Shown here in pieces: positions 1 through 64,000 of a stretch of DNA of 64,000 bases (positions are counted from its first letter, which is position 1; the number at the start of each line of letters is the position of its first letter). The translations under genes and the position numbers were made by a program. Under the pieces are notes generated by a model that saw nothing but the letters and a program-made list of their open reading frames with translations, had not been told where the DNA came from and did not search any database. Source of the stretch: Nitrospirota bacterium (GTDB lineage Bacteria > Nitrospirota > Thermodesulfovibrionia > Thermodesulfovibrionales > Dissulfurispiraceae); the NCBI GenBank assembly GCA_040758355.1, contig JBFLWF010000003.1:1-64000 (forward strand), given 5' to 3'.

Positions 1-124
1 TACAACCGACAGAGGAGACAGGCAAAGCTGGGGTATCTATCCCCTGTTGCTTATGAGAAAAAGTTTTATCAAACGAGGATTGCAGCATGAGTGAATTGGT
101 ATCCACTATTGACATCCGACCTCA
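1..124 (+). mobile_element. IS3-family insertion sequence, right end (transposase C-terminus 1-90 plus terminal inverted repeat ending ...CCTCA at 124)
   Basis: Frame 1 reads YNRQRRQAKLGYLSPVAYEKKFYQTRIAA*, the typical IS3 OrfB tail (YN..R....LGY.SP..YE). It is followed by GTATCCACTATTGACATCCGACCTCA, ending in CA as IS3 ends do. Confidence 0.85.
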
Positions 125-1116
125 CATCTCTGTTTAAAACTATCGTTTCCCGTTTTAAGGGTTGGCTTCCGACATGGGGCATTCATTCTATTGGTGTAAC
201 TTTATTTATATACATAGTTATAAAACTTGATGCTGCCAATATTATAAAAAATATTAGCACCGCCCGGCTTAGTTATATTGTTGCCGGATATTGTCTAACT
301 TTTCCATTTCTTGCTGCAAAAAGCTTTCGTTGGAGAATAGTCCTTGAAGCGTATGGTATTTTTATATCTTACGGACAAGCATCAATATTGTATCTTATAG
401 GCTTATTTACTGGTCATGCCACTCCCGGACAAATTGGTGAGTTGGCAAGGGTCTATTATCTTCGTCGTTTAGGCCACTCTTCTTTATCATCGGGGATGAG
501 TATTTTAATAGACAGATTGTCTGATATAATGTTATTAATCATCCTTAATATCCCGATAATATGGATATTTAAGGATATCGTAGGCATTCAAGTTTCGACC
601 CCGGCAATATTTATGGTGTTTCTCATCTTTACAACTGCAATAATAATCTTTATTGTCTTTTATAAAGAAATAGGTTTTAAACTCAGATCTGTCTACGAAT
701 GGTTCATTCAAAAATTTGAAGATAAAACCGGTGCAGAAATTAAGAATAATTTATTTTTGTTCAAAAAAATTCCATTGTTTTCTGTGGCTTTCTTAACGGT
801 GATATCATATGCCTTCAATTTTTTTAGATTATATCTTCTCCTCGTTTCTCTCGATGTCAGGTTGCCATTGCTTTACTTGGTTTCAGGGTTAGCTTTGGTT
901 TCATTAATTAGTCTACTTCCCATTTCAGTTGCAGGAATGGGAACACGTGATATTACGCTTATTGCAATTTTCTCACACTTGGGAATTAGAAGTGAAATTG
1001 CTATAAGTTATTCATTTCTTATCCTTGGATTATATCTATTCCAGTTTATCTTGGGCTTTTTTTCATGGAGCTTATATGGTTTTAACCCAGATAAAAAACA
1101 TAATTTTGACCGGTAG
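91..1116 (+). CDS. Lysylphosphatidylglycerol-synthase TM domain / flippase-like membrane protein; 5' end derived from or interrupted by the IS3
   Basis: Multi-TM protein with RW, TPGQIGE.AR, LPISVAGMGTRD motifs. The GTG start lies inside the IS end. Confidence 0.75.
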   Translation: MNWYPLLTSDLTSLFKTIVSRFKGWLPTWGIHSIGVTLFIYIVIKLDAANIIKNISTARLSYIVAGYCLTFPFLAAKSFRWRIVLEAYGIFISYGQASILYLIGLFTGHATPGQIGELARVYYLRRLGHSSLSSGMSILIDRLSDIMLLIILNIPIIWIFKDIVGIQVSTPAIFMVFLIFTTAIIIFIVFYKEIGFKLRSVYEWFIQKFEDKTGAEIKNNLFLFKKIPLFSVAFLTVISYAFNFFRLYLLLVSLDVRLPLLYLVSGLALVSLISLLPISVAGMGTRDITLIAIFSHLGIRSEIAISYSFLILGLYLFQFILGFFSWSLYGFNPDKKHNFDR

Positions 1117-1157
1117 TTTTTATAGTATAAAGATAAATTAATATCTTATAATTCACA

Positions 1158-3074
1158 ATGGTTAAAATATTCTTTCTGAATATGGTGCAAATTGTATCTG
1201 CTATGGTCCTTCTGGGGATTGCCACTTTGAGCGGTTCAACAATCTTGCGCTGGTTTGGTTTTACATTTTCAAACATCGCTGAGAATGCTCTATTTTCTTT
1301 TGGCATAGGTGTGGCTTTAGCAAGTTACCTTGTTTTTGCCGCAGGATCGTTAGGATGGCTTGATAGTACAATGATTTTTATAGTAATTGTGATTCTACTG
1401 TTGATATCGCTTCATGCTTTAACAAAAATAAATAGATATGCAAAATGGCACGGAACAGAAAGCATGGAAAATGTGAAATCATGGGATAAGCTTGCATTTA
1501 TACTATGTTTTATATTACTACTCCACGCCTTATTTAATCTGATGGGTGCTCTCTCTCCTCCTACAGAAGCAGACAGCCTTAATTTTCATCTATCTGCTAA
1601 TAAAATTTTCATAACACAGGGCTATATAAGTTTCATTCCCTACTTTCCATGGAACTCTCCATCCAATGCCGGCATGTGGAGCCTTTTGGGATTGTTATTG
1701 GGCTCGGATAGATTACCTCAAATATTTAATTACTTTTTTGGCATAATTGGTACGGCCGCGTTATACGACCTTGGAAGAAGATTAGGAAATTCTATGATTG
1801 GGCTCATAGCTGCGGCCATGTACTATACGAGCACATTTGTTACGGAATGCTCCTCATCGGCTAAGACAGATCTGTTATTGACATATTATGTTTTTGTCTC
1901 TTTTTCTGCATTTATAGAATGGCAAAGGGAAAGAAAGCCTCAATGGTTAATTTTATCAGGTATTTTTACAGGGCTGGCTTGTGCGACTAAATATCAAGGA
2001 TTATTCTGGCTTGCAGCATTTGCCTTTGGTGTTTTTCTTGTCATCATCACAGATAGAGAACTTCTTATTACCAGAAGAGTATACAGTATAACGTTATGGA
2101 TTTTATTTGCAATGCTGCCTGCAATGCCATGGTGGCTTAGAAATATAATTGCAAGCGGGAACCCGATATGGCCTCTTTTCTCAAACATAATTCCAACAAA
2201 ATTTTGGACTGCCGAGTTAAGCGCAAAATATGCTGCATGGAAGCGTGGACCCGGCAATAGCGTGTTCCATTATTTATTGGGTCTTTGGAACCTTACCGTA
2301 CATGCAGAAAAATTTATACCGAAACAAAATCTCGGAGTTATGTTTAATATCTCTCCTCTTCCGTTGGCATTTATTCCCGGATTGCTACTGATTTGGAGGC
2401 GATTGCCGAAATTCGGTATGAAGAACTTGACAGTGTTAGGAATTACGCTTCTGGCATTTTACTCAATATGGTTTTTTACATATCAGCAGCCGAGATATGC
2501 CCTGCCGTTAATAGCGCTTTTAGGGATACCAGCGGCAGTAGTCTACGTATATGCAAAGCAATATCGCATGGCCCATGTTGTAGCTACTGCATTAATATTA
2601 TGCTCTTTTGCATTAACGCTGAGCCTAAATATCCTTTTTAACATACAGTTTTTGTCAGTTGTAGCTGGACGTCAACCAGTTCAGGACTTTTTAGCAGATA
2701 AGGTTAGTTTTTATGAGGACATGACATGGGTAAATTCCCATCTGCCTTCTGACAGAAACCTGCTGGTGTGCTTTGAAAAAACTTTCTATATTGACGGGCG
2801 GGTAATTCGATGGGATAGGAATTTTTGGAATTATAATGCCGTGCCGTCGAATTTTGTAGAACAGTTACGTAACCGCAAAGTCACACATATATTTTTGCCC
2901 CATAATCAGGGTTGGTTTACGGAATTTGGCTTTGATAAAATTTGGAAGGCGCTGGTAGATAATGGAACCTTACGACTCATATATAAAAATCCAGAAGCCA
3001 AGAATGTAACGAGTAGAACTATGGCAAAGCATGAATACATGTTGCTTGAAATCTACGAAGTAGTTTATCCTTAA
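1158..3074 (+). CDS. GT-C fold (ArnT/PMT-like) membrane glycosyltransferase
   Basis: Polytopic protein with D..NFH loop, G.AC.TKY, PWWLRN...GNPIWP and QPRY motifs. Confidence 0.7.
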   Translation: MVKIFFLNMVQIVSAMVLLGIATLSGSTILRWFGFTFSNIAENALFSFGIGVALASYLVFAAGSLGWLDSTMIFIVIVILLLISLHALTKINRYAKWHGTESMENVKSWDKLAFILCFILLLHALFNLMGALSPPTEADSLNFHLSANKIFITQGYISFIPYFPWNSPSNAGMWSLLGLLLGSDRLPQIFNYFFGIIGTAALYDLGRRLGNSMIGLIAAAMYYTSTFVTECSSSAKTDLLLTYYVFVSFSAFIEWQRERKPQWLILSGIFTGLACATKYQGLFWLAAFAFGVFLVIITDRELLITRRVYSITLWILFAMLPAMPWWLRNIIASGNPIWPLFSNIIPTKFWTAELSAKYAAWKRGPGNSVFHYLLGLWNLTVHAEKFIPKQNLGVMFNISPLPLAFIPGLLLIWRRLPKFGMKNLTVLGITLLAFYSIWFFTYQQPRYALPLIALLGIPAAVVYVYAKQYRMAHVVATALILCSFALTLSLNILFNIQFLSVVAGRQPVQDFLADKVSFYEDMTWVNSHLPSDRNLLVCFEKTFYIDGRVIRWDRNFWNYNAVPSNFVEQLRNRKVTHIFLPHNQGWFTEFGFDKIWKALVDNGTLRLIYKNPEAKNVTSRTMAKHEYMLLEIYEVVYP

Positions 3075-3087
3075 ACTAAAAACTTAT

Positions 3088-4287
3088 ATGATAGACCATC
3101 CGGACATAATTCTCTTGTACGGTCCTACATGGGATGCCCCTTCGCAAGTAAGCAAACATCATTTTGCACGGCACTGGGCTAAAAATAATCATAGAGTGCT
3201 TTATATCGAGGCGCCTCCGCATATGCTGTCTTTCATAACAAGGAAAAATGAAGCGAGGAGATTATGGAACCGATACCGTAGGGGGCCAATAGAAATAAGT
3301 GAACGCCTATGGGTTCATACATTTTTTGGCTTGCTTCCTACAAGAGGGGGTATTCTTAATCCTTTCGGGAAATGTATTAACAGGCTTAACCAGTCTATGA
3401 TAGGCCCTCAATTAAGAAAAGTGACGAGTAAACTTGGATTTAAGCAACCAGTTATTGTTATAGGGAGCGCTTTTGCGCTTCCCTTATTAGATTACATCCC
3501 ACACCGGTTATTGGTTTATCATTGCAGCGATGATTATTCTGCGATACCCTCTTTTCCGGCAGTTTTTAAAGACCTTGAATCAGACCTGATGAGCCGTTGT
3601 GACGCGGTGATAGCGACTGCAGAGGAACTCAAAAAGGCTAAGAGTCATTTGTCTAAAAATATATTTACTGTGACTAATGGCGCTAATGTAGAACATTTTG
3701 CTAAGGCAGGGACGTCTCAGACTGTTGTCGCAGAAGATTTATTGAATTTTAAGAGACCACTGGTCGGGTATGTCGGGAGCGTTTTTGAATGGATTGACCA
3801 GACATGGATTATTTATGCTGCAAACAGACTGCCGGAATGGAGTTTTGTATTCATTGGACCAATACACACTGATATATCACGTTTAAAGATATTACCTAAT
3901 GTGCATTTTTTAGGTCCCCGTCCTTATGAGGAACTGCCTCGATATCTAAAAGGTTTTGATATTGCAACGGTTCCCTTTGTTATGGATAAATTAACACTGT
4001 GTGTAAGTCCCGTCAAATTTTACGAATATCTTGCTTCTGGAGTACCTATAGTGGCTACACGCTTGCCAGATCTTGAACCTTTGAGCGACTATGCTTATCT
4101 TGTTAATGACAGGGATGGGTTTACCTCGGCCTTGCAACATGCTATCGCCGAAGATTCTCCGGAAAAGAGAAAAAAGAGGACGGAAATAGCAAAAAACCAC
4201 TCATGGGAAATGCGGTATTCCCAAGTTGATGCAATTATCAATAAAAGTTTTGGAAATAAAAAAACTAAAAGGACAGGTGATGCATGA
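3088..4287 (+). CDS. Glycosyltransferase (GT4, TuaH-like)
   Basis: VYHCSDDY, NGANVEHF, SPVKFYEYLASGVPIV motifs. Confidence 0.85.
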   Translation: MIDHPDIILLYGPTWDAPSQVSKHHFARHWAKNNHRVLYIEAPPHMLSFITRKNEARRLWNRYRRGPIEISERLWVHTFFGLLPTRGGILNPFGKCINRLNQSMIGPQLRKVTSKLGFKQPVIVIGSAFALPLLDYIPHRLLVYHCSDDYSAIPSFPAVFKDLESDLMSRCDAVIATAEELKKAKSHLSKNIFTVTNGANVEHFAKAGTSQTVVAEDLLNFKRPLVGYVGSVFEWIDQTWIIYAANRLPEWSFVFIGPIHTDISRLKILPNVHFLGPRPYEELPRYLKGFDIATVPFVMDKLTLCVSPVKFYEYLASGVPIVATRLPDLEPLSDYAYLVNDRDGFTSALQHAIAEDSPEKRKKRTEIAKNHSWEMRYSQVDAIINKSFGNKKTKRTGDA

Positions 4288-6488
4288 AACAGTTAGTTCA
4301 AAAAACGCATGGCGGCGAAGCGGAAGTTATTGATATCCCTCCACCTGAGTTGAAACACAATATGGTATTGGTACAAAATTCGGCCTCTCTCGTTTCAGTA
4401 GGGACTGAACGAATGGCAGTAGCCACTGCCAAAGAGGGGCTTATCGGAAAGGCGATTGCAAGGCCGGATATTGCACTCCATATCTTTCAGAAGATGCAGA
4501 AAGAAGGACTCGTTACGACTATAAATTCAGTTCGACAGCGCCTTTCCGACTATATGGCACTTGGTTACAGCTGTTCCGGCACAGTTATAGGAATAGACGA
4601 GAACGTTAAGGGTTTTAAGATAGGGGATATGGTTGCCTGTGCCGGTGCAGGTTATGCAGTACATGCCGAAATTGTTTCAGTCCCTTGCAATCTGGTTGTA
4701 AAATTTGATGAGAGGGTTGATTTTAATTCGGCAGCATTTACCACACTCGGTGCAATAGGGTTGCAGGGAATCCGGTTGGCCGATGTTAAACTTGGAGAAA
4801 TAGTCGCGGTAATAGGGCTTGGACTTATTGGACAATTAACGGTCCAGATGCTTAAAGCTGCTGGTTGTCTGGTAGCGGGCATAGATATTCGTAATGATCG
4901 TGTAGAAATGGCGAAGATGTTTGGCATAGATGGTGCAGCCACCACCCCGGATGAATTTATTGCAATCTGCCGCAATCTATCTGAAGGTTATGGTGTGGAC
5001 TCAGTGCTTATAACGACTGATACAAAAACTAGTCAACCGGTGGAATTAGCCGGCGAGATAGTTAGAGATAAAGGAACTGTTGTAGCAGTGGGAATGGTTG
5101 GGATGGAAATCCCGCGCAAGAAATATTATGAAAAGGAATTGGATTTTAAAATTTCTCGATCTTATGGCCCAGGTCGCTACGATCCATCTTATGAAGAAAA
5201 GGGACATGATTATCCTTACGGTTATGTCCGGTGGACAGAACGGCGAAATATGCAGGCATTTGTGAATCTATTGGCCGAGGGAAAAGTAAACGTTCATCCT
5301 CTAATTACACATAGCTTTTTGATCGATGATGCTCCCAAGGCATATGATCTTATAACTGGAAAAACAGATGAAACATTTTTGGGGATTGTCATCAACTATC
5401 CGCAAAATAGTGAAATTAAAACAATTGCTATGCAAAACCGCAATGATACAACTATTTTGCCACAAACATTTAGTACGTCAGAGATAAAATCCCTTGATAG
5501 TATTAGACTGGGAGTTATAGGGGCCGGAAACTTTGCAAAAGTTACCCTGATGCCTGTAATTAAAAATATTAAGAATGTGCGGATGATTGGTGTTGCAAGC
5601 GCCCGTGGCGTCAATGCACAGACGTTGGCAAAGAATTACGGTTTTGCTTATTGTTCGACTGACAGTAATGCGATTCTAAATGACCATGATATTAATACTG
5701 TTGCTATACTGACAAGGCATGATTTGCACGCCAAACAGGTAATAGCTGCTCTTACTGCGGGGAAGAATGTCTATGTAGAAAAACCCTTATGTTTGACCTT
5801 GGATGAACTAACATCTATCGTATCTACATACCAAGAGATTAAGGAAAAGAAAAATACAGTCCCATACCTTATGGTAGGATTTAACCGGAGATTTGCTCCA
5901 TACGTAAAAGAACTAAAGAGCTGTCTTGACGGTATAAAAGAGCCACTTTTACTGACCTATCGCGTAAATGCCGGTTACATACCACCAGAGCATTGGACTC
6001 AAGATATGGAACAAGGAGGTGGGCGATTACTTGGCGAAGTATGCCATTTCATTGATTTATTGATATACCTCTCTGGAAGTTCTGTTCACCGGATAAATGC
6101 ATTATCGCTGCCAGACAGCGGGCGGTACTCACAAGACAATCTCCATATAATAATGGAATTTAAAAATGGATCCCTTGGAGCAATTACCTATGTGGCTAAT
6201 GGGGACAGAAGTTATGGCAAGGAGTATCTTGAGGTCTTTGGAGGAGGTCTATCCGCACGTATAGATGACTACAGATCGTTACTCATACATTATGGAAAAA
6301 TTAAAGTCAAGCGCGTTGACAGACTGCATCAAGATAAAGGATTTAGATCCGAATGGTTCGCTTTAATCGATTATTTAACCGGGAAACTAAAAATGCCAAT
6401 GACGTTCGAAGATATTGTCTATAGCACAGCCGTTACTTTAACTGCTAAAAAAAGCCTGATAGAAAGAATTCCCCTGAGCATGGAATAA
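4284..6488 (+). CDS. Bi-domain oxidoreductase (Zn-ADH-like plus Gfo/Idh/MocA) for nucleotide-sugar synthesis
   Basis: GLGLIG, SYGPGRYD, GAGNFA, VEKP, GFNRRF and GGRLLGEVCHFID motifs. Confidence 0.88.
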   Translation: MKQLVQKTHGGEAEVIDIPPPELKHNMVLVQNSASLVSVGTERMAVATAKEGLIGKAIARPDIALHIFQKMQKEGLVTTINSVRQRLSDYMALGYSCSGTVIGIDENVKGFKIGDMVACAGAGYAVHAEIVSVPCNLVVKFDERVDFNSAAFTTLGAIGLQGIRLADVKLGEIVAVIGLGLIGQLTVQMLKAAGCLVAGIDIRNDRVEMAKMFGIDGAATTPDEFIAICRNLSEGYGVDSVLITTDTKTSQPVELAGEIVRDKGTVVAVGMVGMEIPRKKYYEKELDFKISRSYGPGRYDPSYEEKGHDYPYGYVRWTERRNMQAFVNLLAEGKVNVHPLITHSFLIDDAPKAYDLITGKTDETFLGIVINYPQNSEIKTIAMQNRNDTTILPQTFSTSEIKSLDSIRLGVIGAGNFAKVTLMPVIKNIKNVRMIGVASARGVNAQTLAKNYGFAYCSTDSNAILNDHDINTVAILTRHDLHAKQVIAALTAGKNVYVEKPLCLTLDELTSIVSTYQEIKEKKNTVPYLMVGFNRRFAPYVKELKSCLDGIKEPLLLTYRVNAGYIPPEHWTQDMEQGGGRLLGEVCHFIDLLIYLSGSSVHRINALSLPDSGRYSQDNLHIIMEFKNGSLGAITYVANGDRSYGKEYLEVFGGGLSARIDDYRSLLIHYGKIKVKRVDRLHQDKGFRSEWFALIDYLTGKLKMPMTFEDIVYSTAVTLTAKKSLIERIPLSME

Positions 6489-6499
6489 GTACGAACAGT

Positions 6500-7945
6500 A
6501 TGAATGTTCTTTTTGTTTACTCATTGCAGGATTATGAATCTTGCGAAAAACCGCTGCAAACACTCGGTCAAATACAGTTTGGAATTTCATACATATCATC
6601 GTATCTGAAAGCACATGAGCACAATACCAGATTGCTGGTACTCACAAGGGCAACCAAAGATAGCGTAATAGATAAATACCTGGAGACATTTAGACCGGAA
6701 CTAATTTGTTTTACGGCAGTTGCTACAGAGTTTGACTTTATCCTTGATAGAGCGCGATATATAAAATCACGCTACAAACATGCATTTTTGATTATCGGAG
6801 GGGTTCATGTTTCATTAAATCCTGATGATTCTATACTGGATGTTTTTGATGCGCTCTGCATAGGTGAGGGGGAAATACCTACCTTGGAGCTGGTAAGACA
6901 ACTCGAGAAAAGAACTTCTCCGTCAGGTATTGCAAACTTATGGATTAAGCAGGGAAATAAAATAGAAAAAAATCCTACGGCTCCTTTTCTAAAAGATATC
7001 GACAGTCTGCCCTTTCCTGATCGGGAAATGTGGTTCGATTGGGTTAGTAATGTTTCGACGCGATGTTATATTCTCCTTGCTCGAGGGTGTCCTTTTAACT
7101 GTACATACTGTTGTAATCATGCATTAAGAAAACTCAGCAAAGGATCGTATGTGAGAATGAGGAGCCCTGAAAATATTATTACTGAGCTTGAAGAAATAAT
7201 AAAAAAAATCCCCAACGTTAAGGAAGTTTACCTTGAAGTAGAGACTTTTGGTGCCAATATGGCATGGGCTATTGATTTATGTTCCGCATTAGCCGCATTT
7301 AACAAGAAGAATGACAACTCTTTGTCTTATGGAGTCAATTTGAGAATCACCCCAAATGGCAAATATGAAGAGCTTTTCTCCGCAATGAAAGAGAGTAGCT
7401 TTAGTTATATAAATATCGGTCTTGAATCCGGAAGCGAGAGGGTGCGTAGAGAAATTCTTAGGAGAAACTATTCAAACCAGAATATTATTGATGCAGTAGA
7501 GTTGGCCAGAACGTATGGATTGAAAGTCTGTTTTTATAATCTAATAGGAATTCCAGGTGAAACCTTTGAAGACTTTAAAGAAACAATCAGAATGAACAGA
7601 ATAAATTTGCCAGACTGGCATTATCTTTCCATCTTTTTCCCTTATCCAGGAACCGATTTGTACTTTTTATGCAAAGAAAAAGGATTGCTGAAACAGGATC
7701 TTAACCCCGGCATGGAGAGGAGACAATCTGTTCTTGATCTTCATGGTTTTAGTAGAAAACAGATCCAGAAAGGTTTTATCTGGTTTGACTATTATGCCTT
7801 CAAGGGCTATTTACCTTTACATAAAATCCTCGCACGGGTTTTTGTAAATAAACTGCATTCGAGTTACTACTTGAACAGGCTTTACAGGTTTTTTACAAGG
7901 TATCGCATTTTTAGATCACTGAAGCAATTTTTCAAATCATATTGA
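6500..7945 (+). CDS. Cobalamin-binding radical SAM protein
   Basis: GGVH and GEGE in the N-terminal domain; RGCPFNCTYC; GLESGS; GIPGET; PYPGT. Confidence 0.88.
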   Translation: MNVLFVYSLQDYESCEKPLQTLGQIQFGISYISSYLKAHEHNTRLLVLTRATKDSVIDKYLETFRPELICFTAVATEFDFILDRARYIKSRYKHAFLIIGGVHVSLNPDDSILDVFDALCIGEGEIPTLELVRQLEKRTSPSGIANLWIKQGNKIEKNPTAPFLKDIDSLPFPDREMWFDWVSNVSTRCYILLARGCPFNCTYCCNHALRKLSKGSYVRMRSPENIITELEEIIKKIPNVKEVYLEVETFGANMAWAIDLCSALAAFNKKNDNSLSYGVNLRITPNGKYEELFSAMKESSFSYINIGLESGSERVRREILRRNYSNQNIIDAVELARTYGLKVCFYNLIGIPGETFEDFKETIRMNRINLPDWHYLSIFFPYPGTDLYFLCKEKGLLKQDLNPGMERRQSVLDLHGFSRKQIQKGFIWFDYYAFKGYLPLHKILARVFVNKLHSSYYLNRLYRFFTRYRIFRSLKQFFKSY

Positions 7946-9130
7946 ATGGTTGTCATGGACGAAAAAATCAAAATATTGGTCTTTGTTGACTATTATTTAC
8001 CGGGATATAAAAGTGGAGGCCCGATTCGTTCTATTTTCAATATAGTCGAGAGATTGGGTGATGAATTTATATTTAAAATCATAACGAGGGCGCATGATTA
8101 TGGAGATTTGACTCCGTATCCTCATATTGAGGTTGACTCTTGGCAACCATGCGGAAAGGCAGAGGTCATATACCTTTCGCCAGAAAAAATTACTTTCAAA
8201 AACTTACGTTTGATTATTCTGGACACCGAACATGATATAGCTTATCTCAACAGTTTTTTTTCTCCTGCTTTTACTTTTAAACCGCTGTTACTCCGGCTCA
8301 TAAACCTAATCCCACAAAAACCTTTTATTGTGGCACCGAGGGGAGAGTTTTCCAGAGGTGCTCTGTCTATAAAGCGTTTTAAAAAGAAAATCTATCTGTA
8401 TTGTACAAAATTAATTGGCTTATATAATAAAGTTTTTTGGCATGCAACAAGCATTTATGAAGAAGCTGATATACGACAATCTTTTAATCCTCATATAACT
8501 ATAATTACTGCCAATGATATGCCGGCACCAATTCATATCCGTAGAGGATATAGAAAAATGCATGAAAAGAAGGTCGGCTTTTTAAAAATAGCGTTCCTTT
8601 CGAGAATAGCGAGGATGAAAAATCTCGACAGTGCCTTAAGAATACTTAAAAACATTAAAGGAAATATACAATTTAACATATATGGTATAAAAGAAGATGA
8701 TGATTACTGGAAGGAATGCGAGTCAATCATTAGAAAATTACCAGAAAATATCAGGGTTGAATATCACGGATGTGTGGAACATGATAATGTTGCTTCTGTA
8801 TTCGAACAGCATGACATTTTATTTCTCCCCAGTATGGGAGAGAATTTTGGTCACGTTATACTTGAAGCAATGCTTGCAGGATGCCCTGTCTTAATAAGCG
8901 ATAAAACACCATGGCGTGATTTAGAAGCCAAACATGTGGGGTGGGACTTGCCACTGGATGAGCCAGAACGTTTTAGAGAAATACTTCAACTGCTTATCGA
9001 TATGGATAAAAGTTCCTTTGAGACTTGGACTAAAACCGCCTACGAATATGGTTTTATGATTTCAAGAAGTGAAGATATCGAGATGCAGACGAGAAATATG
9101 TTTGCTTTGGTTAAAACTAATAGAATATGA
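7946..9130 (+). CDS. Glycosyltransferase family 4
   Basis: PGYKSGGPIRS and PSMGENFGHVILEAMLAGCPV. Confidence 0.88.
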   Translation: MVVMDEKIKILVFVDYYLPGYKSGGPIRSIFNIVERLGDEFIFKIITRAHDYGDLTPYPHIEVDSWQPCGKAEVIYLSPEKITFKNLRLIILDTEHDIAYLNSFFSPAFTFKPLLLRLINLIPQKPFIVAPRGEFSRGALSIKRFKKKIYLYCTKLIGLYNKVFWHATSIYEEADIRQSFNPHITIITANDMPAPIHIRRGYRKMHEKKVGFLKIAFLSRIARMKNLDSALRILKNIKGNIQFNIYGIKEDDDYWKECESIIRKLPENIRVEYHGCVEHDNVASVFEQHDILFLPSMGENFGHVILEAMLAGCPVLISDKTPWRDLEAKHVGWDLPLDEPERFREILQLLIDMDKSSFETWTKTAYEYGFMISRSEDIEMQTRNMFALVKTNRI

Positions 9131-10704
9131 AAAAAATATTTTTAATCTTATATACCATTAAGTACCTAAAATGGCAACAGATATATTTTAGATGTTACTA
9201 CCTATTTAGAAATAAAATCAAAAACATTCTCGGATTTAAACGTAACCTCTTTATAAGAAAAGAATCTGCACCCCTAACTTTACAGCCATCTATTAGTTGC
9301 CAACAAATATATCAGAACAATGAGTTTGCAGTGCTCAATTTTAAAAAAAAGTTTAATAATCTTATAGATTGGCAATTTATGGAATATGGAAAGCTGTGGT
9401 GTTATAACCTCAATTATTTTGACTTTCTAAACCAGTACGGAATGGATGCCGATATGGGTAAAAAATTAATATATGAGTTTATTAAAAAAATACATGAAAA
9501 TAAGATAGGGTTGGAGCCGTATCCTACGTCTTTAAGAATTATTAACTGGATAAAATTTCTGACTGCAAAAAAAATAAAAGATGAGTTTATAGACGGCTTC
9601 CTATACGGTCAGACAAAATTTCTTCGCAATAATCTGGAATATCATCTTTTAGGCAACCATCTTCTGGAAAACGGCTTTGCTTTACTTTTTGGCGCTTACT
9701 ATTTTAAGGATCAACACCTATACAGAAAGGCAAAAGAGATCTTAATAACAGAACTACACGAACAGATATTATCTGATGGTGCACATTTTGAACTGAGTCC
9801 GATGTATCACCAGATAATTCTGCATAGGATATTGGACTGCATAAATTTAATAAAGAATAATGCTTATTTTAATAATGAATTATTGCATTTTTTAATAGAA
9901 ACGGCTGGGAAGATGATGGGATGGATAAATACAATGACTTTCACAAACGGAGATATACCATTGCTCAATGATAGCATTTTTGACGTAGCCCCCACTACAA
10001 AACAGTTGCTTAGTTATGCAGATCGGTTAAATGTGTGGAAGGTAGCTCCAACTGTATTGTGTAATGAAAGTGGATATAGAAAAATAGATAAATCAAATTA
10101 TGAAATAGTGGTAGATATTGGGAATATAGGACCTGATTATATACCAGGGCATGGACACAGCGATACGTTTAATTTTATTTTATATATAGATGGGAAACCA
10201 TTTATTATTGATACTGGGGTTTCAGCATATGAAATAAGCACAGAAAGACAATACCAAAGATCCACGAGTGCCCATAACACTGTTCAAATAGGAAGTTATG
10301 AACAATCAGAAATATGGGCAAGTTTTAGGGTAGGTAGGAGGGCACGTATAATAGACAAAGAGGAGAATGAAAATTTTATTTGCGCTACCCATGATGGATA
10401 CAAGAGAATAGGTGCATTGCATACAAGAAAATTTGATTTTTTAGACAGGTTGATTAGGATAACTGATAATATAAAGTATAAATCAAAGCATACTTGCTAT
10501 GCATATATACACTTTCATCCTGATGTCTCTGTAATGATAGAAGATAATACCGTGTTTTTCGATTCAAAAAAAATAATTATAAGTGACTACGATGCTATTC
10601 GCAAAGGAAAATATGATTTTGCAGCAGGATTTAACAAATTAGTGAAAGCTGCTGTTATTGTTATTATATTTAGAAATAATTTGCATATGGAAATAGCGAC
10701 TTAA
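9127..10704 (+). CDS. Heparinase II/III family protein
   Basis: EYHLLGNHLLEN, DGAHFELSPMYH, GHGHSD, RSTSAHNT. Confidence 0.88.
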   Translation: MKKIFLILYTIKYLKWQQIYFRCYYLFRNKIKNILGFKRNLFIRKESAPLTLQPSISCQQIYQNNEFAVLNFKKKFNNLIDWQFMEYGKLWCYNLNYFDFLNQYGMDADMGKKLIYEFIKKIHENKIGLEPYPTSLRIINWIKFLTAKKIKDEFIDGFLYGQTKFLRNNLEYHLLGNHLLENGFALLFGAYYFKDQHLYRKAKEILITELHEQILSDGAHFELSPMYHQIILHRILDCINLIKNNAYFNNELLHFLIETAGKMMGWINTMTFTNGDIPLLNDSIFDVAPTTKQLLSYADRLNVWKVAPTVLCNESGYRKIDKSNYEIVVDIGNIGPDYIPGHGHSDTFNFILYIDGKPFIIDTGVSAYEISTERQYQRSTSAHNTVQIGSYEQSEIWASFRVGRRARIIDKEENENFICATHDGYKRIGALHTRKFDFLDRLIRITDNIKYKSKHTCYAYIHFHPDVSVMIEDNTVFFDSKKIIISDYDAIRKGKYDFAAGFNKLVKAAVIVIIFRNNLHMEIAT

Positions 10705-10754
10705 AAATAACGGATATGTCATAAGAAAATTTTTTTAAGGAGATACAGTATAAC

Positions 10755-11840
10755 ATGAAGATTTTTTTAGTGGCAGGTGCAAGGCCAAATTTTATGAAAA
10801 TTGCCCCCCTTATACATGAGTTGAAGCGAAATGGAAAAGAAGATGCTTGGAAACTTATTCATACCGGACAACATTATGATTATGAGATGTCAAAAGCATT
10901 TTTTGACGACTTGGACATACCAGAGCCAGACCATTTTTTGAATGTAGGGTCAGGCACCCATGCTGAACAAACTGCTAAGGTAATGATCGAATTCGAAAAA
11001 GTATGCATGAAAGAGAAGCCTGATATTATTATTGTGGTTGGTGACGTTAATTCTACACTTGCATGTTCAATTACTGCAAAAAAATTACATATAAAGGTTG
11101 CCCATGTGGAGGCAGGTTTAAGAAGCAGAGATATGTCTATGCCTGAAGAGATAAATAGAATTATAACTGACTCTATTTCTGATTATCTGTTTGTAACAGA
11201 AGAAAGTGCAGTTGAAAATCTAAGGAAGGAAGGCAAAAGAGATAAACAAATATTTTTTGTTGGTAACATTATGATAGATACGCTTTATTACAGTCTGGAA
11301 AAATTGAAAAAAATCAAACCAAAGACGTGCGCAGAAGGAAGAAACGATTTCAGTTATGCCGTTGTTACGTTACATAGGCCATCCAATGTGGATGATGAGG
11401 TGAAGTTAAAGGACATTCTTAATGCTTTATCTGTAATTTCTTCAGAATTAAAAATCTATTTTCCCATGCACCCAAGGACAAGAAAAAATATAGATAAATT
11501 TAAGCTGAATAATTTGCTTGAAAATATAACAGTCGTACCACCCATGCCATATTTGGAATTTCTTACTTTATGGAAGGATGCCGCATTAGTTTTAACCGAC
11601 AGCGGCGGCATACAGGAAGAGACAACAGCCCTTGGGATTCCCTGCTTCACCATACGGAACAATACCGAAAGACCTATTACCATTGAAGAGGGGACTAATA
11701 CCCTTGTTGGCACGACTATAGAAGGAATACTGAACGCATACAAAGAGTTTAAAAGCGGTATTAAAAAGGAATGGAAAATTCCTCCTTTATGGGATGGAAA
11801 AACAGCGCAAAGAATTATAAAGCTATTGCTGAATAAGTGA
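10755..11840 (+). CDS. wecB: UDP-N-acetylglucosamine 2-epimerase (non-hydrolysing)
   Basis: GARPNFMK, HTGQHYD, HVEAGLRS, PEEINR, DSGGIQEE. Confidence 0.93.
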   Translation: MKIFLVAGARPNFMKIAPLIHELKRNGKEDAWKLIHTGQHYDYEMSKAFFDDLDIPEPDHFLNVGSGTHAEQTAKVMIEFEKVCMKEKPDIIIVVGDVNSTLACSITAKKLHIKVAHVEAGLRSRDMSMPEEINRIITDSISDYLFVTEESAVENLRKEGKRDKQIFFVGNIMIDTLYYSLEKLKKIKPKTCAEGRNDFSYAVVTLHRPSNVDDEVKLKDILNALSVISSELKIYFPMHPRTRKNIDKFKLNNLLENITVVPPMPYLEFLTLWKDAALVLTDSGGIQEETTALGIPCFTIRNNTERPITIEEGTNTLVGTTIEGILNAYKEFKSGIKKEWKIPPLWDGKTAQRIIKLLLNK

Positions 11841-13018
11841 AGATACTGATCATTTCATTTTATTATAAACCCGACTTAAGTGCTGGTTCTTTTAGGACGG
11901 CCTCTTTTGTGAAAGCATTAAAGAAACAATTATCATATGCTGATACCATAGAGATAGTGACGACCATGCCTAACAGATATAGTTCGTTTAAGGTTGAGGC
12001 CGAAGAATTTGAGACAAGCGGTAATGTGAGCACAAAGAGAATAATAATTCTGTCCCATAAAAGTGGCTTTCTCGATCAGGCAAGGTCTTTTATGGTTTAT
12101 TTTATTGAAACGATCAAATATGTAAGGTCTAAAAATTATGATGCTGTGTTTGCTACGTCTAGCCGATTGTTTAGTGCCTTCCTCGGAGCAATAATTTCCA
12201 GGCAGAAGGGCATTCCTTTATATTTGGACATTCGGGATATTTTTGTCGATACAATGAGGTCACTCTTTACGGGGACAAAACAAAAGTTTTTAATTCCTCT
12301 CTTGATTTTCATCGAAAAATATACGATGCTCAGTGCTTATAAAATAAATTTAATTTCGGAGGGATTTCTTCCTTACTTTAAAGAAAAATATCAAATAGAG
12401 TATTCATTCTTTCCTAATGGTGTAGATGATGATTTTTTAATTTTTAGCGCTGATGATGCCAGAAAGGCATTTGGGGATAAAGTGGTATTTACTTATACAG
12501 GAAATATAGGCGAGGGGCAGGGATTGGAAAGAATTGTTCCCCAAATTGCGCAAAAATATAAAAATATAGAATTTCATATCATAGGAGATGGTGGCAGGAA
12601 ACGTATTTTGCGAGAATGTACAGAACATTTATGGAATGTACGATTGTTTGATCCGGTAAACAGGAAGGACTTAATTGCCCTTTATAAGCAGAGCGATGTT
12701 CTTTTTTTACAATTGAATGACTATGACGCTTTTAAAAAAGTTTTGCCATCGAAAATATTCGAATATGCGGCTACATATAAGCCAATTATTGCAGGCGTTG
12801 ATGGTTATGCAAAAGAGTTCTTGAAAAAGTATTTACCCGACGTGTTGATTTATAACCCATGTGATTTTGATGACTTTTGTAGAAAATACGATTGTTTTAC
12901 AGGCACGATTGACATAGAAAAAAGAAAAGAATTTATTGCTAAATTTTTAAGACAAAAAATTATGGACGAGATGGCAAGAGATTTTTTAGATTCTATGGAT
13001 AGATACCGTAGAAGTTAA
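11837..13018 (+). CDS. Glycosyltransferase family 4 (WbuB-like)
   Basis: LDIRDIF, PNGVD, GNIGEGQGL, LPSKIFEY. Confidence 0.85.
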   Translation: MKILIISFYYKPDLSAGSFRTASFVKALKKQLSYADTIEIVTTMPNRYSSFKVEAEEFETSGNVSTKRIIILSHKSGFLDQARSFMVYFIETIKYVRSKNYDAVFATSSRLFSAFLGAIISRQKGIPLYLDIRDIFVDTMRSLFTGTKQKFLIPLLIFIEKYTMLSAYKINLISEGFLPYFKEKYQIEYSFFPNGVDDDFLIFSADDARKAFGDKVVFTYTGNIGEGQGLERIVPQIAQKYKNIEFHIIGDGGRKRILRECTEHLWNVRLFDPVNRKDLIALYKQSDVLFLQLNDYDAFKKVLPSKIFEYAATYKPIIAGVDGYAKEFLKKYLPDVLIYNPCDFDDFCRKYDCFTGTIDIEKRKEFIAKFLRQKIMDEMARDFLDSMDRYRRS

Positions 13019-13027
13019 TAAAAAAAG

Positions 13028-13978
13028 ATGAGAATTCTTATTACTGGTGCTAATGGCTTTGTTGGACGTGCCTTATGTGAAAAGTTGGTGTCCAATGGCT
13101 GGTTGGTTAGGGGGACGGTCAGATCACCAAAAGATGCGAACAGCCTGCCATCAGGATGTGAAGCTGCACACATCGACTCTACAGGTTCAAAAACTGATTG
13201 GACAGGGGTGTTGGAGGATGTAGATATTGTTGTCCACCTCGCTGCGCGGGCACATGTAATGACCGAAACTCATGAAAACTCACTCTATGAGTTTAGAAGA
13301 ATTAATACAGAAGGCACAAAACGGCTGGCGCAAATGTCAGCGGATGCAGGAATAAAACGCCTTATTTTTATAAGTTCCATCAAGGTGAATGGTGAGGGTA
13401 CAGACACACCTTATACTGAACAGGACAAGCCATCCCTAGGTGGTCCATATGCTATAAGTAAATGGGAGGCTGAGCAGGCTTTGCGAAAGATTTCCTCGGA
13501 TACCGGGCTTGAGATTGTCATTATAAGGCCGCCACTTGTCTATGGCCCAGGAGTAAAAGCCAACTTCTTGCGTCTGCTCCAATTGGTGGAGCGTGGCATC
13601 CCTTTGCCGCTGAAAAGTATTAATAACAGACGCAGTTTTATCTATCTATGGAATCTGGTAGATGCAATCGTAATTTGTACCAGTCATCCAAAAGCAGCCG
13701 GGCAGACATATCTGGTAAGCGATGGCGAGGATATCTCTACTGCAGACCTATTTCGGCGTTTAGCTCAAGCTATGGGCGCGCCTGCCCGTCTGATTCCTTT
13801 CCCTTCTGTCTTATTACGCCTTGCAGGAAAAATGACCGGAAGATCTGCGGAATTGGAGCGACTACTTGGCTCCCTGAGGATTGATAACTCAAAAATCCGA
13901 AATGAGCTGGGTTGGACTCCTCCATATACAATACAACAGGGACTTAAAGAAACCATAGATTGGTATTTAAGCAGGTAA
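13028..13978 (+). CDS. NAD-dependent epimerase/dehydratase (WbpV-like)
   Basis: TGANGFVG, YAISK, RPPLVYGPGVKAN. Confidence 0.9.
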   Translation: MRILITGANGFVGRALCEKLVSNGWLVRGTVRSPKDANSLPSGCEAAHIDSTGSKTDWTGVLEDVDIVVHLAARAHVMTETHENSLYEFRRINTEGTKRLAQMSADAGIKRLIFISSIKVNGEGTDTPYTEQDKPSLGGPYAISKWEAEQALRKISSDTGLEIVIIRPPLVYGPGVKANFLRLLQLVERGIPLPLKSINNRRSFIYLWNLVDAIVICTSHPKAAGQTYLVSDGEDISTADLFRRLAQAMGAPARLIPFPSVLLRLAGKMTGRSAELERLLGSLRIDNSKIRNELGWTPPYTIQQGLKETIDWYLSR

Positions 13979-14539
13979 ATGAAACGTGTATTTGATTTTA
14001 CAATGGCGTCTTTGCTGTTGATTATCTTATTTATTCCTATGCTGTTTATTGCCCTGCTGGTGAAGCTTACTTCAAAAGGGCCGGTATTGTATTGGTCTGA
14101 CAGAGTGGGGAGAAACAATATTATTTTCAAGATGCCAAAGTTTCGCACCATGCTGATTGATACCCCTGCGGTAGCGACCCATTTGCTGTCCAACCCGGAC
14201 AAATATCTGACACCCATTGGGAAGTTTCTGCGAAAATCCAGCTTTGACGAGTTGCCTCAGCTTATCAGCGTCTTAAAAAGCGATATGAGTTTTGTGGGGC
14301 CAAGACCGGCACTTTTTAATCAGGATGACCTTGTTGAGTTAAGAACTCAAAAGGGTATTCATGTTCTAACCCCCGGACTCACAGGCTGGGCACAGATAAA
14401 TGGCAGGGATGAACTCCCCATTCCGGTCAAAGTACAATTTGACGAATACTATATGAAGCATCAGTCTTTCCTGCTCGATCTTAAAATTTTGTGGATGACA
14501 CTTTTTAAGGTACTTAAAAAAGAGGGTATTAATCATTAA
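13979..14539 (+). CDS. Undecaprenyl-phosphate sugar phosphotransferase (small monotopic PGT)
   Basis: KRVFD, KFRTM, LRKSSFDELPQL, SFVGPRP, PGLTGWAQING. Confidence 0.92.
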   Translation: MKRVFDFTMASLLLIILFIPMLFIALLVKLTSKGPVLYWSDRVGRNNIIFKMPKFRTMLIDTPAVATHLLSNPDKYLTPIGKFLRKSSFDELPQLISVLKSDMSFVGPRPALFNQDDLVELRTQKGIHVLTPGLTGWAQINGRDELPIPVKVQFDEYYMKHQSFLLDLKILWMTLFKVLKKEGINH

Positions 14540-16508
14540 GCACACGAGAAACCAAACACAAACTAACGGGTTTTTACAAAGGATTCTAACACCTACCTAT
14601 TTAAAAAGATTTATTTTCTTTTTCTTCTGTGATATTCTTATAATCACTCTCTCCCTCTTCTTTTCCTTTTCCCTTCGGTTTGAATTCAGACTCCCTTTTG
14701 AATACAAAAGGATGTTTTTAGCTGCACTGCCCTATTTTATCTTAATCAAGCTAATTTCTTTCTCTGGATTCAGGATGTATAGGATTACTTGGAGGTATGT
14801 GGGTATTAACGATCTTTGCAATATAGTCAATGCAATTGTAGTAGCGAATTCTGTTCTTTTGGTTCTGATATGGATTCCTTTCCCTCCAGCAATACAATTT
14901 TTGTCATTACCCGGACTCAGCGGTTTTCCAAGGAGTATTTTCCTAATAGATGGCTTTATCTCTTTAATTTTACTATCCGGTATAAGGATATCAAAAAGAT
15001 TATACTTAGAGGTTATTGCCAAGAAGAGATATGGGAAACAGGGCAAAAAGACTATCATCATAGGCGCTGGCAATACAGGAGAGATGATAATGAGGGACAT
15101 GGCAAGACAGGGCTTTTCTGATTTCTATCCTATTGGATTCCTCGACGATGATAAAACCCGGATAGGAACTTATATACACGGCATCAAGGTGATAGGCACA
15201 ACTAATAAAATAAGAGGTGCTATAAGAAAATATAATGCAGAGGCGGTTATTATTGCCATTCCTTCTTTGGATCACAAGACCATCAGGAATATTTATAATG
15301 CAGCAAAGGATTCTAAGATAGACACCATTAAGATCGTTCCCAAGATTTATGACTTTCACAAACTTGATATAAATCTGAAAAGTCTTGAAGAGATACGCAT
15401 TGAAGACCTTATAGGCAGGCAGGCGGTAAAGGTTAATTATGAGGAAATAGAAGGGTTTTTAAAGGATAAAATTATTCTTATTACGGGAGCGGGTGGCTCT
15501 ATAGGTTCTGAGATTACAATGCAGGTATGTGCTTTTCATCCCGGGAAAGTGATCCTCTTTGACATCGATGAGACAGCCCTACATAATATGTCTCTGAAAT
15601 TGGGCAGATCCTTTCCATACTCAAAAGATAAGATATTTTTCATAACCGGGGATATAAGAGATGAGGGTAGGATTGAAGAAGTTTTCAAAACATTTTCCCC
15701 TCAAATTGTATTTCATGCGGCTGCTTACAAACATGTGCCAATGATGGAATATAATCCAAAAGAGGCAGTTAAGGTGAATATGTTTGGCACATATCTGCTT
15801 GCAAAGGCATCAGTGGATTACGGCGTAGAAAAGTTTATCATGATATCTACAGATAAGGCGGTAAGTCCAACCAGTGTTATGGGTGCAACAAAGAGGATGG
15901 CAGAGCATATTTGTAAGGCATTTAACAATGCCGGCAACCAGCAGTTAGCAGTCAGCAATCAGGACGGGAGAATAGAGTTTGTATCAGTAAGGTTCGGTAA
16001 TGTGCTTGGAAGCCGGGGAAGCGTTTTACCGCTATTCCTTGAACAATTAAGATATGGAGGTCCCCTTACCATAACACACAGGGATATGCAGAGGTATTTC
16101 ATGACTATACCAGAAGCAGTATCCCTTGTACTACAGGCATCCGTTATAGGAAAGGGTGAAGAGGTTTTAGTCCTTGATATGGGAGAGCCGATAAAGATTG
16201 TTGAACTGGCAGAAGAATTAATAAGAATCCATGGCCTTGAGCCATACAGGGATGTGGATTTAGAATTCATCGGCCTGAGACCAGGGGAAAAATTATTTGA
16301 AGAAATACTTACAGCAGCGGAGGGGACTGTTGCCAGCAAACATAAAAAGGTGTTTGTAGCAAAAAACAGTGAAAAATACTCCTTAGACGATATAACAACT
16401 ATACTGGATAAATTTGGTGCAGCGCTGAAAGAAAAGTCTTCGGACGGAGATAAGCAGATTCGTCATTTGCTTAAAAAATATGTGAGACATTTTGACGGAA
16501 ATGCATAA
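14535..16508 (+). CDS. Membrane-anchored nucleoside-diphosphate sugar 4,6-dehydratase (CapD/PglF/WbpM family); start uncertain (ATT 14535 proposed, first ATG 14712)
   Basis: GAGGSIGSE, FHAAAYKHVP, STDKAV, MGATK, RFGNVLGSRGSV. The frame stays open upstream of 14712 and encodes a TM helix. Confidence 0.88.
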   Translation: MKHTRNQTQTNGFLQRILTPTYLKRFIFFFFCDILIITLSLFFSFSLRFEFRLPFEYKRMFLAALPYFILIKLISFSGFRMYRITWRYVGINDLCNIVNAIVVANSVLLVLIWIPFPPAIQFLSLPGLSGFPRSIFLIDGFISLILLSGIRISKRLYLEVIAKKRYGKQGKKTIIIGAGNTGEMIMRDMARQGFSDFYPIGFLDDDKTRIGTYIHGIKVIGTTNKIRGAIRKYNAEAVIIAIPSLDHKTIRNIYNAAKDSKIDTIKIVPKIYDFHKLDINLKSLEEIRIEDLIGRQAVKVNYEEIEGFLKDKIILITGAGGSIGSEITMQVCAFHPGKVILFDIDETALHNMSLKLGRSFPYSKDKIFFITGDIRDEGRIEEVFKTFSPQIVFHAAAYKHVPMMEYNPKEAVKVNMFGTYLLAKASVDYGVEKFIMISTDKAVSPTSVMGATKRMAEHICKAFNNAGNQQLAVSNQDGRIEFVSVRFGNVLGSRGSVLPLFLEQLRYGGPLTITHRDMQRYFMTIPEAVSLVLQASVIGKGEEVLVLDMGEPIKIVELAEELIRIHGLEPYRDVDLEFIGLRPGEKLFEEILTAAEGTVASKHKKVFVAKNSEKYSLDDITTILDKFGAALKEKSSDGDKQIRHLLKKYVRHFDGNA

Positions 16509-16552
16509 ACGTTTTAACATATAAAGACATAAAATAAAGGGGGGTTAAGCAT

Positions 16553-17434
16553 ATGAAAGGAATAATATTGGCAGGTGGAAGCGGCACAAGACTTTATCCA
16601 GTAACATTATCAACGTGCAAACAACTTTTACCTGTTTATGATAAACCAATGATTTATTATCCTCTATCAATACTCATGCTTGCAGGCATAAAGGAAATAT
16701 TAATAATTTCAACACCGCAGGACCTGCCCAGATTTCAAAATGTACTCGGTGATGGTTCTTATATAGGTCTAAATTTTCTCTATAAAGAACAATTGCATCC
16801 AAACGGGTTGGCAGAAGCATTTATTTTAGGAGAAGAATTTATAGGCGATGACAATGTATGTCTTATATTGGGGGATAATATTTTCTACGGCCATGGTCTG
16901 ACGGATTTGCTGAAAAAAACCACTAATGATATAACAAGGAATGGAGGTGCTATAATATTTGGTTATTATGTCAATGACCCTGAAAGATTTGGAGTAGTCG
17001 AATTTGATCAAGATGGAAACGTTATTTCATTAGAAGAAAAACCCGAAAAACCAAAATCTAGTTACGCAATAACTGGTCTTTACTTTTATAATAATGATGT
17101 CATTGGTATTGCTAAAAAAATAAAACCTTCAAGCAGAGGCGAATTAGAGATAACAGATATAAATAAAGAATATATAAAAAAAGGGAAATTGAGAGTTGAA
17201 ATTTTTGGAAGAGGCTATGCATGGCTTGATACGGGTACCCACGAGAGTCTTCTCGATGCAGGACAATTTATATCAACCATAGAAAAGAGACAGGGATTAA
17301 AGATTGCATGCATAGAAGAAATTGCATACATGTTAGGGTATATTGATAAAGAAAAGATTTTAAAGTGCGCAGAAATTTTTAAGAATAATGAATATGGACA
17401 ATACTTGAGAAAGATAGTAAATAATAAAGAATAA
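16553..17434 (+). CDS. rfbA: Glucose-1-phosphate thymidylyltransferase
   Basis: [45 protein letters not shown]. Confidence 0.96.
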
Positions 17435-17456
17435 AGTTATTATCGGTGGAAAATAC

Positions 17457-18473
17457 ATGAAAAGACTTCTGGTTACTGGCGGAGCTGGTTTTATAGGGAG
17501 TGAATTTGTGCGACAAGGCATAAAAAAGGGCTATGAAATAATCGTAGTTGATAAGCTTACTTATGCAGGCGATATGGAAAGGATTAAAGAGGTCAAACAA
17601 AGAGTTATTTGCTATAAAGCAGATATTTTGAATAAAAATTTTATGCATCATATTTTTAGAACAGAAAAACCCGACGCCGTTGTCCACTGGGCAGCTGAAA
17701 GTCATGTGGATAGAAGTATTTTTGATGCATCTCCTTTTCTGGAAACCAATATAAGAGGTACTTACAATTTATTGGAAATGTCAAGGGAATACAAAATTAA
17801 AAAATTTCTAAATATATCTACAGACGAAGTTTATGGAGAGCTCAGCGAGGAAGGATGTTTTGATGAAACAATGCCATTTAATCCAAGTTCTCCATATTCT
17901 GTAAGCAAAGCCTCTGCTGACATGCTTGGAAGAGCATATCATAAGACATTCGGACTTCCGGTTATAACTATACGGCCTTCTAACAATTATGGGCCATGGC
18001 AATATCCAGAGAAACTTATTCCTATGGTAATTTTAAGAGCTATGAATAATGAAAAGATATATGTATATGGAACAGGAGAAAATGTTAGAGAATGGCTATT
18101 TGTATCTGATTGCGTTAGCGCAGTTTTTTCTATACTGGAACAAAGCTCTATAGGTGAGATTTATAATGTTGGCAGCGGAGATGAGAAAAAGAATATAGAT
18201 GTAGTTAAAAATATATTACAAATCATGGGAAAACCTGAAAGTTTGATAGAGTTTACAAATGACAGGTTAGGACATGATTACCGTTATTCCTTAAATTCGA
18301 AAAAAATAAGAATGCAGCTTAAATGGGAGAAGAACATCTATTTTGAGGATGGAATAGAAAATACCGTAAACTGGTATATTGATAATATTGAATGGGTTAA
18401 AAGCAAACTTGAATATCTTTACAAATACTGGGAAACAACATACAACATTGGCAATTCATGCAAAGAAACGTAG
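17457..18473 (+). CDS. rfbB: dTDP-glucose 4,6-dehydratase
   Basis: TGGAGFIG, DKLTYAG, AESHVDRS, STDEVYG, YSVSK. Confidence 0.95.
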   Translation: MKRLLVTGGAGFIGSEFVRQGIKKGYEIIVVDKLTYAGDMERIKEVKQRVICYKADILNKNFMHHIFRTEKPDAVVHWAAESHVDRSIFDASPFLETNIRGTYNLLEMSREYKIKKFLNISTDEVYGELSEEGCFDETMPFNPSSPYSVSKASADMLGRAYHKTFGLPVITIRPSNNYGPWQYPEKLIPMVILRAMNNEKIYVYGTGENVREWLFVSDCVSAVFSILEQSSIGEIYNVGSGDEKKNIDVVKNILQIMGKPESLIEFTNDRLGHDYRYSLNSKKIRMQLKWEKNIYFEDGIENTVNWYIDNIEWVKSKLEYLYKYWETTYNIGNSCKET

Positions 18474-18539
18474 CAGCTTGATTTGAAGGTGTTTTGTTTG
18501 TGATAATAAAAAATATATGATTTTTTCTTTGGATAGCTT

Positions 18540-19829
18540 ATGAAGCGTTATTACATAGAGACCTTTGGTTGCCAGATGAATGTGCATGACTCAGAAAAGA
18601 TGGCCGGGATTTTGAAGTCAGAAGGCTATACTGCGGTTGGCAGCGCAAAGGATGCGGACATCTTAATATTTAATACCTGCAGCATAAGGCAAAAGGCAGA
18701 GCAGAAATTCTTTAGCGAACTTGGCAGAACAAAAGCACTAAAAAAGAGAAGGCCTGATCTAAAAATAGCAGTAGCTGGCTGTATTGCCCAGCAGGAGGGC
18801 ATAAAAATCATTGAGAGGGCGCCACATGTGGACTATGTTGTCGGTCCACAAAATATTAATGTGTTAAAGGATATTGTAGATTCCAGATCCGACCATGTTT
18901 TTACCGATGACAACCCAGCTATAACCGAAATAGAGCTTCCTGTTGAACGAAAGGACAATGTACGGGCATGGGTGAATATAATGTATGGCTGCAATAATTT
19001 CTGCAGTTACTGTATAGTGCCTTATACAAGGGGTAGGGAGAGGAGTAGGGCAAGCCAGAGTATAATAAGCGAAATAAAAGATTTGGCTGAGAAGGGCTAT
19101 AAGGAAGTTACGCTCCTTGGACAGAATGTCAATTCGTATAAAAGCAATGTGAACTTTCCGGGACTTCTTAGAGAAATCAATAAGATAAATGAAATAAAGA
19201 GGATTCGTTTCGTAACATCCCATCCGAAGGATATTTCAGATAAACTAATATATGCTATAAGGGATTTAGATAAGGTCTGCGAGCATATGCATCTTCCTCT
19301 TCAGTCGGGATCTTCAAAGGTCCTTGCCTTGATGAACAGAAAATATACATATGATGATTATATGAAAAAGGTTGAACAACTCAAAAGAGAAATACCTGAA
19401 ATAGCAATAACATCAGATATTATTGCAGGTTTTCCTCAAGAGACAGATGAAGACCACAACGACACTATTAAGGCTCTAAAAGAGGTAGAGTTTGACAGTA
19501 TATTTGCATTTAAATTTTCACCAAGGCCAGGGACAAAGGCCTCAACTATGGATGGTCAGCTTCCTGATGATATTAAGTCCGGCAGGCTCTCAGAAATCCT
19601 TGAATTGCAGAATACGATAACAGAGAGGAAAAACAAGGAGTTAAAAGGGACAATTCAAGAGGTTCTTATAGAAGGAGCGGCCGAGAAAACTTCCAATAAA
19701 TTCACTGGCAGAACAAGGACAAACAAAGGAGTACACATACCTTTGAAAGATAATATAAAACCTGGCGATATGATTACGGTCAAAATCACGAGACCACTCA
19801 GGCATTCCCTCGAAGGAGATATTATTTAA
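18540..19829 (+). CDS. miaB: tRNA i6A37 methylthiotransferase
   Basis: TFGCQMNVHDSE, NTCSIR, GCNNFCSYCIVPYTRGRERSR, C-terminal TRAM. Confidence 0.95.
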   Translation: MKRYYIETFGCQMNVHDSEKMAGILKSEGYTAVGSAKDADILIFNTCSIRQKAEQKFFSELGRTKALKKRRPDLKIAVAGCIAQQEGIKIIERAPHVDYVVGPQNINVLKDIVDSRSDHVFTDDNPAITEIELPVERKDNVRAWVNIMYGCNNFCSYCIVPYTRGRERSRASQSIISEIKDLAEKGYKEVTLLGQNVNSYKSNVNFPGLLREINKINEIKRIRFVTSHPKDISDKLIYAIRDLDKVCEHMHLPLQSGSSKVLALMNRKYTYDDYMKKVEQLKREIPEIAITSDIIAGFPQETDEDHNDTIKALKEVEFDSIFAFKFSPRPGTKASTMDGQLPDDIKSGRLSEILELQNTITERKNKELKGTIQEVLIEGAAEKTSNKFTGRTRTNKGVHIPLKDNIKPGDMITVKITRPLRHSLEGDII

Positions 19830-19836
19830 ACTTCGC

Positions 19837-21084
19837 ATGAAGATAACAGTTTTAACCCTTGGATGTAAAACAAACCAGGCAGAAAGTATGCGCATGGAGC
19901 ATGCCTTAAATAAGGCAGGACATCGGATAGTGGACATTTCAGGAGAGCCCGACTTATGCATCATTAATACCTGCACAGTAACATCCAAGGCGGATTATCA
20001 GTCAAGACAAATAATTAATAAAGCACTAAAGAATAACACAAAAAAGGTCATAGTCACAGGATGTTATGCTGAATTAAATAAAGAGCAACTTGAAAATATG
20101 GGTTGTGATATTGAAGTAATCATAAATAGCAATAAAGACAACATTATCAATATGATTCCTAATGGATTTTTTAGTAACAATACAAGCCTTAATATGCATG
20201 CACGCCACAGACCTATAGTTAAGGTGCAGGACGGTTGTAATCATTCATGCAGTTATTGTGCCATTCCTATGGCAAGGGGAAGATCGAGGAGTGTTGCAGT
20301 TGATGATGTAATAAATGAAATCAAATCGTATGGGTCACTGGGATACAAAGAAATTGTCATTACCGGCATTCACCTTGGGACATATGGTTGTGATTTAAAA
20401 CCTAAGAAGACACTTTCATTTCTATTGCATAACATACTAAAAAATACAAATATTCCAAGAGTAAGACTTAGCTCTCTTGAAGTTAAAGAGATAGATGATG
20501 AGCTTATCCAATTGCTTAAGGAAGATCGGGTGTGCAAGCATCTTCATATGCCGCTTCAGAGCGGGGATGATAATATTTTGAAACTTATGAACAGGACATA
20601 TTCGGTTGAAGATTTCCTTTCAGGGGTGGAAAAAATATTTAAAAGAGTTCCTGACATAGCCCTTGGGACAGATGTGATAGTCGGGTTTCCAGGAGAGGGA
20701 GAGGTCGAATTTAACAATACCAAGCAACTTATTGAATCTATTCCTTTTTCTTATTTACATGTATTTCCTTATTCACAGAGACCGGGAACAAAGGCTGTAA
20801 AATTGCCAGGGCATATTGCGGGATCAATAAAAAAAGAACGTGTATCTATCCTGAGGGAGATGGGAATGATTAAAAAACGGGATTTCATCAGTAAGAACAT
20901 CGGCAAAACCCTTGATATTGTAGTAGAAGATCGGAGTCGTGATGGACTAATAGGTACGGCTGGAAATTATATAAAGGTTATATTAAGGGACAGTAGTGAT
21001 GCCGAAGCAGGAATGCTTGTTAATGCTCACATTTTGGAATATAGGGATGATATTGCAATAGGAAGCCTCGTAAAAAATTTATAA
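19837..21084 (+). CDS. mtaB: tRNA t6A37 methylthiotransferase
   Basis: TLGCKTNQAES, NTCTVT, KVQDGCNHSCSYC, LHVFPYS.RPGT. Confidence 0.92.
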   Translation: MKITVLTLGCKTNQAESMRMEHALNKAGHRIVDISGEPDLCIINTCTVTSKADYQSRQIINKALKNNTKKVIVTGCYAELNKEQLENMGCDIEVIINSNKDNIINMIPNGFFSNNTSLNMHARHRPIVKVQDGCNHSCSYCAIPMARGRSRSVAVDDVINEIKSYGSLGYKEIVITGIHLGTYGCDLKPKKTLSFLLHNILKNTNIPRVRLSSLEVKEIDDELIQLLKEDRVCKHLHMPLQSGDDNILKLMNRTYSVEDFLSGVEKIFKRVPDIALGTDVIVGFPGEGEVEFNNTKQLIESIPFSYLHVFPYSQRPGTKAVKLPGHIAGSIKKERVSILREMGMIKKRDFISKNIGKTLDIVVEDRSRDGLIGTAGNYIKVILRDSSDAEAGMLVNAHILEYRDDIAIGSLVKNL

Positions 21085-21373
21085 CCTCTTAATGAATAGA
21101 CTTTTTTTATGTGCCTATAAGTTGTACAGTTTCGATAAAAACCAACTATGGTGCATTTACCTAAAAATTACCCAACGTGTTTATAACAAGTTATCAACAA
21201 TGTGTGTTTATTATAAATGACTGATAAGATATATTATGTAAAGTTATATGGTCATTCACAGGGCCAACGTATTCCCCAAAAGATGTGGTTTTGTTGTCTA
21301 AGCTGAAGTCTTATTTGTTATTTATATAAGGTAAATGATATATTGAATATCAAATTCTTATGGAGGCTGTTTT

Positions 21374-23059
21374 ATGAGGTTTTCTAAGATGTTTATCCCT
21401 ACAATGCGTGAAGTTCCATCTGAAGCTGAAGCTATTAGTCATAAACTTATGCTCAGGGCCGGTTACGTCCGACAGCTTGCTGCCGGACTTTATATATTCC
21501 TCCCCCTCGGCTGGCGTGTTTTAAATAGAATAAATAAAATTCTTAAAGAAGAAATGGAAGTAATAGGCGCTCAGGAAATATCGATGCCAATACTCCACCC
21601 TGCCGAGGTCTGGCAAAAGACAGGCCGATGGTACGAAATAAAAGATGAGATGTTTCGTTTAAAGGACAGGACAGACAGGGATATGTGTCTTGGAATGACC
21701 CATGAGGAGATAATGACATGGCTTGCATCCAAGGAAATCCGTTCGTACAGACAACTGCCACAGATATGGTACCAGATACAGACAAAGCTAAGGGATGAGG
21801 CCAGACCTAAAAGTGGTGTCTTAAGGACAAGGGAGTTCATTATGAAGGATAGCTATAGTTTTGATACAGATGAAGACGGTCTTGAAAAAAACTATAAGTT
21901 TCACGCTGATGCCTATCATAAGATATTTAAGAGATGCGGTCTTAAATTTTATCAGGTTGAGTCAGACCCGGGAATGATGGGGGGTGCAACTGCCCATGAG
22001 TTCATGGCCTCCAGCCCTGCTGGAGAGGATGAGATTATCCTTTGTGATAAGTGTGGTTACACTGCCAATGTTGAAGTTGCACATTCTGTTTCGCCCACAA
22101 TTAAGGATTTGGAATGGAAATATGAAGAAGTTCACACGCCGCAAAAAAAGACAGTAAAAGAGGTTTCTGAGTTTTTAAGTATTGAGCCGACCTATTTTAT
22201 TAAGAGTCTTTTATTTATGGCTGCTGAAGGACCTGTCCTTGTCCTTATACGTGGAGACCAGGAACTGCATGAAAAGAAACTTTTAAGGGTAATCGGACAA
22301 TTCAGGACTGCCCATAAGGAAGAGGTAACGTCTATCCTCGGAGTAGAGGCAGGCTTTATAGGTCCGATGGGTCATAAGTTACGCATATTAGCAGATTCTA
22401 TCCTTAAGGAAGGAACTTATATAACAGGTGCCAATAAAGCTGACTATCATATAAAAGGAGTGAAACCGGATGTTCATTTTGAGGCTGAATGGCATGATCT
22501 GCACACTGCAAAAGAAGGCGACCACTGTCATAAATGTAATGCTTTAATTAAAACAGAGAAAGTAATTGAAATAGGTAATATTTTTAAATTGGGAATAAAA
22601 TATTCAGTGCCATTAAATGCTGTATTCCTTGACAGGGATGGACAGGAAAAACCTATGATAATGGGCAGTTATGGCATCGGTCCTTCAAGGATCGCTGCTG
22701 CTGCCATAGAGCAGAACTATGATAAGGATGGAATAATCTGGCCTAAAAGTATTGCGCCGTTTGATATCGAAATAATTCCTATAAATATCAATGACGATAA
22801 GACACTTGAGGTTATGGAAATCCTTTATGAGGGGCTTACCAAAAACGGTATGGATGTTCTTATTGATGATAGGGATGAAAGACCAGGCATTAAATTTAAG
22901 GATGCGGATCTTATTGGCATACCCGTTCATATTGTCCTGGGAGAAAAAAACCTAAAAGACAATCAAATGGAGATTAAAGACCGCCGTACAAAGGAGATAA
23001 GAAAGGTTTCCATAGAAAATGCTGTCAGTGAAGCCATCGCCTTTTTCCAAGAAATATGA
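21374..23059 (+). CDS. proS: Proline--tRNA ligase
   Basis: SHKLMLRAG, THEE, RDEARP, REFIMKDSYSF, MGSYGIG, KFKDADLIG; SD GGAGG upstream. Confidence 0.97.
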   Translation: MRFSKMFIPTMREVPSEAEAISHKLMLRAGYVRQLAAGLYIFLPLGWRVLNRINKILKEEMEVIGAQEISMPILHPAEVWQKTGRWYEIKDEMFRLKDRTDRDMCLGMTHEEIMTWLASKEIRSYRQLPQIWYQIQTKLRDEARPKSGVLRTREFIMKDSYSFDTDEDGLEKNYKFHADAYHKIFKRCGLKFYQVESDPGMMGGATAHEFMASSPAGEDEIILCDKCGYTANVEVAHSVSPTIKDLEWKYEEVHTPQKKTVKEVSEFLSIEPTYFIKSLLFMAAEGPVLVLIRGDQELHEKKLLRVIGQFRTAHKEEVTSILGVEAGFIGPMGHKLRILADSILKEGTYITGANKADYHIKGVKPDVHFEAEWHDLHTAKEGDHCHKCNALIKTEKVIEIGNIFKLGIKYSVPLNAVFLDRDGQEKPMIMGSYGIGPSRIAAAAIEQNYDKDGIIWPKSIAPFDIEIIPININDDKTLEVMEILYEGLTKNGMDVLIDDRDERPGIKFKDADLIGIPVHIVLGEKNLKDNQMEIKDRRTKEIRKVSIENAVSEAIAFFQEI

Positions 23060-24017
23060 GGATATCTGCCCTGCTCCTATTGCAGTTATAGATGTAGGAA
23101 CAAATACGATCAGACTTTTAGTTGGATGTGTAAGGGAAGGAAAGATAGTTCGTATTGCCACAAATAGATTTGTCACACGACTCGGCAAAGACCTGCAAAA
23201 AACCGACAGACTTAGTCCAGACAGCATAGAAAAATCAATAACGTCCATTATAAAGCTTAAAGAAGTCTGCAAAAAATACGGCGTACAAAAAATAATCGCT
23301 TTGGGCACAAGTGCCTTAAGAGAGGCAGAAAACAGCGAAGAGTTTTTAGCGGATATTAAAAAAGGTGCAGGAATAGATATCGAGGTTATATCCGGAGAAA
23401 GAGAGGCAGAATTAACCTTAAAAGGGATTCTCCCATCACTCCATCACTCCATCGCTCCGTTTCCCCATTTCTTATTAGTTGATATTGGTGGAGGCAGTAC
23501 TGAATGGATACTTTATAAAAAGGCTAATATGCAGAACTCAAAACTAAATATGGGCAGTATCCCTATAGGTGCTGTAAAACTCTTCGAAACCTTTATAAAA
23601 CATGACCCCCCTGCTCCTGAAGAACTCATTCATATGAAAAACCTTATCTCTCAACAATTTTTTATGGCATTAAACTCATCACTCATCATTTGTCACTCAT
23701 CACTATCCTTAGTTGTCACTGGAGGCACTGCTACAACAATAGCGGCTATCGATATGAGCATGGATGAATATGATGGAGACAAAGTACATCTCCATAAAAT
23801 CTCCCTACCTACCCTTAAAACAATCTATAAAAGATTAATCACGCTGCTTCACAACGAGAGGAGTAAGATAAAGGGATTGGAACCAGAAAGAGCTGACATA
23901 ATAATATCAGGAACTCTTATTTTACTGGCTCTCATGGAGGCATTAAACATTAAGGAGGTTATTGTAAGCGACTACGGATTGTTGGAAGGAGCGATTATAA
24001 GTTATCATGTGTTATAA
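23019..24017 (+). CDS. Ppx/GppA phosphatase family protein
   Basis: DVGTNTIR, TSALREA.N, ISGEREA, DIGGGSTE, RADII, SDYGLLEG. Confidence 0.92.
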   Translation: MLSVKPSPFSKKYEDICPAPIAVIDVGTNTIRLLVGCVREGKIVRIATNRFVTRLGKDLQKTDRLSPDSIEKSITSIIKLKEVCKKYGVQKIIALGTSALREAENSEEFLADIKKGAGIDIEVISGEREAELTLKGILPSLHHSIAPFPHFLLVDIGGGSTEWILYKKANMQNSKLNMGSIPIGAVKLFETFIKHDPPAPEELIHMKNLISQQFFMALNSSLIICHSSLSLVVTGGTATTIAAIDMSMDEYDGDKVHLHKISLPTLKTIYKRLITLLHNERSKIKGLEPERADIIISGTLILLALMEALNIKEVIVSDYGLLEGAIISYHVL

Positions 24018-24025
24018 TCGTAGCT

Positions 24026-24772
24026 ATGAAAAAGGTATTTGAAAGGCCGAAAAGCCTCAAAACAACACCATTCCGTTATTGTCCGGGCTGCGGACACAGT
24101 TTAATTCACAGATTAATAGCAGAGGTCATAGACAATCTGGGCATTAAAGACAAAACCATCGGTATTGCTCCTGTAGGTTGTGCGGTTTTTGCCTATGATT
24201 ACTTTGATATTGACATGATAGAGGTTGCCCATGGAAGACCGCCTGCTGCTGCAACTGGTATGAAACGCACACTGCAGGACAGGGTTATCTTTTCATATCA
24301 GGGAGACGGAGACCTCGCTGCAATCGGGACCGCAGAGATTATCCATGCAGCAAACAGGGGAGAAAACATCACAGTCTTTTTTGTGAATAATGCCACCTAT
24401 GGAATGACAGGCGGACAGATGGCTCCAACAACCTTGCCTGAACAAAAAACCACCACGACCCAAAAGGGCAGAGATATAAAAACAGCAGGTTATCCCCTGC
24501 ATGTGTCGGAAATGCTTGCAACAATCGACGGTGTCTCCTTTATTGCAAGGGCTGCGGTTGATTCGGTTAAGAATCTCATCGATACGAAAAATCTGATAGA
24601 AAAGGCCTTCAGGTATCAGATGGAATGCAAGGGATTCAGCATGGTGGAGATATTATCGCCCTGCCCCACCGACTGGTGGATGTCCTCGGAGAAGGCTGTT
24701 GATTGGATGAGGGATAAAATGATAAATGTTTACAGACTCGGGGTTTTAAAAGACAAATGGAAAACAGAATAA
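24026..24772 (+). CDS. 2-oxoacid:ferredoxin oxidoreductase beta subunit (TPP-binding)
   Basis: YCPGCGH, HGRPP, YQGDGD, NNATYGMTGGQ, SPCPT. Confidence 0.93.
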   Translation: MKKVFERPKSLKTTPFRYCPGCGHSLIHRLIAEVIDNLGIKDKTIGIAPVGCAVFAYDYFDIDMIEVAHGRPPAAATGMKRTLQDRVIFSYQGDGDLAAIGTAEIIHAANRGENITVFFVNNATYGMTGGQMAPTTLPEQKTTTTQKGRDIKTAGYPLHVSEMLATIDGVSFIARAAVDSVKNLIDTKNLIEKAFRYQMECKGFSMVEILSPCPTDWWMSSEKAVDWMRDKMINVYRLGVLKDKWKTE

Positions 24773-25314
24773 TCATTGCAGGCTCCGGCGGCCAAGGCAT
24801 ACTGTTTTTAGGGAAATTAATAGCTTATTCCGGAATGCTTGAAGGGAAAGAGGTTACATGGTTCCCATCGTATGGTGCAGAGATAAGGGGGGGCACTGCA
24901 AACTGTACGGTCATTGTTTCCGAAGAGATGATAGGCTCTCCGGTCATAAGAAACCCCAATATCCTGATAGCAATGAATGAGGCATCATACAACCGTTTCT
25001 CGGAAAGACTTCTGCCAGGTGGTGTTTTAATCTATGATTCCTCTCTAATTAATGCCAGAGACAAAAGGAGTGATATTAAAACTGTCGGCGTGCCTGCAAC
25101 AGAGGTCTCCGCATCTTTGAAAAACACAAAATCTGCGAATATGGTTATGATAGGCGCACTTGTGGGACTTACCCATGCCTTAGACATCGATTCTGTAATC
25201 CATGCCGTCGATGAAATAACCCCGGCCCGCAGGAAAGAATCTGCAGACGTGAACAAGGATCTGATAAAGAAAGGATACAGATTATTTGAAGATAAGAAAG
25301 GCAAAGATAACTGA
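24757..25314 (+). CDS. 2-oxoacid:ferredoxin oxidoreductase gamma subunit
   Basis: AGSGGQG and PSYGAEIRGGTANC. Confidence 0.93.
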   Translation: MENRIIIAGSGGQGILFLGKLIAYSGMLEGKEVTWFPSYGAEIRGGTANCTVIVSEEMIGSPVIRNPNILIAMNEASYNRFSERLLPGGVLIYDSSLINARDKRSDIKTVGVPATEVSASLKNTKSANMVMIGALVGLTHALDIDSVIHAVDEITPARRKESADVNKDLIKKGYRLFEDKKGKDN

Positions 25315-25738
25315 TATAAAACACATTCATAAATTTGTAAACGAGTTTGCCAAAAAAGAGGAAATGCTTCCAAGGGCGCTCAACGACCTCTATGAAGGAA
25401 TAAGGGATTTCTTCGTTTATGAAGATCAGGGGATAATCAAGGGCGTCTGTGCCCTGCACATTTTATGGGAGGACCTTGCAGAGATCAGATCCCTGGCTGT
25501 AAAAGAGGAGTACCGGAGAGCCGGCATAGGCAAGAACCTCGTCAAGAGATGCTTAAAGGATGCAAAGGAACTGGGAATAAAAAGGGTCTTTGCCCTTACA
25601 TACCAGCCCGAATTTTTTAAAAACATAGGCTTTTCAGAAATCGATAAGGCTAAACTTCCTCATAAGATATGGGGCGACTGCCTGAAATGCCCGAAATTCC
25701 CTGAATGCGACGAGCGTGCTGTGATTATTTATCTTTAA
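25286..25738 (+). CDS. Short ArgA-like N-acetyltransferase (GNAT)
   Basis: LAEIRSLAV, G.GK.LV, VFALTY, LPHKIWGDCLKCPKFPECDE; TTG start. Confidence 0.88.
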   Translation: MKIRKAKITDIKHIHKFVNEFAKKEEMLPRALNDLYEGIRDFFVYEDQGIIKGVCALHILWEDLAEIRSLAVKEEYRRAGIGKNLVKRCLKDAKELGIKRVFALTYQPEFFKNIGFSEIDKAKLPHKIWGDCLKCPKFPECDERAVIIYL

Positions 25739-26261
25739 GTTGTATCTTTACCTCTGCATTGGCTCTCAACTCTTCAAGATGTCTTTTCAGTTGTCTGTTT
25801 GTCTCCAGTTCAAACAGATACTTTTCTATCTCATCTCTCACGGATAAATAATCCCTGCCCTTGAATTCGTTCATGTGCTCCATATAAAATTGGCTGATCG
25901 CATCCTCTTTTATAAGGATCAATGAGCTGATTTTAATATCGATGTAGTCCTTCAAAAGTTCATCATCCGTGGGGGCCTCGAGTTTCATCTTTTTTGCTTC
26001 TTTAATAAGCAGTAATCGGTTTATCATGGAGTTTATGACATCTTCTTCTGTTATGTCTGTTACGGTTTTTTCCATTTTTATATAATTTTCCCGAAACTCC
26101 GAAAGTGTTATAGCTGTATCGTCAACATACGCAACTGCCCTGTCGATTACCTCAGAGAAACAAGTAAAGGTAGAGGTAAAGGTAAAGAATAGAAAAGATA
26201 ATGCAAAGAGGACATTAAATCTTTTCCTTAACCTCAACCTTAACCTGTCTTTAAAACGCAT
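25725..26261 (-). CDS. SurA N-terminal-domain-like periplasmic chaperone
   Basis: Signal peptide, then EVIDRAVAYVDDTAITLSE ... LEELRANAEVKI. ATG at 26261 overlaps the stop of the upstream Omp85 gene. Confidence 0.75.
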   Translation of the reverse strand: MRFKDRLRLRLRKRFNVLFALSFLFFTFTSTFTCFSEVIDRAVAYVDDTAITLSEFRENYIKMEKTVTDITEEDVINSMINRLLLIKEAKKMKLEAPTDDELLKDYIDIKISSLILIKEDAISQFYMEHMNEFKGRDYLSVRDEIEKYLFELETNRQLKRHLEELRANAEVKIQLKDK

Positions 26262-29001
26262 GCCCGATGCTGAAATGTATCTCACTCTTGCTTTCACCTA
26301 TTTCTCTGTCTAATTTATAGCCATAGTCCAGTCTGAATGGACCAACAGGTGTGTTATACCTTAATCCAAGCCCTGTCGTATATTTCAGATTCGTTATATC
26401 TGCATTCTCCATCTTCTTCCATACATTTCCTCCGTCGAGAAAGGCAACAACGCCGAACCCCCTTCCAACGTCAGTTCTGAATTCGATGTTACCCATTACA
26501 AAGGCATTTCCTCCTGTGGGAGTCCCGTCTGTTCCTTTAGGCCCAAGGGTATCCTGTTCGTAGCCTCTGACGGTTGTCCTTCCGCCGAGGAAAAATCTTT
26601 CGACGATAGGGAGATCTCTTGTACTACCAAAGCCCTTTGCAGCCCCTCCTCTTATCGATACAGCAAGTACTATCCTTTTGCTGAGGCTCTGATATTTGTT
26701 TACATATAACAACATTTTGACAAAGTCTGTCTCTGATAAAAAGGCTGCGGATGCCACTTTAAAAGACAATCCGGCAAGAACCCCTTTTCTCGGCTCAAAT
26801 GGGTTGTCTCTGGTGTCATATATCAGTCCCGGACGGAGCCCGCTTATTATGAGGGTTCCTGTATCTTCCTTGCTCAGCACTATATCTGGTTTTATGTCAC
26901 GGGTTTTTACAACAGAGAAGTCATAATAGAACTCGGCCTTTAATGTTTCGCTGAGCTTTTTTTCTATACCTGCACTTGCCGTATCCCTCCTTATCCTATA
27001 GCGTATATCCCCTGTATCTATGCCTTTCTCCTTTCTGTCTTCATGCAGGAGCAATGCCTTGAACGCCAGATCCTTTTCCATAAACCATGGTTCATAATAC
27101 GAAAGTATGAATCGCCTTTCCAATGTGCTTAGTTCTGTCCTGAAGGATGCCTGCCTGTTCATCCCCCATAAATTTTTATAGCTTATATCGAAGAACCCTC
27201 TGAGCCTCTCGTACTCGCCATAACCAAAACCAAACTCCACAGCTCCGGCATCGGCCTCCTTCAACCTGTAAAGTACATCCCTCTTATCTCCCACTTTGTC
27301 CGAGAGTTTTGCCTCCACATCCGTAAACAGACCCAATCTGTAAAGCCTGTGCCGTTCCTGAAGCACGAGATTATAGTTGAGAGGGTTGTCCTCTTTATGC
27401 AGGAATTCTCTATTTATAACGCGATATCTTGTCTGCTCATTGCCTATAATAATGGCCTTCCCGAATAAGGTAACTTCTCCCTCCTGTATAGAGAAAGTGA
27501 TATGTGCGGCAGTGCCTGATATTTCCCTTTCTACAGTAACTACAGTGTCTAAAAACCCGCGCTTGTTGTAAGTCTCCAGTATTTTTCTTCTTGCATCCGA
27601 TATATCCACCTCATTGTATGGGCTTCCTTGCTTTAACTGTATTTCTTTCAGGATGTCTTCTTCTTTTATATGTTTGTTGTTTTTTATAGAGATGCTGGAT
27701 AATCTCACCTGAGGTCCTTCTTTTATATAAAATTTTATTTCTACCCTGCTGTCAGTAATTTTTATGTCAGGCTCCTGAACCTCTACATATAGATAGCCGA
27801 GTGCATGATAGAACTCTGTGAGCGTCTCTATATCCGCCTCCAATGCATCAGGGTTATAGTAGCCGCCTGACCGCAATGTTAAGACATCTTTCAGGCTCTC
27901 ATGAGGAATGGTAAGGTCGCCTGAGATGCCCTCAAATGCTATTGAATCCACTATATATCTATGCCCCTCGAATATAAAAAATTCAAGAGAGACGACATTA
28001 TTAGAGGTGGATATTACAGGTGCGACCTGAGCAAAAGGATAACCGTATTGATGGTACAGTGTTATCATCCTCGCTGTTGTCTCTTCTACCAGGTTGTCGC
28101 TGAAGGCATTTACCTCGAAGAACGGCATCTCTTTCATTAATATCTTCGATTGTATTGCAGTATTGCCGTCAAATGAAATAGCGAGCTTTTTACCTGTGTC
28201 AAGCCTTATATTTAGTATTCCGTTGCTATATGAATGGACAAGTGATGTTCCGACATATCCCTGCTCTTTATAGTATTGTGTTACCTTCTTTGCCAGACGC
28301 TCTATTTCCGTACGATCAAAAATATCTCCTTCTGAAAGCCTTAGATACGATTTGACAATATCCTCCGGCTCGGAGATTATGATCTTTTTTATGATTTCGG
28401 GTTGTCCCTCTAAGATATTAATTACAATAGCAATCCTGTTGTCCTTTTTATGGATGATGTCGAGAATAACATTTGAATTAACAAATCCTTTTTTTTTCAA
28501 TCCATTTTTCAAAGATTCATTTGCCCTTTTTAAATTCAGGGTATTTAATCTCTCTCCATCTTCTATGCCGAACTGTTTTTTGATAAACCTGTCGGAAAAA
28601 TAATCATTCCCGGTAACCTTTATGGAATCTATTATATTTTTTTCTTTCACTGTTATCTTTATTTTTGTGTTGGCATCATCGAGACTTTCAACAATAATGT
28701 CTTCGAATATCCCCTTTAAAAAAGCCCTTTTGATGCCCTCCCTCACATTGGTTTTATTCAGGACTTCTCCTTTATTAATATCCAGCAAATATAAAAGCTC
28801 ATCCTCAGAAATTGAGTAAAGGCCTGAAACCTTAATGTTGGTTATTGGTAAAGGGTTATTGGTAAAGGGTTGAGCATAAGCCACGACAGGCAATAGGCAA
28901 CAGGCAATAGGCAATAGAAGTACGAGAAGAAAATTACCTATAGCCCATCGCCTATCGCCTGTTTTTCTATTTGAACTCAAACCTGAATTTAATATCTCCA
29001 C
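26251..29001 (-). CDS. Omp85-family outer membrane assembly factor (BamA/TamA-like), multiple POTRA domains
   Basis: POTRA repeats, ERFFLGGRTTVRGY, GLRYNTPVGPFRLDYG, C-terminal F. Confidence 0.92.
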   Translation of the reverse strand: MEILNSGLSSNRKTGDRRWAIGNFLLVLLLPIACCLLPVVAYAQPFTNNPLPITNIKVSGLYSISEDELLYLLDINKGEVLNKTNVREGIKRAFLKGIFEDIIVESLDDANTKIKITVKEKNIIDSIKVTGNDYFSDRFIKKQFGIEDGERLNTLNLKRANESLKNGLKKKGFVNSNVILDIIHKKDNRIAIVINILEGQPEIIKKIIISEPEDIVKSYLRLSEGDIFDRTEIERLAKKVTQYYKEQGYVGTSLVHSYSNGILNIRLDTGKKLAISFDGNTAIQSKILMKEMPFFEVNAFSDNLVEETTARMITLYHQYGYPFAQVAPVISTSNNVVSLEFFIFEGHRYIVDSIAFEGISGDLTIPHESLKDVLTLRSGGYYNPDALEADIETLTEFYHALGYLYVEVQEPDIKITDSRVEIKFYIKEGPQVRLSSISIKNNKHIKEEDILKEIQLKQGSPYNEVDISDARRKILETYNKRGFLDTVVTVEREISGTAAHITFSIQEGEVTLFGKAIIIGNEQTRYRVINREFLHKEDNPLNYNLVLQERHRLYRLGLFTDVEAKLSDKVGDKRDVLYRLKEADAGAVEFGFGYGEYERLRGFFDISYKNLWGMNRQASFRTELSTLERRFILSYYEPWFMEKDLAFKALLLHEDRKEKGIDTGDIRYRIRRDTASAGIEKKLSETLKAEFYYDFSVVKTRDIKPDIVLSKEDTGTLIISGLRPGLIYDTRDNPFEPRKGVLAGLSFKVASAAFLSETDFVKMLLYVNKYQSLSKRIVLAVSIRGGAAKGFGSTRDLPIVERFFLGGRTTVRGYEQDTLGPKGTDGTPTGGNAFVMGNIEFRTDVGRGFGVVAFLDGGNVWKKMENADITNLKYTTGLGLRYNTPVGPFRLDYGYKLDREIGESKSEIHFSIGHAF

Positions 29002-32000
29002 CTATTCCGCCTCTTTCGTCCCTTAGTCCAATAAGGGATGTATTTTTCCCCAATGTATATTCCAATTTCAATACCTGTTCTTCACCTGTACCCACAGCAG
29101 TGCTGTAGGTCACATAAAGCTTGTCTCCTAAAAGCCTTTTTGCTATTGTTACGCGTGGCGTAACGGTGCCCGTGGATTTCGAGATATAGGGGTCTATTTG
29201 AACCCTGTCAAATCCGGTAATTGTTTTTAGCCTCTCTTCGAATACATCCTGCAGTTTCCCTGTAATGAATGAGGTAGCCTCACCTGCACCAATGCCGCCT
29301 TCGAGTCCCTTAAGGTGTTTTCCCATCTGTCCGACGGTAAGCAGGCTAAAGATATCTGTTTCGTCCAGTGCTGGACTGGATGACAGCGAGAGGTTGAACT
29401 GCTCTATATAACCGTCCAGATTGAGTCTGATGTTGTAGTTCCTTACCCTTGTTTCTGCCGCAATATCAAAGTATGGGTTTACCTGATTGGGATTTGCAAA
29501 ATCTACACTTGCCTTTAATACCTTGAACTCATTATTTCTGAAATAAACGATTCCTTCTTTTGCCTCCACCTTGCCCAAGAGTATGGGTTGGCCTATACTT
29601 CCCCTCAGAAGGATATCCATTTTCATTAAAGCCCTTGCAACATTATTATCAATGAAAAGGTTTGTACCCGATACCCTGATATTCAGGTTGGTTTTATCCA
29701 GCTTAGTGACCTCAACCCGCGGCCTTTCCTTGGGCCGTGCCTTGAGAAGCCAGCTCTTCCACTCTATCCTTTCGCTGTACTTCGCCTTCTTTATGGCAAT
29801 GTCGCCCATGAGGGTCTGTATGTCCATGGTACCTCTGTAGTATATATTACCGTCAAAACTGACCCAGAAGTCCTTGGATACAGAGGCTGTTATGTTATGC
29901 AATCGTGACTCCAAGAAAAATCTCTTTATGGAAAATCTATCCAGGAATGCGGTTCCTGATATGCTCACATCCCCACCTGAAAGTTTTCCGTTGGCCCTTT
30001 CAATGGCAATGCGGTCTTCGTCTATATATATATATGCAGCGATGGAAGTAAGACGGTAGCTTATATCCTTAAAGCCGAGGGTTCCGCTGCTTACATCCAT
30101 GCCTCCGTTTATTTTAGGTTTCTCCCAATCACCGGAAACAGAAAAAACAAAGGATGCATTTCCCTTTACAACATCTATGGTTTTTGATATTGCCTTTAAA
30201 GGCGCCAGGGACGACGAGCCTTCTAAAAGCAGATCATAGCTTTTACCTATCGTCATGTTTCCACTTAACTTAAATTCTGTGGTATCGCCTTTCATGGACA
30301 ATGCCCCGATGGAGAGTTTTCTGTCCTCGAGTCTGGCGATAATGTCAGAGCTGTTCGTAAATCCGATCCCGTAGAGATAGAGATGCACCCTGTTAATCGT
30401 TGCAATGGCATTTATATGGTCTTTGTCTCCATATGCCTTTATGTTGCCTGTGAGGTTAAGCAATAAATCCTCAGGAATGTCTTTCAAAAAACCGGCGGCG
30501 ATAAAGTCATACCGTGCAGTTTGCAGTTCGACAGTGGCAGACCACGGCAGTTTTTCTGTAAGATCTGCATTTCCTTTTATGCTCATTCTGCCATTTAGAA
30601 ACTCTGCGGCGATTTCTGCATGTTTATCGATCAATATGCCTTTAAGCATTCCCTTTCCAACGGAATGTCCTTTATAGCTCCCTCCATTTATGCTGCTCTT
30701 TAATTCTATTTTTGGATTTTCGAATGTCCCTTCTCCTTTGATATCTGTATCTGTGAGCAAAATGGTTTCGAGAATTTTGGAGCTTTTTAAACGGCTTAAA
30801 CTGTTTGAACCATTTGAATCATTGGGTATGATATCGACAGCTTTTACATTTTGGCCGCGAGCAGCAAAAGAAAATCTCTTGTCTAAAGTAAGTATCCCGT
30901 TAGCATTAAGAGTCGATGTGCCTCTTTTTATACGTAAGGAACCAAATGAGAACTCCCTCTTTGCATACGAGACCTTTCCGTCTGCGCTGTCCACAGAATA
31001 TTTGTTTTGCAGGGCCTGCAGAGATAATCTCTTTGCATGGACGTCTCCTGACGCCCTGATATCATAAGGTTTTCCATAGAGTCTGAAGTCCGCATCCATG
31101 TTTCCTGCAAATGTAGGGGCATCTTGAAATGTGTCAGAGAGGGCCTTAATATCAATATTTCTTGCCGATATATTTAAGTCATAATCAGGCTCTCTTAATT
31201 CGAACAGTTCCAGTGCTTTTTTGAAATAAACACTTCCTGAAGCCCTGTACTCTTCTTTTGCAGTGCTGGCTATGATGTTCTTAACAGTCAAAAGGTTTTT
31301 TCTGTATACCATCTCGCCTTCTGCCCTGTCGAAATTTATTACTCTTTTTTTCAATGCATCGGGAATGCCCAATTCACCTATTGAGAATATTGTGTTGTTC
31401 GATGCAAATTTCAGGTCTATTACAGGGTCTTTGAATGTACCGGATACAGAGCAGTTAAATTTTCCGGGGCCTGATAATGCAGTAAAATATGGAGATGAAA
31501 ACTCCTTTACATCATCGGTTGCTCCGTTCCCTGCAAAACTCAGGGTATTCTTTTTAAGATCAACGGTTCCTGATGTTAAGATGCTCGACTTATCGGTAGA
31601 GATGAACATTTCAGGGAAATATATTTCATCTCCCTTCATGCTGAATTCGCTTTCGATCTTTTTCACCCTGTCAAGGATGTCTCTGTCCTTTGGCACGCCA
31701 ATATAATATAAATTGCTATAATAGAAATTGCCGTGAGGGTTAAACTCGCTGCCTGCAGACTCGATCTCACCTGAAACCCTGCCCTCCGGGATATGCGGAT
31801 CCCATCGTATCAATTTGAACAGGCCTTTGCTGCTCACATCCTTTACACCAACCTTAAGCGTATAATAATTAACAACAGGGAGTTGTATTGTGGCTTCGAC
31901 ATGAGCAGTCCCTTTATAAAGACGGGCACTCCCATCGGTAAATTTCATGGTACCGTCTTTATAAGATACATTGCAGTTTAAGCTGTCAATCTCTACATCA

Positions 32001-33013
32001 AAGAGATTTCCGTTTTCGAGCCGCGCCTTTGCATTGCCCTGAAGATCATTTAAATATCCGTTCAGTTTTCCTTCAAAATTCAGGTATCCCTTTAATTTTT
32101 CTTTTACTGCGAGCAATTCCATGAGCGTCTCGAGGAACAGATCGCCCTTGATTTTCAAGTCCATAAAAACCTTGTTTGTCCATATCTTTTGGCCTGTCTT
32201 CAGGCCATCGATCCTTAACGAACCATGAGCAACTACTTTTCCGTCCCCTCTGTTTTTAAGGCCGAAGACCCTTTTTATGGATTCGGTTAATAGATTTATC
32301 TCTGTACCGAACTCACCGCTTAATTTTTCTGTTCCGAATGTTCCGGATGTCTTTATTTCAGAGCCGTGGGATAGTATCCTTAAGCTTTTCAGATCAACTT
32401 CCCCTTCTTTAAGAAAGAAAAACATCTCCAGCATGGATGTGAATTCAGGGAACCCCTCTTTCATTACGCTGATACCGTGGGCGGATATCCTGAACCGCGG
32501 GGTACGGGATATTGTTATCTCGGCATTCATCCCCTCGGCCAGCAGTTTATAATCTTTGTCCTGAAGTGATAAAACGCCGTTACCGATGTCAACGGATTTT
32601 ATGATTACCTTGAAGGGCATTTTTGATTCTTCTGCAAGGTATTTTTTTACATTTTGTGCTATCTCCTCAACCTGCCCTCTATCTGACTGTATAACAGGCC
32701 CTTTTATGACGAGCCTCCTTAAGACTATTTCCTTTCTCAACAGTCCGGAGATCCCGACATAGCCTTTGACCCTTTCAGCACTAAAGATACGATTGCCGTT
32801 GTCATCAAAGGCCTTCACATCCTTCATCTCTACAAAGAGGGGGAAGATATTTATGTATATCTTCTGGGTTATGAACTTCCTGCCTGTTATCAGTTCAAGC
32901 TCAGGCAATATCACTTTTTTTAGGGCATTGGAAATATTGGGACCCCTTAGTGCATAGAAAGAGATGCCTAAGAGAATGGCTAATATTGCGATAGAGATAA
33001 TTCTTTTTTTCAT
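28967..33013 (-). CDS. Translocation/assembly module TamB-family protein
   Basis: N-terminal anchor, long beta-rich body, DUF490-like C-terminus ending FRFEFK; adjacent to an Omp85 gene. Confidence 0.85.
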   Translation of the reverse strand: MKKRIISIAILAILLGISFYALRGPNISNALKKVILPELELITGRKFITQKIYINIFPLFVEMKDVKAFDDNGNRIFSAERVKGYVGISGLLRKEIVLRRLVIKGPVIQSDRGQVEEIAQNVKKYLAEESKMPFKVIIKSVDIGNGVLSLQDKDYKLLAEGMNAEITISRTPRFRISAHGISVMKEGFPEFTSMLEMFFFLKEGEVDLKSLRILSHGSEIKTSGTFGTEKLSGEFGTEINLLTESIKRVFGLKNRGDGKVVAHGSLRIDGLKTGQKIWTNKVFMDLKIKGDLFLETLMELLAVKEKLKGYLNFEGKLNGYLNDLQGNAKARLENGNLFDVEIDSLNCNVSYKDGTMKFTDGSARLYKGTAHVEATIQLPVVNYYTLKVGVKDVSSKGLFKLIRWDPHIPEGRVSGEIESAGSEFNPHGNFYYSNLYYIGVPKDRDILDRVKKIESEFSMKGDEIYFPEMFISTDKSSILTSGTVDLKKNTLSFAGNGATDDVKEFSSPYFTALSGPGKFNCSVSGTFKDPVIDLKFASNNTIFSIGELGIPDALKKRVINFDRAEGEMVYRKNLLTVKNIIASTAKEEYRASGSVYFKKALELFELREPDYDLNISARNIDIKALSDTFQDAPTFAGNMDADFRLYGKPYDIRASGDVHAKRLSLQALQNKYSVDSADGKVSYAKREFSFGSLRIKRGTSTLNANGILTLDKRFSFAARGQNVKAVDIIPNDSNGSNSLSRLKSSKILETILLTDTDIKGEGTFENPKIELKSSINGGSYKGHSVGKGMLKGILIDKHAEIAAEFLNGRMSIKGNADLTEKLPWSATVELQTARYDFIAAGFLKDIPEDLLLNLTGNIKAYGDKDHINAIATINRVHLYLYGIGFTNSSDIIARLEDRKLSIGALSMKGDTTEFKLSGNMTIGKSYDLLLEGSSSLAPLKAISKTIDVVKGNASFVFSVSGDWEKPKINGGMDVSSGTLGFKDISYRLTSIAAYIYIDEDRIAIERANGKLSGGDVSISGTAFLDRFSIKRFFLESRLHNITASVSKDFWVSFDGNIYYRGTMDIQTLMGDIAIKKAKYSERIEWKSWLLKARPKERPRVEVTKLDKTNLNIRVSGTNLFIDNNVARALMKMDILLRGSIGQPILLGKVEAKEGIVYFRNNEFKVLKASVDFANPNQVNPYFDIAAETRVRNYNIRLNLDGYIEQFNLSLSSSPALDETDIFSLLTVGQMGKHLKGLEGGIGAGEATSFITGKLQDVFEERLKTITGFDRVQIDPYISKSTGTVTPRVTIAKRLLGDKLYVTYSTAVGTGEEQVLKLEYTLGKNTSLIGLRDERGGIGGDIKFRFEFK

Positions 33014-33021
33014 AGGTATTG

Positions 33022-35550
33022 CTATAAAATAACGGCCTGAATTGAATTCAGGATATTCATTACAGACCCTGCGTTAAGTTTGCCTCCCCCATGCTGCAGA
33101 TAAAACACATCCCTTGCTACCCTGTCCTCTGTATTAATGACCGCGGACACGATATCAATACCATGTGCGTAAAGCCGTGTTGATATATCATACAACAATC
33201 CAAGCCTGTCATGGGAAAACAACTCAAGTATTGTATATTCCCCGGATGTTTCATTGTCAATTTCAACAAAAGGCGTGAATCGGTAAATGGGTGAATAGGC
33301 GAATGGGTGAATAAGTGGAGTTTCACCAAGTCCTTGAAGCATTGCCCTTTTCATGTCCTCCTTTATCTGTTCTTCCATTCCCTGCCACCACATATCCCTC
33401 CAGTTGGATACCAGTATCTTATCTATCACGAGGCCATCCTTTCCCGTATAAAGCCTTGCACGGAGTATATTCAACCCCCTGAATCCAAGCACGCCAACTA
33501 TTTTCGAAAAAAGGCCTGGCATATCGTCAGTTACTATTGTGAATTCCGCTGTACCGTCTTGTCTTTCTGAAATGGAGACCAGCGGTCTTTTATTAGACGG
33601 CATTATTGCCATCTGGTAGTCGGTATTTATTGCATCAAGGGTATTGGAAATCAAATATCTATCAGGCATATTCTTAACAAACTCTTTAATCTTCCCGTCC
33701 GGTATATTGAGGTATTGTCCTGTAATCCCCATGAGATGTGCCCTTGTCCTGTTGTATATATCGTGAAAGAGGTATGCCTTCCATTCTGTCCAGAAATCGG
33801 GATTGACGGCTGTCATGTCTGCATAGGTCATAAGGTATAATGCATCGAGATTGTCTTTGTTTTCCACAATCTCTGCGAGTTGCGTGACGGTTTCCGGGGC
33901 GTCGATGTCACGCATCAGGGCAAGCTTTGATAACACGATGTGGTTTTTCACAAGGAATTCTATTTTCTGTCTGTCGTTATGTTCTATATTAAATCTCTCC
34001 ATGACGCCTTTAAGTATCCTGTATCCATAATCTTCATGATGTTTCTCAGGGGTACCCTTGCCGATGTCGTGAAGGAGTATGGATAGAAACAGCGTCTCCT
34101 GTTTCACATTTTTTAGAATATCGGCAAGGTACTGCAATTTCTTATGACGTGTATTCTTCAACATTTCGAGATTTCTTATGGCGATGAGGGTATGCTCGTC
34201 CACCGTGTATCTGTGGTAGGGTTCCTGTATAACGAGATGCCGCAATCTGCCGAATTCAGGGATGAACCTGTCGAGGATGCCGGTATCATGCATTTCCCTT
34301 AATGTCTCATATACCCTGTTGCCTTTCAGTATTTCCAGAAAAAGCATTATTGCCCTTCTGGATGACCGTGTCTTTTTATTTATGAAAAGAAATCTGCTCC
34401 TTATGGCATCTCTAACCTGAGGACTGAACTTCCTTCCGGTTATGGAATAAATATGGAATGCCTCAAGGATATTGTCCGTATTTCTAAATAGACCTTTATC
34501 TTTTACAATAATCTCATTTTTCGAGATATAAAAATCATCCGTTATTTTCTTGATACCCACAGGGATAGGGAAATCTACATATTGGCGGCTGCAGATATCG
34601 ACAACTTTTGAGAGGACATCCATTATGTTTTTCGCCTTTTTATAATAAAGCCGCATGAGTATTTCTGATGAGAGGAAACGCTTTGTATCCTTAAGTCCCA
34701 CATTCTTTGCTGTTTCGTCCTGAAACTCGAAGGATAAAATATCGTTTCTTCTCCTTGAGATATAATGCAGGCAAAGCCTTGTCTTTAAAATAAAATCATA
34801 GGCCTTTATGAAGTGGTTATAATCGCTCTCGGATAATATTTCCCTCAGCCCCTCAATTTCGTTTATCCGCCCATGGGTCATCGACAATCCTGTCTTTAAA
34901 AGCCATGACATGGAATGAATATCCCTGAGACCTCCCCTTCCCTCTTTCACATTTGGCTCAAGGAGATACACGGAATCGCCGTATTCACTATGTCTTCTTT
35001 CTATTTCCCTGAGTATATCTCCTACAAATTCCCTTTTCCTTTTAAATAATAGTTTCTGGTAAACATCCCGTCTGAATTCATCAAAGAGGGACTGGTTCCC
35101 TGCAAGGAATCTCGATTCGATCAGTGATGTGCGCGTCTGCAAGTCGTTCATTGCATCTTCTATGCATTCGTTCAGCGTCCTGAAACAGTGGCTTATATTC
35201 AGCCCCATATCCCAGAGGCGATACAGGACAGACTGTGCCGTTTCCGTGCTGCCCGTATCCCGTTTTTTTGCGAGGAGCATAATATCGATATCCGAATAAG
35301 GTGCGACCTCCCTGCGTCCGTAGCCTCCGACAGCAACGAGGGCCAAATCGAGTTCTGAGTCCAGAGTTCCGAGTTCAGAGTTATATACTGAAATGAGAAC
35401 ATTATCAACAATATCCGCCAATTGACAGGCTGTTGATATTCCGTCAGTGCCTGACTTAATGAGTTCTTCAGCCTTATTGCACAAAAGTTCATTAATATTC
35501 TGTCTTCTGTCCTCTATTTTCTGACTCCTGACTCTTGACTCCTGACTCAT
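33022..35550 (-). CDS. glnD: [Protein-PII] uridylyltransferase / uridylyl-removing enzyme
   Basis: AVGGYGRRE.APYSDID, EPNVKEGRGGLRD, YH.YTVDEH, LLHDIGKG, two ACT domains. Confidence 0.95.
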   Translation of the reverse strand: MSQESRVRSQKIEDRRQNINELLCNKAEELIKSGTDGISTACQLADIVDNVLISVYNSELGTLDSELDLALVAVGGYGRREVAPYSDIDIMLLAKKRDTGSTETAQSVLYRLWDMGLNISHCFRTLNECIEDAMNDLQTRTSLIESRFLAGNQSLFDEFRRDVYQKLLFKRKREFVGDILREIERRHSEYGDSVYLLEPNVKEGRGGLRDIHSMSWLLKTGLSMTHGRINEIEGLREILSESDYNHFIKAYDFILKTRLCLHYISRRRNDILSFEFQDETAKNVGLKDTKRFLSSEILMRLYYKKAKNIMDVLSKVVDICSRQYVDFPIPVGIKKITDDFYISKNEIIVKDKGLFRNTDNILEAFHIYSITGRKFSPQVRDAIRSRFLFINKKTRSSRRAIMLFLEILKGNRVYETLREMHDTGILDRFIPEFGRLRHLVIQEPYHRYTVDEHTLIAIRNLEMLKNTRHKKLQYLADILKNVKQETLFLSILLHDIGKGTPEKHHEDYGYRILKGVMERFNIEHNDRQKIEFLVKNHIVLSKLALMRDIDAPETVTQLAEIVENKDNLDALYLMTYADMTAVNPDFWTEWKAYLFHDIYNRTRAHLMGITGQYLNIPDGKIKEFVKNMPDRYLISNTLDAINTDYQMAIMPSNKRPLVSISERQDGTAEFTIVTDDMPGLFSKIVGVLGFRGLNILRARLYTGKDGLVIDKILVSNWRDMWWQGMEEQIKEDMKRAMLQGLGETPLIHPFAYSPIYRFTPFVEIDNETSGEYTILELFSHDRLGLLYDISTRLYAHGIDIVSAVINTEDRVARDVFYLQHGGGKLNAGSVMNILNSIQAVIL

Positions 35551-35552
35551 CT

Positions 35553-36759
35553 TTATTCATACCTCAATGCCACAATCGGGTCGTAAAGGGCTGCCTTTCT
35601 TGCAGGATAGACACCAAAGAAGACGCCTATCATGCCGGAAAATAAAAATGCAATAACAACAGACCACCATGTTATATGTGTGGGCAGAAAATCAAAAAAG
35701 TAATGGAGTCCCACGGACAATGCGATTCCGAGGATAATTCCTCCAACTCCTCCTATGACGCTGAGGATTACCGACTCAGCAAGGAACTGCAATAAGATGT
35801 CCCTGTTCTTTGCGCCAACGGCCTTTCTTATGCCTATCTCCCTTGTCCTCTCTTTGACAGAGACCAGCATTATATTCATAATCCCTATCCCACCCACAAT
35901 AAGCGATATGGTGGCTATTCCTGCAAGGACTGCCGTCATTATGTTAAGGATCTTTCCCATGACAGCTATCATTTCATCCTGGCTGAGAATAGTAAAATCC
36001 TCTTTATTGGCATGTCTCCTCAATCAATATCCCCCTGATCTCTTTTTTTGCCTCATCTATGAGCTCTGCATTTCTCACTTTCACCGTAATATTGAATAAT
36101 CTGTCTGTATCAAACAATTCCAGAGCCGATGTTGTCGGGATAAATACCACGTCATCTATATCAAACCCAAGGGCCATGCCCTTTGGCGCCATGATCCCTA
36201 TGACCCGGTATTTTGTATCGCCTATGGAAACCACTGCTCCGAGCGGGTTTGAGTCGCCTATTACCTCCTTTTTCACTGTCCTTCCAAGGACGCATACCTT
36301 TTGTCTCGAATCCACATCCGAGGCATTGATTCCCCTTCCGATTTCGATTTTCAGGTTTCTTATGTCGAAATAGGGATCTGTAACTCCTACAATATACGTA
36401 TCCCTGCTTTTCCCCTTGTATTTTATCCACGATGTGCCCAGGATTACAGGAACAGCATGAATTATGTTCTTTGCCCTTTTCTCGATAAACCTTGCCTCAT
36501 CATAGGTGATCTTTCTGACAACGGATGTCCCCATATGCATGCCGCCCTCTTTCGATGTCTTTCCATGCACAACGATGAGTATATTTGAGCCGAGCTCTCC
36601 CAACTCCTTGTATATCTCCCTTCTTGCCCCTTCTCCGATGGATACGAGCAGGATAACTGCCCCGACTCCGATTATTATCCCTATCATTGTGAGGGCGGAT
36701 CGTATCTTGTTTACAAACAACGAATCCTTCGCAACACTTATTGTCTCAATAACATCCAC
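35553..36759 (-). pseudogene. MacB-like ABC permease split by a 1-nt frameshift near 36024 (pseudogene or sequencing error)
   Basis: The two ORFs encode the N- and C-halves (RSALTMIGIIIGV; GGIGIMNIMLVSVKERTREIGIRKAVGA). Removing one T from ATTG restores ILMRRHANKEDF. Confidence 0.85.
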
Positions 36760-37417
36760 TGAAGCATACCCCGTCTTTTATTGTGATTATCCTTTCTGCA
36801 TGCTCCGAGATGGATTTCTCGTGTGTAACCATTATTATGGTAGCGCCTTCCTTGTGTATGGACTTAAATATATCCATTATCTCCTGCCCTGTTTTTGAAT
36901 CAAGGTTTCCTGTTGGCTCGTCGGCAAGTATCAGTGAAGGATTATTTATCAGGGCCCTCGCTATGGAGACCCTCTGCTGCTCTCCACCAGAAAGCTCGCT
37001 CGGCAGATGGTTTGCGCGATGAGAAAGGCCAACCTTTTGTAAAAGTTCAAAGGCCCTCTTATTTCTTTCCTCTGAAGGTATTCCGCTGTAAAGCAACGGC
37101 AGCACAACATTTTTAATGGCAGAGAGTCTTGGTATGAGATTAAAAGTCTGAAAGACAAATCCTATCTTTCTATTCCGTATCTCTGCCAGTTCATTGTCAG
37201 ACAGGGTGCTTATATCGATGCTGTCCAGCAGGTATTTTCCCGATGTTGGCCTGTCAAGGCATCCTATGAGATTTAAAAGCGTTGATTTTCCCGAACCAGA
37301 AGGCCCCATTATTGAGAGGAATTCACCTTCTTTTATCTCAAGGGTTATGCCCTTCAAAACCTCAACTACTCTGCCCGGCAGGATATAGCTTTTTTTGATA
37401 TCATCAAGTATGACCAT
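36746..37417 (-). CDS. ABC transporter ATP-binding protein (MacB/LolD-like)
   Basis: [31 protein letters not shown]. Confidence 0.95.
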
Positions 37418-38508
37418 TACTTCCTTTTAACCCTTATCCCATCCCTAAGCTTTGGCGTATCAGGGTTTATTATCACCTCATCGCCCTCGCTTATCCCTGA
37501 CAAGACCTCTGTATACGTCCAGTTGGAGCGCCCTGTTTTTACCTGAACAAGCCTTGCCTTTGAATCCTTTACAACATATGCAAATGAGTTCCCATTCCTT
37601 TCAATTACAGCCTGTGACGGGATAATGAGGGCATTGTCCGCCTTATCGACAATTACCTCCACCTCAGCAGACATGCCGGGCTTTATGGCAGGCGGCATCT
37701 CTTTCAGTCTCGCCCTTACCTCAAATGTCCTCGTCTCCTGTTTGCCTCCTGTAACAACAGGAGAGACCCTGTAGACCACGCCTTTAAAAACCCTGTCCTG
37801 ATAGGCATCCATTGTTATATTGATCTCTTTGCCGATGGATACCCTTGATATATCAGCCTCGTCTATAAACCCCTCCACATAGAGGGAATCTATGGACACG
37901 ACCGTCCCCATGATGTTGCCCTTTACGATAGTATCTCCCAGTTCCACAAACCTTGCAGTGACAACACCATCTATAGGAGACCTTATGAATGAGTAACTGT
38001 AATTTAATTTCGCTATTGCGAGGGAATTCTCTGCCTCTTTAACCGAGGCATCTGCAACTGCATGTTCTTTTTCTGTCAAATCGAGCTCTGCTTCCGATAT
38101 ATATCCTGCCTTGATTAATTCCTTTGCCCTCTTTAACCTCTTATCTGTTTCTGACAATATGGCCCTTGCCTTTTGCAGAGTGGCTTCTGCGAGTTTTAGA
38201 TTCAGATATTCTTCTTCAGAATCAAGCTCGGTAATAACTTTTTTATTGTCGACAAAAGTGCCTTCATCGAACAAGAGTTTTGTTATCCTTCCTGTCCGCT
38301 GAGAACTTATCCTCGCCTCTGTCTCTGCCTTGATAGTCCCTGTGGATGTGGCAGTAACAGTAATCAAAAAGGGCTGGCGCTGTATGGTTGCTGTTTTTAC
38401 ATCAACACCCCGTGAAACTTTCAACAGCAGCACTATTGCGATTATGATAAAGACTGAAACGGCGATGATTTTTATACCTTTTCGCACTGGCAATCCCTTA
38501 AAAACCAA
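37417..38508 (-). CDS. Efflux periplasmic adaptor subunit (MacA-like)
   Basis: N-terminal anchor, coiled hairpin, IRSPIDGVV, DEADI, KPGMSA. Confidence 0.9.
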   Translation of the reverse strand: MVFKGLPVRKGIKIIAVSVFIIIAIVLLLKVSRGVDVKTATIQRQPFLITVTATSTGTIKAETEARISSQRTGRITKLLFDEGTFVDNKKVITELDSEEEYLNLKLAEATLQKARAILSETDKRLKRAKELIKAGYISEAELDLTEKEHAVADASVKEAENSLAIAKLNYSYSFIRSPIDGVVTARFVELGDTIVKGNIMGTVVSIDSLYVEGFIDEADISRVSIGKEINITMDAYQDRVFKGVVYRVSPVVTGGKQETRTFEVRARLKEMPPAIKPGMSAEVEVIVDKADNALIIPSQAVIERNGNSFAYVVKDSKARLVQVKTGRSNWTYTEVLSGISEGDEVIINPDTPKLRDGIRVKRK

Positions 38509-38645
38509 TATTGTTTTTTTGCCCTATTAACTATAGCATCTTGCATAGTAAAATTAAAAATTTTAATAGATATATAGCCTCGTTGAAACACTGTATATTA
38601 TTGTGCTAAAGTCTATAACTTTACCGAAACCGAGAGGAAAATCCA

Positions 38646-39113
38646 TTGGAAGACACACTGAAATCACTCGCAAATAATTTCAAAGAAAAAGAAGGCAATA
38701 TTATCTCCCTTTTGCAGGAGACGCAGGACGCCTTTGGCTACATACCCGAAGATGCCGTATATTTTTTCTCAAAGGAGCTTGATATTCCAGCGAGCCGCTT
38801 TTTCGGCGTTGCCACATTTTATGCGCAGTTTTATCTCAAACCGAGAGGCAAAAATATAATTACCGCCTGCTGCGGAACCGCCTGTCATGTGAAAGGAGCG
38901 GAAAAACTCATAAACAACGCAAAGAGGGAGCTAAACCTTACAGATGAAAATAATACCACCGATGATAAAAAATTCACCCTTGAACAGGTGGCTTGTGTTG
39001 GCGCATGCAGCATTGCACCTGTTGTGATAATCAACAAAAAGGTCTATGGGAAGATGACAACCGATAAACTTACAAAAGAGATTAAGACATTAAGGCAGGA
39101 AAGTAATGCCTGA
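38646..39113 (+). CDS. NuoE/HydC-like [2Fe-2S] subunit
   Basis: GVATFY.QF, CCGTACHVKG, ACVGACSIAP; TTG start after AGAGGA. Confidence 0.92.
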   Translation: MEDTLKSLANNFKEKEGNIISLLQETQDAFGYIPEDAVYFFSKELDIPASRFFGVATFYAQFYLKPRGKNIITACCGTACHVKGAEKLINNAKRELNLTDENNTTDDKKFTLEQVACVGACSIAPVVIINKKVYGKMTTDKLTKEIKTLRQESNA

Positions 39114-40887
39114 ATCTAAAATAAATCTCGAAATAAAGGTATGTATGGGCACCGGCGGCATTGCTGCAGGAGGCACAGAGGTGCTCGCAGCATTTGATTC
39201 GGCATTAAAAGAGCGGGACATTCAGGCTGAATTGCAGATGGGATGCTCTATGCATAAGGTCGGCTGCCGGGGCCTGTGCGCTAAAGATGTGCTTGTCGAT
39301 GTGATAATCAACGATAATAAGGCGACCTATCAATACATAAAACCGGAGATGGTTCAAAGGATTGTGGATGAACATATTGTCGGCGGCAATCCGGTTGCAG
39401 ATTGGCTGGTTGCGGATGATTATCACAATTTCCACAAAAAGCAGGTAAAGGTTGTTCTTTCCGATTGCGGGAACATTGACCCCGAAAATATAGACTCCTA
39501 TATAGCTGCTGGTGGTTATAAGGCAACTGAGAAGGTCTTTAGATCGATGAATCCCGATACCGTCATAGCAGAGATAAAGAAATCAGGCCTGAGAGGCAGA
39601 GGCGGGGCAGGCTTCCCAACAGGCGTTAAATGGGAAGCATGCAGGGGTATGCAATCAGAACAAAAATATATCATATGCAATGCGGACGAAGGCGATCCCG
39701 GCGCATTCATGGACAGGGCTGTTATAGAGGGCAATCCCCATGCCGTTATCGAAGGCATGGTCATAGGAGCATATGCAATCGGAGCGAGCAAGGGATATGT
39801 ATATATAAGGGCAGAATATCCGCTTGCTGTTGAGAGGCTCAAACTCGCCATCAAAACAGCGAGAGAGCGGAAATTCCTCGGAAATAACATACTCGATTCC
39901 GGCTTCAGCTTTGACATAAAGATAAAGCTTGGCGCAGGCGCATTTGTATGCGGAGAAGAGACGGCTCTTATCGCATCCATCGAAGGGCAACGTGGAATGC
40001 CGAGGGCAAAGCCGCCCTTCCCTGTTTATCAGGGCTTATGGGGAAAACCAACCGTTATCAATAATGTGGAAACCCTTGCAAATATACCGTATATCATAAA
40101 TAAAGGTGCTGACTGGTATTCATCCTATGGTACGGAAAAATCAAAAGGCACAAAGGTCTTTGCACTAACAGGAAAGGTAAAAAATACAGGCCTCATTGAG
40201 GTCCCAATGGGAATAACCCTGATGGAAATAATCTATGATATCGGTGGAGGAATAGAAAACAACAAAAAGCTGAAGGCTGTCCAGACAGGCGGGCCTTCAG
40301 GAGGATGCATAACACCCGATATGCTCGACATAAATGTGGATTACGAATCCCTAGCTAAAGTCGGCTCTATCGTGGGCTCAGGCGGAATGATAGTCCTTGA
40401 CGAGGATGACTGTATGGTCAACGTTGCCAAATATTTTCTCTCATTTACTCAGGCGGAATCATGCGGCAAGTGCGTTCCATGCAGAATAGGCACAAAGAGA
40501 CTTCTCGAAATGCTCGACAGAATTACCAAAGGAAAAGGCAAGGAAGGAGATATAGAACTCTTAGAGAAATTGAGCAGCGATGTAAAGGCTGCTTCCCTGT
40601 GCGGTCTCGGACAGACAGCCCCGAATCCGGTTCTAAGCACCATTAAATACTTCAGGGAAGAATACGAGGCGCATTTGCAGGGGAAATGCCCTGCAAAGGT
40701 GTGCAGGGATCTTCTGACATATCACATAATCGAAGAATTCTGTAAAGGCTGTGGAGCATGTATGAGGGCATGTCCTGCAGGGGCTATAACAGGAGAGAAA
40801 AAGAAGCCCCATAAGATAGCTCCCGAGATATGCATCAAATGCGGGGCATGTTTTGATGTATGCAAATTCAAGGCAGTAGGAAGATAA
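39106..40887 (+). CDS. NuoF/HydB-like FMN/NADH-binding subunit with N-terminal thioredoxin-like and C-terminal 2x[4Fe-4S] domains
   Basis: LRGRGGAGFPTG, CNADEGDPGAFMDR, CGEETAL, GGPSGG, ESCGKCVPCR, two CxxCxxCxxxC motifs. Confidence 0.93.
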   Translation: MPESKINLEIKVCMGTGGIAAGGTEVLAAFDSALKERDIQAELQMGCSMHKVGCRGLCAKDVLVDVIINDNKATYQYIKPEMVQRIVDEHIVGGNPVADWLVADDYHNFHKKQVKVVLSDCGNIDPENIDSYIAAGGYKATEKVFRSMNPDTVIAEIKKSGLRGRGGAGFPTGVKWEACRGMQSEQKYIICNADEGDPGAFMDRAVIEGNPHAVIEGMVIGAYAIGASKGYVYIRAEYPLAVERLKLAIKTARERKFLGNNILDSGFSFDIKIKLGAGAFVCGEETALIASIEGQRGMPRAKPPFPVYQGLWGKPTVINNVETLANIPYIINKGADWYSSYGTEKSKGTKVFALTGKVKNTGLIEVPMGITLMEIIYDIGGGIENNKKLKAVQTGGPSGGCITPDMLDINVDYESLAKVGSIVGSGGMIVLDEDDCMVNVAKYFLSFTQAESCGKCVPCRIGTKRLLEMLDRITKGKGKEGDIELLEKLSSDVKAASLCGLGQTAPNPVLSTIKYFREEYEAHLQGKCPAKVCRDLLTYHIIEEFCKGCGACMRACPAGAITGEKKKPHKIAPEICIKCGACFDVCKFKAVGR

Positions 40888-40930
40888 TAATGGAGTATCG
40901 GGGTGACGGAGTATTTGGAGGAGATATAAA

Positions 40931-43606
40931 ATGCCAAAGGTAACAATAGACGGCAGGGCAATAGAAGTTCCGGCAGGAACAACGGTTTTGGATGCAGCAA
41001 AGATGCTGGATATTCCTATACCAACACTATGCCACCATCCAAAACTCACTCCATTTGGAGGATGCAGGCTGTGCATAGTGGAGATAAAAGGAATACCAAG
41101 ACCTGTAACTTCATGCACAACACCTGTAAGCGAAGGCATGGAAGTAACGACATCGACACCGCAGATAGAGAATCTGAGGAAAACCGTTTTGGAGCTTATA
41201 CTTTCAGATCATCCCAACGACTGCATGGTATGCGAGAGGGCAGGAGATTGCACACTGCAGGAGCTTGCATACTTTTATGGAATAAGGGAAAACAGATTTG
41301 CAGGGGAGAGAAGGATATATACAAAAAGGGATGGGAATCCATTCATTGAAAGGGATATGGAGAAGTGCATACTCTGCGGCAGGTGCGTAAAGGTCTGCGA
41401 TGAGGTTCAGGGAGTCGGGGCTATTGACTTTACATACAGGGGATTCAAATCAAAGATATGTCCTCCTTATGAGAAAGACCTTGATTGCGAGTTTTGCGGT
41501 CAGTGCGTTGCAGTCTGCCCTACAGGCGCCCTTACAGGCAAGCAGTGGGCGTTTAAGGGCAGGCAGAAGGATATTAAAGAGGTTGAAACGGTGTGTCCCT
41601 ACTGCGGCACTGGATGTAATATTACCCTTCATGTAAGAAGGAACGAGGTTGTAAGGGTAACATCGAGAGAAGATACATGGAATGAAGGATGGCTGTGCGT
41701 GAAGGGGAGGTTTGGCTATAAGTTCATCAACAGCCCTGACCGGCTGAAAAGCCCGCTTATAAGGATAGCACAGAAGTCAGAAGTCTTCAGGGAAGCCTCC
41801 TGGGATGAGGCACTCAATTATATCGCTACAAGATTAAACGAAATAAAGGCTAAGCATGGTGCAGATGCCATTGGTGGTCTTTCTTCTGCAAGATGCACAA
41901 ACGAAGAGAACTATTTATTTCAGAAATTTATGAGGGCTGCAATCGGTACGAATAATGTCGACCATTGTGCCCGTCTCTGACATGCTCCAACTGTGGCCAG
42001 TCTGGCCACCATATTCGGGTCGGGGGCTATGACCAATTCCATAAGAGAGATCGAAGGCATGGAGGTTATATTCATAATCGGCTCCAACACGAAGGAAACA
42101 CATCCTGTAATCGCCAATAGGATGATAAAGGCATACAGAAAGGGTGCGAAGATAATAGTTGCCGACCCGAGAAGGGTGCCGATGGTGAGATTTGCCGGGT
42201 TGTTTTTGAATTTAAAACCCGGAACGGATGCGGCGCTTCTCAATGGGATCGCCCATGTAATATTGAAAGAAGGAATGCATGACGGATATTTCATAGATAA
42301 AAGGACAGATGGTTTTGAAGAATGGAAAAAATCCGTGGAAGAATTTACCCCTGAATATGTTGAAAAGATAACAGGTGTTCCTAAAGAAGATATAATTAAA
42401 GCTGCAAGGCTTTATGGAAGCTCACGCAGGGCAGGCATATTTTACACAATGGGCATCACCCAGCATACATGCGGTACTGACAATGTAAATGCAATAGCAA
42501 ACCTTGCTCTTCTTACAGGAAACATCGGCAGGGAATTTACAGGCATCAGTCCATTAAGGGGACAGAATAATGTTCAGGGATCTTCGGATGCTGGCTGTCT
42601 GCCGAATGTATATCCCGGCTATCAGAGGGTGGATTTGCCTGAGATAAAACACAAATTCGAGAAGGCATGGGGCGTTTCCCTTTCTCAAAATGCAGGGTTA
42701 AAGGCAACAGAGATGATACCTGCTGCGCTTGAAGGCGGATTAAAGGCTATGTACATAATGGGAGAAAATCCTGTAATTACAGACCCGAATATGCATCATA
42801 CAGTAGAGGCATTAAAGAGCCTTGAGTTCCTTGTTGTCCAGGACATCTTCATGACAGAAACAGCCGAGCTTGCGGATGTGGTATTGCCTGCCGCATGCTT
42901 TGCAGAAAAGGATGGAACCTTTACAAATACAGAGCGGAAGGTGCAGAGGGTAAGAAAGGCAGTCAATCCTCTGGGTGAAGCAAGGGATGATATATCCGTC
43001 ATCATGGAGATTTCAGAAAGACTCGGTTATCCCATGGATTATAATTCTCCGGAAGAGGTGCTTGAGGAGTTCGGCCAGCTCTGGCCTGCCCTTGCCGGCA
43101 TAAAATACAACCGGATCGAAAAATACGGCATTCAATGGCCATGCCCGACAAAGGATCATCCAGGCACGGAATATCTTTATAAGGGCGGATTCCCGCGCGG
43201 CAAGGTCCATTTCACCCCGACGCAGTATGCCCCTCCTGCAGAGATCGCCGATGAAGATTATCCCTTTATCCTTACTACGGGCAGGAATCTCTTCCAGTAC
43301 CATGCAGGCTCCATGACGAGAAGGGTAAAACCGATAGAGATTCATGCCGGTGAGCCTTATATGGAAATTAATCCATCGGACAGCGAAAGGCTTGATATTA
43401 AGGATGGCGATGTAGTAAAAGTCGTGTCCAGACGCGGAAACATCGAGATAAAAGCAAGGATTACCCGAAGGGTTTCCGAGGGCGTGGTGTTCATACCAAT
43501 GCACTACAGGGAAGCAGCGGCCAATGTATTAACAAATGACAGTGCTCTTGACAGACATGTAAAGACCCCTGAATATAAGGTCTGTTCTGTGAAAATAGAA
43601 AAGTAA
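40931..43606 (+). CDS. fdhF: Selenocysteine-containing formate dehydrogenase alpha subunit (891 aa; Sec at TGA 41978-41980)
   Basis: The two track ORFs are in frame and join as NNVDHCARL-U-HAPTVASL, the Mo/W-ligand motif. Also PLRGQNNVQG and NuoG-like Fe-S N-terminus. Confidence 0.95.
41978..42010 (+). promoter_or_regulatory. Bacterial SECIS element
   Basis: Hairpin GTGGCCA-GTC-TGGCCAC (41993-42009) begins 12 nt after the in-frame UGA. Confidence 0.85.
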
Positions 43607-43618
43607 GGAGGGAAACAT

Positions 43619-44074
43619 ATGGCAACAATCACTGACCTTAAGAAGCAGGTATTATTTGAAGATACAGATGACAAACATCTTGAAAAGATCGCAGAAAAAC
43701 TGCAAGAGATAACCATTAAAAAAGATAGCTATGTGTTCAGAGAAAAAGAAGACACGAAGGGCATATATCTCATTCACTCCGGAAAACTCGAGATTTCCAA
43801 AACAACGCCTGACGGCTGGAAACAGACCCTTGCAGTTCTCGGTGACGGTCATTTTTGCGGAGAGTTGTCAATCCTCGAAAAGAGGCATCACGAGGCAAAT
43901 GCCGTTGCCCTTGAGGATACCACATTATTCCTGCTTTCAAAGGATGAATTCGAAAAAATAGAAAATGAAGATATGGTCCTTGCAAATGTCATCCTGAAGA
44001 AGCTCGCTTTTGTATTGAGCAAAAATCTTAGGCGCATGAACGATAAGTTTTTAAATGTGCTTATAAATTACTAA
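43619..44074 (+). CDS. Stand-alone cyclic-nucleotide-binding domain protein (no HTH)
   Basis: [31 protein letters not shown] motifs; 151 aa. Confidence 0.85.
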
Positions 44075-44093
44075 CAAAAAGGAGGAGGTATTT

Positions 44094-45857
44094 ATGCCGT
44101 ATGACGCAACGAAATTAGCTGACTGGCAGATTTCAGAAGAAGCTGAAAAAAACATGCCCACCCCGGAAGAGTGGCGCGAAAAACTCGGGCTGCAGAAAGA
44201 TGAGATGCTGCCCATGGGCCGCCTCTCCAAAATTGACTTTCTAAAGGTTATCGAGCGTCTTAAGGACAAGCCTGACGGCAAATACATAGAGGTTACAGCT
44301 ATCACGCCGACACCTCTGGGCGAAGGCAAAAGCACCACCTCTTGCGGCCTGATGGAAGGCCTCGGCAAGAGGGGCGTTAACGTGGGAGGCGCTCTGCGCC
44401 AGCCTTCAGGCGGTCCCACAATGAACGTGAAAGGCACCGCAGCAGGCGGCGGTAACTCCCTGCTGATCCCTATGACCGAATTTTCACTTGGGCTCACCGG
44501 CGACATCAACGACATCATGAACGCCCACAACCTTGCTATGGTCGCCCTCACCGCCCGCATGCAGCATGAGCGCAATTATAATGACGAGCAGTTGCAGCGG
44601 CTCACCAGGATGAGGCGTCTTGATATAGACCCCACCCGCGTGGAGATGGGATGGATAATGGACTTCTGCGCCCAGAGCCTCCGCAATATCATCATTGGCA
44701 TCGGCGGCAAACAGGACGGCTACATGATGCAGTCAAAGTTCGGTATCGCCGTGGGTTCCGAGTGCATGGCAATCCTTTCAGTAGCCAACGACCTTGCAGA
44801 CCTGAAAAAGCGCCTGAACAACATCACAGTTGCCTTTGACAAAAACCATAAACCAGTCACAACAGGAGATCTTGAAGTCGGCAATGCAATGGCTGCCTTC
44901 ATGCGTAATACCATTAACCCAACCCTTATGTGCACGGCCGAATACAATCCATGCTTTGTGCATGCCGGGCCGTTTGCGAATATAGCTATAGGGCAATCAT
45001 CCATTATTGCCGACAGGATCGGACTGAAGCTCTTTGATTATCATGTTACGGAGTCCGGCTTTGCAGCGGACATCGGTTTCGAAAAGTTCTGGAACGTCAA
45101 GTGCCGCTTCAGCGGCCTGAAACCCCATGTGTCGGTGCTGACCACCACCGTGCGCGCCCTGAAGATGCACGGCGGCGGGCCAAAAGTCGTGCCGGGAAAG
45201 GCCCTGCCAGAAGAGTACACTAAAGAGAATATCGCCCTTGTCGAAAAGGGCTGCGCCAATATGGTTCATATGATAAATATCATCCGCAAGTCCGGCATCA
45301 ACCCTGTGGTCTGCGTCAACCGTTTCTATACCGATACGGATGCGGAAGTGGCGGTTATCAAGAAAGCCGCGGAAGCGGCAGGAGCCCGCTGCGCCGAATC
45401 GCAGCACTGGCTCAAGGGCGGCGAGGGAGCGCTGGAACTGGCAGATGCTGTCATTGACGCCTGCAACGACAAGAATGACTTCAAGTTCCTCTATCCGCTG
45501 GAGATGAAACTGCGCGACCGCGTAGCTATCATCGCAAAAGAAGTGTACGGCGCAGACGGCGTCTCATGGACACCCGAGGCTGAAGCAAAGGCAAAGATGC
45601 TTGAAGATGATCCCAAGTATGCAGACTACGCAACAATGATGGTAAAAACGCATCTGAGCCTTTCGCATGACCCTGCTGTCAAAGGAGTTCCTAAAGGCTG
45701 GACCCTGCCAATCAGGGACGTGCTGATCTACTCAGGCGCAAAGTTCCTCTGCCCAATGGCAGGAACAATAAGCCTCATGCCCGGAACGAGTTCCGATCCT
45801 GCTTTCCGAAGGATCGATGTGGATACCGCGACCGGAAAGGTCAGCGGACTGTTCTAA
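44094..45857 (+). CDS. fhs: Formate--tetrahydrofolate ligase
   Basis: [54 protein letters not shown]. Confidence 0.96.
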
Positions 45858-45883
45858 ACATTTTTGCTTCTACAGTTACCGAC

Positions 45884-45920
45884 AAGCCTCCAGAAATATA
45901 TTCTGGAGGCTTCTTGTTTT
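45884..45920 (+). terminator. Intrinsic terminator after fhs
   Basis: AAGCCTCCAGAA-ATATA-TTCTGGAGGCTT followed by CTTGTTTT. Confidence 0.8.
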
Positions 45921-45936
45921 CAGGTATAATACATTT

Positions 45937-47004
45937 ATGGGAGTAATCAAAAAGAGTACGCTCTCATTAATCATTGCAGTTGTTCTCTCCTTAATACTGC
46001 ATATTGTAGTCATTGCGGGCATTTCAGGAATAGATTTATTTAGTTTTAAAGAATTGTTTGCTGCAAAACCATTCCATGCAAAAATTGTATCAGAGTCCCC
46101 TAAAAAACCTAACTTGAGCAAATTAATTAAAGAACCGCCTCCTGTTCAGCCTGACAACATTCCTCAAAAACAAGAAACTCCTCCGGCAACAGAAGAAGAT
46201 GTAAACAGGACAGAACAGCCTTCAGAAGTCCTTCCTGTCGACAAACAGGCTCAGGATAATAAGGACGAATTCCAGCAAACAGCGAGTTTGCCTGCAAGCG
46301 AAAAGCCAATAGAACTGCCTAAAACTCAAGATACTGTTCAGATACTAAAATCCGCAAGGGAAAAACTCTATTTCGACATTTACTGGCTCGGCATTTATGT
46401 GGGAAAGGCAGTCCTTGAGGCTGTTAATGACAACGGCAATGTGAAAATAACATCGCAGGTTCATTCCGCACCATTGATCTCTGCATTTTATAAAGTGGAA
46501 GACTATGCAGAAAGCCATATAACAAATGGCACTCCATCTTTTTTCAAAATAAAGCAGCGCGAGGGAAGAAAAAGGGGAAACAAGGAAACATTCTTCGATA
46601 TAACAAACAAAAAGGTTACACACATAAACCACATTAAAGGAACAAAGGACGAGCATACTATTAGTGCTGAGAACTTGTGGGATGTAATGTCTGGCTTCTA
46701 TTATTTACGGACGCAAAAACTCAATGTAGGTGAAACCGTATATATCAATGTCTTCGACAGCAATAAATTTTACAAGGCTGAAGTCGAGGTGCTGAGAAAA
46801 GACAAAGTGGTAATGTCCGATGAGAAAGAACTGGATGCAGTAGTGGTAAAGCCCAGACTTAAATCAGAAGGCCTGTTTGAGAACAAAGGAGATATATCTG
46901 TCTGGCTCTCTGATGATGATATGAAAATACCGCTCAAAGTCGAAACCGAAGTGCCCATCGGAAAGGTTACTGCTGAGTTAAAGTCACTGGAGACAGAGAA
47001 ATAA
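45937..47004 (+). CDS. Membrane-anchored protein with Pro-rich linker and DUF3108-like C-terminal domain
   Basis: SLILH anchor, EKLYFDIYWLGIYVG.A, D.MS..YYLR, VWLSDD..KIP; ATG at 45937. Confidence 0.75.
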   Translation: MGVIKKSTLSLIIAVVLSLILHIVVIAGISGIDLFSFKELFAAKPFHAKIVSESPKKPNLSKLIKEPPPVQPDNIPQKQETPPATEEDVNRTEQPSEVLPVDKQAQDNKDEFQQTASLPASEKPIELPKTQDTVQILKSAREKLYFDIYWLGIYVGKAVLEAVNDNGNVKITSQVHSAPLISAFYKVEDYAESHITNGTPSFFKIKQREGRKRGNKETFFDITNKKVTHINHIKGTKDEHTISAENLWDVMSGFYYLRTQKLNVGETVYINVFDSNKFYKAEVEVLRKDKVVMSDEKELDAVVVKPRLKSEGLFENKGDISVWLSDDDMKIPLKVETEVPIGKVTAELKSLETEK

Positions 47005-47036
47005 AAGTTTCCTGCCTGCTTAGGTTATACTGTGAC

Positions 47037-47219
47037 CCAGCGATAAGGATAAGTCTCTTTCGTTCAGAAGCTCTGTTTTGACAGTTCTAATGCTCCTTGC
47101 ACTACAGCCGCAAAACTCACCCTTCGGGCTCAAACAGTTGCGGCTGTTTAACGCTCCAGTCGCAAAGAACTGTTACCAAAACATCGCTATTCACTTCAGA
47201 GACCCATCCTTATCGCTGG
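47037..47219. repeat. ~183-nt nested palindromic element (MITE/REP-like) upstream of uvrA
   Basis: CCAGCGATAAGGAT..GTCTCT / AGAGAC..ATCCTTATCGCTGG; ACAGTTCT / AGAACTGT; ACAGCCGCAA / TTGCGGCTGT. Confidence 0.8.
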
Positions 47220-47249
47220 ATTTGGGTTATAATAAAAACGGACATAGCC

Positions 47250-49781
47250 ATGCAAGAATTTATAATCATAAAAGGCGCAAGGGAGCATAATCTCAAAAAC
47301 ATCGATGTAACAATACCGAGGGACAGAATAACTGTCATTACAGGCCCTTCAGGCTCAGGAAAGTCGTCCCTTGCAATGGATACCATTTATGCAGAAGGGC
47401 AGAGAAGATATGTTGAGAGCCTTTCCGCATATGCTCGACAGTTCCTCGAGCAGATGCAAAAGCCTGAAGTTGACTATATCGAAGGACTTTCTCCTGCCAT
47501 TGCCATCGACCAAAGAACAGTCACCAGAAGCCCCCGCTCTACGGTAGGGACTATTACCGAGATATACGATTATATGAGGGTGCTTTATACGAGGATAGGC
47601 ATCCCGTATTGTTATCAATGCGGTTCGGTTATCACAACGCAGGACCTGCACAATATCATAAGGGCAATACTCTCATTACCATCAGGAACAAGGGTTCAGG
47701 TGCTTGCGCCAATTGTAAGGGAAAGGAAAGGCGAATACAAAAAAGAGCTGCAGCAGATGCGGATGGACGGTTTTGTCAGGGCAAGGATCGACGGCAAGAT
47801 GGTGGATTTGACACAGGACATTTCCCTTAAAAAGCAGCAGAGGCATACCATAGAGATAGTAATAGACAGGTTTATAATAAAGCACTCCATAGAAAGGCAG
47901 ATAAGGCAGGCAATAGACACATCCCTGAGATATGCAGATACGGTTATAATCAATCTCATAGATGAAAACAGGGACATTCCATTCAGCAGAACCCTCGCCT
48001 GCCCTAAGTGCGGAATAAGTTATCCTGAGATCGAGCCAATGCTTTTTTCCTTTAATAGTAAGTATGGTGCGTGCCCCAGATGCAACGGTATTGGATTTGA
48101 AGGTATAAGCGATGAATTTGGAGTTGAGAGTCCTGAGTTTGGAGTTGTAGGTGAGGAGGAATTTACTCATTTAGCAGCATGCAAGGGATGTAACGGCATG
48201 AGGCTGAGAAAAGAGGCCCTGAGCATAAAGCTCAATAACACAAGCATTGGCGAATTTGCCGACATGTCAGTTAAAGATGCAGAAGCCTTTGTGCATGGAC
48301 TAAAACTCTCTGAAAGGGAAACGGTAATCTCAAGAAGGGTTCTTAAAGAGGTGAAGGACAGGCTCTCATTCCTCGACAGGGTTGGTTTGGGTTATTTAAC
48401 TCTTGACAGGCCTTCCCTCACACTCTCAGGCGGAGAGGCCCAGAGAATAAGGCTGGCAACACAGATCGGTTCATCCCTCACCGGGGTCCTTTATGTGCTC
48501 GATGAGCCGAGCATCGGCCTGCATCCGAGGGACTGTACAAAACTCCTCAAAAGTCTTTCTTCAATAAAAGATGCAGGAAATACAGTAATCATTGTTGAGC
48601 ATGACGAAGAGACCATAAGAAGTGCAGACCATGTTATAGACATGGGACCAGGCGCTGGCAAAAACGGCGGATGGATTATATCGACAGGCTCGCCTGTCGA
48701 TATAATAAAAGACGGGTCGTCAATCACAGGGAAATATCTTGGCGGACAGCTCGCAATACCTATACCTGAAAAGCGGCGCAGACCAAGAGAGTTCTTGAAG
48801 ATAACGGGAGCATCCGAATTCAATCTGAGAAATATCAATGTCTCGATCCCCATCGGGGTATTTGTGTGCGTGACAGGCGTTTCGGGATCGGGCAAAAGCA
48901 CATTGATCTTTGAAATCCTATACAAGGCACTTTCAAGGCATATCTACAACAGCAGCCTGATTCCTGGACAATATAAAAAAATTGAGGGCATGGAAAAGAT
49001 CGATAAAGTGATATGCATTGACCAGTCTCCATTGGGAAGGACTCCGAGGTCAAACCCGGCTACATACACAGGAATACTTACAATTATAAGGGACCTTTTT
49101 TCCCAACTGCCTGATTCGAGGATAAGGGGATACAAACCTTCGAGGTTCAGCTTTAATGTGACCGGCGGAAGATGCGAGGCATGCCAGGGAGATGGATTGA
49201 AAAAAATAGAGATGCATTTCCTGCCCGATGTATATGTGACATGCGATGTGTGTAAAGGCAAAAGATATAACAAAGAAACTCTCGACATTTATTACAAAGA
49301 AAAAAACATATCAGACATCCTTGAAATGACAATATCAGAGGCGCTTGAGTTCTTTTCGGCCATCCCTCCTCTCAAGCAGCGCCTCGATATTTTAGAAGAC
49401 ATGGGAATGGGATATCTCAAATTAGGCCAGTCTGCAACAACCCTTTCAGGGGGAGAGGCGCAGAGATTAAGGCTCTCCAAGGAATTGGGCAAGAAGGCCA
49501 CGGGCAATACCCTGTACATCCTCGATGAGCCCACAACAGGGCTGCACTTTGTTGACATTCAGAGGCTTCTCAATGTTATAAATAGACTCGTTGACATGGG
49601 CAACAGTGTTATAGTAATCGAGCATGACCTCGATATAATCAAGTCTGCCGATTACATTATCGACCTCGGGCCTGAAGGCGGGGAAGAAGGCGGAAGAATA
49701 GTGGCAGCCGGAACACCGGAAGATGTGGCAAAAAACAAAGAATCGTATACTGGAAGGTATCTGGCAAAGAAGATAATTTAG
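47250..49781 (+). CDS. uvrA: Excinuclease ABC subunit A (843 aa, short form)
   Basis: [42 protein letters not shown], zinc fingers; ATG at 47250. Confidence 0.96.
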
Positions 49782-49784
49782 GCA

Positions 49785-50870
49785 ATGGGCAATAGGCAAA
49801 AGACAAAAGACAAAAAAAATAATATTTTTGGAACAGGGATAAATGGTTATTCAGTTATTTCACATCGCCTATTGCCTATCGCCTATTGCCTTTTGTTTAT
49901 CTTATCTTCCTGCAGCCCTACTCAAGAAAAGCTCTACAAAGAGACCCGCACTTCTATGTACACTATTGTCTCGATTACGGTATCTTCAGACTCCGAAGAA
50001 AAGGCAAAAACAGCAATTGACAGGGCATTTAACGAACTGGACAGGCTTGCAAGGCTTTTAAATTTTTATTCTGAAGACAGCGAAGTATCCATGATTAATA
50101 GAAACGCTGGCGACAAACCTGTAAAGGTATCTCCAGAGACATTGGAGATAATAGATAAGGCGCTTTATGTATCGGAAAATACGGAAGGCGCATTTGATAT
50201 TACAGTCGGCCATGTAGTACGTCTGTGGGACTTCCAAAATAAGGTGCTGCCTGATGAAAAATTAATTAAAGAAAAACTTAAACTCGTGGGATACAGGAAT
50301 GTAATTGTGGATAAGGAAAAATCCAAGGTCTTTCTCAAAACAAAAGGAGTGCAGATAGACTTAGGCGGCATTATAAAAGGCTATGCAGCGGACAAGGCAG
50401 TAGAGGTGCTTAGAAAGAACAGGATAAAATCAGGCATTGTGGCTATTGCAGGAGATATAAAGGTGTTTGGGAAAAGACCGCCGACAGGATCGGATAACGG
50501 GCTGTGGAATGTTGGAATACAAAACCCGAGACAGAAAAGCGACAAGGATGAAATCATTGCTGCCATCGGTCTTTCGGATATGGCAATATCCACATCAGGT
50601 GATTACCAGAGATTTTTTATAAAGGATGGGAAAAGGTATCATCATCTTCTCAATCCAAGGACAGGCTATCCTGCTTATGGCTGCCAGAGCGTAACAATAA
50701 TAACAAAGGATGCTGCATTTACAGATGCCTTTGCCACAGGCATATTTATCCTCGGCCATCAAAAGGGAATGGATGTCTTAAAGAGGCTCGGCTTTGATGG
50801 AGTTATTGTGGATAAAGATGGTAAAATTCTTGTCACAGAAGGGATAAAAGATAAAATAAAATGGACCTAA
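49785..50870 (+). CDS. apbE: FAD:protein FMN transferase lipoprotein
   Basis: Lipobox LSSC, GAFDIT, DLGGI.KGYAAD, STSGDYQR, HHLLNPRTG. Confidence 0.93.
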   Translation: MGNRQKTKDKKNNIFGTGINGYSVISHRLLPIAYCLLFILSSCSPTQEKLYKETRTSMYTIVSITVSSDSEEKAKTAIDRAFNELDRLARLLNFYSEDSEVSMINRNAGDKPVKVSPETLEIIDKALYVSENTEGAFDITVGHVVRLWDFQNKVLPDEKLIKEKLKLVGYRNVIVDKEKSKVFLKTKGVQIDLGGIIKGYAADKAVEVLRKNRIKSGIVAIAGDIKVFGKRPPTGSDNGLWNVGIQNPRQKSDKDEIIAAIGLSDMAISTSGDYQRFFIKDGKRYHHLLNPRTGYPAYGCQSVTIITKDAAFTDAFATGIFILGHQKGMDVLKRLGFDGVIVDKDGKILVTEGIKDKIKWT

Positions 50871-50887
50871 GTTGAGCGATTTTATAT

Positions 50888-51048
50888 ATGTCAGGCACTG
50901 CTCAAAGACTTTAAAAAGTGTTGGTTTAAGTGTATATGAGAGATAATAAATGCATCATCAAGCAAGCATCCAATGTAGTAGATGACGGATGCAAGATAAA
51001 TGGTTTTTACAAGTGCGTGGTTTAAAGTCTTTTCGCAGCACCTGACAT
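50888..51048. ncRNA. Unidentified structured non-coding element, copy 1
   Basis: Interrupted terminal stem; homologous to 61973-62134 with compensatory changes. Transcription is not shown. Confidence 0.55.
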
Positions 51049-51094
51049 ATATTTTAGATTAGAATAGCCCAATTTAGGATGGAGTGTTGGAGTA

Positions 51095-51280
51095 ATGCAG
51101 ATAACCTGTCCTGTTTGTAAGAAAAAGACTACATGGGAAGAAAATCCGTGGAGGCCCTTTTGTTCAGAAAGATGCAAGCTGATCGATTTAGGGAAATGGG
51201 CATCTGAGGAGTATAAAGTTCCGGGAGAAGAAGCAGCGGAAAAAGAAGAGAAAGAGAAAAACAGTGCAAAAGACCAATAA
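51095..51280 (+). CDS. yacG: DNA gyrase inhibitor YacG
   Basis: CPVCKK ... [21 protein letters not shown]. Confidence 0.93.
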
Positions 51281-51310
51281 CGAGTAAGTTAATTATAAAA
51301 AGGGGGATTT

Positions 51311-51337
51311 CATAAGGGGGACAACGTCCCCCTTATG
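51311..51337. repeat. Perfect 12-bp hairpin between yacG and dapB
   Basis: CATAAGGGGGAC-AAC-GTCCCCCTTATG with no U-tract. Confidence 0.7.
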
Positions 51338-51356
51338 CCCCAAGAGGAGGATTTAC

Positions 51357-52160
51357 ATGACAAGGATTATTGTGACAGGCGCAACAGGAAGAATGGGGAG
51401 CAGGATTACTGCCCTTTCAAAGGATTACCATGATTTAAAACTTGCGGGAGCAACCGAGAGAAAGGGACATGACGCAATAGGCAGAGACATTGGCCCGATT
51501 GTAGGAATCGGTGAAACAAACGTAAAATTGACAGACAAGCTCGAAGATGTTATCGACACCTGTGATGTCATTATTGACTTCACATCCATAAATTCAACGC
51601 TGCAGCATGCAAAGTTAGCCGCTGAAAGAAAAAAGGCAATGGTAATCGGCACAACAGGATTCTCAAAAGAAGAGTTGGAACCGATAAAAGAATTTTCAAA
51701 AAATACCCCCATAGTTCTTGCCCCAAATATGAGCGTCGGCGTTAATCTCCTTCTTAAAGTTTTGCAGGATATCGCAAGGGTGCTCGGCGATGACTATGAC
51801 ATTGAAATTGTAGAGGCCCACCACAGATTGAAAAAGGATGCTCCGAGCGGCACAGCCATGAAAATGGCTCAGGTAATTGCAGATGCAGTCAACAGAGACC
51901 TCGACAATGTGGCTGTCTATGCAAGAAAGGGATTAATCGGCGAGAGAACGAAAAAGGAAATAGGCATTCAGACATTGAGGGGCGGGGATGTAGTGGGAGA
52001 ACATACCGTATTTTTCTATGGGCTCGGAGAGAGGATAGAGATTACTCACAAGGCATCAAGCAGGGACACCTTTGCAAGGGGCGCATTAAAGGCAGCTTTG
52101 TGGATTTCTAACAGGACTCATGGACTCTACGACATGCAGGATGTGCTGGGACTGAAATAG
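51357..52160 (+). CDS. dapB: 4-hydroxy-tetrahydrodipicolinate reductase
   Basis: GATGRMG, IGTTG, APNMSVGVN, EAHHRLKKDAPSGTA. Confidence 0.97.
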   Translation: MTRIIVTGATGRMGSRITALSKDYHDLKLAGATERKGHDAIGRDIGPIVGIGETNVKLTDKLEDVIDTCDVIIDFTSINSTLQHAKLAAERKKAMVIGTTGFSKEELEPIKEFSKNTPIVLAPNMSVGVNLLLKVLQDIARVLGDDYDIEIVEAHHRLKKDAPSGTAMKMAQVIADAVNRDLDNVAVYARKGLIGERTKKEIGIQTLRGGDVVGEHTVFFYGLGERIEITHKASSRDTFARGALKAALWISNRTHGLYDMQDVLGLK

Positions 52161-52165
52161 GGCGG

Positions 52166-52666
52166 TTACGCCCAGGGCGTTCCGCCGTCCACAATGCTGT
52201 GCTCTTCCCACATGAACCAGTTTCCTGTATCGGACATGAAGAAATAGGTATTGGCAAAGACTGCATAATGTTGTTCTTCTTCGTGCACAAGCCTTTCAAA
52301 GAGATTTCTCTCTTTCTCTGTAATAGCCTCCGATGCAGCCTTTTTATAAAACTCAACACCATGTTTTTCCATATCAGCAGCAATCTTGAATGCCTCCAGT
52401 TCATCCCTGGTAGCCTCAACCCTTTCCATCATCTCATGCTTCATCTCTTCAAAGATCGTCTTCATATTCTTCATTGGAGATGCCTCTCGAATCTTGAAGT
52501 CAAGTCCCTTCAATAATTCCGAGAGCATATCGAGATGCCTCTTTTCGTCTTCTGCTATGGATAAAAACATCTTTTTGCCGACTGCATGATTACATTTGTC
52601 CGATGCCTCTTTGTAGAATTTTATGGCATCTGTCTCCATCTTTATGGCTATTTCAACTGCATTCAT
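52166..52666 (-). CDS. Ferritin-like / rubrerythrin-family di-iron protein
   Basis: Duplicated AI.ME....FY ... E..H helices; ATG at 52666 with SD AGGAGG. Confidence 0.88.
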   Translation of the reverse strand: MNAVEIAIKMETDAIKFYKEASDKCNHAVGKKMFLSIAEDEKRHLDMLSELLKGLDFKIREASPMKNMKTIFEEMKHEMMERVEATRDELEAFKIAADMEKHGVEFYKKAASEAITEKERNLFERLVHEEEQHYAVFANTYFFMSDTGNWFMWEEHSIVDGGTPWA

Positions 52667-52677
52667 GATTTCCTCCT

Positions 52678-52836
52678 TTAAACCTTCTCGAACATATCCT
52701 TTCCTGCACCGCAAACAGGGCATACCCAGTCATCCGGAAGTTTTTCGAATGGCGTCCCTGCTGCAACACCTGAATCAGGGTCTCCGTATTCAGGGTCGTA
52801 TACATAACCGCATACGCTGCATTTCCACTTTTCCAT
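52678..52836 (-). CDS. Rubredoxin (52 aa; absent from the ORF track)
   Basis: Hand translation [59 protein letters not shown]. Confidence 0.97.
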
Positions 52837-52877
52837 AAGCCCTCCGATAATATTTTATTTAAATGCTATAAAAGAAC

Positions 52878-54170
52878 TCATTGCCTGTCAATTTTTTCCA
52901 TCTTTACCTTTGCTATTCGCTGGCCGACCATTTCTACAACCCTTAATTTTTTGTCTTCCATTTCTATAATATCGCCGGTCTGCGGTATCCTCTGGAGATA
53001 TGTAATAATAAAGCCTCCCAGTGTCTCATATTCCGGCGATTCCGGTATTTCTATATTATAATCCTCCATGAGATCGCTCACACTTATGGAGGCATCTATT
53101 ATTACAGTGCCGTCGCTGAGTTGAATGACAGGGCTCTCTATATCGTATTCATCCCTGATCTCGCCGACAATTTCCTCAAGGAGGTCTTCCAGGGTTACAA
53201 GGCCCGAGACAGCGCCGTATTCATCTATAACTATTGCCATATGTATCCTTTTTTTCTGCATCTCGCGCAGGAGAATGCTTATCTTCATTGTCTCGGGGAT
53301 GAATATGGGCGGCTTTATGATCTTATGAATATCCACGCTGCCTGTTTTTGAGAGTATATTATAGAAATCCTTTGCATACAAAATGCCCCTGATGTCATTT
53401 ATGTCTTTCCCTATAACAGGATAACGGGAGAACTTCTCCTCGGCTATGATGGACTTAACCTCATCAACCGGCATATTAATGCCTATAACTACCATCTGGG
53501 GGACAGGCCTCATAACCTCCTTTGCAAAGGTATCCGTAAACTCAAAGACGCTGTGTATAAGCTCCTTTTCTTCGGGTTCAAAAACACCCCTCTCCCCGCC
53601 CTCTTCTATGAGCATCTTCACTTCTTCCTCGGTGATATAACCCCTCTCTGTAAATGCCTTTTTGCCGAATGGCTTCAATAATATATTTGTGCTTGACGTA
53701 AGAATGCTTACAAATACAGTTGCCAGCTTAGAAATTCGGTTTATTGCAGGGGCAGTAAAGAGCCCCACACCTTCGGGATTTGATAGTGCTATGGATTTGG
53801 GAATTAGTTCCCCGAATATGAGGGAAAAGTAAGTGATGCATGCAACCACAATCCCTATGGCTATTGCCTCGCTGGATGCAGATATGAAGGTTATCGGGAC
53901 GGTCTTTAATACGGGCTTTATAACCTCTACAGCAGCAGCACCGCCGATAGCAGATGCAAGGGCGCCTGCCAGCGTAACTCCTATCTGAATCGTAGCAAGA
54001 AACCTGTCAGGGGATTCCCTTAGCTTATCCAAAATTTCGGCATTTTTTTTCCCCTCCTCCACAAGCTGTTTTACACGCGTCCTTCTGATCGTGACAACGG
54101 CTATTTCAGAGGCGGCAAAAAAGCCGTTTATAAGGATAAATATTGATATTAGTAATATCTCAAGCCACAT
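52878..54170 (-). CDS. HlyC/CorC family transporter (CNNM-CBS-CorC)
   Basis: NGFFAASEIA, FLATIQIG, GELIPKS, SRYPV, DEYG...GLVTLEDLLEEIVGEI.DEYD. Confidence 0.93.
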   Translation of the reverse strand: MWLEILLISIFILINGFFAASEIAVVTIRRTRVKQLVEEGKKNAEILDKLRESPDRFLATIQIGVTLAGALASAIGGAAAVEVIKPVLKTVPITFISASSEAIAIGIVVACITYFSLIFGELIPKSIALSNPEGVGLFTAPAINRISKLATVFVSILTSSTNILLKPFGKKAFTERGYITEEEVKMLIEEGGERGVFEPEEKELIHSVFEFTDTFAKEVMRPVPQMVVIGINMPVDEVKSIIAEEKFSRYPVIGKDINDIRGILYAKDFYNILSKTGSVDIHKIIKPPIFIPETMKISILLREMQKKRIHMAIVIDEYGAVSGLVTLEDLLEEIVGEIRDEYDIESPVIQLSDGTVIIDASISVSDLMEDYNIEIPESPEYETLGGFIITYLQRIPQTGDIIEMEDKKLRVVEMVGQRIAKVKMEKIDRQ

Positions 54171-54197
54171 AAATTAAGCGGGATATTTACAGGGTGC

Positions 54198-54229
54198 CGT
54201 CATAGCGGGGGATACTCCTCGCAATGACG
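54198..54229. repeat. Short REP-like palindrome
   Basis: CGTCAT-A-GCGGGGGA-TAC-TCCTCGC-A-ATGACG. Confidence 0.6.
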
Positions 54230-54289
54230 ATCTAAAGGGTTAGGTAAGTTCGGATCCATATATGGATAATTATATCATCTTTTTCTGTC

Positions 54290-54376
54290 TTTAGTTATTA
54301 GTAATTGAGTAATTAAGTTATTAAGTTATTGAGTTAGTTTTATTCACTCATTCACTTATTTACTTATTTACTTATT
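54290..54376. repeat. Degenerate 8-mer tandem repeats in inverted arrangement
   Basis: (AAGTTATT)n-like followed by (TACTTATT)n-like; near copy at 55629-55709. Confidence 0.85.
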
Positions 54377-55615
54377 TTACGGGTTAGCTGTAAGTATCAT
54401 CCTTACCATCTCAGGATAATGCGCAATAAGTCTCAACTCATCGTCGGTAAGGGGCTTTTGTGTATGCAGGTTTGCATACTGGGCAAGATCGAGTATCTTT
54501 CTTGCCTCGTTGTCATCGTGGAATTCTATGCCAAGCTTGCTGTAGACATGCCTGAAGCCCTTTATGCCGCCGTATTCGCCTGTTGTTATTACGCGTCCTG
54601 TTTCCACAAGCTCGTGCTCTCCCCTTCCTACATCCTCCGGGTCATAAAGCTCGTAGTTTCTCCTGTCCTTCAATGCACCGTCTGCATGTATTCCGGATTC
54701 GTGTGCAAAGGCATTGGCGCCAACACCTGGCTGATTGATCGGTATTGGAAGATTAAAGGCATACGATGCATACTTTGCTATTTTCCATGATTTTGTCAGA
54801 TCCACATGTTCGTCGAGAGGAACCTTGTCCTTAACGCCGTGTGAAAATTTAAGGGCAAGAATAGTGGAAACGAGGTCGCAGTTACCAGCCCTTTCTCCAT
54901 AGCCGTTTATTGTCGTGTTTATATAGGCATCAACGCCTGCCTCTATGGCCCCCTGAGCGCCTGCCACAGATACTGCCTCTGCCATGCCGAGGTCGTTGTG
55001 GCAATGCATCTCGACAGGGAATTTTGTTGCAAATGATAGTGCCTTTATCCTCTCATAAATCGTTATCGGATCGTCTGCTCCGAGGGTATCGCAATATCTG
55101 AATCTGTCAGCGCCGGCTTCCTTGCCTGCAAGTGCAAATTCTATAAGCCTGTCAAGCTCTGTCCTTGATGCATCCTCTGCATTAACGCCCACTGTTTCTG
55201 CACCGAGTTCTTTGGCAAGCTTTACGGATTCTTTAACTGTCTTCAAAATGTCCTTCCATGATTTTTTGCCCATGAACTTTGCACGCAGCATTATTTCCGA
55301 TGTGGACATGGAAATGTTGAGATGCCTCAATCCTGGACAGTTCTTAAAGGACAGCTTCACATCTTCAGGGACAGCCCTGCACCAGCCTTCGAGGTGTATC
55401 CTCTTCATTGCCCCTGCCTTGGCAAGCTCAATGTTGGCATTAATATAATTAAACTCGTGCTTAAGGGTCGGAAAACCCACCTCGCTCTGATAGATGCCCA
55501 TCTCATCGAGGTATATATTCAGCATTGTCTTTGAGAGCTTTGGCAGCAGAATCCTCGATGTCTGAACGCCGTCTCTATTGGTAACATCGATGAGATATAC
55601 CTTGTTGTTATTCAT
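54377..55615 (-). CDS. Homocitrate/isopropylmalate synthase family enzyme, probable Re-citrate synthase
   Basis: DVTNRDGVQ, NAEDASR, CDTLG, HCHNDLG, GERAGN, HESGIH; no LeuA regulatory domain. Confidence 0.8.
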   Translation of the reverse strand: MNNNKVYLIDVTNRDGVQTSRILLPKLSKTMLNIYLDEMGIYQSEVGFPTLKHEFNYINANIELAKAGAMKRIHLEGWCRAVPEDVKLSFKNCPGLRHLNISMSTSEIMLRAKFMGKKSWKDILKTVKESVKLAKELGAETVGVNAEDASRTELDRLIEFALAGKEAGADRFRYCDTLGADDPITIYERIKALSFATKFPVEMHCHNDLGMAEAVSVAGAQGAIEAGVDAYINTTINGYGERAGNCDLVSTILALKFSHGVKDKVPLDEHVDLTKSWKIAKYASYAFNLPIPINQPGVGANAFAHESGIHADGALKDRRNYELYDPEDVGRGEHELVETGRVITTGEYGGIKGFRHVYSKLGIEFHDDNEARKILDLAQYANLHTQKPLTDDELRLIAHYPEMVRMILTANP

Positions 55616-55628
55616 ACTCCTCCTCTAT

Positions 55629-55709
55629 TTTAGTTAGTAATTGAGTTATTAGTAATTAAGTTATTAAGTTATTGGGCTTTAAATTACTTATTTACTTATT
55701 TACTTATTT
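55629..55709. repeat. Degenerate 8-mer tandem repeats in inverted arrangement, overlapping the ilvN stop
   Basis: Same units as 54290-54376. Confidence 0.85.
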
Positions 55710-56192
55710 CTTCTTAGTGATTTCCCTTGCAATGGCCACCTTCCCTGTCCTTACAAATTCCTTTATGCCCATGGGCTTCATTAATTCGATGAATGCCTCG
55801 ATTTTCTTCTCATCACCCGTTATTTCTATGGTGTATGCATTGGGACTTGAATCAACAACCCTTCCCCTGAATATCTCGGCGGTCCTCAGTACCTCTGCCT
55901 TGTTCTCCTGTTTCGGGGCAACCTTGATAAGGACCATTTCCCTTTCCACATGGTCAAGCTCGGTGAGGTCTATGACCTTTATTACATCGATCAATTTGTT
56001 GAGCTGTTTAGTGATCTGCTCTATGACCCAGTCGTCTCCTGTGGTGACAATGGTCATAATCGAGATGTTGGGGTCTATTGTCTCGCCCACGGAAAGGCTC
56101 TCGATATTATATCCCCTGCCGCTGAAAAGGCCTGAAACCCTCGAAAGGACCCCGAATTTATTTTCCACAAGCACAGAAATGGTGTGTCTCAT
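55704..56192 (-). CDS. ilvN: Acetolactate synthase small subunit
   Basis: [42 protein letters not shown]. Confidence 0.96.
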
Positions 56193-56206
56193 TTCATGAC
56201 CTCCGC

Positions 56207-57958
56207 TTACTTTACTGCCTTAAGTTTCTTTTCAGCCTTTTTCTCTTTTTCTTCAAAGAGCATGGAATCCAGCGTTGCACCTGCCGGAACCATTGGATAT
56301 ACCTTCTCCTTCCAATCGCAGACAAAGTCCATGAACACAGGCTTCTTTATCTTGATTGCCTCCTTCAATACAGGTTCCACCTCGCTGGGTTTTGTCGCCC
56401 TTAAACCAACTGCTCCGTAAGCATGGGCAAGCTCAACAAAATCGGGAGTGGTCTCTGTTTCAAGGTGGACATGGGAATATCTCTCCTGGTAGAAAAGCTC
56501 CTGCCACTGTCTTACCATGCCCAGATACCTGTTATTTAAGATGGCAACTTTGACAGGCAGCTTGTAAATAACTGCTGTGGCAAGCTCCTGTATATTCATC
56601 TGTATGCTTCCGTCACCTGCTATGTCTATAACGAGTTTATCGGGATGCGCAAGCTGTGCGCCTATAGCTGCGGGGAAACCATATCCCATTGTCCCGAGTC
56701 CTCCCGAGGTCAAGAACCTTCTTGGTTTGTCGAACTTGTAAAACTGGGCTGCCCACATCTGGTTCTGTCCCACCTCCGTGGTTATGATGGCGTCTCCCTT
56801 TGTAATGTCATATATCTTTTCCACGACAAATTGAGGTTTAATCACATCAGGGTTATATGTGTAAGTTAATGGTCTCTCCTTTTTCCATTCTGCTATCTGC
56901 TTCAGCCACGCCTTTCTTACCTCTTTCCACTGCTCCTTTATATCTTCTTTCAGGATCTTGTTCATCACCGTGAGCACCTTCTTCACGTCTCCAACTATGG
57001 GAACGTCAACCCTCACATTCTTCCTTATGGAAGTAGGGTCTATATCTATGTGAACTATTTTTGCATGGGGAGCAAAGCCTTCTATCTTTCCGGTAACCCT
57101 GTCGTCAAACCTCATTCCAACGGCAATTAATAAATCGGATTCCTGAACGCTCTTATTTGCATAGTAAGTGCCGTGCATTCCGAGCATACCGAGGGATAAC
57201 TCATTGGTTCCCGGGAATGAGCCGAGTCCCATAAGGGTCATGGTGACAGGAATGCTCGCATGTTCTGCAAGCTCCTTCAGTTCTTTTGATGCACCGGAGA
57301 TTATGCAGCCGCCGCCTGCAATTATGACAGGCCTCTTTGCCCTTGCGATTTCATGGGCTGCCCTTTCTATCATCCACCTGTTGCCTTCATAGGTGGGATT
57401 ATAGCTCCTGATCTCTACATGATCAGGCCATACAAAGTCTGTCTTGCTGGATGTCACATCTTTAGGCAGATCAATCAATACCGGGCCTGGCCTTCCTGTT
57501 GCGGCTATATGGAATGCCTCTCTGATCTGCTCTGCCAGTTCATTAACATCCTTTGCAAGTATGTTATATTTTGTGCACGGCCTTGTTATGCCTACAATGT
57601 CCGCCTCCTGAAAGGCATCGTTTCCAATGAGCATGGTTGGAACCTGCCCTGTCAATACAACAAGCGGAATAGAATCCATGGATGCTGTTGCTATGCCTGT
57701 AACAGTGTTTGTAGCGCCCGGGCCTGATGTCACAAGGACAACGCCTGGTTTTCCTGTTGACCTTGCATAGCCGTCTGCTGCATGGACAGCTCCCTGCTCA
57801 TGCCTTGTAAGAATCAGTTGTAAATCCTTGTCGTCATAAAGGAGATCAAAGATATTCAGGATAACCCCGCCAGGGTATCCGAAGATATGTTTGACCCCTT
57901 CCCTCTTCAGGGATTCGATTATTATCTCAGCACCTGTCATTTTCCCAGACACTTTCAT
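56207..57958 (-). CDS. ilvB: Acetolactate synthase large subunit
   Basis: [50 protein letters not shown] favours ATG at 57958. Confidence 0.96.
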
Positions 57959-58111
57959 AATTTTGCTCCTCATAAAAAAATAAATTCCAAATCCTAATTT
58001 CGAAATTCGAATTTCGGATTTAGTGCTTACATTAGGTTATGAATTATTAGAATATCATAATTTTCATGAACTTTTCCAGAATATTAATGGAGCGATCTTT
58101 TTATTTTTTCT

Positions 58112-58453
58112 TCACTCTTTTTTTCTTTCACAGCATTTGACAACATTGGTATCGCTGATCTCTACAAGTCCTTTTTCCACTATACTAAGGACATCGGGCA
58201 GAACCTTATCGATCATATCTTCTGAATCCACAACCTCGATCTTTAATGGCAAACTCGTGGACAGTTCAAGTATCTTTGATTTATGGAATACGCCATCGCT
58301 GCCGTAGCCGGCTACTCCCCTGAATACACTGACGCCGGCTATTTTCTTTTTGTAAAAAATGTCCATCAGCACTTCATAAACAGGCTTCCCACCGAATTTG
58401 TCCGTCTCATCCACATAAATCGAAAGTTTCTTTGCAGTCCCCTGTTTTACCAT
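58112..58453 (-). CDS. DUF190 family PII-like protein
   Basis: IAGVSVFRGVAGYG, LSTSLPLKIEVVD; usual crcB neighbour. Confidence 0.9.
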   Translation of the reverse strand: MVKQGTAKKLSIYVDETDKFGGKPVYEVLMDIFYKKKIAGVSVFRGVAGYGSDGVFHKSKILELSTSLPLKIEVVDSEDMIDKVLPDVLSIVEKGLVEISDTNVVKCCERKKE

Positions 58454-58489
58454 AATTTATCTCCTATATCTTACAAAACCTGTCGCGAG

Positions 58490-58556
58490 TGTCATTCCTG
58501 CGAAAGCAGGAATCTATACATTTTTCTTCTGGATTCCCGCTTCCGCGGGAATGACA
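58490..58556. repeat. REP-like palindromic doublet (GTCATTCC...GGAATGAC type)
   Basis: TGTCATTCCTGCGAAAGCAGGAATC ... GATTCCCGCTTCCGCGGGAATGACA. Confidence 0.85.
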
Positions 58557-58564
58557 GAAAAAAA

Positions 58565-58948
58565 TTAAATACTCTTTGCAATCAATTCTCCAATTTTTAA
58601 TGCAATAAATCCCGCAACAACACTGAAAATTACATTCATTGATGCAAGCAGCCATTCCCCGTCTTTCAGAAGGCTTCCAGTCTCATACTCAAAAGTAGAA
58701 AATGTTGTATACGCCCCAAGAAATCCAACTATCAAAAATAACCTCCACTGAGGGTTGACCATCAATTTTTCGGTAAACAAAGACATAAGAAGTCCGATGA
58801 AAAAACTCCCGCTTACATTAATAAAAAACGTGCCTAATGGAAAGCTCCTTCCCCATTTCTGGCCAATCCAGAGGCCAATGGCGTATCTGGCGATTGCACC
58901 GATAAAACCTCCAATGCCTATTATCAGATAGTTTATCATTGATTGCAT
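58565..58948 (-). CDS. crcB: Fluoride channel Fluc/CrcB
   Basis: GGFIGAIARY, FPLGTFFINVSGSF, GFLGAYTTFSTF. Confidence 0.96.
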   Translation of the reverse strand: MQSMINYLIIGIGGFIGAIARYAIGLWIGQKWGRSFPLGTFFINVSGSFFIGLLMSLFTEKLMVNPQWRLFLIVGFLGAYTTFSTFEYETGSLLKDGEWLLASMNVIFSVVAGFIALKIGELIAKSI

Positions 58949-58949
58949 T

Positions 58950-58994
58950 AAAAAACTCCTACCCTCTTAAATTTTTTAACCGAGAGTAGGAGTT
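58950..58994 (-). terminator. Riboswitch expression-platform hairpin with U-tract
   Basis: Minus strand AACTCCTACTCTC ... GAGGGTAGGAGTT followed by TTTT. Confidence 0.85.
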
Positions 58995-59037
58995 ATCAGC
59001 TTCGGAACCGAAAGCGGTTATGGCGAACCCCATCGCC
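58986..59037 (-). promoter_or_regulatory. Fluoride riboswitch (crcB motif)
   Basis: Minus strand GGCGATGGGGTTCGCC-ATAACCGC...GCTGATAACTCCTAC, directly upstream of crcB. Confidence 0.95.
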
Positions 59038-59082
59038 TTTTAAATTATTTAAAAAATAACATAATCATAAACAGTAAGGCAA

Positions 59083-61773
59083 TCAAAATATTTCTCCAGC
59101 CAGCACTTTACGCAATATCTCGCTCAGCTCCTGAATCTTATACGGTTTGGCAACTACGCTCCTAAAGCCGTATTTTTTAAAGTCAGACATGATTGGATCA
59201 TCCGGATAGCCGCTGGATACAATTGCTTTAACATCGGGGTCGATCTCGAACAACCTCTTGATGGCTTCTCTGCCCCCCATACCTCCTCGCACGGTCAGAT
59301 CCATTACTACAGCACCAAAGGGCTGCCCCGATTCTCTGGCTTTTTTGTATAGCTCAATTGCCTCTTGGCCGTCTCCAGCAGACTCAACCTCATACCCCAT
59401 GCTGCGCAGCATGTCACAGGTAACTTCCCTTATCAATTCTTCGTCATCCATTACAAGAACCTTTCCACTGCCTGCAAATACTTCCCCTTTTGGCTCTTTT
59501 GCCTGAATCTCCTTTTCGGAAGCCGGGATATAGATATAAAAAGTTGTTCCAATTCCAACCCTTGATTCTGCAGTAATATATCCATCATGTTTCTTGATTA
59601 TGGAATAACAGACTGCAAGCCCCAGTCCTGTTCCCTTTCTGCTGTCCATCTTCTTTGTTGTAAAGTATGGGTCGAATATCCTTTTCATGTGTTCCTTCGG
59701 GATGCCAATGCCATGATCTTTTACAGATATTTTCACATATCTGCCTTCTTTTACAGGAAGACCGTCTTCAGAACCGACTGTAACATTTTCTGCCAGAACT
59801 TCAAGAGTCCCGCCCTCGGGCATGGCCCGCTGCGCATTAATACTCAGGTTGTGGATTACCTGCCTCAATTGCCCTTCATCGACTTCAACAGGCCAGAGGT
59901 CTTCCTGAATTGAGAAGTCGCATTTTACATTGGAACCGCTGAGCGAGAAAGTCACAGTATCCTCTATCAATCTTTTAATATATACAACCCCTTTTACAGG
60001 CTCTCCACCCTTTGCAAAGGTCAGTAATTGATAGGTAAGGTCCTTTGCCCTGAAGGATGCTTTTTCTGCTCTGGTCAAGAGTCCGAAATTCTTATCATCG
60101 GGGCTTGTCGACATCTTGGCGAGGGAAATATTTCCTAAAATGCCTGTAAGGAGATTATTGAAGTCATGGGCAATGCCGCCGGCAAGAAAGGCAATCGATT
60201 CCAGTTTTTTGACATTGATCAGCTCGTCTTCCATCTTTTTGCGAAGAGTGATATCTCTGAACGCAGTAATGGAACCGACAATCCTTCCATCCTCTATCAT
60301 TGGAGTAGAAATGTAAGCAACAGGGAACATGGTTCCATCCTTCCGGATGAACATATCGTCTTCGGTAATATATTTTTCCCCTGTCCTGATAACTTTAAGC
60401 ACAGGGCAGTCCCCGGCGGATAGCGGTGTTCCATTGGGTCTGCAATAGTGGATTATTTCGTGTACGTTTTTATCGAGCAATTCTGTTTCCTTCCATCCTA
60501 ACAGACGCTCTGCCTCCGGGTTCATGAAGATGAGACGGCCATGTTCGTTGACAACATAAACGCCTTCTCCCAGTGCCGATGTAATTTCCCGTAATTTTTT
60601 CTCGCTGCTTTGCAGTCGTTCATCCCGGCCACCACTCGTGCAGATAGCCGATCCTTCCGCCTTTCTCCGGTCAATTACGTTTGTCATTATATTTGCAACA
60701 GACTGGAGGAAGTTTATGTCATCTTCTGAGAATTTCCTCTTTTTCCTTGTATGGGCGCCCATTACCCCATAATGCCTGTCCTTGTCATGGATAATAACGC
60801 TTATACCGCTGGCCACGTCATGGTCTATGAGAAGCTGCGGCCCTTTAAATCGGGTCTCTGTGCTGAGGTCATCCACTATGACCGGTCCGGAAGACAGGAG
60901 CGTATACCCGGCCTGTGAGTCTGAATCTGCCGGAACAATTGCCTTTCCTACAAGCCCCTTTCTCCATCCAACGCCGGCTCTTAGGAGTAAGGCTTTTTCG
61001 TCTGGAAGGAGTTCCAGTATCTTGGCATATTCCACATTCAGGCCTTTGGCTACGAGGACGACAGTTTCGTCCATTAAGTCCTGCAGGTCTAAGCCTGTCA
61101 GCGCCTTCTCTCCAAGTTCAGCAACTATTGCCTGCTGTTGTACCCTGGCATTCAGCATTTCCTCAGCCTGCCTGCGTTTGATGGCCTCAGATAGTGCATT
61201 GGCAATAGAAGTTAAGAACGCCTCTTCCCTTTGATTGCGGGGGTGTCCTTCTTTTACATAAATATTTATTACTCCAAGCAATTTGTCGGAAAAAAGGATA
61301 GGGACAGAATAATGGCCGTGATTAACAATCCCTTCGTATCTGACTTCATGGCGGTCATCGAGGCAATCGGCAAATTGTATCTGTCTGGTAAATGCTGCAC
61401 GTCCGCAAAGACACCTGCCAATGGGAAGGCGTGAACATGTCTCCTTTAAGGATTCATTGAGGCCTCTCTGAGCCTTCATTATCAAGAAATCGGAATCATC
61501 TTCAGCGAGGAATATGCAGCCCTTTGATTCAAAGGCAAGCCATGGGATTGAAAGGATCAGTCGAAGCGCTCGCTTCAGGAATTCTTCAAGAGATGTCCCT
61601 TCCAGTGAAAGACTCAAAAGGAAATTTAGTGCCCTCTGGGTATCGTAGCTCTTCCGCATCTCCTCTTCTGCCCGCATGAACTGGGCCTCTGAGGTCTTCA
61701 ATCTGTCAATTCGTTGCCGAAGTCCTGATAGTTCGTCAATAAGTTGTTGTTTTGTTTTATGTTCGTCTTTCAT
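59083..61773 (-). CDS. Hybrid sensor histidine kinase (GAF-GAF-PAS-HisKA-HATPase-REC)
   Basis: AGGIAHDFNNLL, D.GIGI, FDPYFTTK, GTGLGL, VMDDE/MDLT receiver; start 61773 or 61785. Confidence 0.93.
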   Translation of the reverse strand: MKDEHKTKQQLIDELSGLRQRIDRLKTSEAQFMRAEEEMRKSYDTQRALNFLLSLSLEGTSLEEFLKRALRLILSIPWLAFESKGCIFLAEDDSDFLIMKAQRGLNESLKETCSRLPIGRCLCGRAAFTRQIQFADCLDDRHEVRYEGIVNHGHYSVPILFSDKLLGVINIYVKEGHPRNQREEAFLTSIANALSEAIKRRQAEEMLNARVQQQAIVAELGEKALTGLDLQDLMDETVVLVAKGLNVEYAKILELLPDEKALLLRAGVGWRKGLVGKAIVPADSDSQAGYTLLSSGPVIVDDLSTETRFKGPQLLIDHDVASGISVIIHDKDRHYGVMGAHTRKKRKFSEDDINFLQSVANIMTNVIDRRKAEGSAICTSGGRDERLQSSEKKLREITSALGEGVYVVNEHGRLIFMNPEAERLLGWKETELLDKNVHEIIHYCRPNGTPLSAGDCPVLKVIRTGEKYITEDDMFIRKDGTMFPVAYISTPMIEDGRIVGSITAFRDITLRKKMEDELINVKKLESIAFLAGGIAHDFNNLLTGILGNISLAKMSTSPDDKNFGLLTRAEKASFRAKDLTYQLLTFAKGGEPVKGVVYIKRLIEDTVTFSLSGSNVKCDFSIQEDLWPVEVDEGQLRQVIHNLSINAQRAMPEGGTLEVLAENVTVGSEDGLPVKEGRYVKISVKDHGIGIPKEHMKRIFDPYFTTKKMDSRKGTGLGLAVCYSIIKKHDGYITAESRVGIGTTFYIYIPASEKEIQAKEPKGEVFAGSGKVLVMDDEELIREVTCDMLRSMGYEVESAGDGQEAIELYKKARESGQPFGAVVMDLTVRGGMGGREAIKRLFEIDPDVKAIVSSGYPDDPIMSDFKKYGFRSVVAKPYKIQELSEILRKVLAGEIF

Positions 61774-61972
61774 TGCTTGTAGCAAGTTTTCACAAATGTG
61801 TACTAATCGCTATCAATCAAATACGGAAGACATTCGCTGCAAAAGGCAGGCCCCCCCGTTTCTTCATCCCCTATGGTTTTGTTCTTAACAAAAGGCTGGA
61901 ACTATTTTTTTGTTTTATTGTAAAACAATAAATACGGAAATGTAAATTCCATAATCCGTAACGTAATGATGA

Positions 61973-62134
61973 ATGTCGAGCATGTTTCAAAAGCCTTTAC
62001 AAAGTGTTGGTCTTTAATTTATGCCAGAGATAATCTACGCATCGCTCAATAAGAGAGCAATGTAGTAGATGACGGGTTCAAGACAATGCAGTTGAAAACT
62101 AAAAGTGTAAAGTCTTTTTCAGCACACTCGACAT
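61973..62134. ncRNA. Unidentified structured non-coding element, copy 2
   Basis: Homologous to 50888-51048, with identical CAATGTAGTAGATGACGG core and covarying stem. Confidence 0.55.
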
Positions 62135-62216
62135 CCATTTCGAGATGTTTGGCTACGGATTATGGTAAATCACAAGATTAGGGTGATAATAGCATGAAGT
62201 CCTGACGGCATTGACC

Positions 62217-62246
62217 GAAAAGAGGGGTGATCCTGAAGACCACCCC
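62217..62246 (-). terminator. Probable intrinsic terminator of the beta-propeller gene
   Basis: Minus strand GGGGTGGTC-TTCAG-GATCACCCC-TCTTTT. Confidence 0.7.
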
Positions 62247-62260
62247 ACTTCTGGAATAGC

Positions 62261-63472
62261 TTAGTGACTATGCATCTTATAAACCCCGGGTATTTCAAAA
62301 AGGTTTGTGTAAGTGTTTATGACCTGTGCTGCCTTATCACCCGTGGGGATTCCTTTGACGACCTCGCGTGTCTGCATGTCAATCACATACAGAGCCCCAT
62401 CAGAGGCATTGGTGGCATATGCCTTTTTGCTGTCAGCGCTGAAGACTATATGGCCGACATGATTGCCGTTTCCTACAGGAATGTCTTTTAGTTTCAGGCC
62501 GGTCTTTGCATCGACGATAGTGATGATATTTGAACCGTATGGGGTCAGCACAACGTAGTTGCCGTCCGGGGTCAGGTATGGATGTCCAACGCCGTTTGCT
62601 GCCTTGATTGTTCTGATGACTTTCTGCTGGGCAACGTCAATCACTGCTACTGTGCTGCCGCCAAACTTTGGGCCGGGACCGCGGTTGCAATAATAGAAAT
62701 ACTTGCCATCGAGGGTAAATATACCGTGATGGCCTTCTATAGCTTCACCCTCTGCCGTCGGTATTTCTATCTTCTTCACCTCTTTGAATGTCGTCATGTC
62801 GACTATTGAGACAGACGGCTTGATCTTTGCAGCGTCATTGCCTTCATAGACTATCCAGACCTGCTTGTTGTCAGGAGTAGGAATAAAGTAATGGGCCGGG
62901 CTGTCGCCATCGATCGTCGCAGCCACTTCGAGGGAAGGGATTTTGAGTACATAGGCCTTTTTGTCAGCATAGTTCTGGACAAAGGCGTATTTGCTATCCC
63001 AGGTGAAGGCAGAGTGCATCATGAGAGGACCTTTGTATTCCTTGTTCGCATGGTCAACGGCAAAGGTCTTCAGTTCCTTGTCGGTCTTAGCATCGAGCAG
63101 AACTGCCTTGACTTCGCCTGTATGATTGATAAGTACATATTTCCCGTCTGGTGTCACGAGCGGATGTTTGACGTTCTTGCCGGTCTTGATGTGTTTCAGG
63201 GTTTTATGGGTTATTGCGTCAATAACCGTTACAGAGTCGCCTCCGTTTTCGCCGACGTATATCTTCTTCAGATCAGGCGTAAGGCAGGCAAGCCAGCCCG
63301 TCGGACCGGTTTCACAATGGCCGATGACCATGTCTTTCTGCGGATCAACAAAAGAAAGTGTTTTTGATGCAGCATTAGGCACGAAGATCCACTTGGCGAC
63401 AGCAGCATATACAGCCGTGCTCAAGCCGACTACGACTAAAGCGATAAGACAATACCTTAAGAATCTCCTCAT
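62261..63472 (-). CDS. Secreted YVTN/YncE-like beta-propeller protein
   Basis: Signal peptide (AVYA) and repeated H...TPDG...V.VID blades. Confidence 0.85.
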   Translation of the reverse strand: MRRFLRYCLIALVVVGLSTAVYAAVAKWIFVPNAASKTLSFVDPQKDMVIGHCETGPTGWLACLTPDLKKIYVGENGGDSVTVIDAITHKTLKHIKTGKNVKHPLVTPDGKYVLINHTGEVKAVLLDAKTDKELKTFAVDHANKEYKGPLMMHSAFTWDSKYAFVQNYADKKAYVLKIPSLEVAATIDGDSPAHYFIPTPDNKQVWIVYEGNDAAKIKPSVSIVDMTTFKEVKKIEIPTAEGEAIEGHHGIFTLDGKYFYYCNRGPGPKFGGSTVAVIDVAQQKVIRTIKAANGVGHPYLTPDGNYVVLTPYGSNIITIVDAKTGLKLKDIPVGNGNHVGHIVFSADSKKAYATNASDGALYVIDMQTREVVKGIPTGDKAAQVINTYTNLFEIPGVYKMHSH

Positions 63473-63553
63473 ACATTACCTCCTCAGGTTTGATTTACAC
63501 GTTATGCAAACACAAAATATCGCAACAACGCATCACCTCCTCCTATGTTTTAT

Positions 63554-63569
63554 TGCACCTATCATGCCA
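63554..63569 (-). promoter_or_regulatory. Sigma-54 (-24/-12) promoter
   Basis: Minus strand TGGCATGATAGGTGCA has the GG-N10-GC spacing; next to a sigma-54 activator gene. Confidence 0.8.
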
Positions 63570-63691
63570 GCGAGGGGCAACCGTTTTGCTGTACTGAAAA
63601 GGACTTGAATGAGGCTGAATGGCGAAGGCAGGGGACTAAGCAACAGAACTATGTGTAAAATACTAAGGCAAAATGCACTAACATGCGCATT

Positions 63692-64000
63692 TTACTCTAT
63701 AGGAATTCCCATGGAATTAAGCTTCCTTCGGAGGGTGCTGTAATCGATTCCTAAAATTCTGGCAGCCTTGCTTTTATTGCCATTGACAGCTTTAAGCACA
63801 TTTGCTATATGAAGCCTCTCTATATCAAAAAGTGTTAAATCAGAAGGATACGGGGAAACGGATTGAGTAGTTCGTTCACTGCCAGTCCTTATCTCATAGG
63901 GCAGGTCGTCAATGCCGATAATATCGGCATCCGTTATGGTAATCGCCCTTTCTATGACATTTTCAAGTTCTCTAACATTGCCTTCCCATTTGTATCCGAT
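63692..64000 (-). CDS. Sigma-54-dependent Fis-family activator, C-terminal part (runs off the window)
   Basis: Hand translation YKWEGNVRELENVIERA ... GNKSKAARILGIDYSTLRRKL. Confidence 0.93.
   Translation of the reverse strand: MGYKWEGNVRELENVIERAITITDADIIGIDDLPYEIRTGSERTTQSVSPYPSDLTLFDIERLHIANVLKAVNGNKSKAARILGIDYSTLRRKLNSMGIPIE

Follow-up and report, generated by a model that had tools for sequence, protein, structure and literature searches.

A probable IS1380-family MITE enclosing a covarying hairpin module in a genome of the Nitrospirota

Insertion sequences of the IS1380 family (ISEcp1/ISEc9; NCBIfam NF033539, Pfam PF13701) possess CC...GG terminal repeats and generate 5-bp target duplications, two traits shared by the element described herein; one published account gives 4–5 bp for the family (PMC12116815). 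One clade of ~1.73 kb has ends identical to those of this element, and also harbours an internal left-end hairpin. Amongst bacterial MITEs, the ERIC/IRU, Correia/NEMIS and RUP families provide further likeness, being intergenic repeats of 100–200 bp that carry terminal inverted repeats (TIRs) and target-site duplications, are co-transcribed with their neighbours and form long stem–loops in the transcripts. Orientation matters for ERIC, and Correia transcripts are cut by RNase III (PMC2229807, PMC10969869). Those MITEs that have been tabulated mostly display TA termini, in contrast to the 5–6-bp duplications and IS1380-type ends found here.

The window analysed, a stretch of 64,000 nt from a member of the Dissulfurispiraceae, contains an element at two sites that is probably a non-autonomous IS1380-family transposon (MITE) of ~211–217 bp (Table 1). 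Lengths of 211–214 bp are typical, and the order of parts is TIR, 2–4 nt, stem arm, ~105-nt loop, stem arm, 11–13 nt, TIR. An initial annotation had described two diverged copies of a 161/162-nt structured non-coding element; its coordinates and shared motifs are exact, as are the identical 18-mer and both closing stems with their ca/ca and tc/tc interruptions, but its boundaries are too narrow, as the outer TIRs belong to the element too, and dozens of copies are present in place of two. Profile and covariance-model searches, which took the place of an insensitive structure-only scan (61 elements), recover 85 elements from the source genome (0.61 % of its length), of which 57 are full copies, 13 are short forms and 15 have a second loop type. 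Pairwise identity amongst type I copies never exceeds 97.4 %, and neighbouring genes, judged from their translations, are mostly housekeeping. No reading frame is open across the loops, in keeping with the annotation's view that no conserved ORF is present, and the element is thus short, non-coding and bounded by inverted ends, as is characteristic of MITEs.

Table 1. Positions, within the window, of the two copies of the probable MITE, their parts and the adjacent genes
Feature	Position	Strand	Remarks
Copy 1, full putative MITE, type I loop, TIR type A	50866..51078	+	213 bp
Copy 1, left target-site duplication ATGGA	50861..50865	+	identical 5-mer at 51079-51083
Copy 1, right target-site duplication ATGGA	51079..51083	+	
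Copy 1, left TIR, type A	50866..50881	+	includes the TAA now ending apbE
Copy 1, right TIR, type A	51063..51078	+	14/16 to consensus
Copy 1, inner stem, left arm	50885..50915	+	variable 11-bp outer helix, CA 50896-97, CTGC, TC 50902-03, conserved core AAAGACTTTAAA
Copy 1, loop, type I, 105 nt	50916..51020	+	length conserved; no plus-strand consensus structure; no open frame; 18-mer 50971-50988
Copy 1, inner stem, right arm	51021..51051	+	core, TC 51033-34, GCAG, CA 51039-40, outer helix
Copy 2, full putative MITE, type I loop, TIR type B	61949..62165	+	217 bp
Copy 2, inner module (stem–loop–stem)	61969..62138	+	18-mer 62058-62075
apbE-family gene	49785..50870	+	Pfam PF02424
yacG-family gene	51095..51280	+	Pfam PF03884; directly downstream of copy 1
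dapB	51357-52160		Pfam PF01113/PF05173; after yacG-family gene
Terminator-like hairpin	62224..62246	-	between beta-propeller gene and copy 2; consensus scan only
Beta-propeller gene	62261-63472	-	beside copy 2

The ends of the element are 16-bp inverted repeats that match those of autonomous IS1380 elements. Of 80 loci retrieved around an IS1380 transposase (NF033539 above cut-off), 53 were examined; 32 of these are elements of 1.72–1.79 kb bounded by type-A-like repeats, and several have ends identical to those of the MITE. The left TIR of copy 1 is identical at 16/16 positions to autonomous left ends (e.g. loci L224 and L226), and at 15/16 to the IS1380 of a genome from the same genus, G004. 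Type B ends also bound a decayed IS1380 in genome G009 (locus L130), and for end types C and III no autonomous partner was found. Target-site duplications were assessed for 49 copies, with 23 of 72 dropped for decayed ends: seven display perfect 5-bp duplications compared with 0.6 expected in shuffles (p=0.0002), and 19 match at four or more of the five positions (4.6 in shuffles). Testing other lengths revealed that 6 bp is also raised, with 2–4 and 7–9 bp giving null results. The duplications are AT-rich and of 5 bp, with type B probably generating 6 bp, and the flanks of copy 2 (TAAATT/TAAATC), which agree at 5/6 positions, represent a probable 6-bp duplication. The ATGGA pair of copy 1 is weaker evidence than this genome-wide test because its flank is a GGAGT-rich simple repeat.

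Insertion sites are lineage-specific. Empty sites in relatives, which the initial annotation had suggested looking for, were found for copy 1, which is missing from the orthologous position in five of five relatives; for copy 2 no orthologous locus was found in the five. Across the source genome, at least 150 bp are missing in 23 of 49 non-self orthologous comparisons. Alignment to the empty sites indicates that copy 1 struck the last codons of apbE, and that the stop is now supplied by the element; more generally, insertions fall immediately after a stop codon and are oriented with transcription. The annotation's second option, a non-autonomous element, is the correct one, whilst its first, a stand-alone low-copy or guide/scaffold RNA, is not supported: the element has ends of the IS1380 type, is flanked by target duplications and is missing at orthologous sites, the first two being results that the annotation had itself named as refuting. 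Counting against the MITE reading, many junctions are eroded, the murC–murB site is unfit for a 5-bp duplication, and no IS1380 transposase was found in the source genome (a 99 % complete assembly). None was found in genomes G001 and G002 either; one is present in G004, with type A ends, and in G003, with other ends.

Mobilisation in trans is the presumed route, whereby an IS1380 DDE transposase supplied from elsewhere would have copied the element around the chromosome. Such bursts would be old, since no transposase was found in the assembly and no type I pair exceeds the identity given above. The inner module is present in 25 of 150 genomes of the order, inside several IS1380 end types, with mixed combinations of end and loop; recombination within the arms that copies share may have moved it between end types (A, B, C and others), these changes tracking whichever IS1380 was present. 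Short forms without the loop have also spread, and long and short terminal loops are seen at the same site. No mobilising gene was found next to copies, no reverse transcriptase (PF00078) or IS110 (PF02371) gene in the source genome, and no match to the element in plasmids or phages, or in viral contigs when searched with one exact 26-nt pattern. The ~165-nt module is absent from 148 IS loci, in none of which do the loops find a match, and descent of the stem from the IS1380 left-end hairpin was rejected, as the similarity falls short of significance (median p about 0.16). Derivation of the interior from a parent IS by deletion thus finds no support, which counts against the MITE account. In subfamily A, non-consensus positions amount to 22 and 19 % in the TIRs, 9 % in the stem, 3 % in the core and 11 % in the loop, and such greater decay of the TIRs than of the module can be reconciled with a pure transposon model only if copies convert one another.

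With regard to the ~30-bp inner stem, 93.9 % of 1493 cells in a 65-copy alignment are paired, 19 of 23 pairs display two-sided changes, and covariation is 0.428, where shuffles gave 0.160 (0/500) and slid controls no more than 0.111, on a structure predicted by RNAalifold from the same alignment, which favours this result. The compensatory changes first seen between the two copies hold in this larger set, and the fold-back is conserved; arm-to-arm copying of DNA can, however, produce the same covariation signal. Folding exceeds chance more strongly on the minus strand, both for copy 1 (z=−7.0, versus −2.5 on the plus strand) and copy 2 (−5.2 versus −4.3). Read on the minus strand, the non-canonical positions are, as had been proposed, G·U pairs and tandem G·A pairs. 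The two interruptions thought to be kept differ: TC/TC is retained in 15 of 23 lineages, and is constant in position across families with barely alignable loops, whilst CA/CA is not universal, being Watson–Crick in around one-third of 133 arm pairs. Fixed mismatches over the 23 lineages number 42 A·C against 12 G·T, favouring minus-strand folding, and excluding the CA/CA positions gives 26 against 12 (p=0.03, overstated as the lineages are related). The core is 93 % conserved, and 124 of the 133 arm pairs have a core-to-core spacing of 117–123 nt.

Orientation is strongly skewed relative to transcription, with sense and antisense copies in the source genome numbering 36 and 6 for type I, 11 and 0 for short forms, and 7 and 3 for type II; in the complete genome of G003 they number 19 and 1. 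As the bias persists in G003 for copies at lagging-strand genes (7 sense versus 1 antisense), orientation follows transcription. A replication-strand account was rejected on the same genome (20/29 leading, p=0.06), the source genome being uninformative because two skew proxies gave opposite answers. Host mRNA in operons carries the plus, weaker-folding strand of type I copies, and not the minus strand, which had been proposed as the probable RNA. Copy 2 belongs to the six antisense type I copies, and the adjacent terminator-like hairpin may shield it from read-through.

For the helix, the account we favour, at slightly less than an even chance, is that of a fold-back kept in amplifying lineages, renewed by arm-to-arm copying and rendered one-sided by TC/TC and C·A, with operon copies surviving in one orientation. 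The near-perfect helix would thereby lie on the untranscribed strand and mRNA would receive only an interrupted one, so that copies could survive within operons in that orientation; the opposite orientation, presumed to be harmful through cleavage or polarity, would be purged. Arm-to-arm copying draws support from an excess of private two-sided changes and from the existence of fully repaired single copies, both detailed below. Counting against this explanation, private mutations display no strand bias (17 A·C versus 14 G·T), and their rate is about equal in stem (0.022) and loop (0.028).

It is unlikely, although worthy of consideration, that the module is instead a functional, structured minus-strand (antisense) RNA, carried between IS1380 ends as an aid to transposition or as a domesticated protein-binding RNA. 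A similarly doubtful formulation sees a conserved antisense RNA, a tandem G·A/G·U rod with a fixed-length loop, having spread across the order by swapping IS1380 ends, with a transposition or host role. The retained tandem GA/GA, the A·C excess and the constant spacing argue for such cargo, as do a further inner helix (GCGAT/ATCGC-type) that recurs in distant families, the module outlasting its TIRs, and the murC–murB copies of G019 and the source genome, which show 13 differences over 216 aligned positions between coding flanks that are 70–86 % identical. Against it, copy 1 has no consensus promoter to drive such an RNA, the type I loop has no plus-strand consensus structure, and resident copies gather helix-breaking changes without wobble preference; insertion sites are lineage-specific, the loop-less short forms have spread too, and the relatedness of lineages overstates the p-values.

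Somewhat less probable again is a reading of the helix as a neutral by-product. A quasi-palindrome would here be restored, in a fold-back, through template switching or through mismatch repair, with only poorly repaired mismatches left behind and no structural selection. This accords with the eight private two-sided stem changes, all Watson–Crick (0.84 expected), with single copies in which both loops are fully repaired, and with single changes of transition type being rarer in the stem (31/61) than the loop (129/187). The constant place of TC/TC and the core conservation argue otherwise, and the orientation bias demands some strand-specific effect.

A single-strand DNA hairpin element, REPIN-like via an HUH (RAYT) enzyme or attC-like via an integron integrase, is largely refuted and very improbable: the bottom-strand-biased fold, the long and short loops at one site, an integron-like integrase and a pair of Y1_Tnp-family genes in the genome, the first of them 900 bp away from a copy, would suit it, but no copy lies near the second such gene, orientation tracks transcription and not replichore, and 5-bp duplications, IS1380 ends and placement between housekeeping genes, outside the cassette array, speak against both enzyme links. 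Least credible of all is that the element is a paralogue of 6S RNA, or else a guide/scaffold RNA whose variable segments serve for targeting. Its length and its long closing stem around a large open centre would fit, but the genome's 6S gene lies elsewhere (G000:C5:2907-3096) and BLAST finds no similarity between it and the element. Matches of loop segments to their own flanks (7.1 nt) are no better than those to other flanks (7.3 nt), and their genomic targets (162) are not in excess of shuffles (124–177). Rfam, the check first advised, returned no known family, with no match for copy 1 at E up to 10, only a fluoride riboswitch at gathering level in the window, and chance-level matches at six distant homologue loci.

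The element is probably a MITE variant, and possibly one not described before, with a structured cargo of unexplained role that may form a discrete RNA. A literature search, with most subscription papers and ISfinder outside its coverage, found no paper on it, nor any clear IS1380-family MITE such as is supplied here; the main text of one MITE survey (PMC11602168) has no mention of Nitrospir, Thermodesulfo or IS1380, and its supplement may still list the element. For RNA discovery there is a caution, in that a transposon family can yield strong, strand-specific covariation. Two questions follow: does a fold-back inside the TIRs assist a DDE transposase in moving so short an element, and do one-sided mismatches allow a MITE to go unnoticed within operons? 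A discrete antisense RNA, if there is one, would be unusual as the RNA passenger of a transposon of the DDE type and, should the module be the conserved unit, the element would count as an RNA-cargo MITE or a bacterial SINE-like passenger.

In comparison with known systems, the element departs from IS1380 insertion sequences in having no transposase gene and in carrying an internal module found in none of the 148 IS loci examined, and from ERIC, Correia and RUP in that its strong helix lies inside the TIRs, covaries across the order and has its better fold on the untranscribed strand. attC sites and REPINs likewise form long, imperfect hairpins that fold better on one strand and have a variable terminal loop; the present element differs in its target duplications, IS ends, transcription-linked orientation and want of cassette context. 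MICs are mosaic non-autonomous elements with cargo. TIMEs are transposon ends without transposase around interchangeable inner modules (PMC4133298). The transposase-less ends bracketing inner modules are shared with both, but the cargo here is a fixed-length, non-coding hairpin module, and it is the ends that change and the module that stays, one inner hairpin persisting across an order whilst its transposon ends are exchanged.

The initial annotation described a structured, non-coding element of 161 and 162 nt in two copies, and the sequence features reported for both are indeed present. The existence of the element therefore stands, whilst its limits and copy number do not, as the alignment continues for ~22–30 bp past both, and an iterated profile search recovers 57 full copies in the genome under study (G000). 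The ends are 16-bp inverted repeats, with CC at the start and GG at the finish of the element, and these enclose an inner stem arm, a loop of ~105 nt and a second arm. Copies 1 and 2 fold better than dinucleotide shuffles, and most strongly on the minus strand (z of −7.0 and −5.2, compared with −2.5 and −4.3 on the plus strand). An Rfam search of the window and of copy 1 returned no match to the element. For the type I loop, as carried by the full copies, the plus strand yields no consensus fold, and an open frame is absent; nor does the loop show any targeting signal, so that guide-type variable segments are not supported. The element is very probably a MITE.

Alongside the full copies, G000 harbours 13 short forms, with 2–5 nt in place of the ~110-nt interior, and 15 type II copies, which have the same arms but a different loop, for a total of 85 elements (0.61 % of the genome). 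Further loop types occur in G004, a relative from the same genus (type III), and in G000 (type IV), with only weak similarity between loop types (pairwise best p 0.01–0.06). Identity among the type I copies of G000 reaches no more than 97.4 %, so amplification is not recent. With regard to distribution, BLAST detects the element in eight of 24 same-family relatives and in none of 16 others, and, of 150 genomes searched within the order, the covariance-model search proposed earlier recovers it in 25, from six families. In a 150-genome sample of the phylum, the same approach matched six genomes, all within the order and none beyond it. A typical type I copy also lies on a contig from a record titled Bacillus sp., which is probably mis-binned.

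The element has been mobile. Ends could be recognised in 49 of 72 copies; among these, the 5-bp flanks are perfect duplications in seven and match at four or more positions in 19, against 0.6 and 4.6 for shuffled flank pairs (p=0.0002); a length of 6 bp is raised as well, and other lengths are null. Against this, many junctions are eroded, and the murC–murB site is inconsistent with a 5-bp duplication. The apbE–yacG gap lacks copy 1 in all five relatives compared; its insertion struck the last codons of apbE, the stop of which copy 1 now supplies. Non-self comparisons of orthologous sites numbered 49, and in 23 of them at least 150 bp is missing from G000 at a position occupied by a copy in a relative. 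Across genomes, one and the same gene gap can contain the long or the short form, in either orientation, or a hairpin family unrelated to it; at least two such families fill gaps that contain the MITE in relatives. In G004, many MITE copies are interrupted by a 27-nt REP-like palindrome, which is also inserted elsewhere (e.g. L185, L178, L022, L120). Five DnaA-family matches in G003, a complete genome, probably represent the helper ATPase of an IS21-type element present in several copies, and one of these sites interrupts a MITE copy.

Coordinates of the window copies and of other features observed in the window and genomes
Feature	Location	Strand	Remarks
Copy 1, full element	window 50866–51078		ATGGA on either side
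Copy 2, full element	window 61949–62165		flanks TAAATT/TAAATC
Fluoride riboswitch RF01734	window 58980–59046	−	58.6 bits; upstream of 127-aa membrane gene
Short 6–8-nt tandem repeats	window 49850–49900		within and beside genes; also many intergenic flanks
Unrelated hairpin repeats	G000 C1:126361, C7:48265, C8:13969, C12:9514, C3:118946, C59:6435
Main 6S gene	G000 C5:2907–3096
Second, single-copy 6S-like rod (L305)	G000 C9:93834–94025	+	34 bits, under gathering score
Integron-like integrase (437 aa), then cassette array (L109)	G000 C3:122491–129324		attC-like repeats
Two Y1_Tnp (RAYT-like) genes	G000 C21:13013–13318 (broken), C10:9216–9881
Inverted repeat from beside C21 Y1_Tnp gene, in short elements	G000 C7:47768, C8:26940
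Five weak DnaA-family (AAA+) matches	G003 C1:261542, 709140, 1035511, 1046188, 2099809		identical scores

Its ends and duplications tie the element to IS1380, but with neither a resident transposase, none being found in G000, nor a parent-derived interior. G004 possesses one IS1380 transposase (NF033539, above cut-off), and 15 of the 16 positions at its upstream end agree with the copy-1 end. Of 80 metagenomic transposase loci gathered, 53 were examined, and 32 are elements of 1.72–1.79 kb with type-A-like terminal repeats, several identical to those of the MITE. The copy-2 end type flanks a decayed IS1380 in genome G009, and IS1380 elements are described as generating 4–5-bp duplications (PMC12116815). 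End and loop types combine in mixed fashion among copies. Amongst 148 IS loci, none contains the inner module, save for one MITE adjoining an IS. A left-end hairpin of their own, formed around a TATAAT box, is present in the autonomous elements, and here too the minus strand folds better in 22 of 26, albeit over few positions; a motif test of homology with the MITE arms was not significant. In several clades (L224–L278; L118, L128, L130, L306) this hairpin stops at the ribosome-binding site and often folds better antisense to the transposase gene.

The inner stem covaries, with two-sided changes at 19 of 23 pairs in 65 diverse copies and a covariation of 0.428, compared with 0.160 when shuffled, in keeping with the initial annotation. 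Core-to-core spacing is 117–123 nt in 124 of 133 distinct arm pairs, and the two CA/CA positions are Watson–Crick or A·C (minus strand G·U) in 132 and 133 of them. Among 23 arm lineages, which are not independent and some of which belong to distant families, A·C accounts for 42 fixed mismatches and G·T for 12 (26 versus 12 without the two CA/CA positions), and TC/TC (minus strand tandem G·A) is retained in 15. Because mismatch bias, TC/TC retention and CA/CA states all favour the minus strand, the claimed minus-strand fold is supported. However, private changes in 77 copies accumulate in the stem at near the loop rate; 61 are one-sided and without strand bias (17 A·C versus 14 G·T), and eight are two-sided, every one Watson–Crick, against 0.84 expected. 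These unbiased one-sided and wholly Watson–Crick two-sided changes point to drift in resident copies together with arm-to-arm copying, or to selection acting in sublineages outside the sample. The TIRs of subfamily A are more decayed than its stem, core or loop, consistent with conversion between copies or with selection at the level of the host. A functional antisense RNA is an unlikely account of the helix, and a neutral, self-repairing palindrome is slightly less likely still.

Copies lie close downstream of stop codons, within operons such as gyrB–gyrA and murG–murC–murB (names from translations). Where both neighbouring genes run in one direction, the mRNA corresponds to the plus strand in 36 versus 6 type I, 11 versus 0 short and 7 versus 3 type II copies; thus, the better-folding strand is usually not that of the mRNA. 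Copy 2, an antisense exception, lies behind a terminator-like hairpin. In G003 the bias is 19 versus 1 sense, and 7 versus 1 for lagging-strand genes, and it therefore follows transcription. Our tentative reading of the helix, held at somewhat below even odds, is that fold-back is kept in amplifying lineages and that the host tolerates one orientation. An IS1380 DDE transposase would mobilise the MITE in trans, end types may be exchanged via recombination within shared arms, lineages that amplify would retain fold-back, and a host filter could tolerate the orientation in which mRNA receives the interrupted helix.

Elsewhere, the membrane gene downstream of the fluoride riboswitch looks like crcB/fluC from its translation, the second 6S-like rod is flanked by a strong sigma-70-like promoter and an apparent 16S rRNA start, and integrase fragments are also found on C6 and C10 of G000.

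The literature searched, seen in part, gives no description of the element; it included the outline and abstract of PMC4133298 and the main text of a MITE survey (PMC11602168). Prior cataloguing is possible, e.g. in the supplement of that survey. Precedents are that ERIC effects depend on orientation (PMC2229807) and that Correia transcripts are cleaved by RNase III (PMC10969869). The element, which displays the properties looked for in a MITE, works in a manner like that of the ERIC- and Correia-type MITEs.
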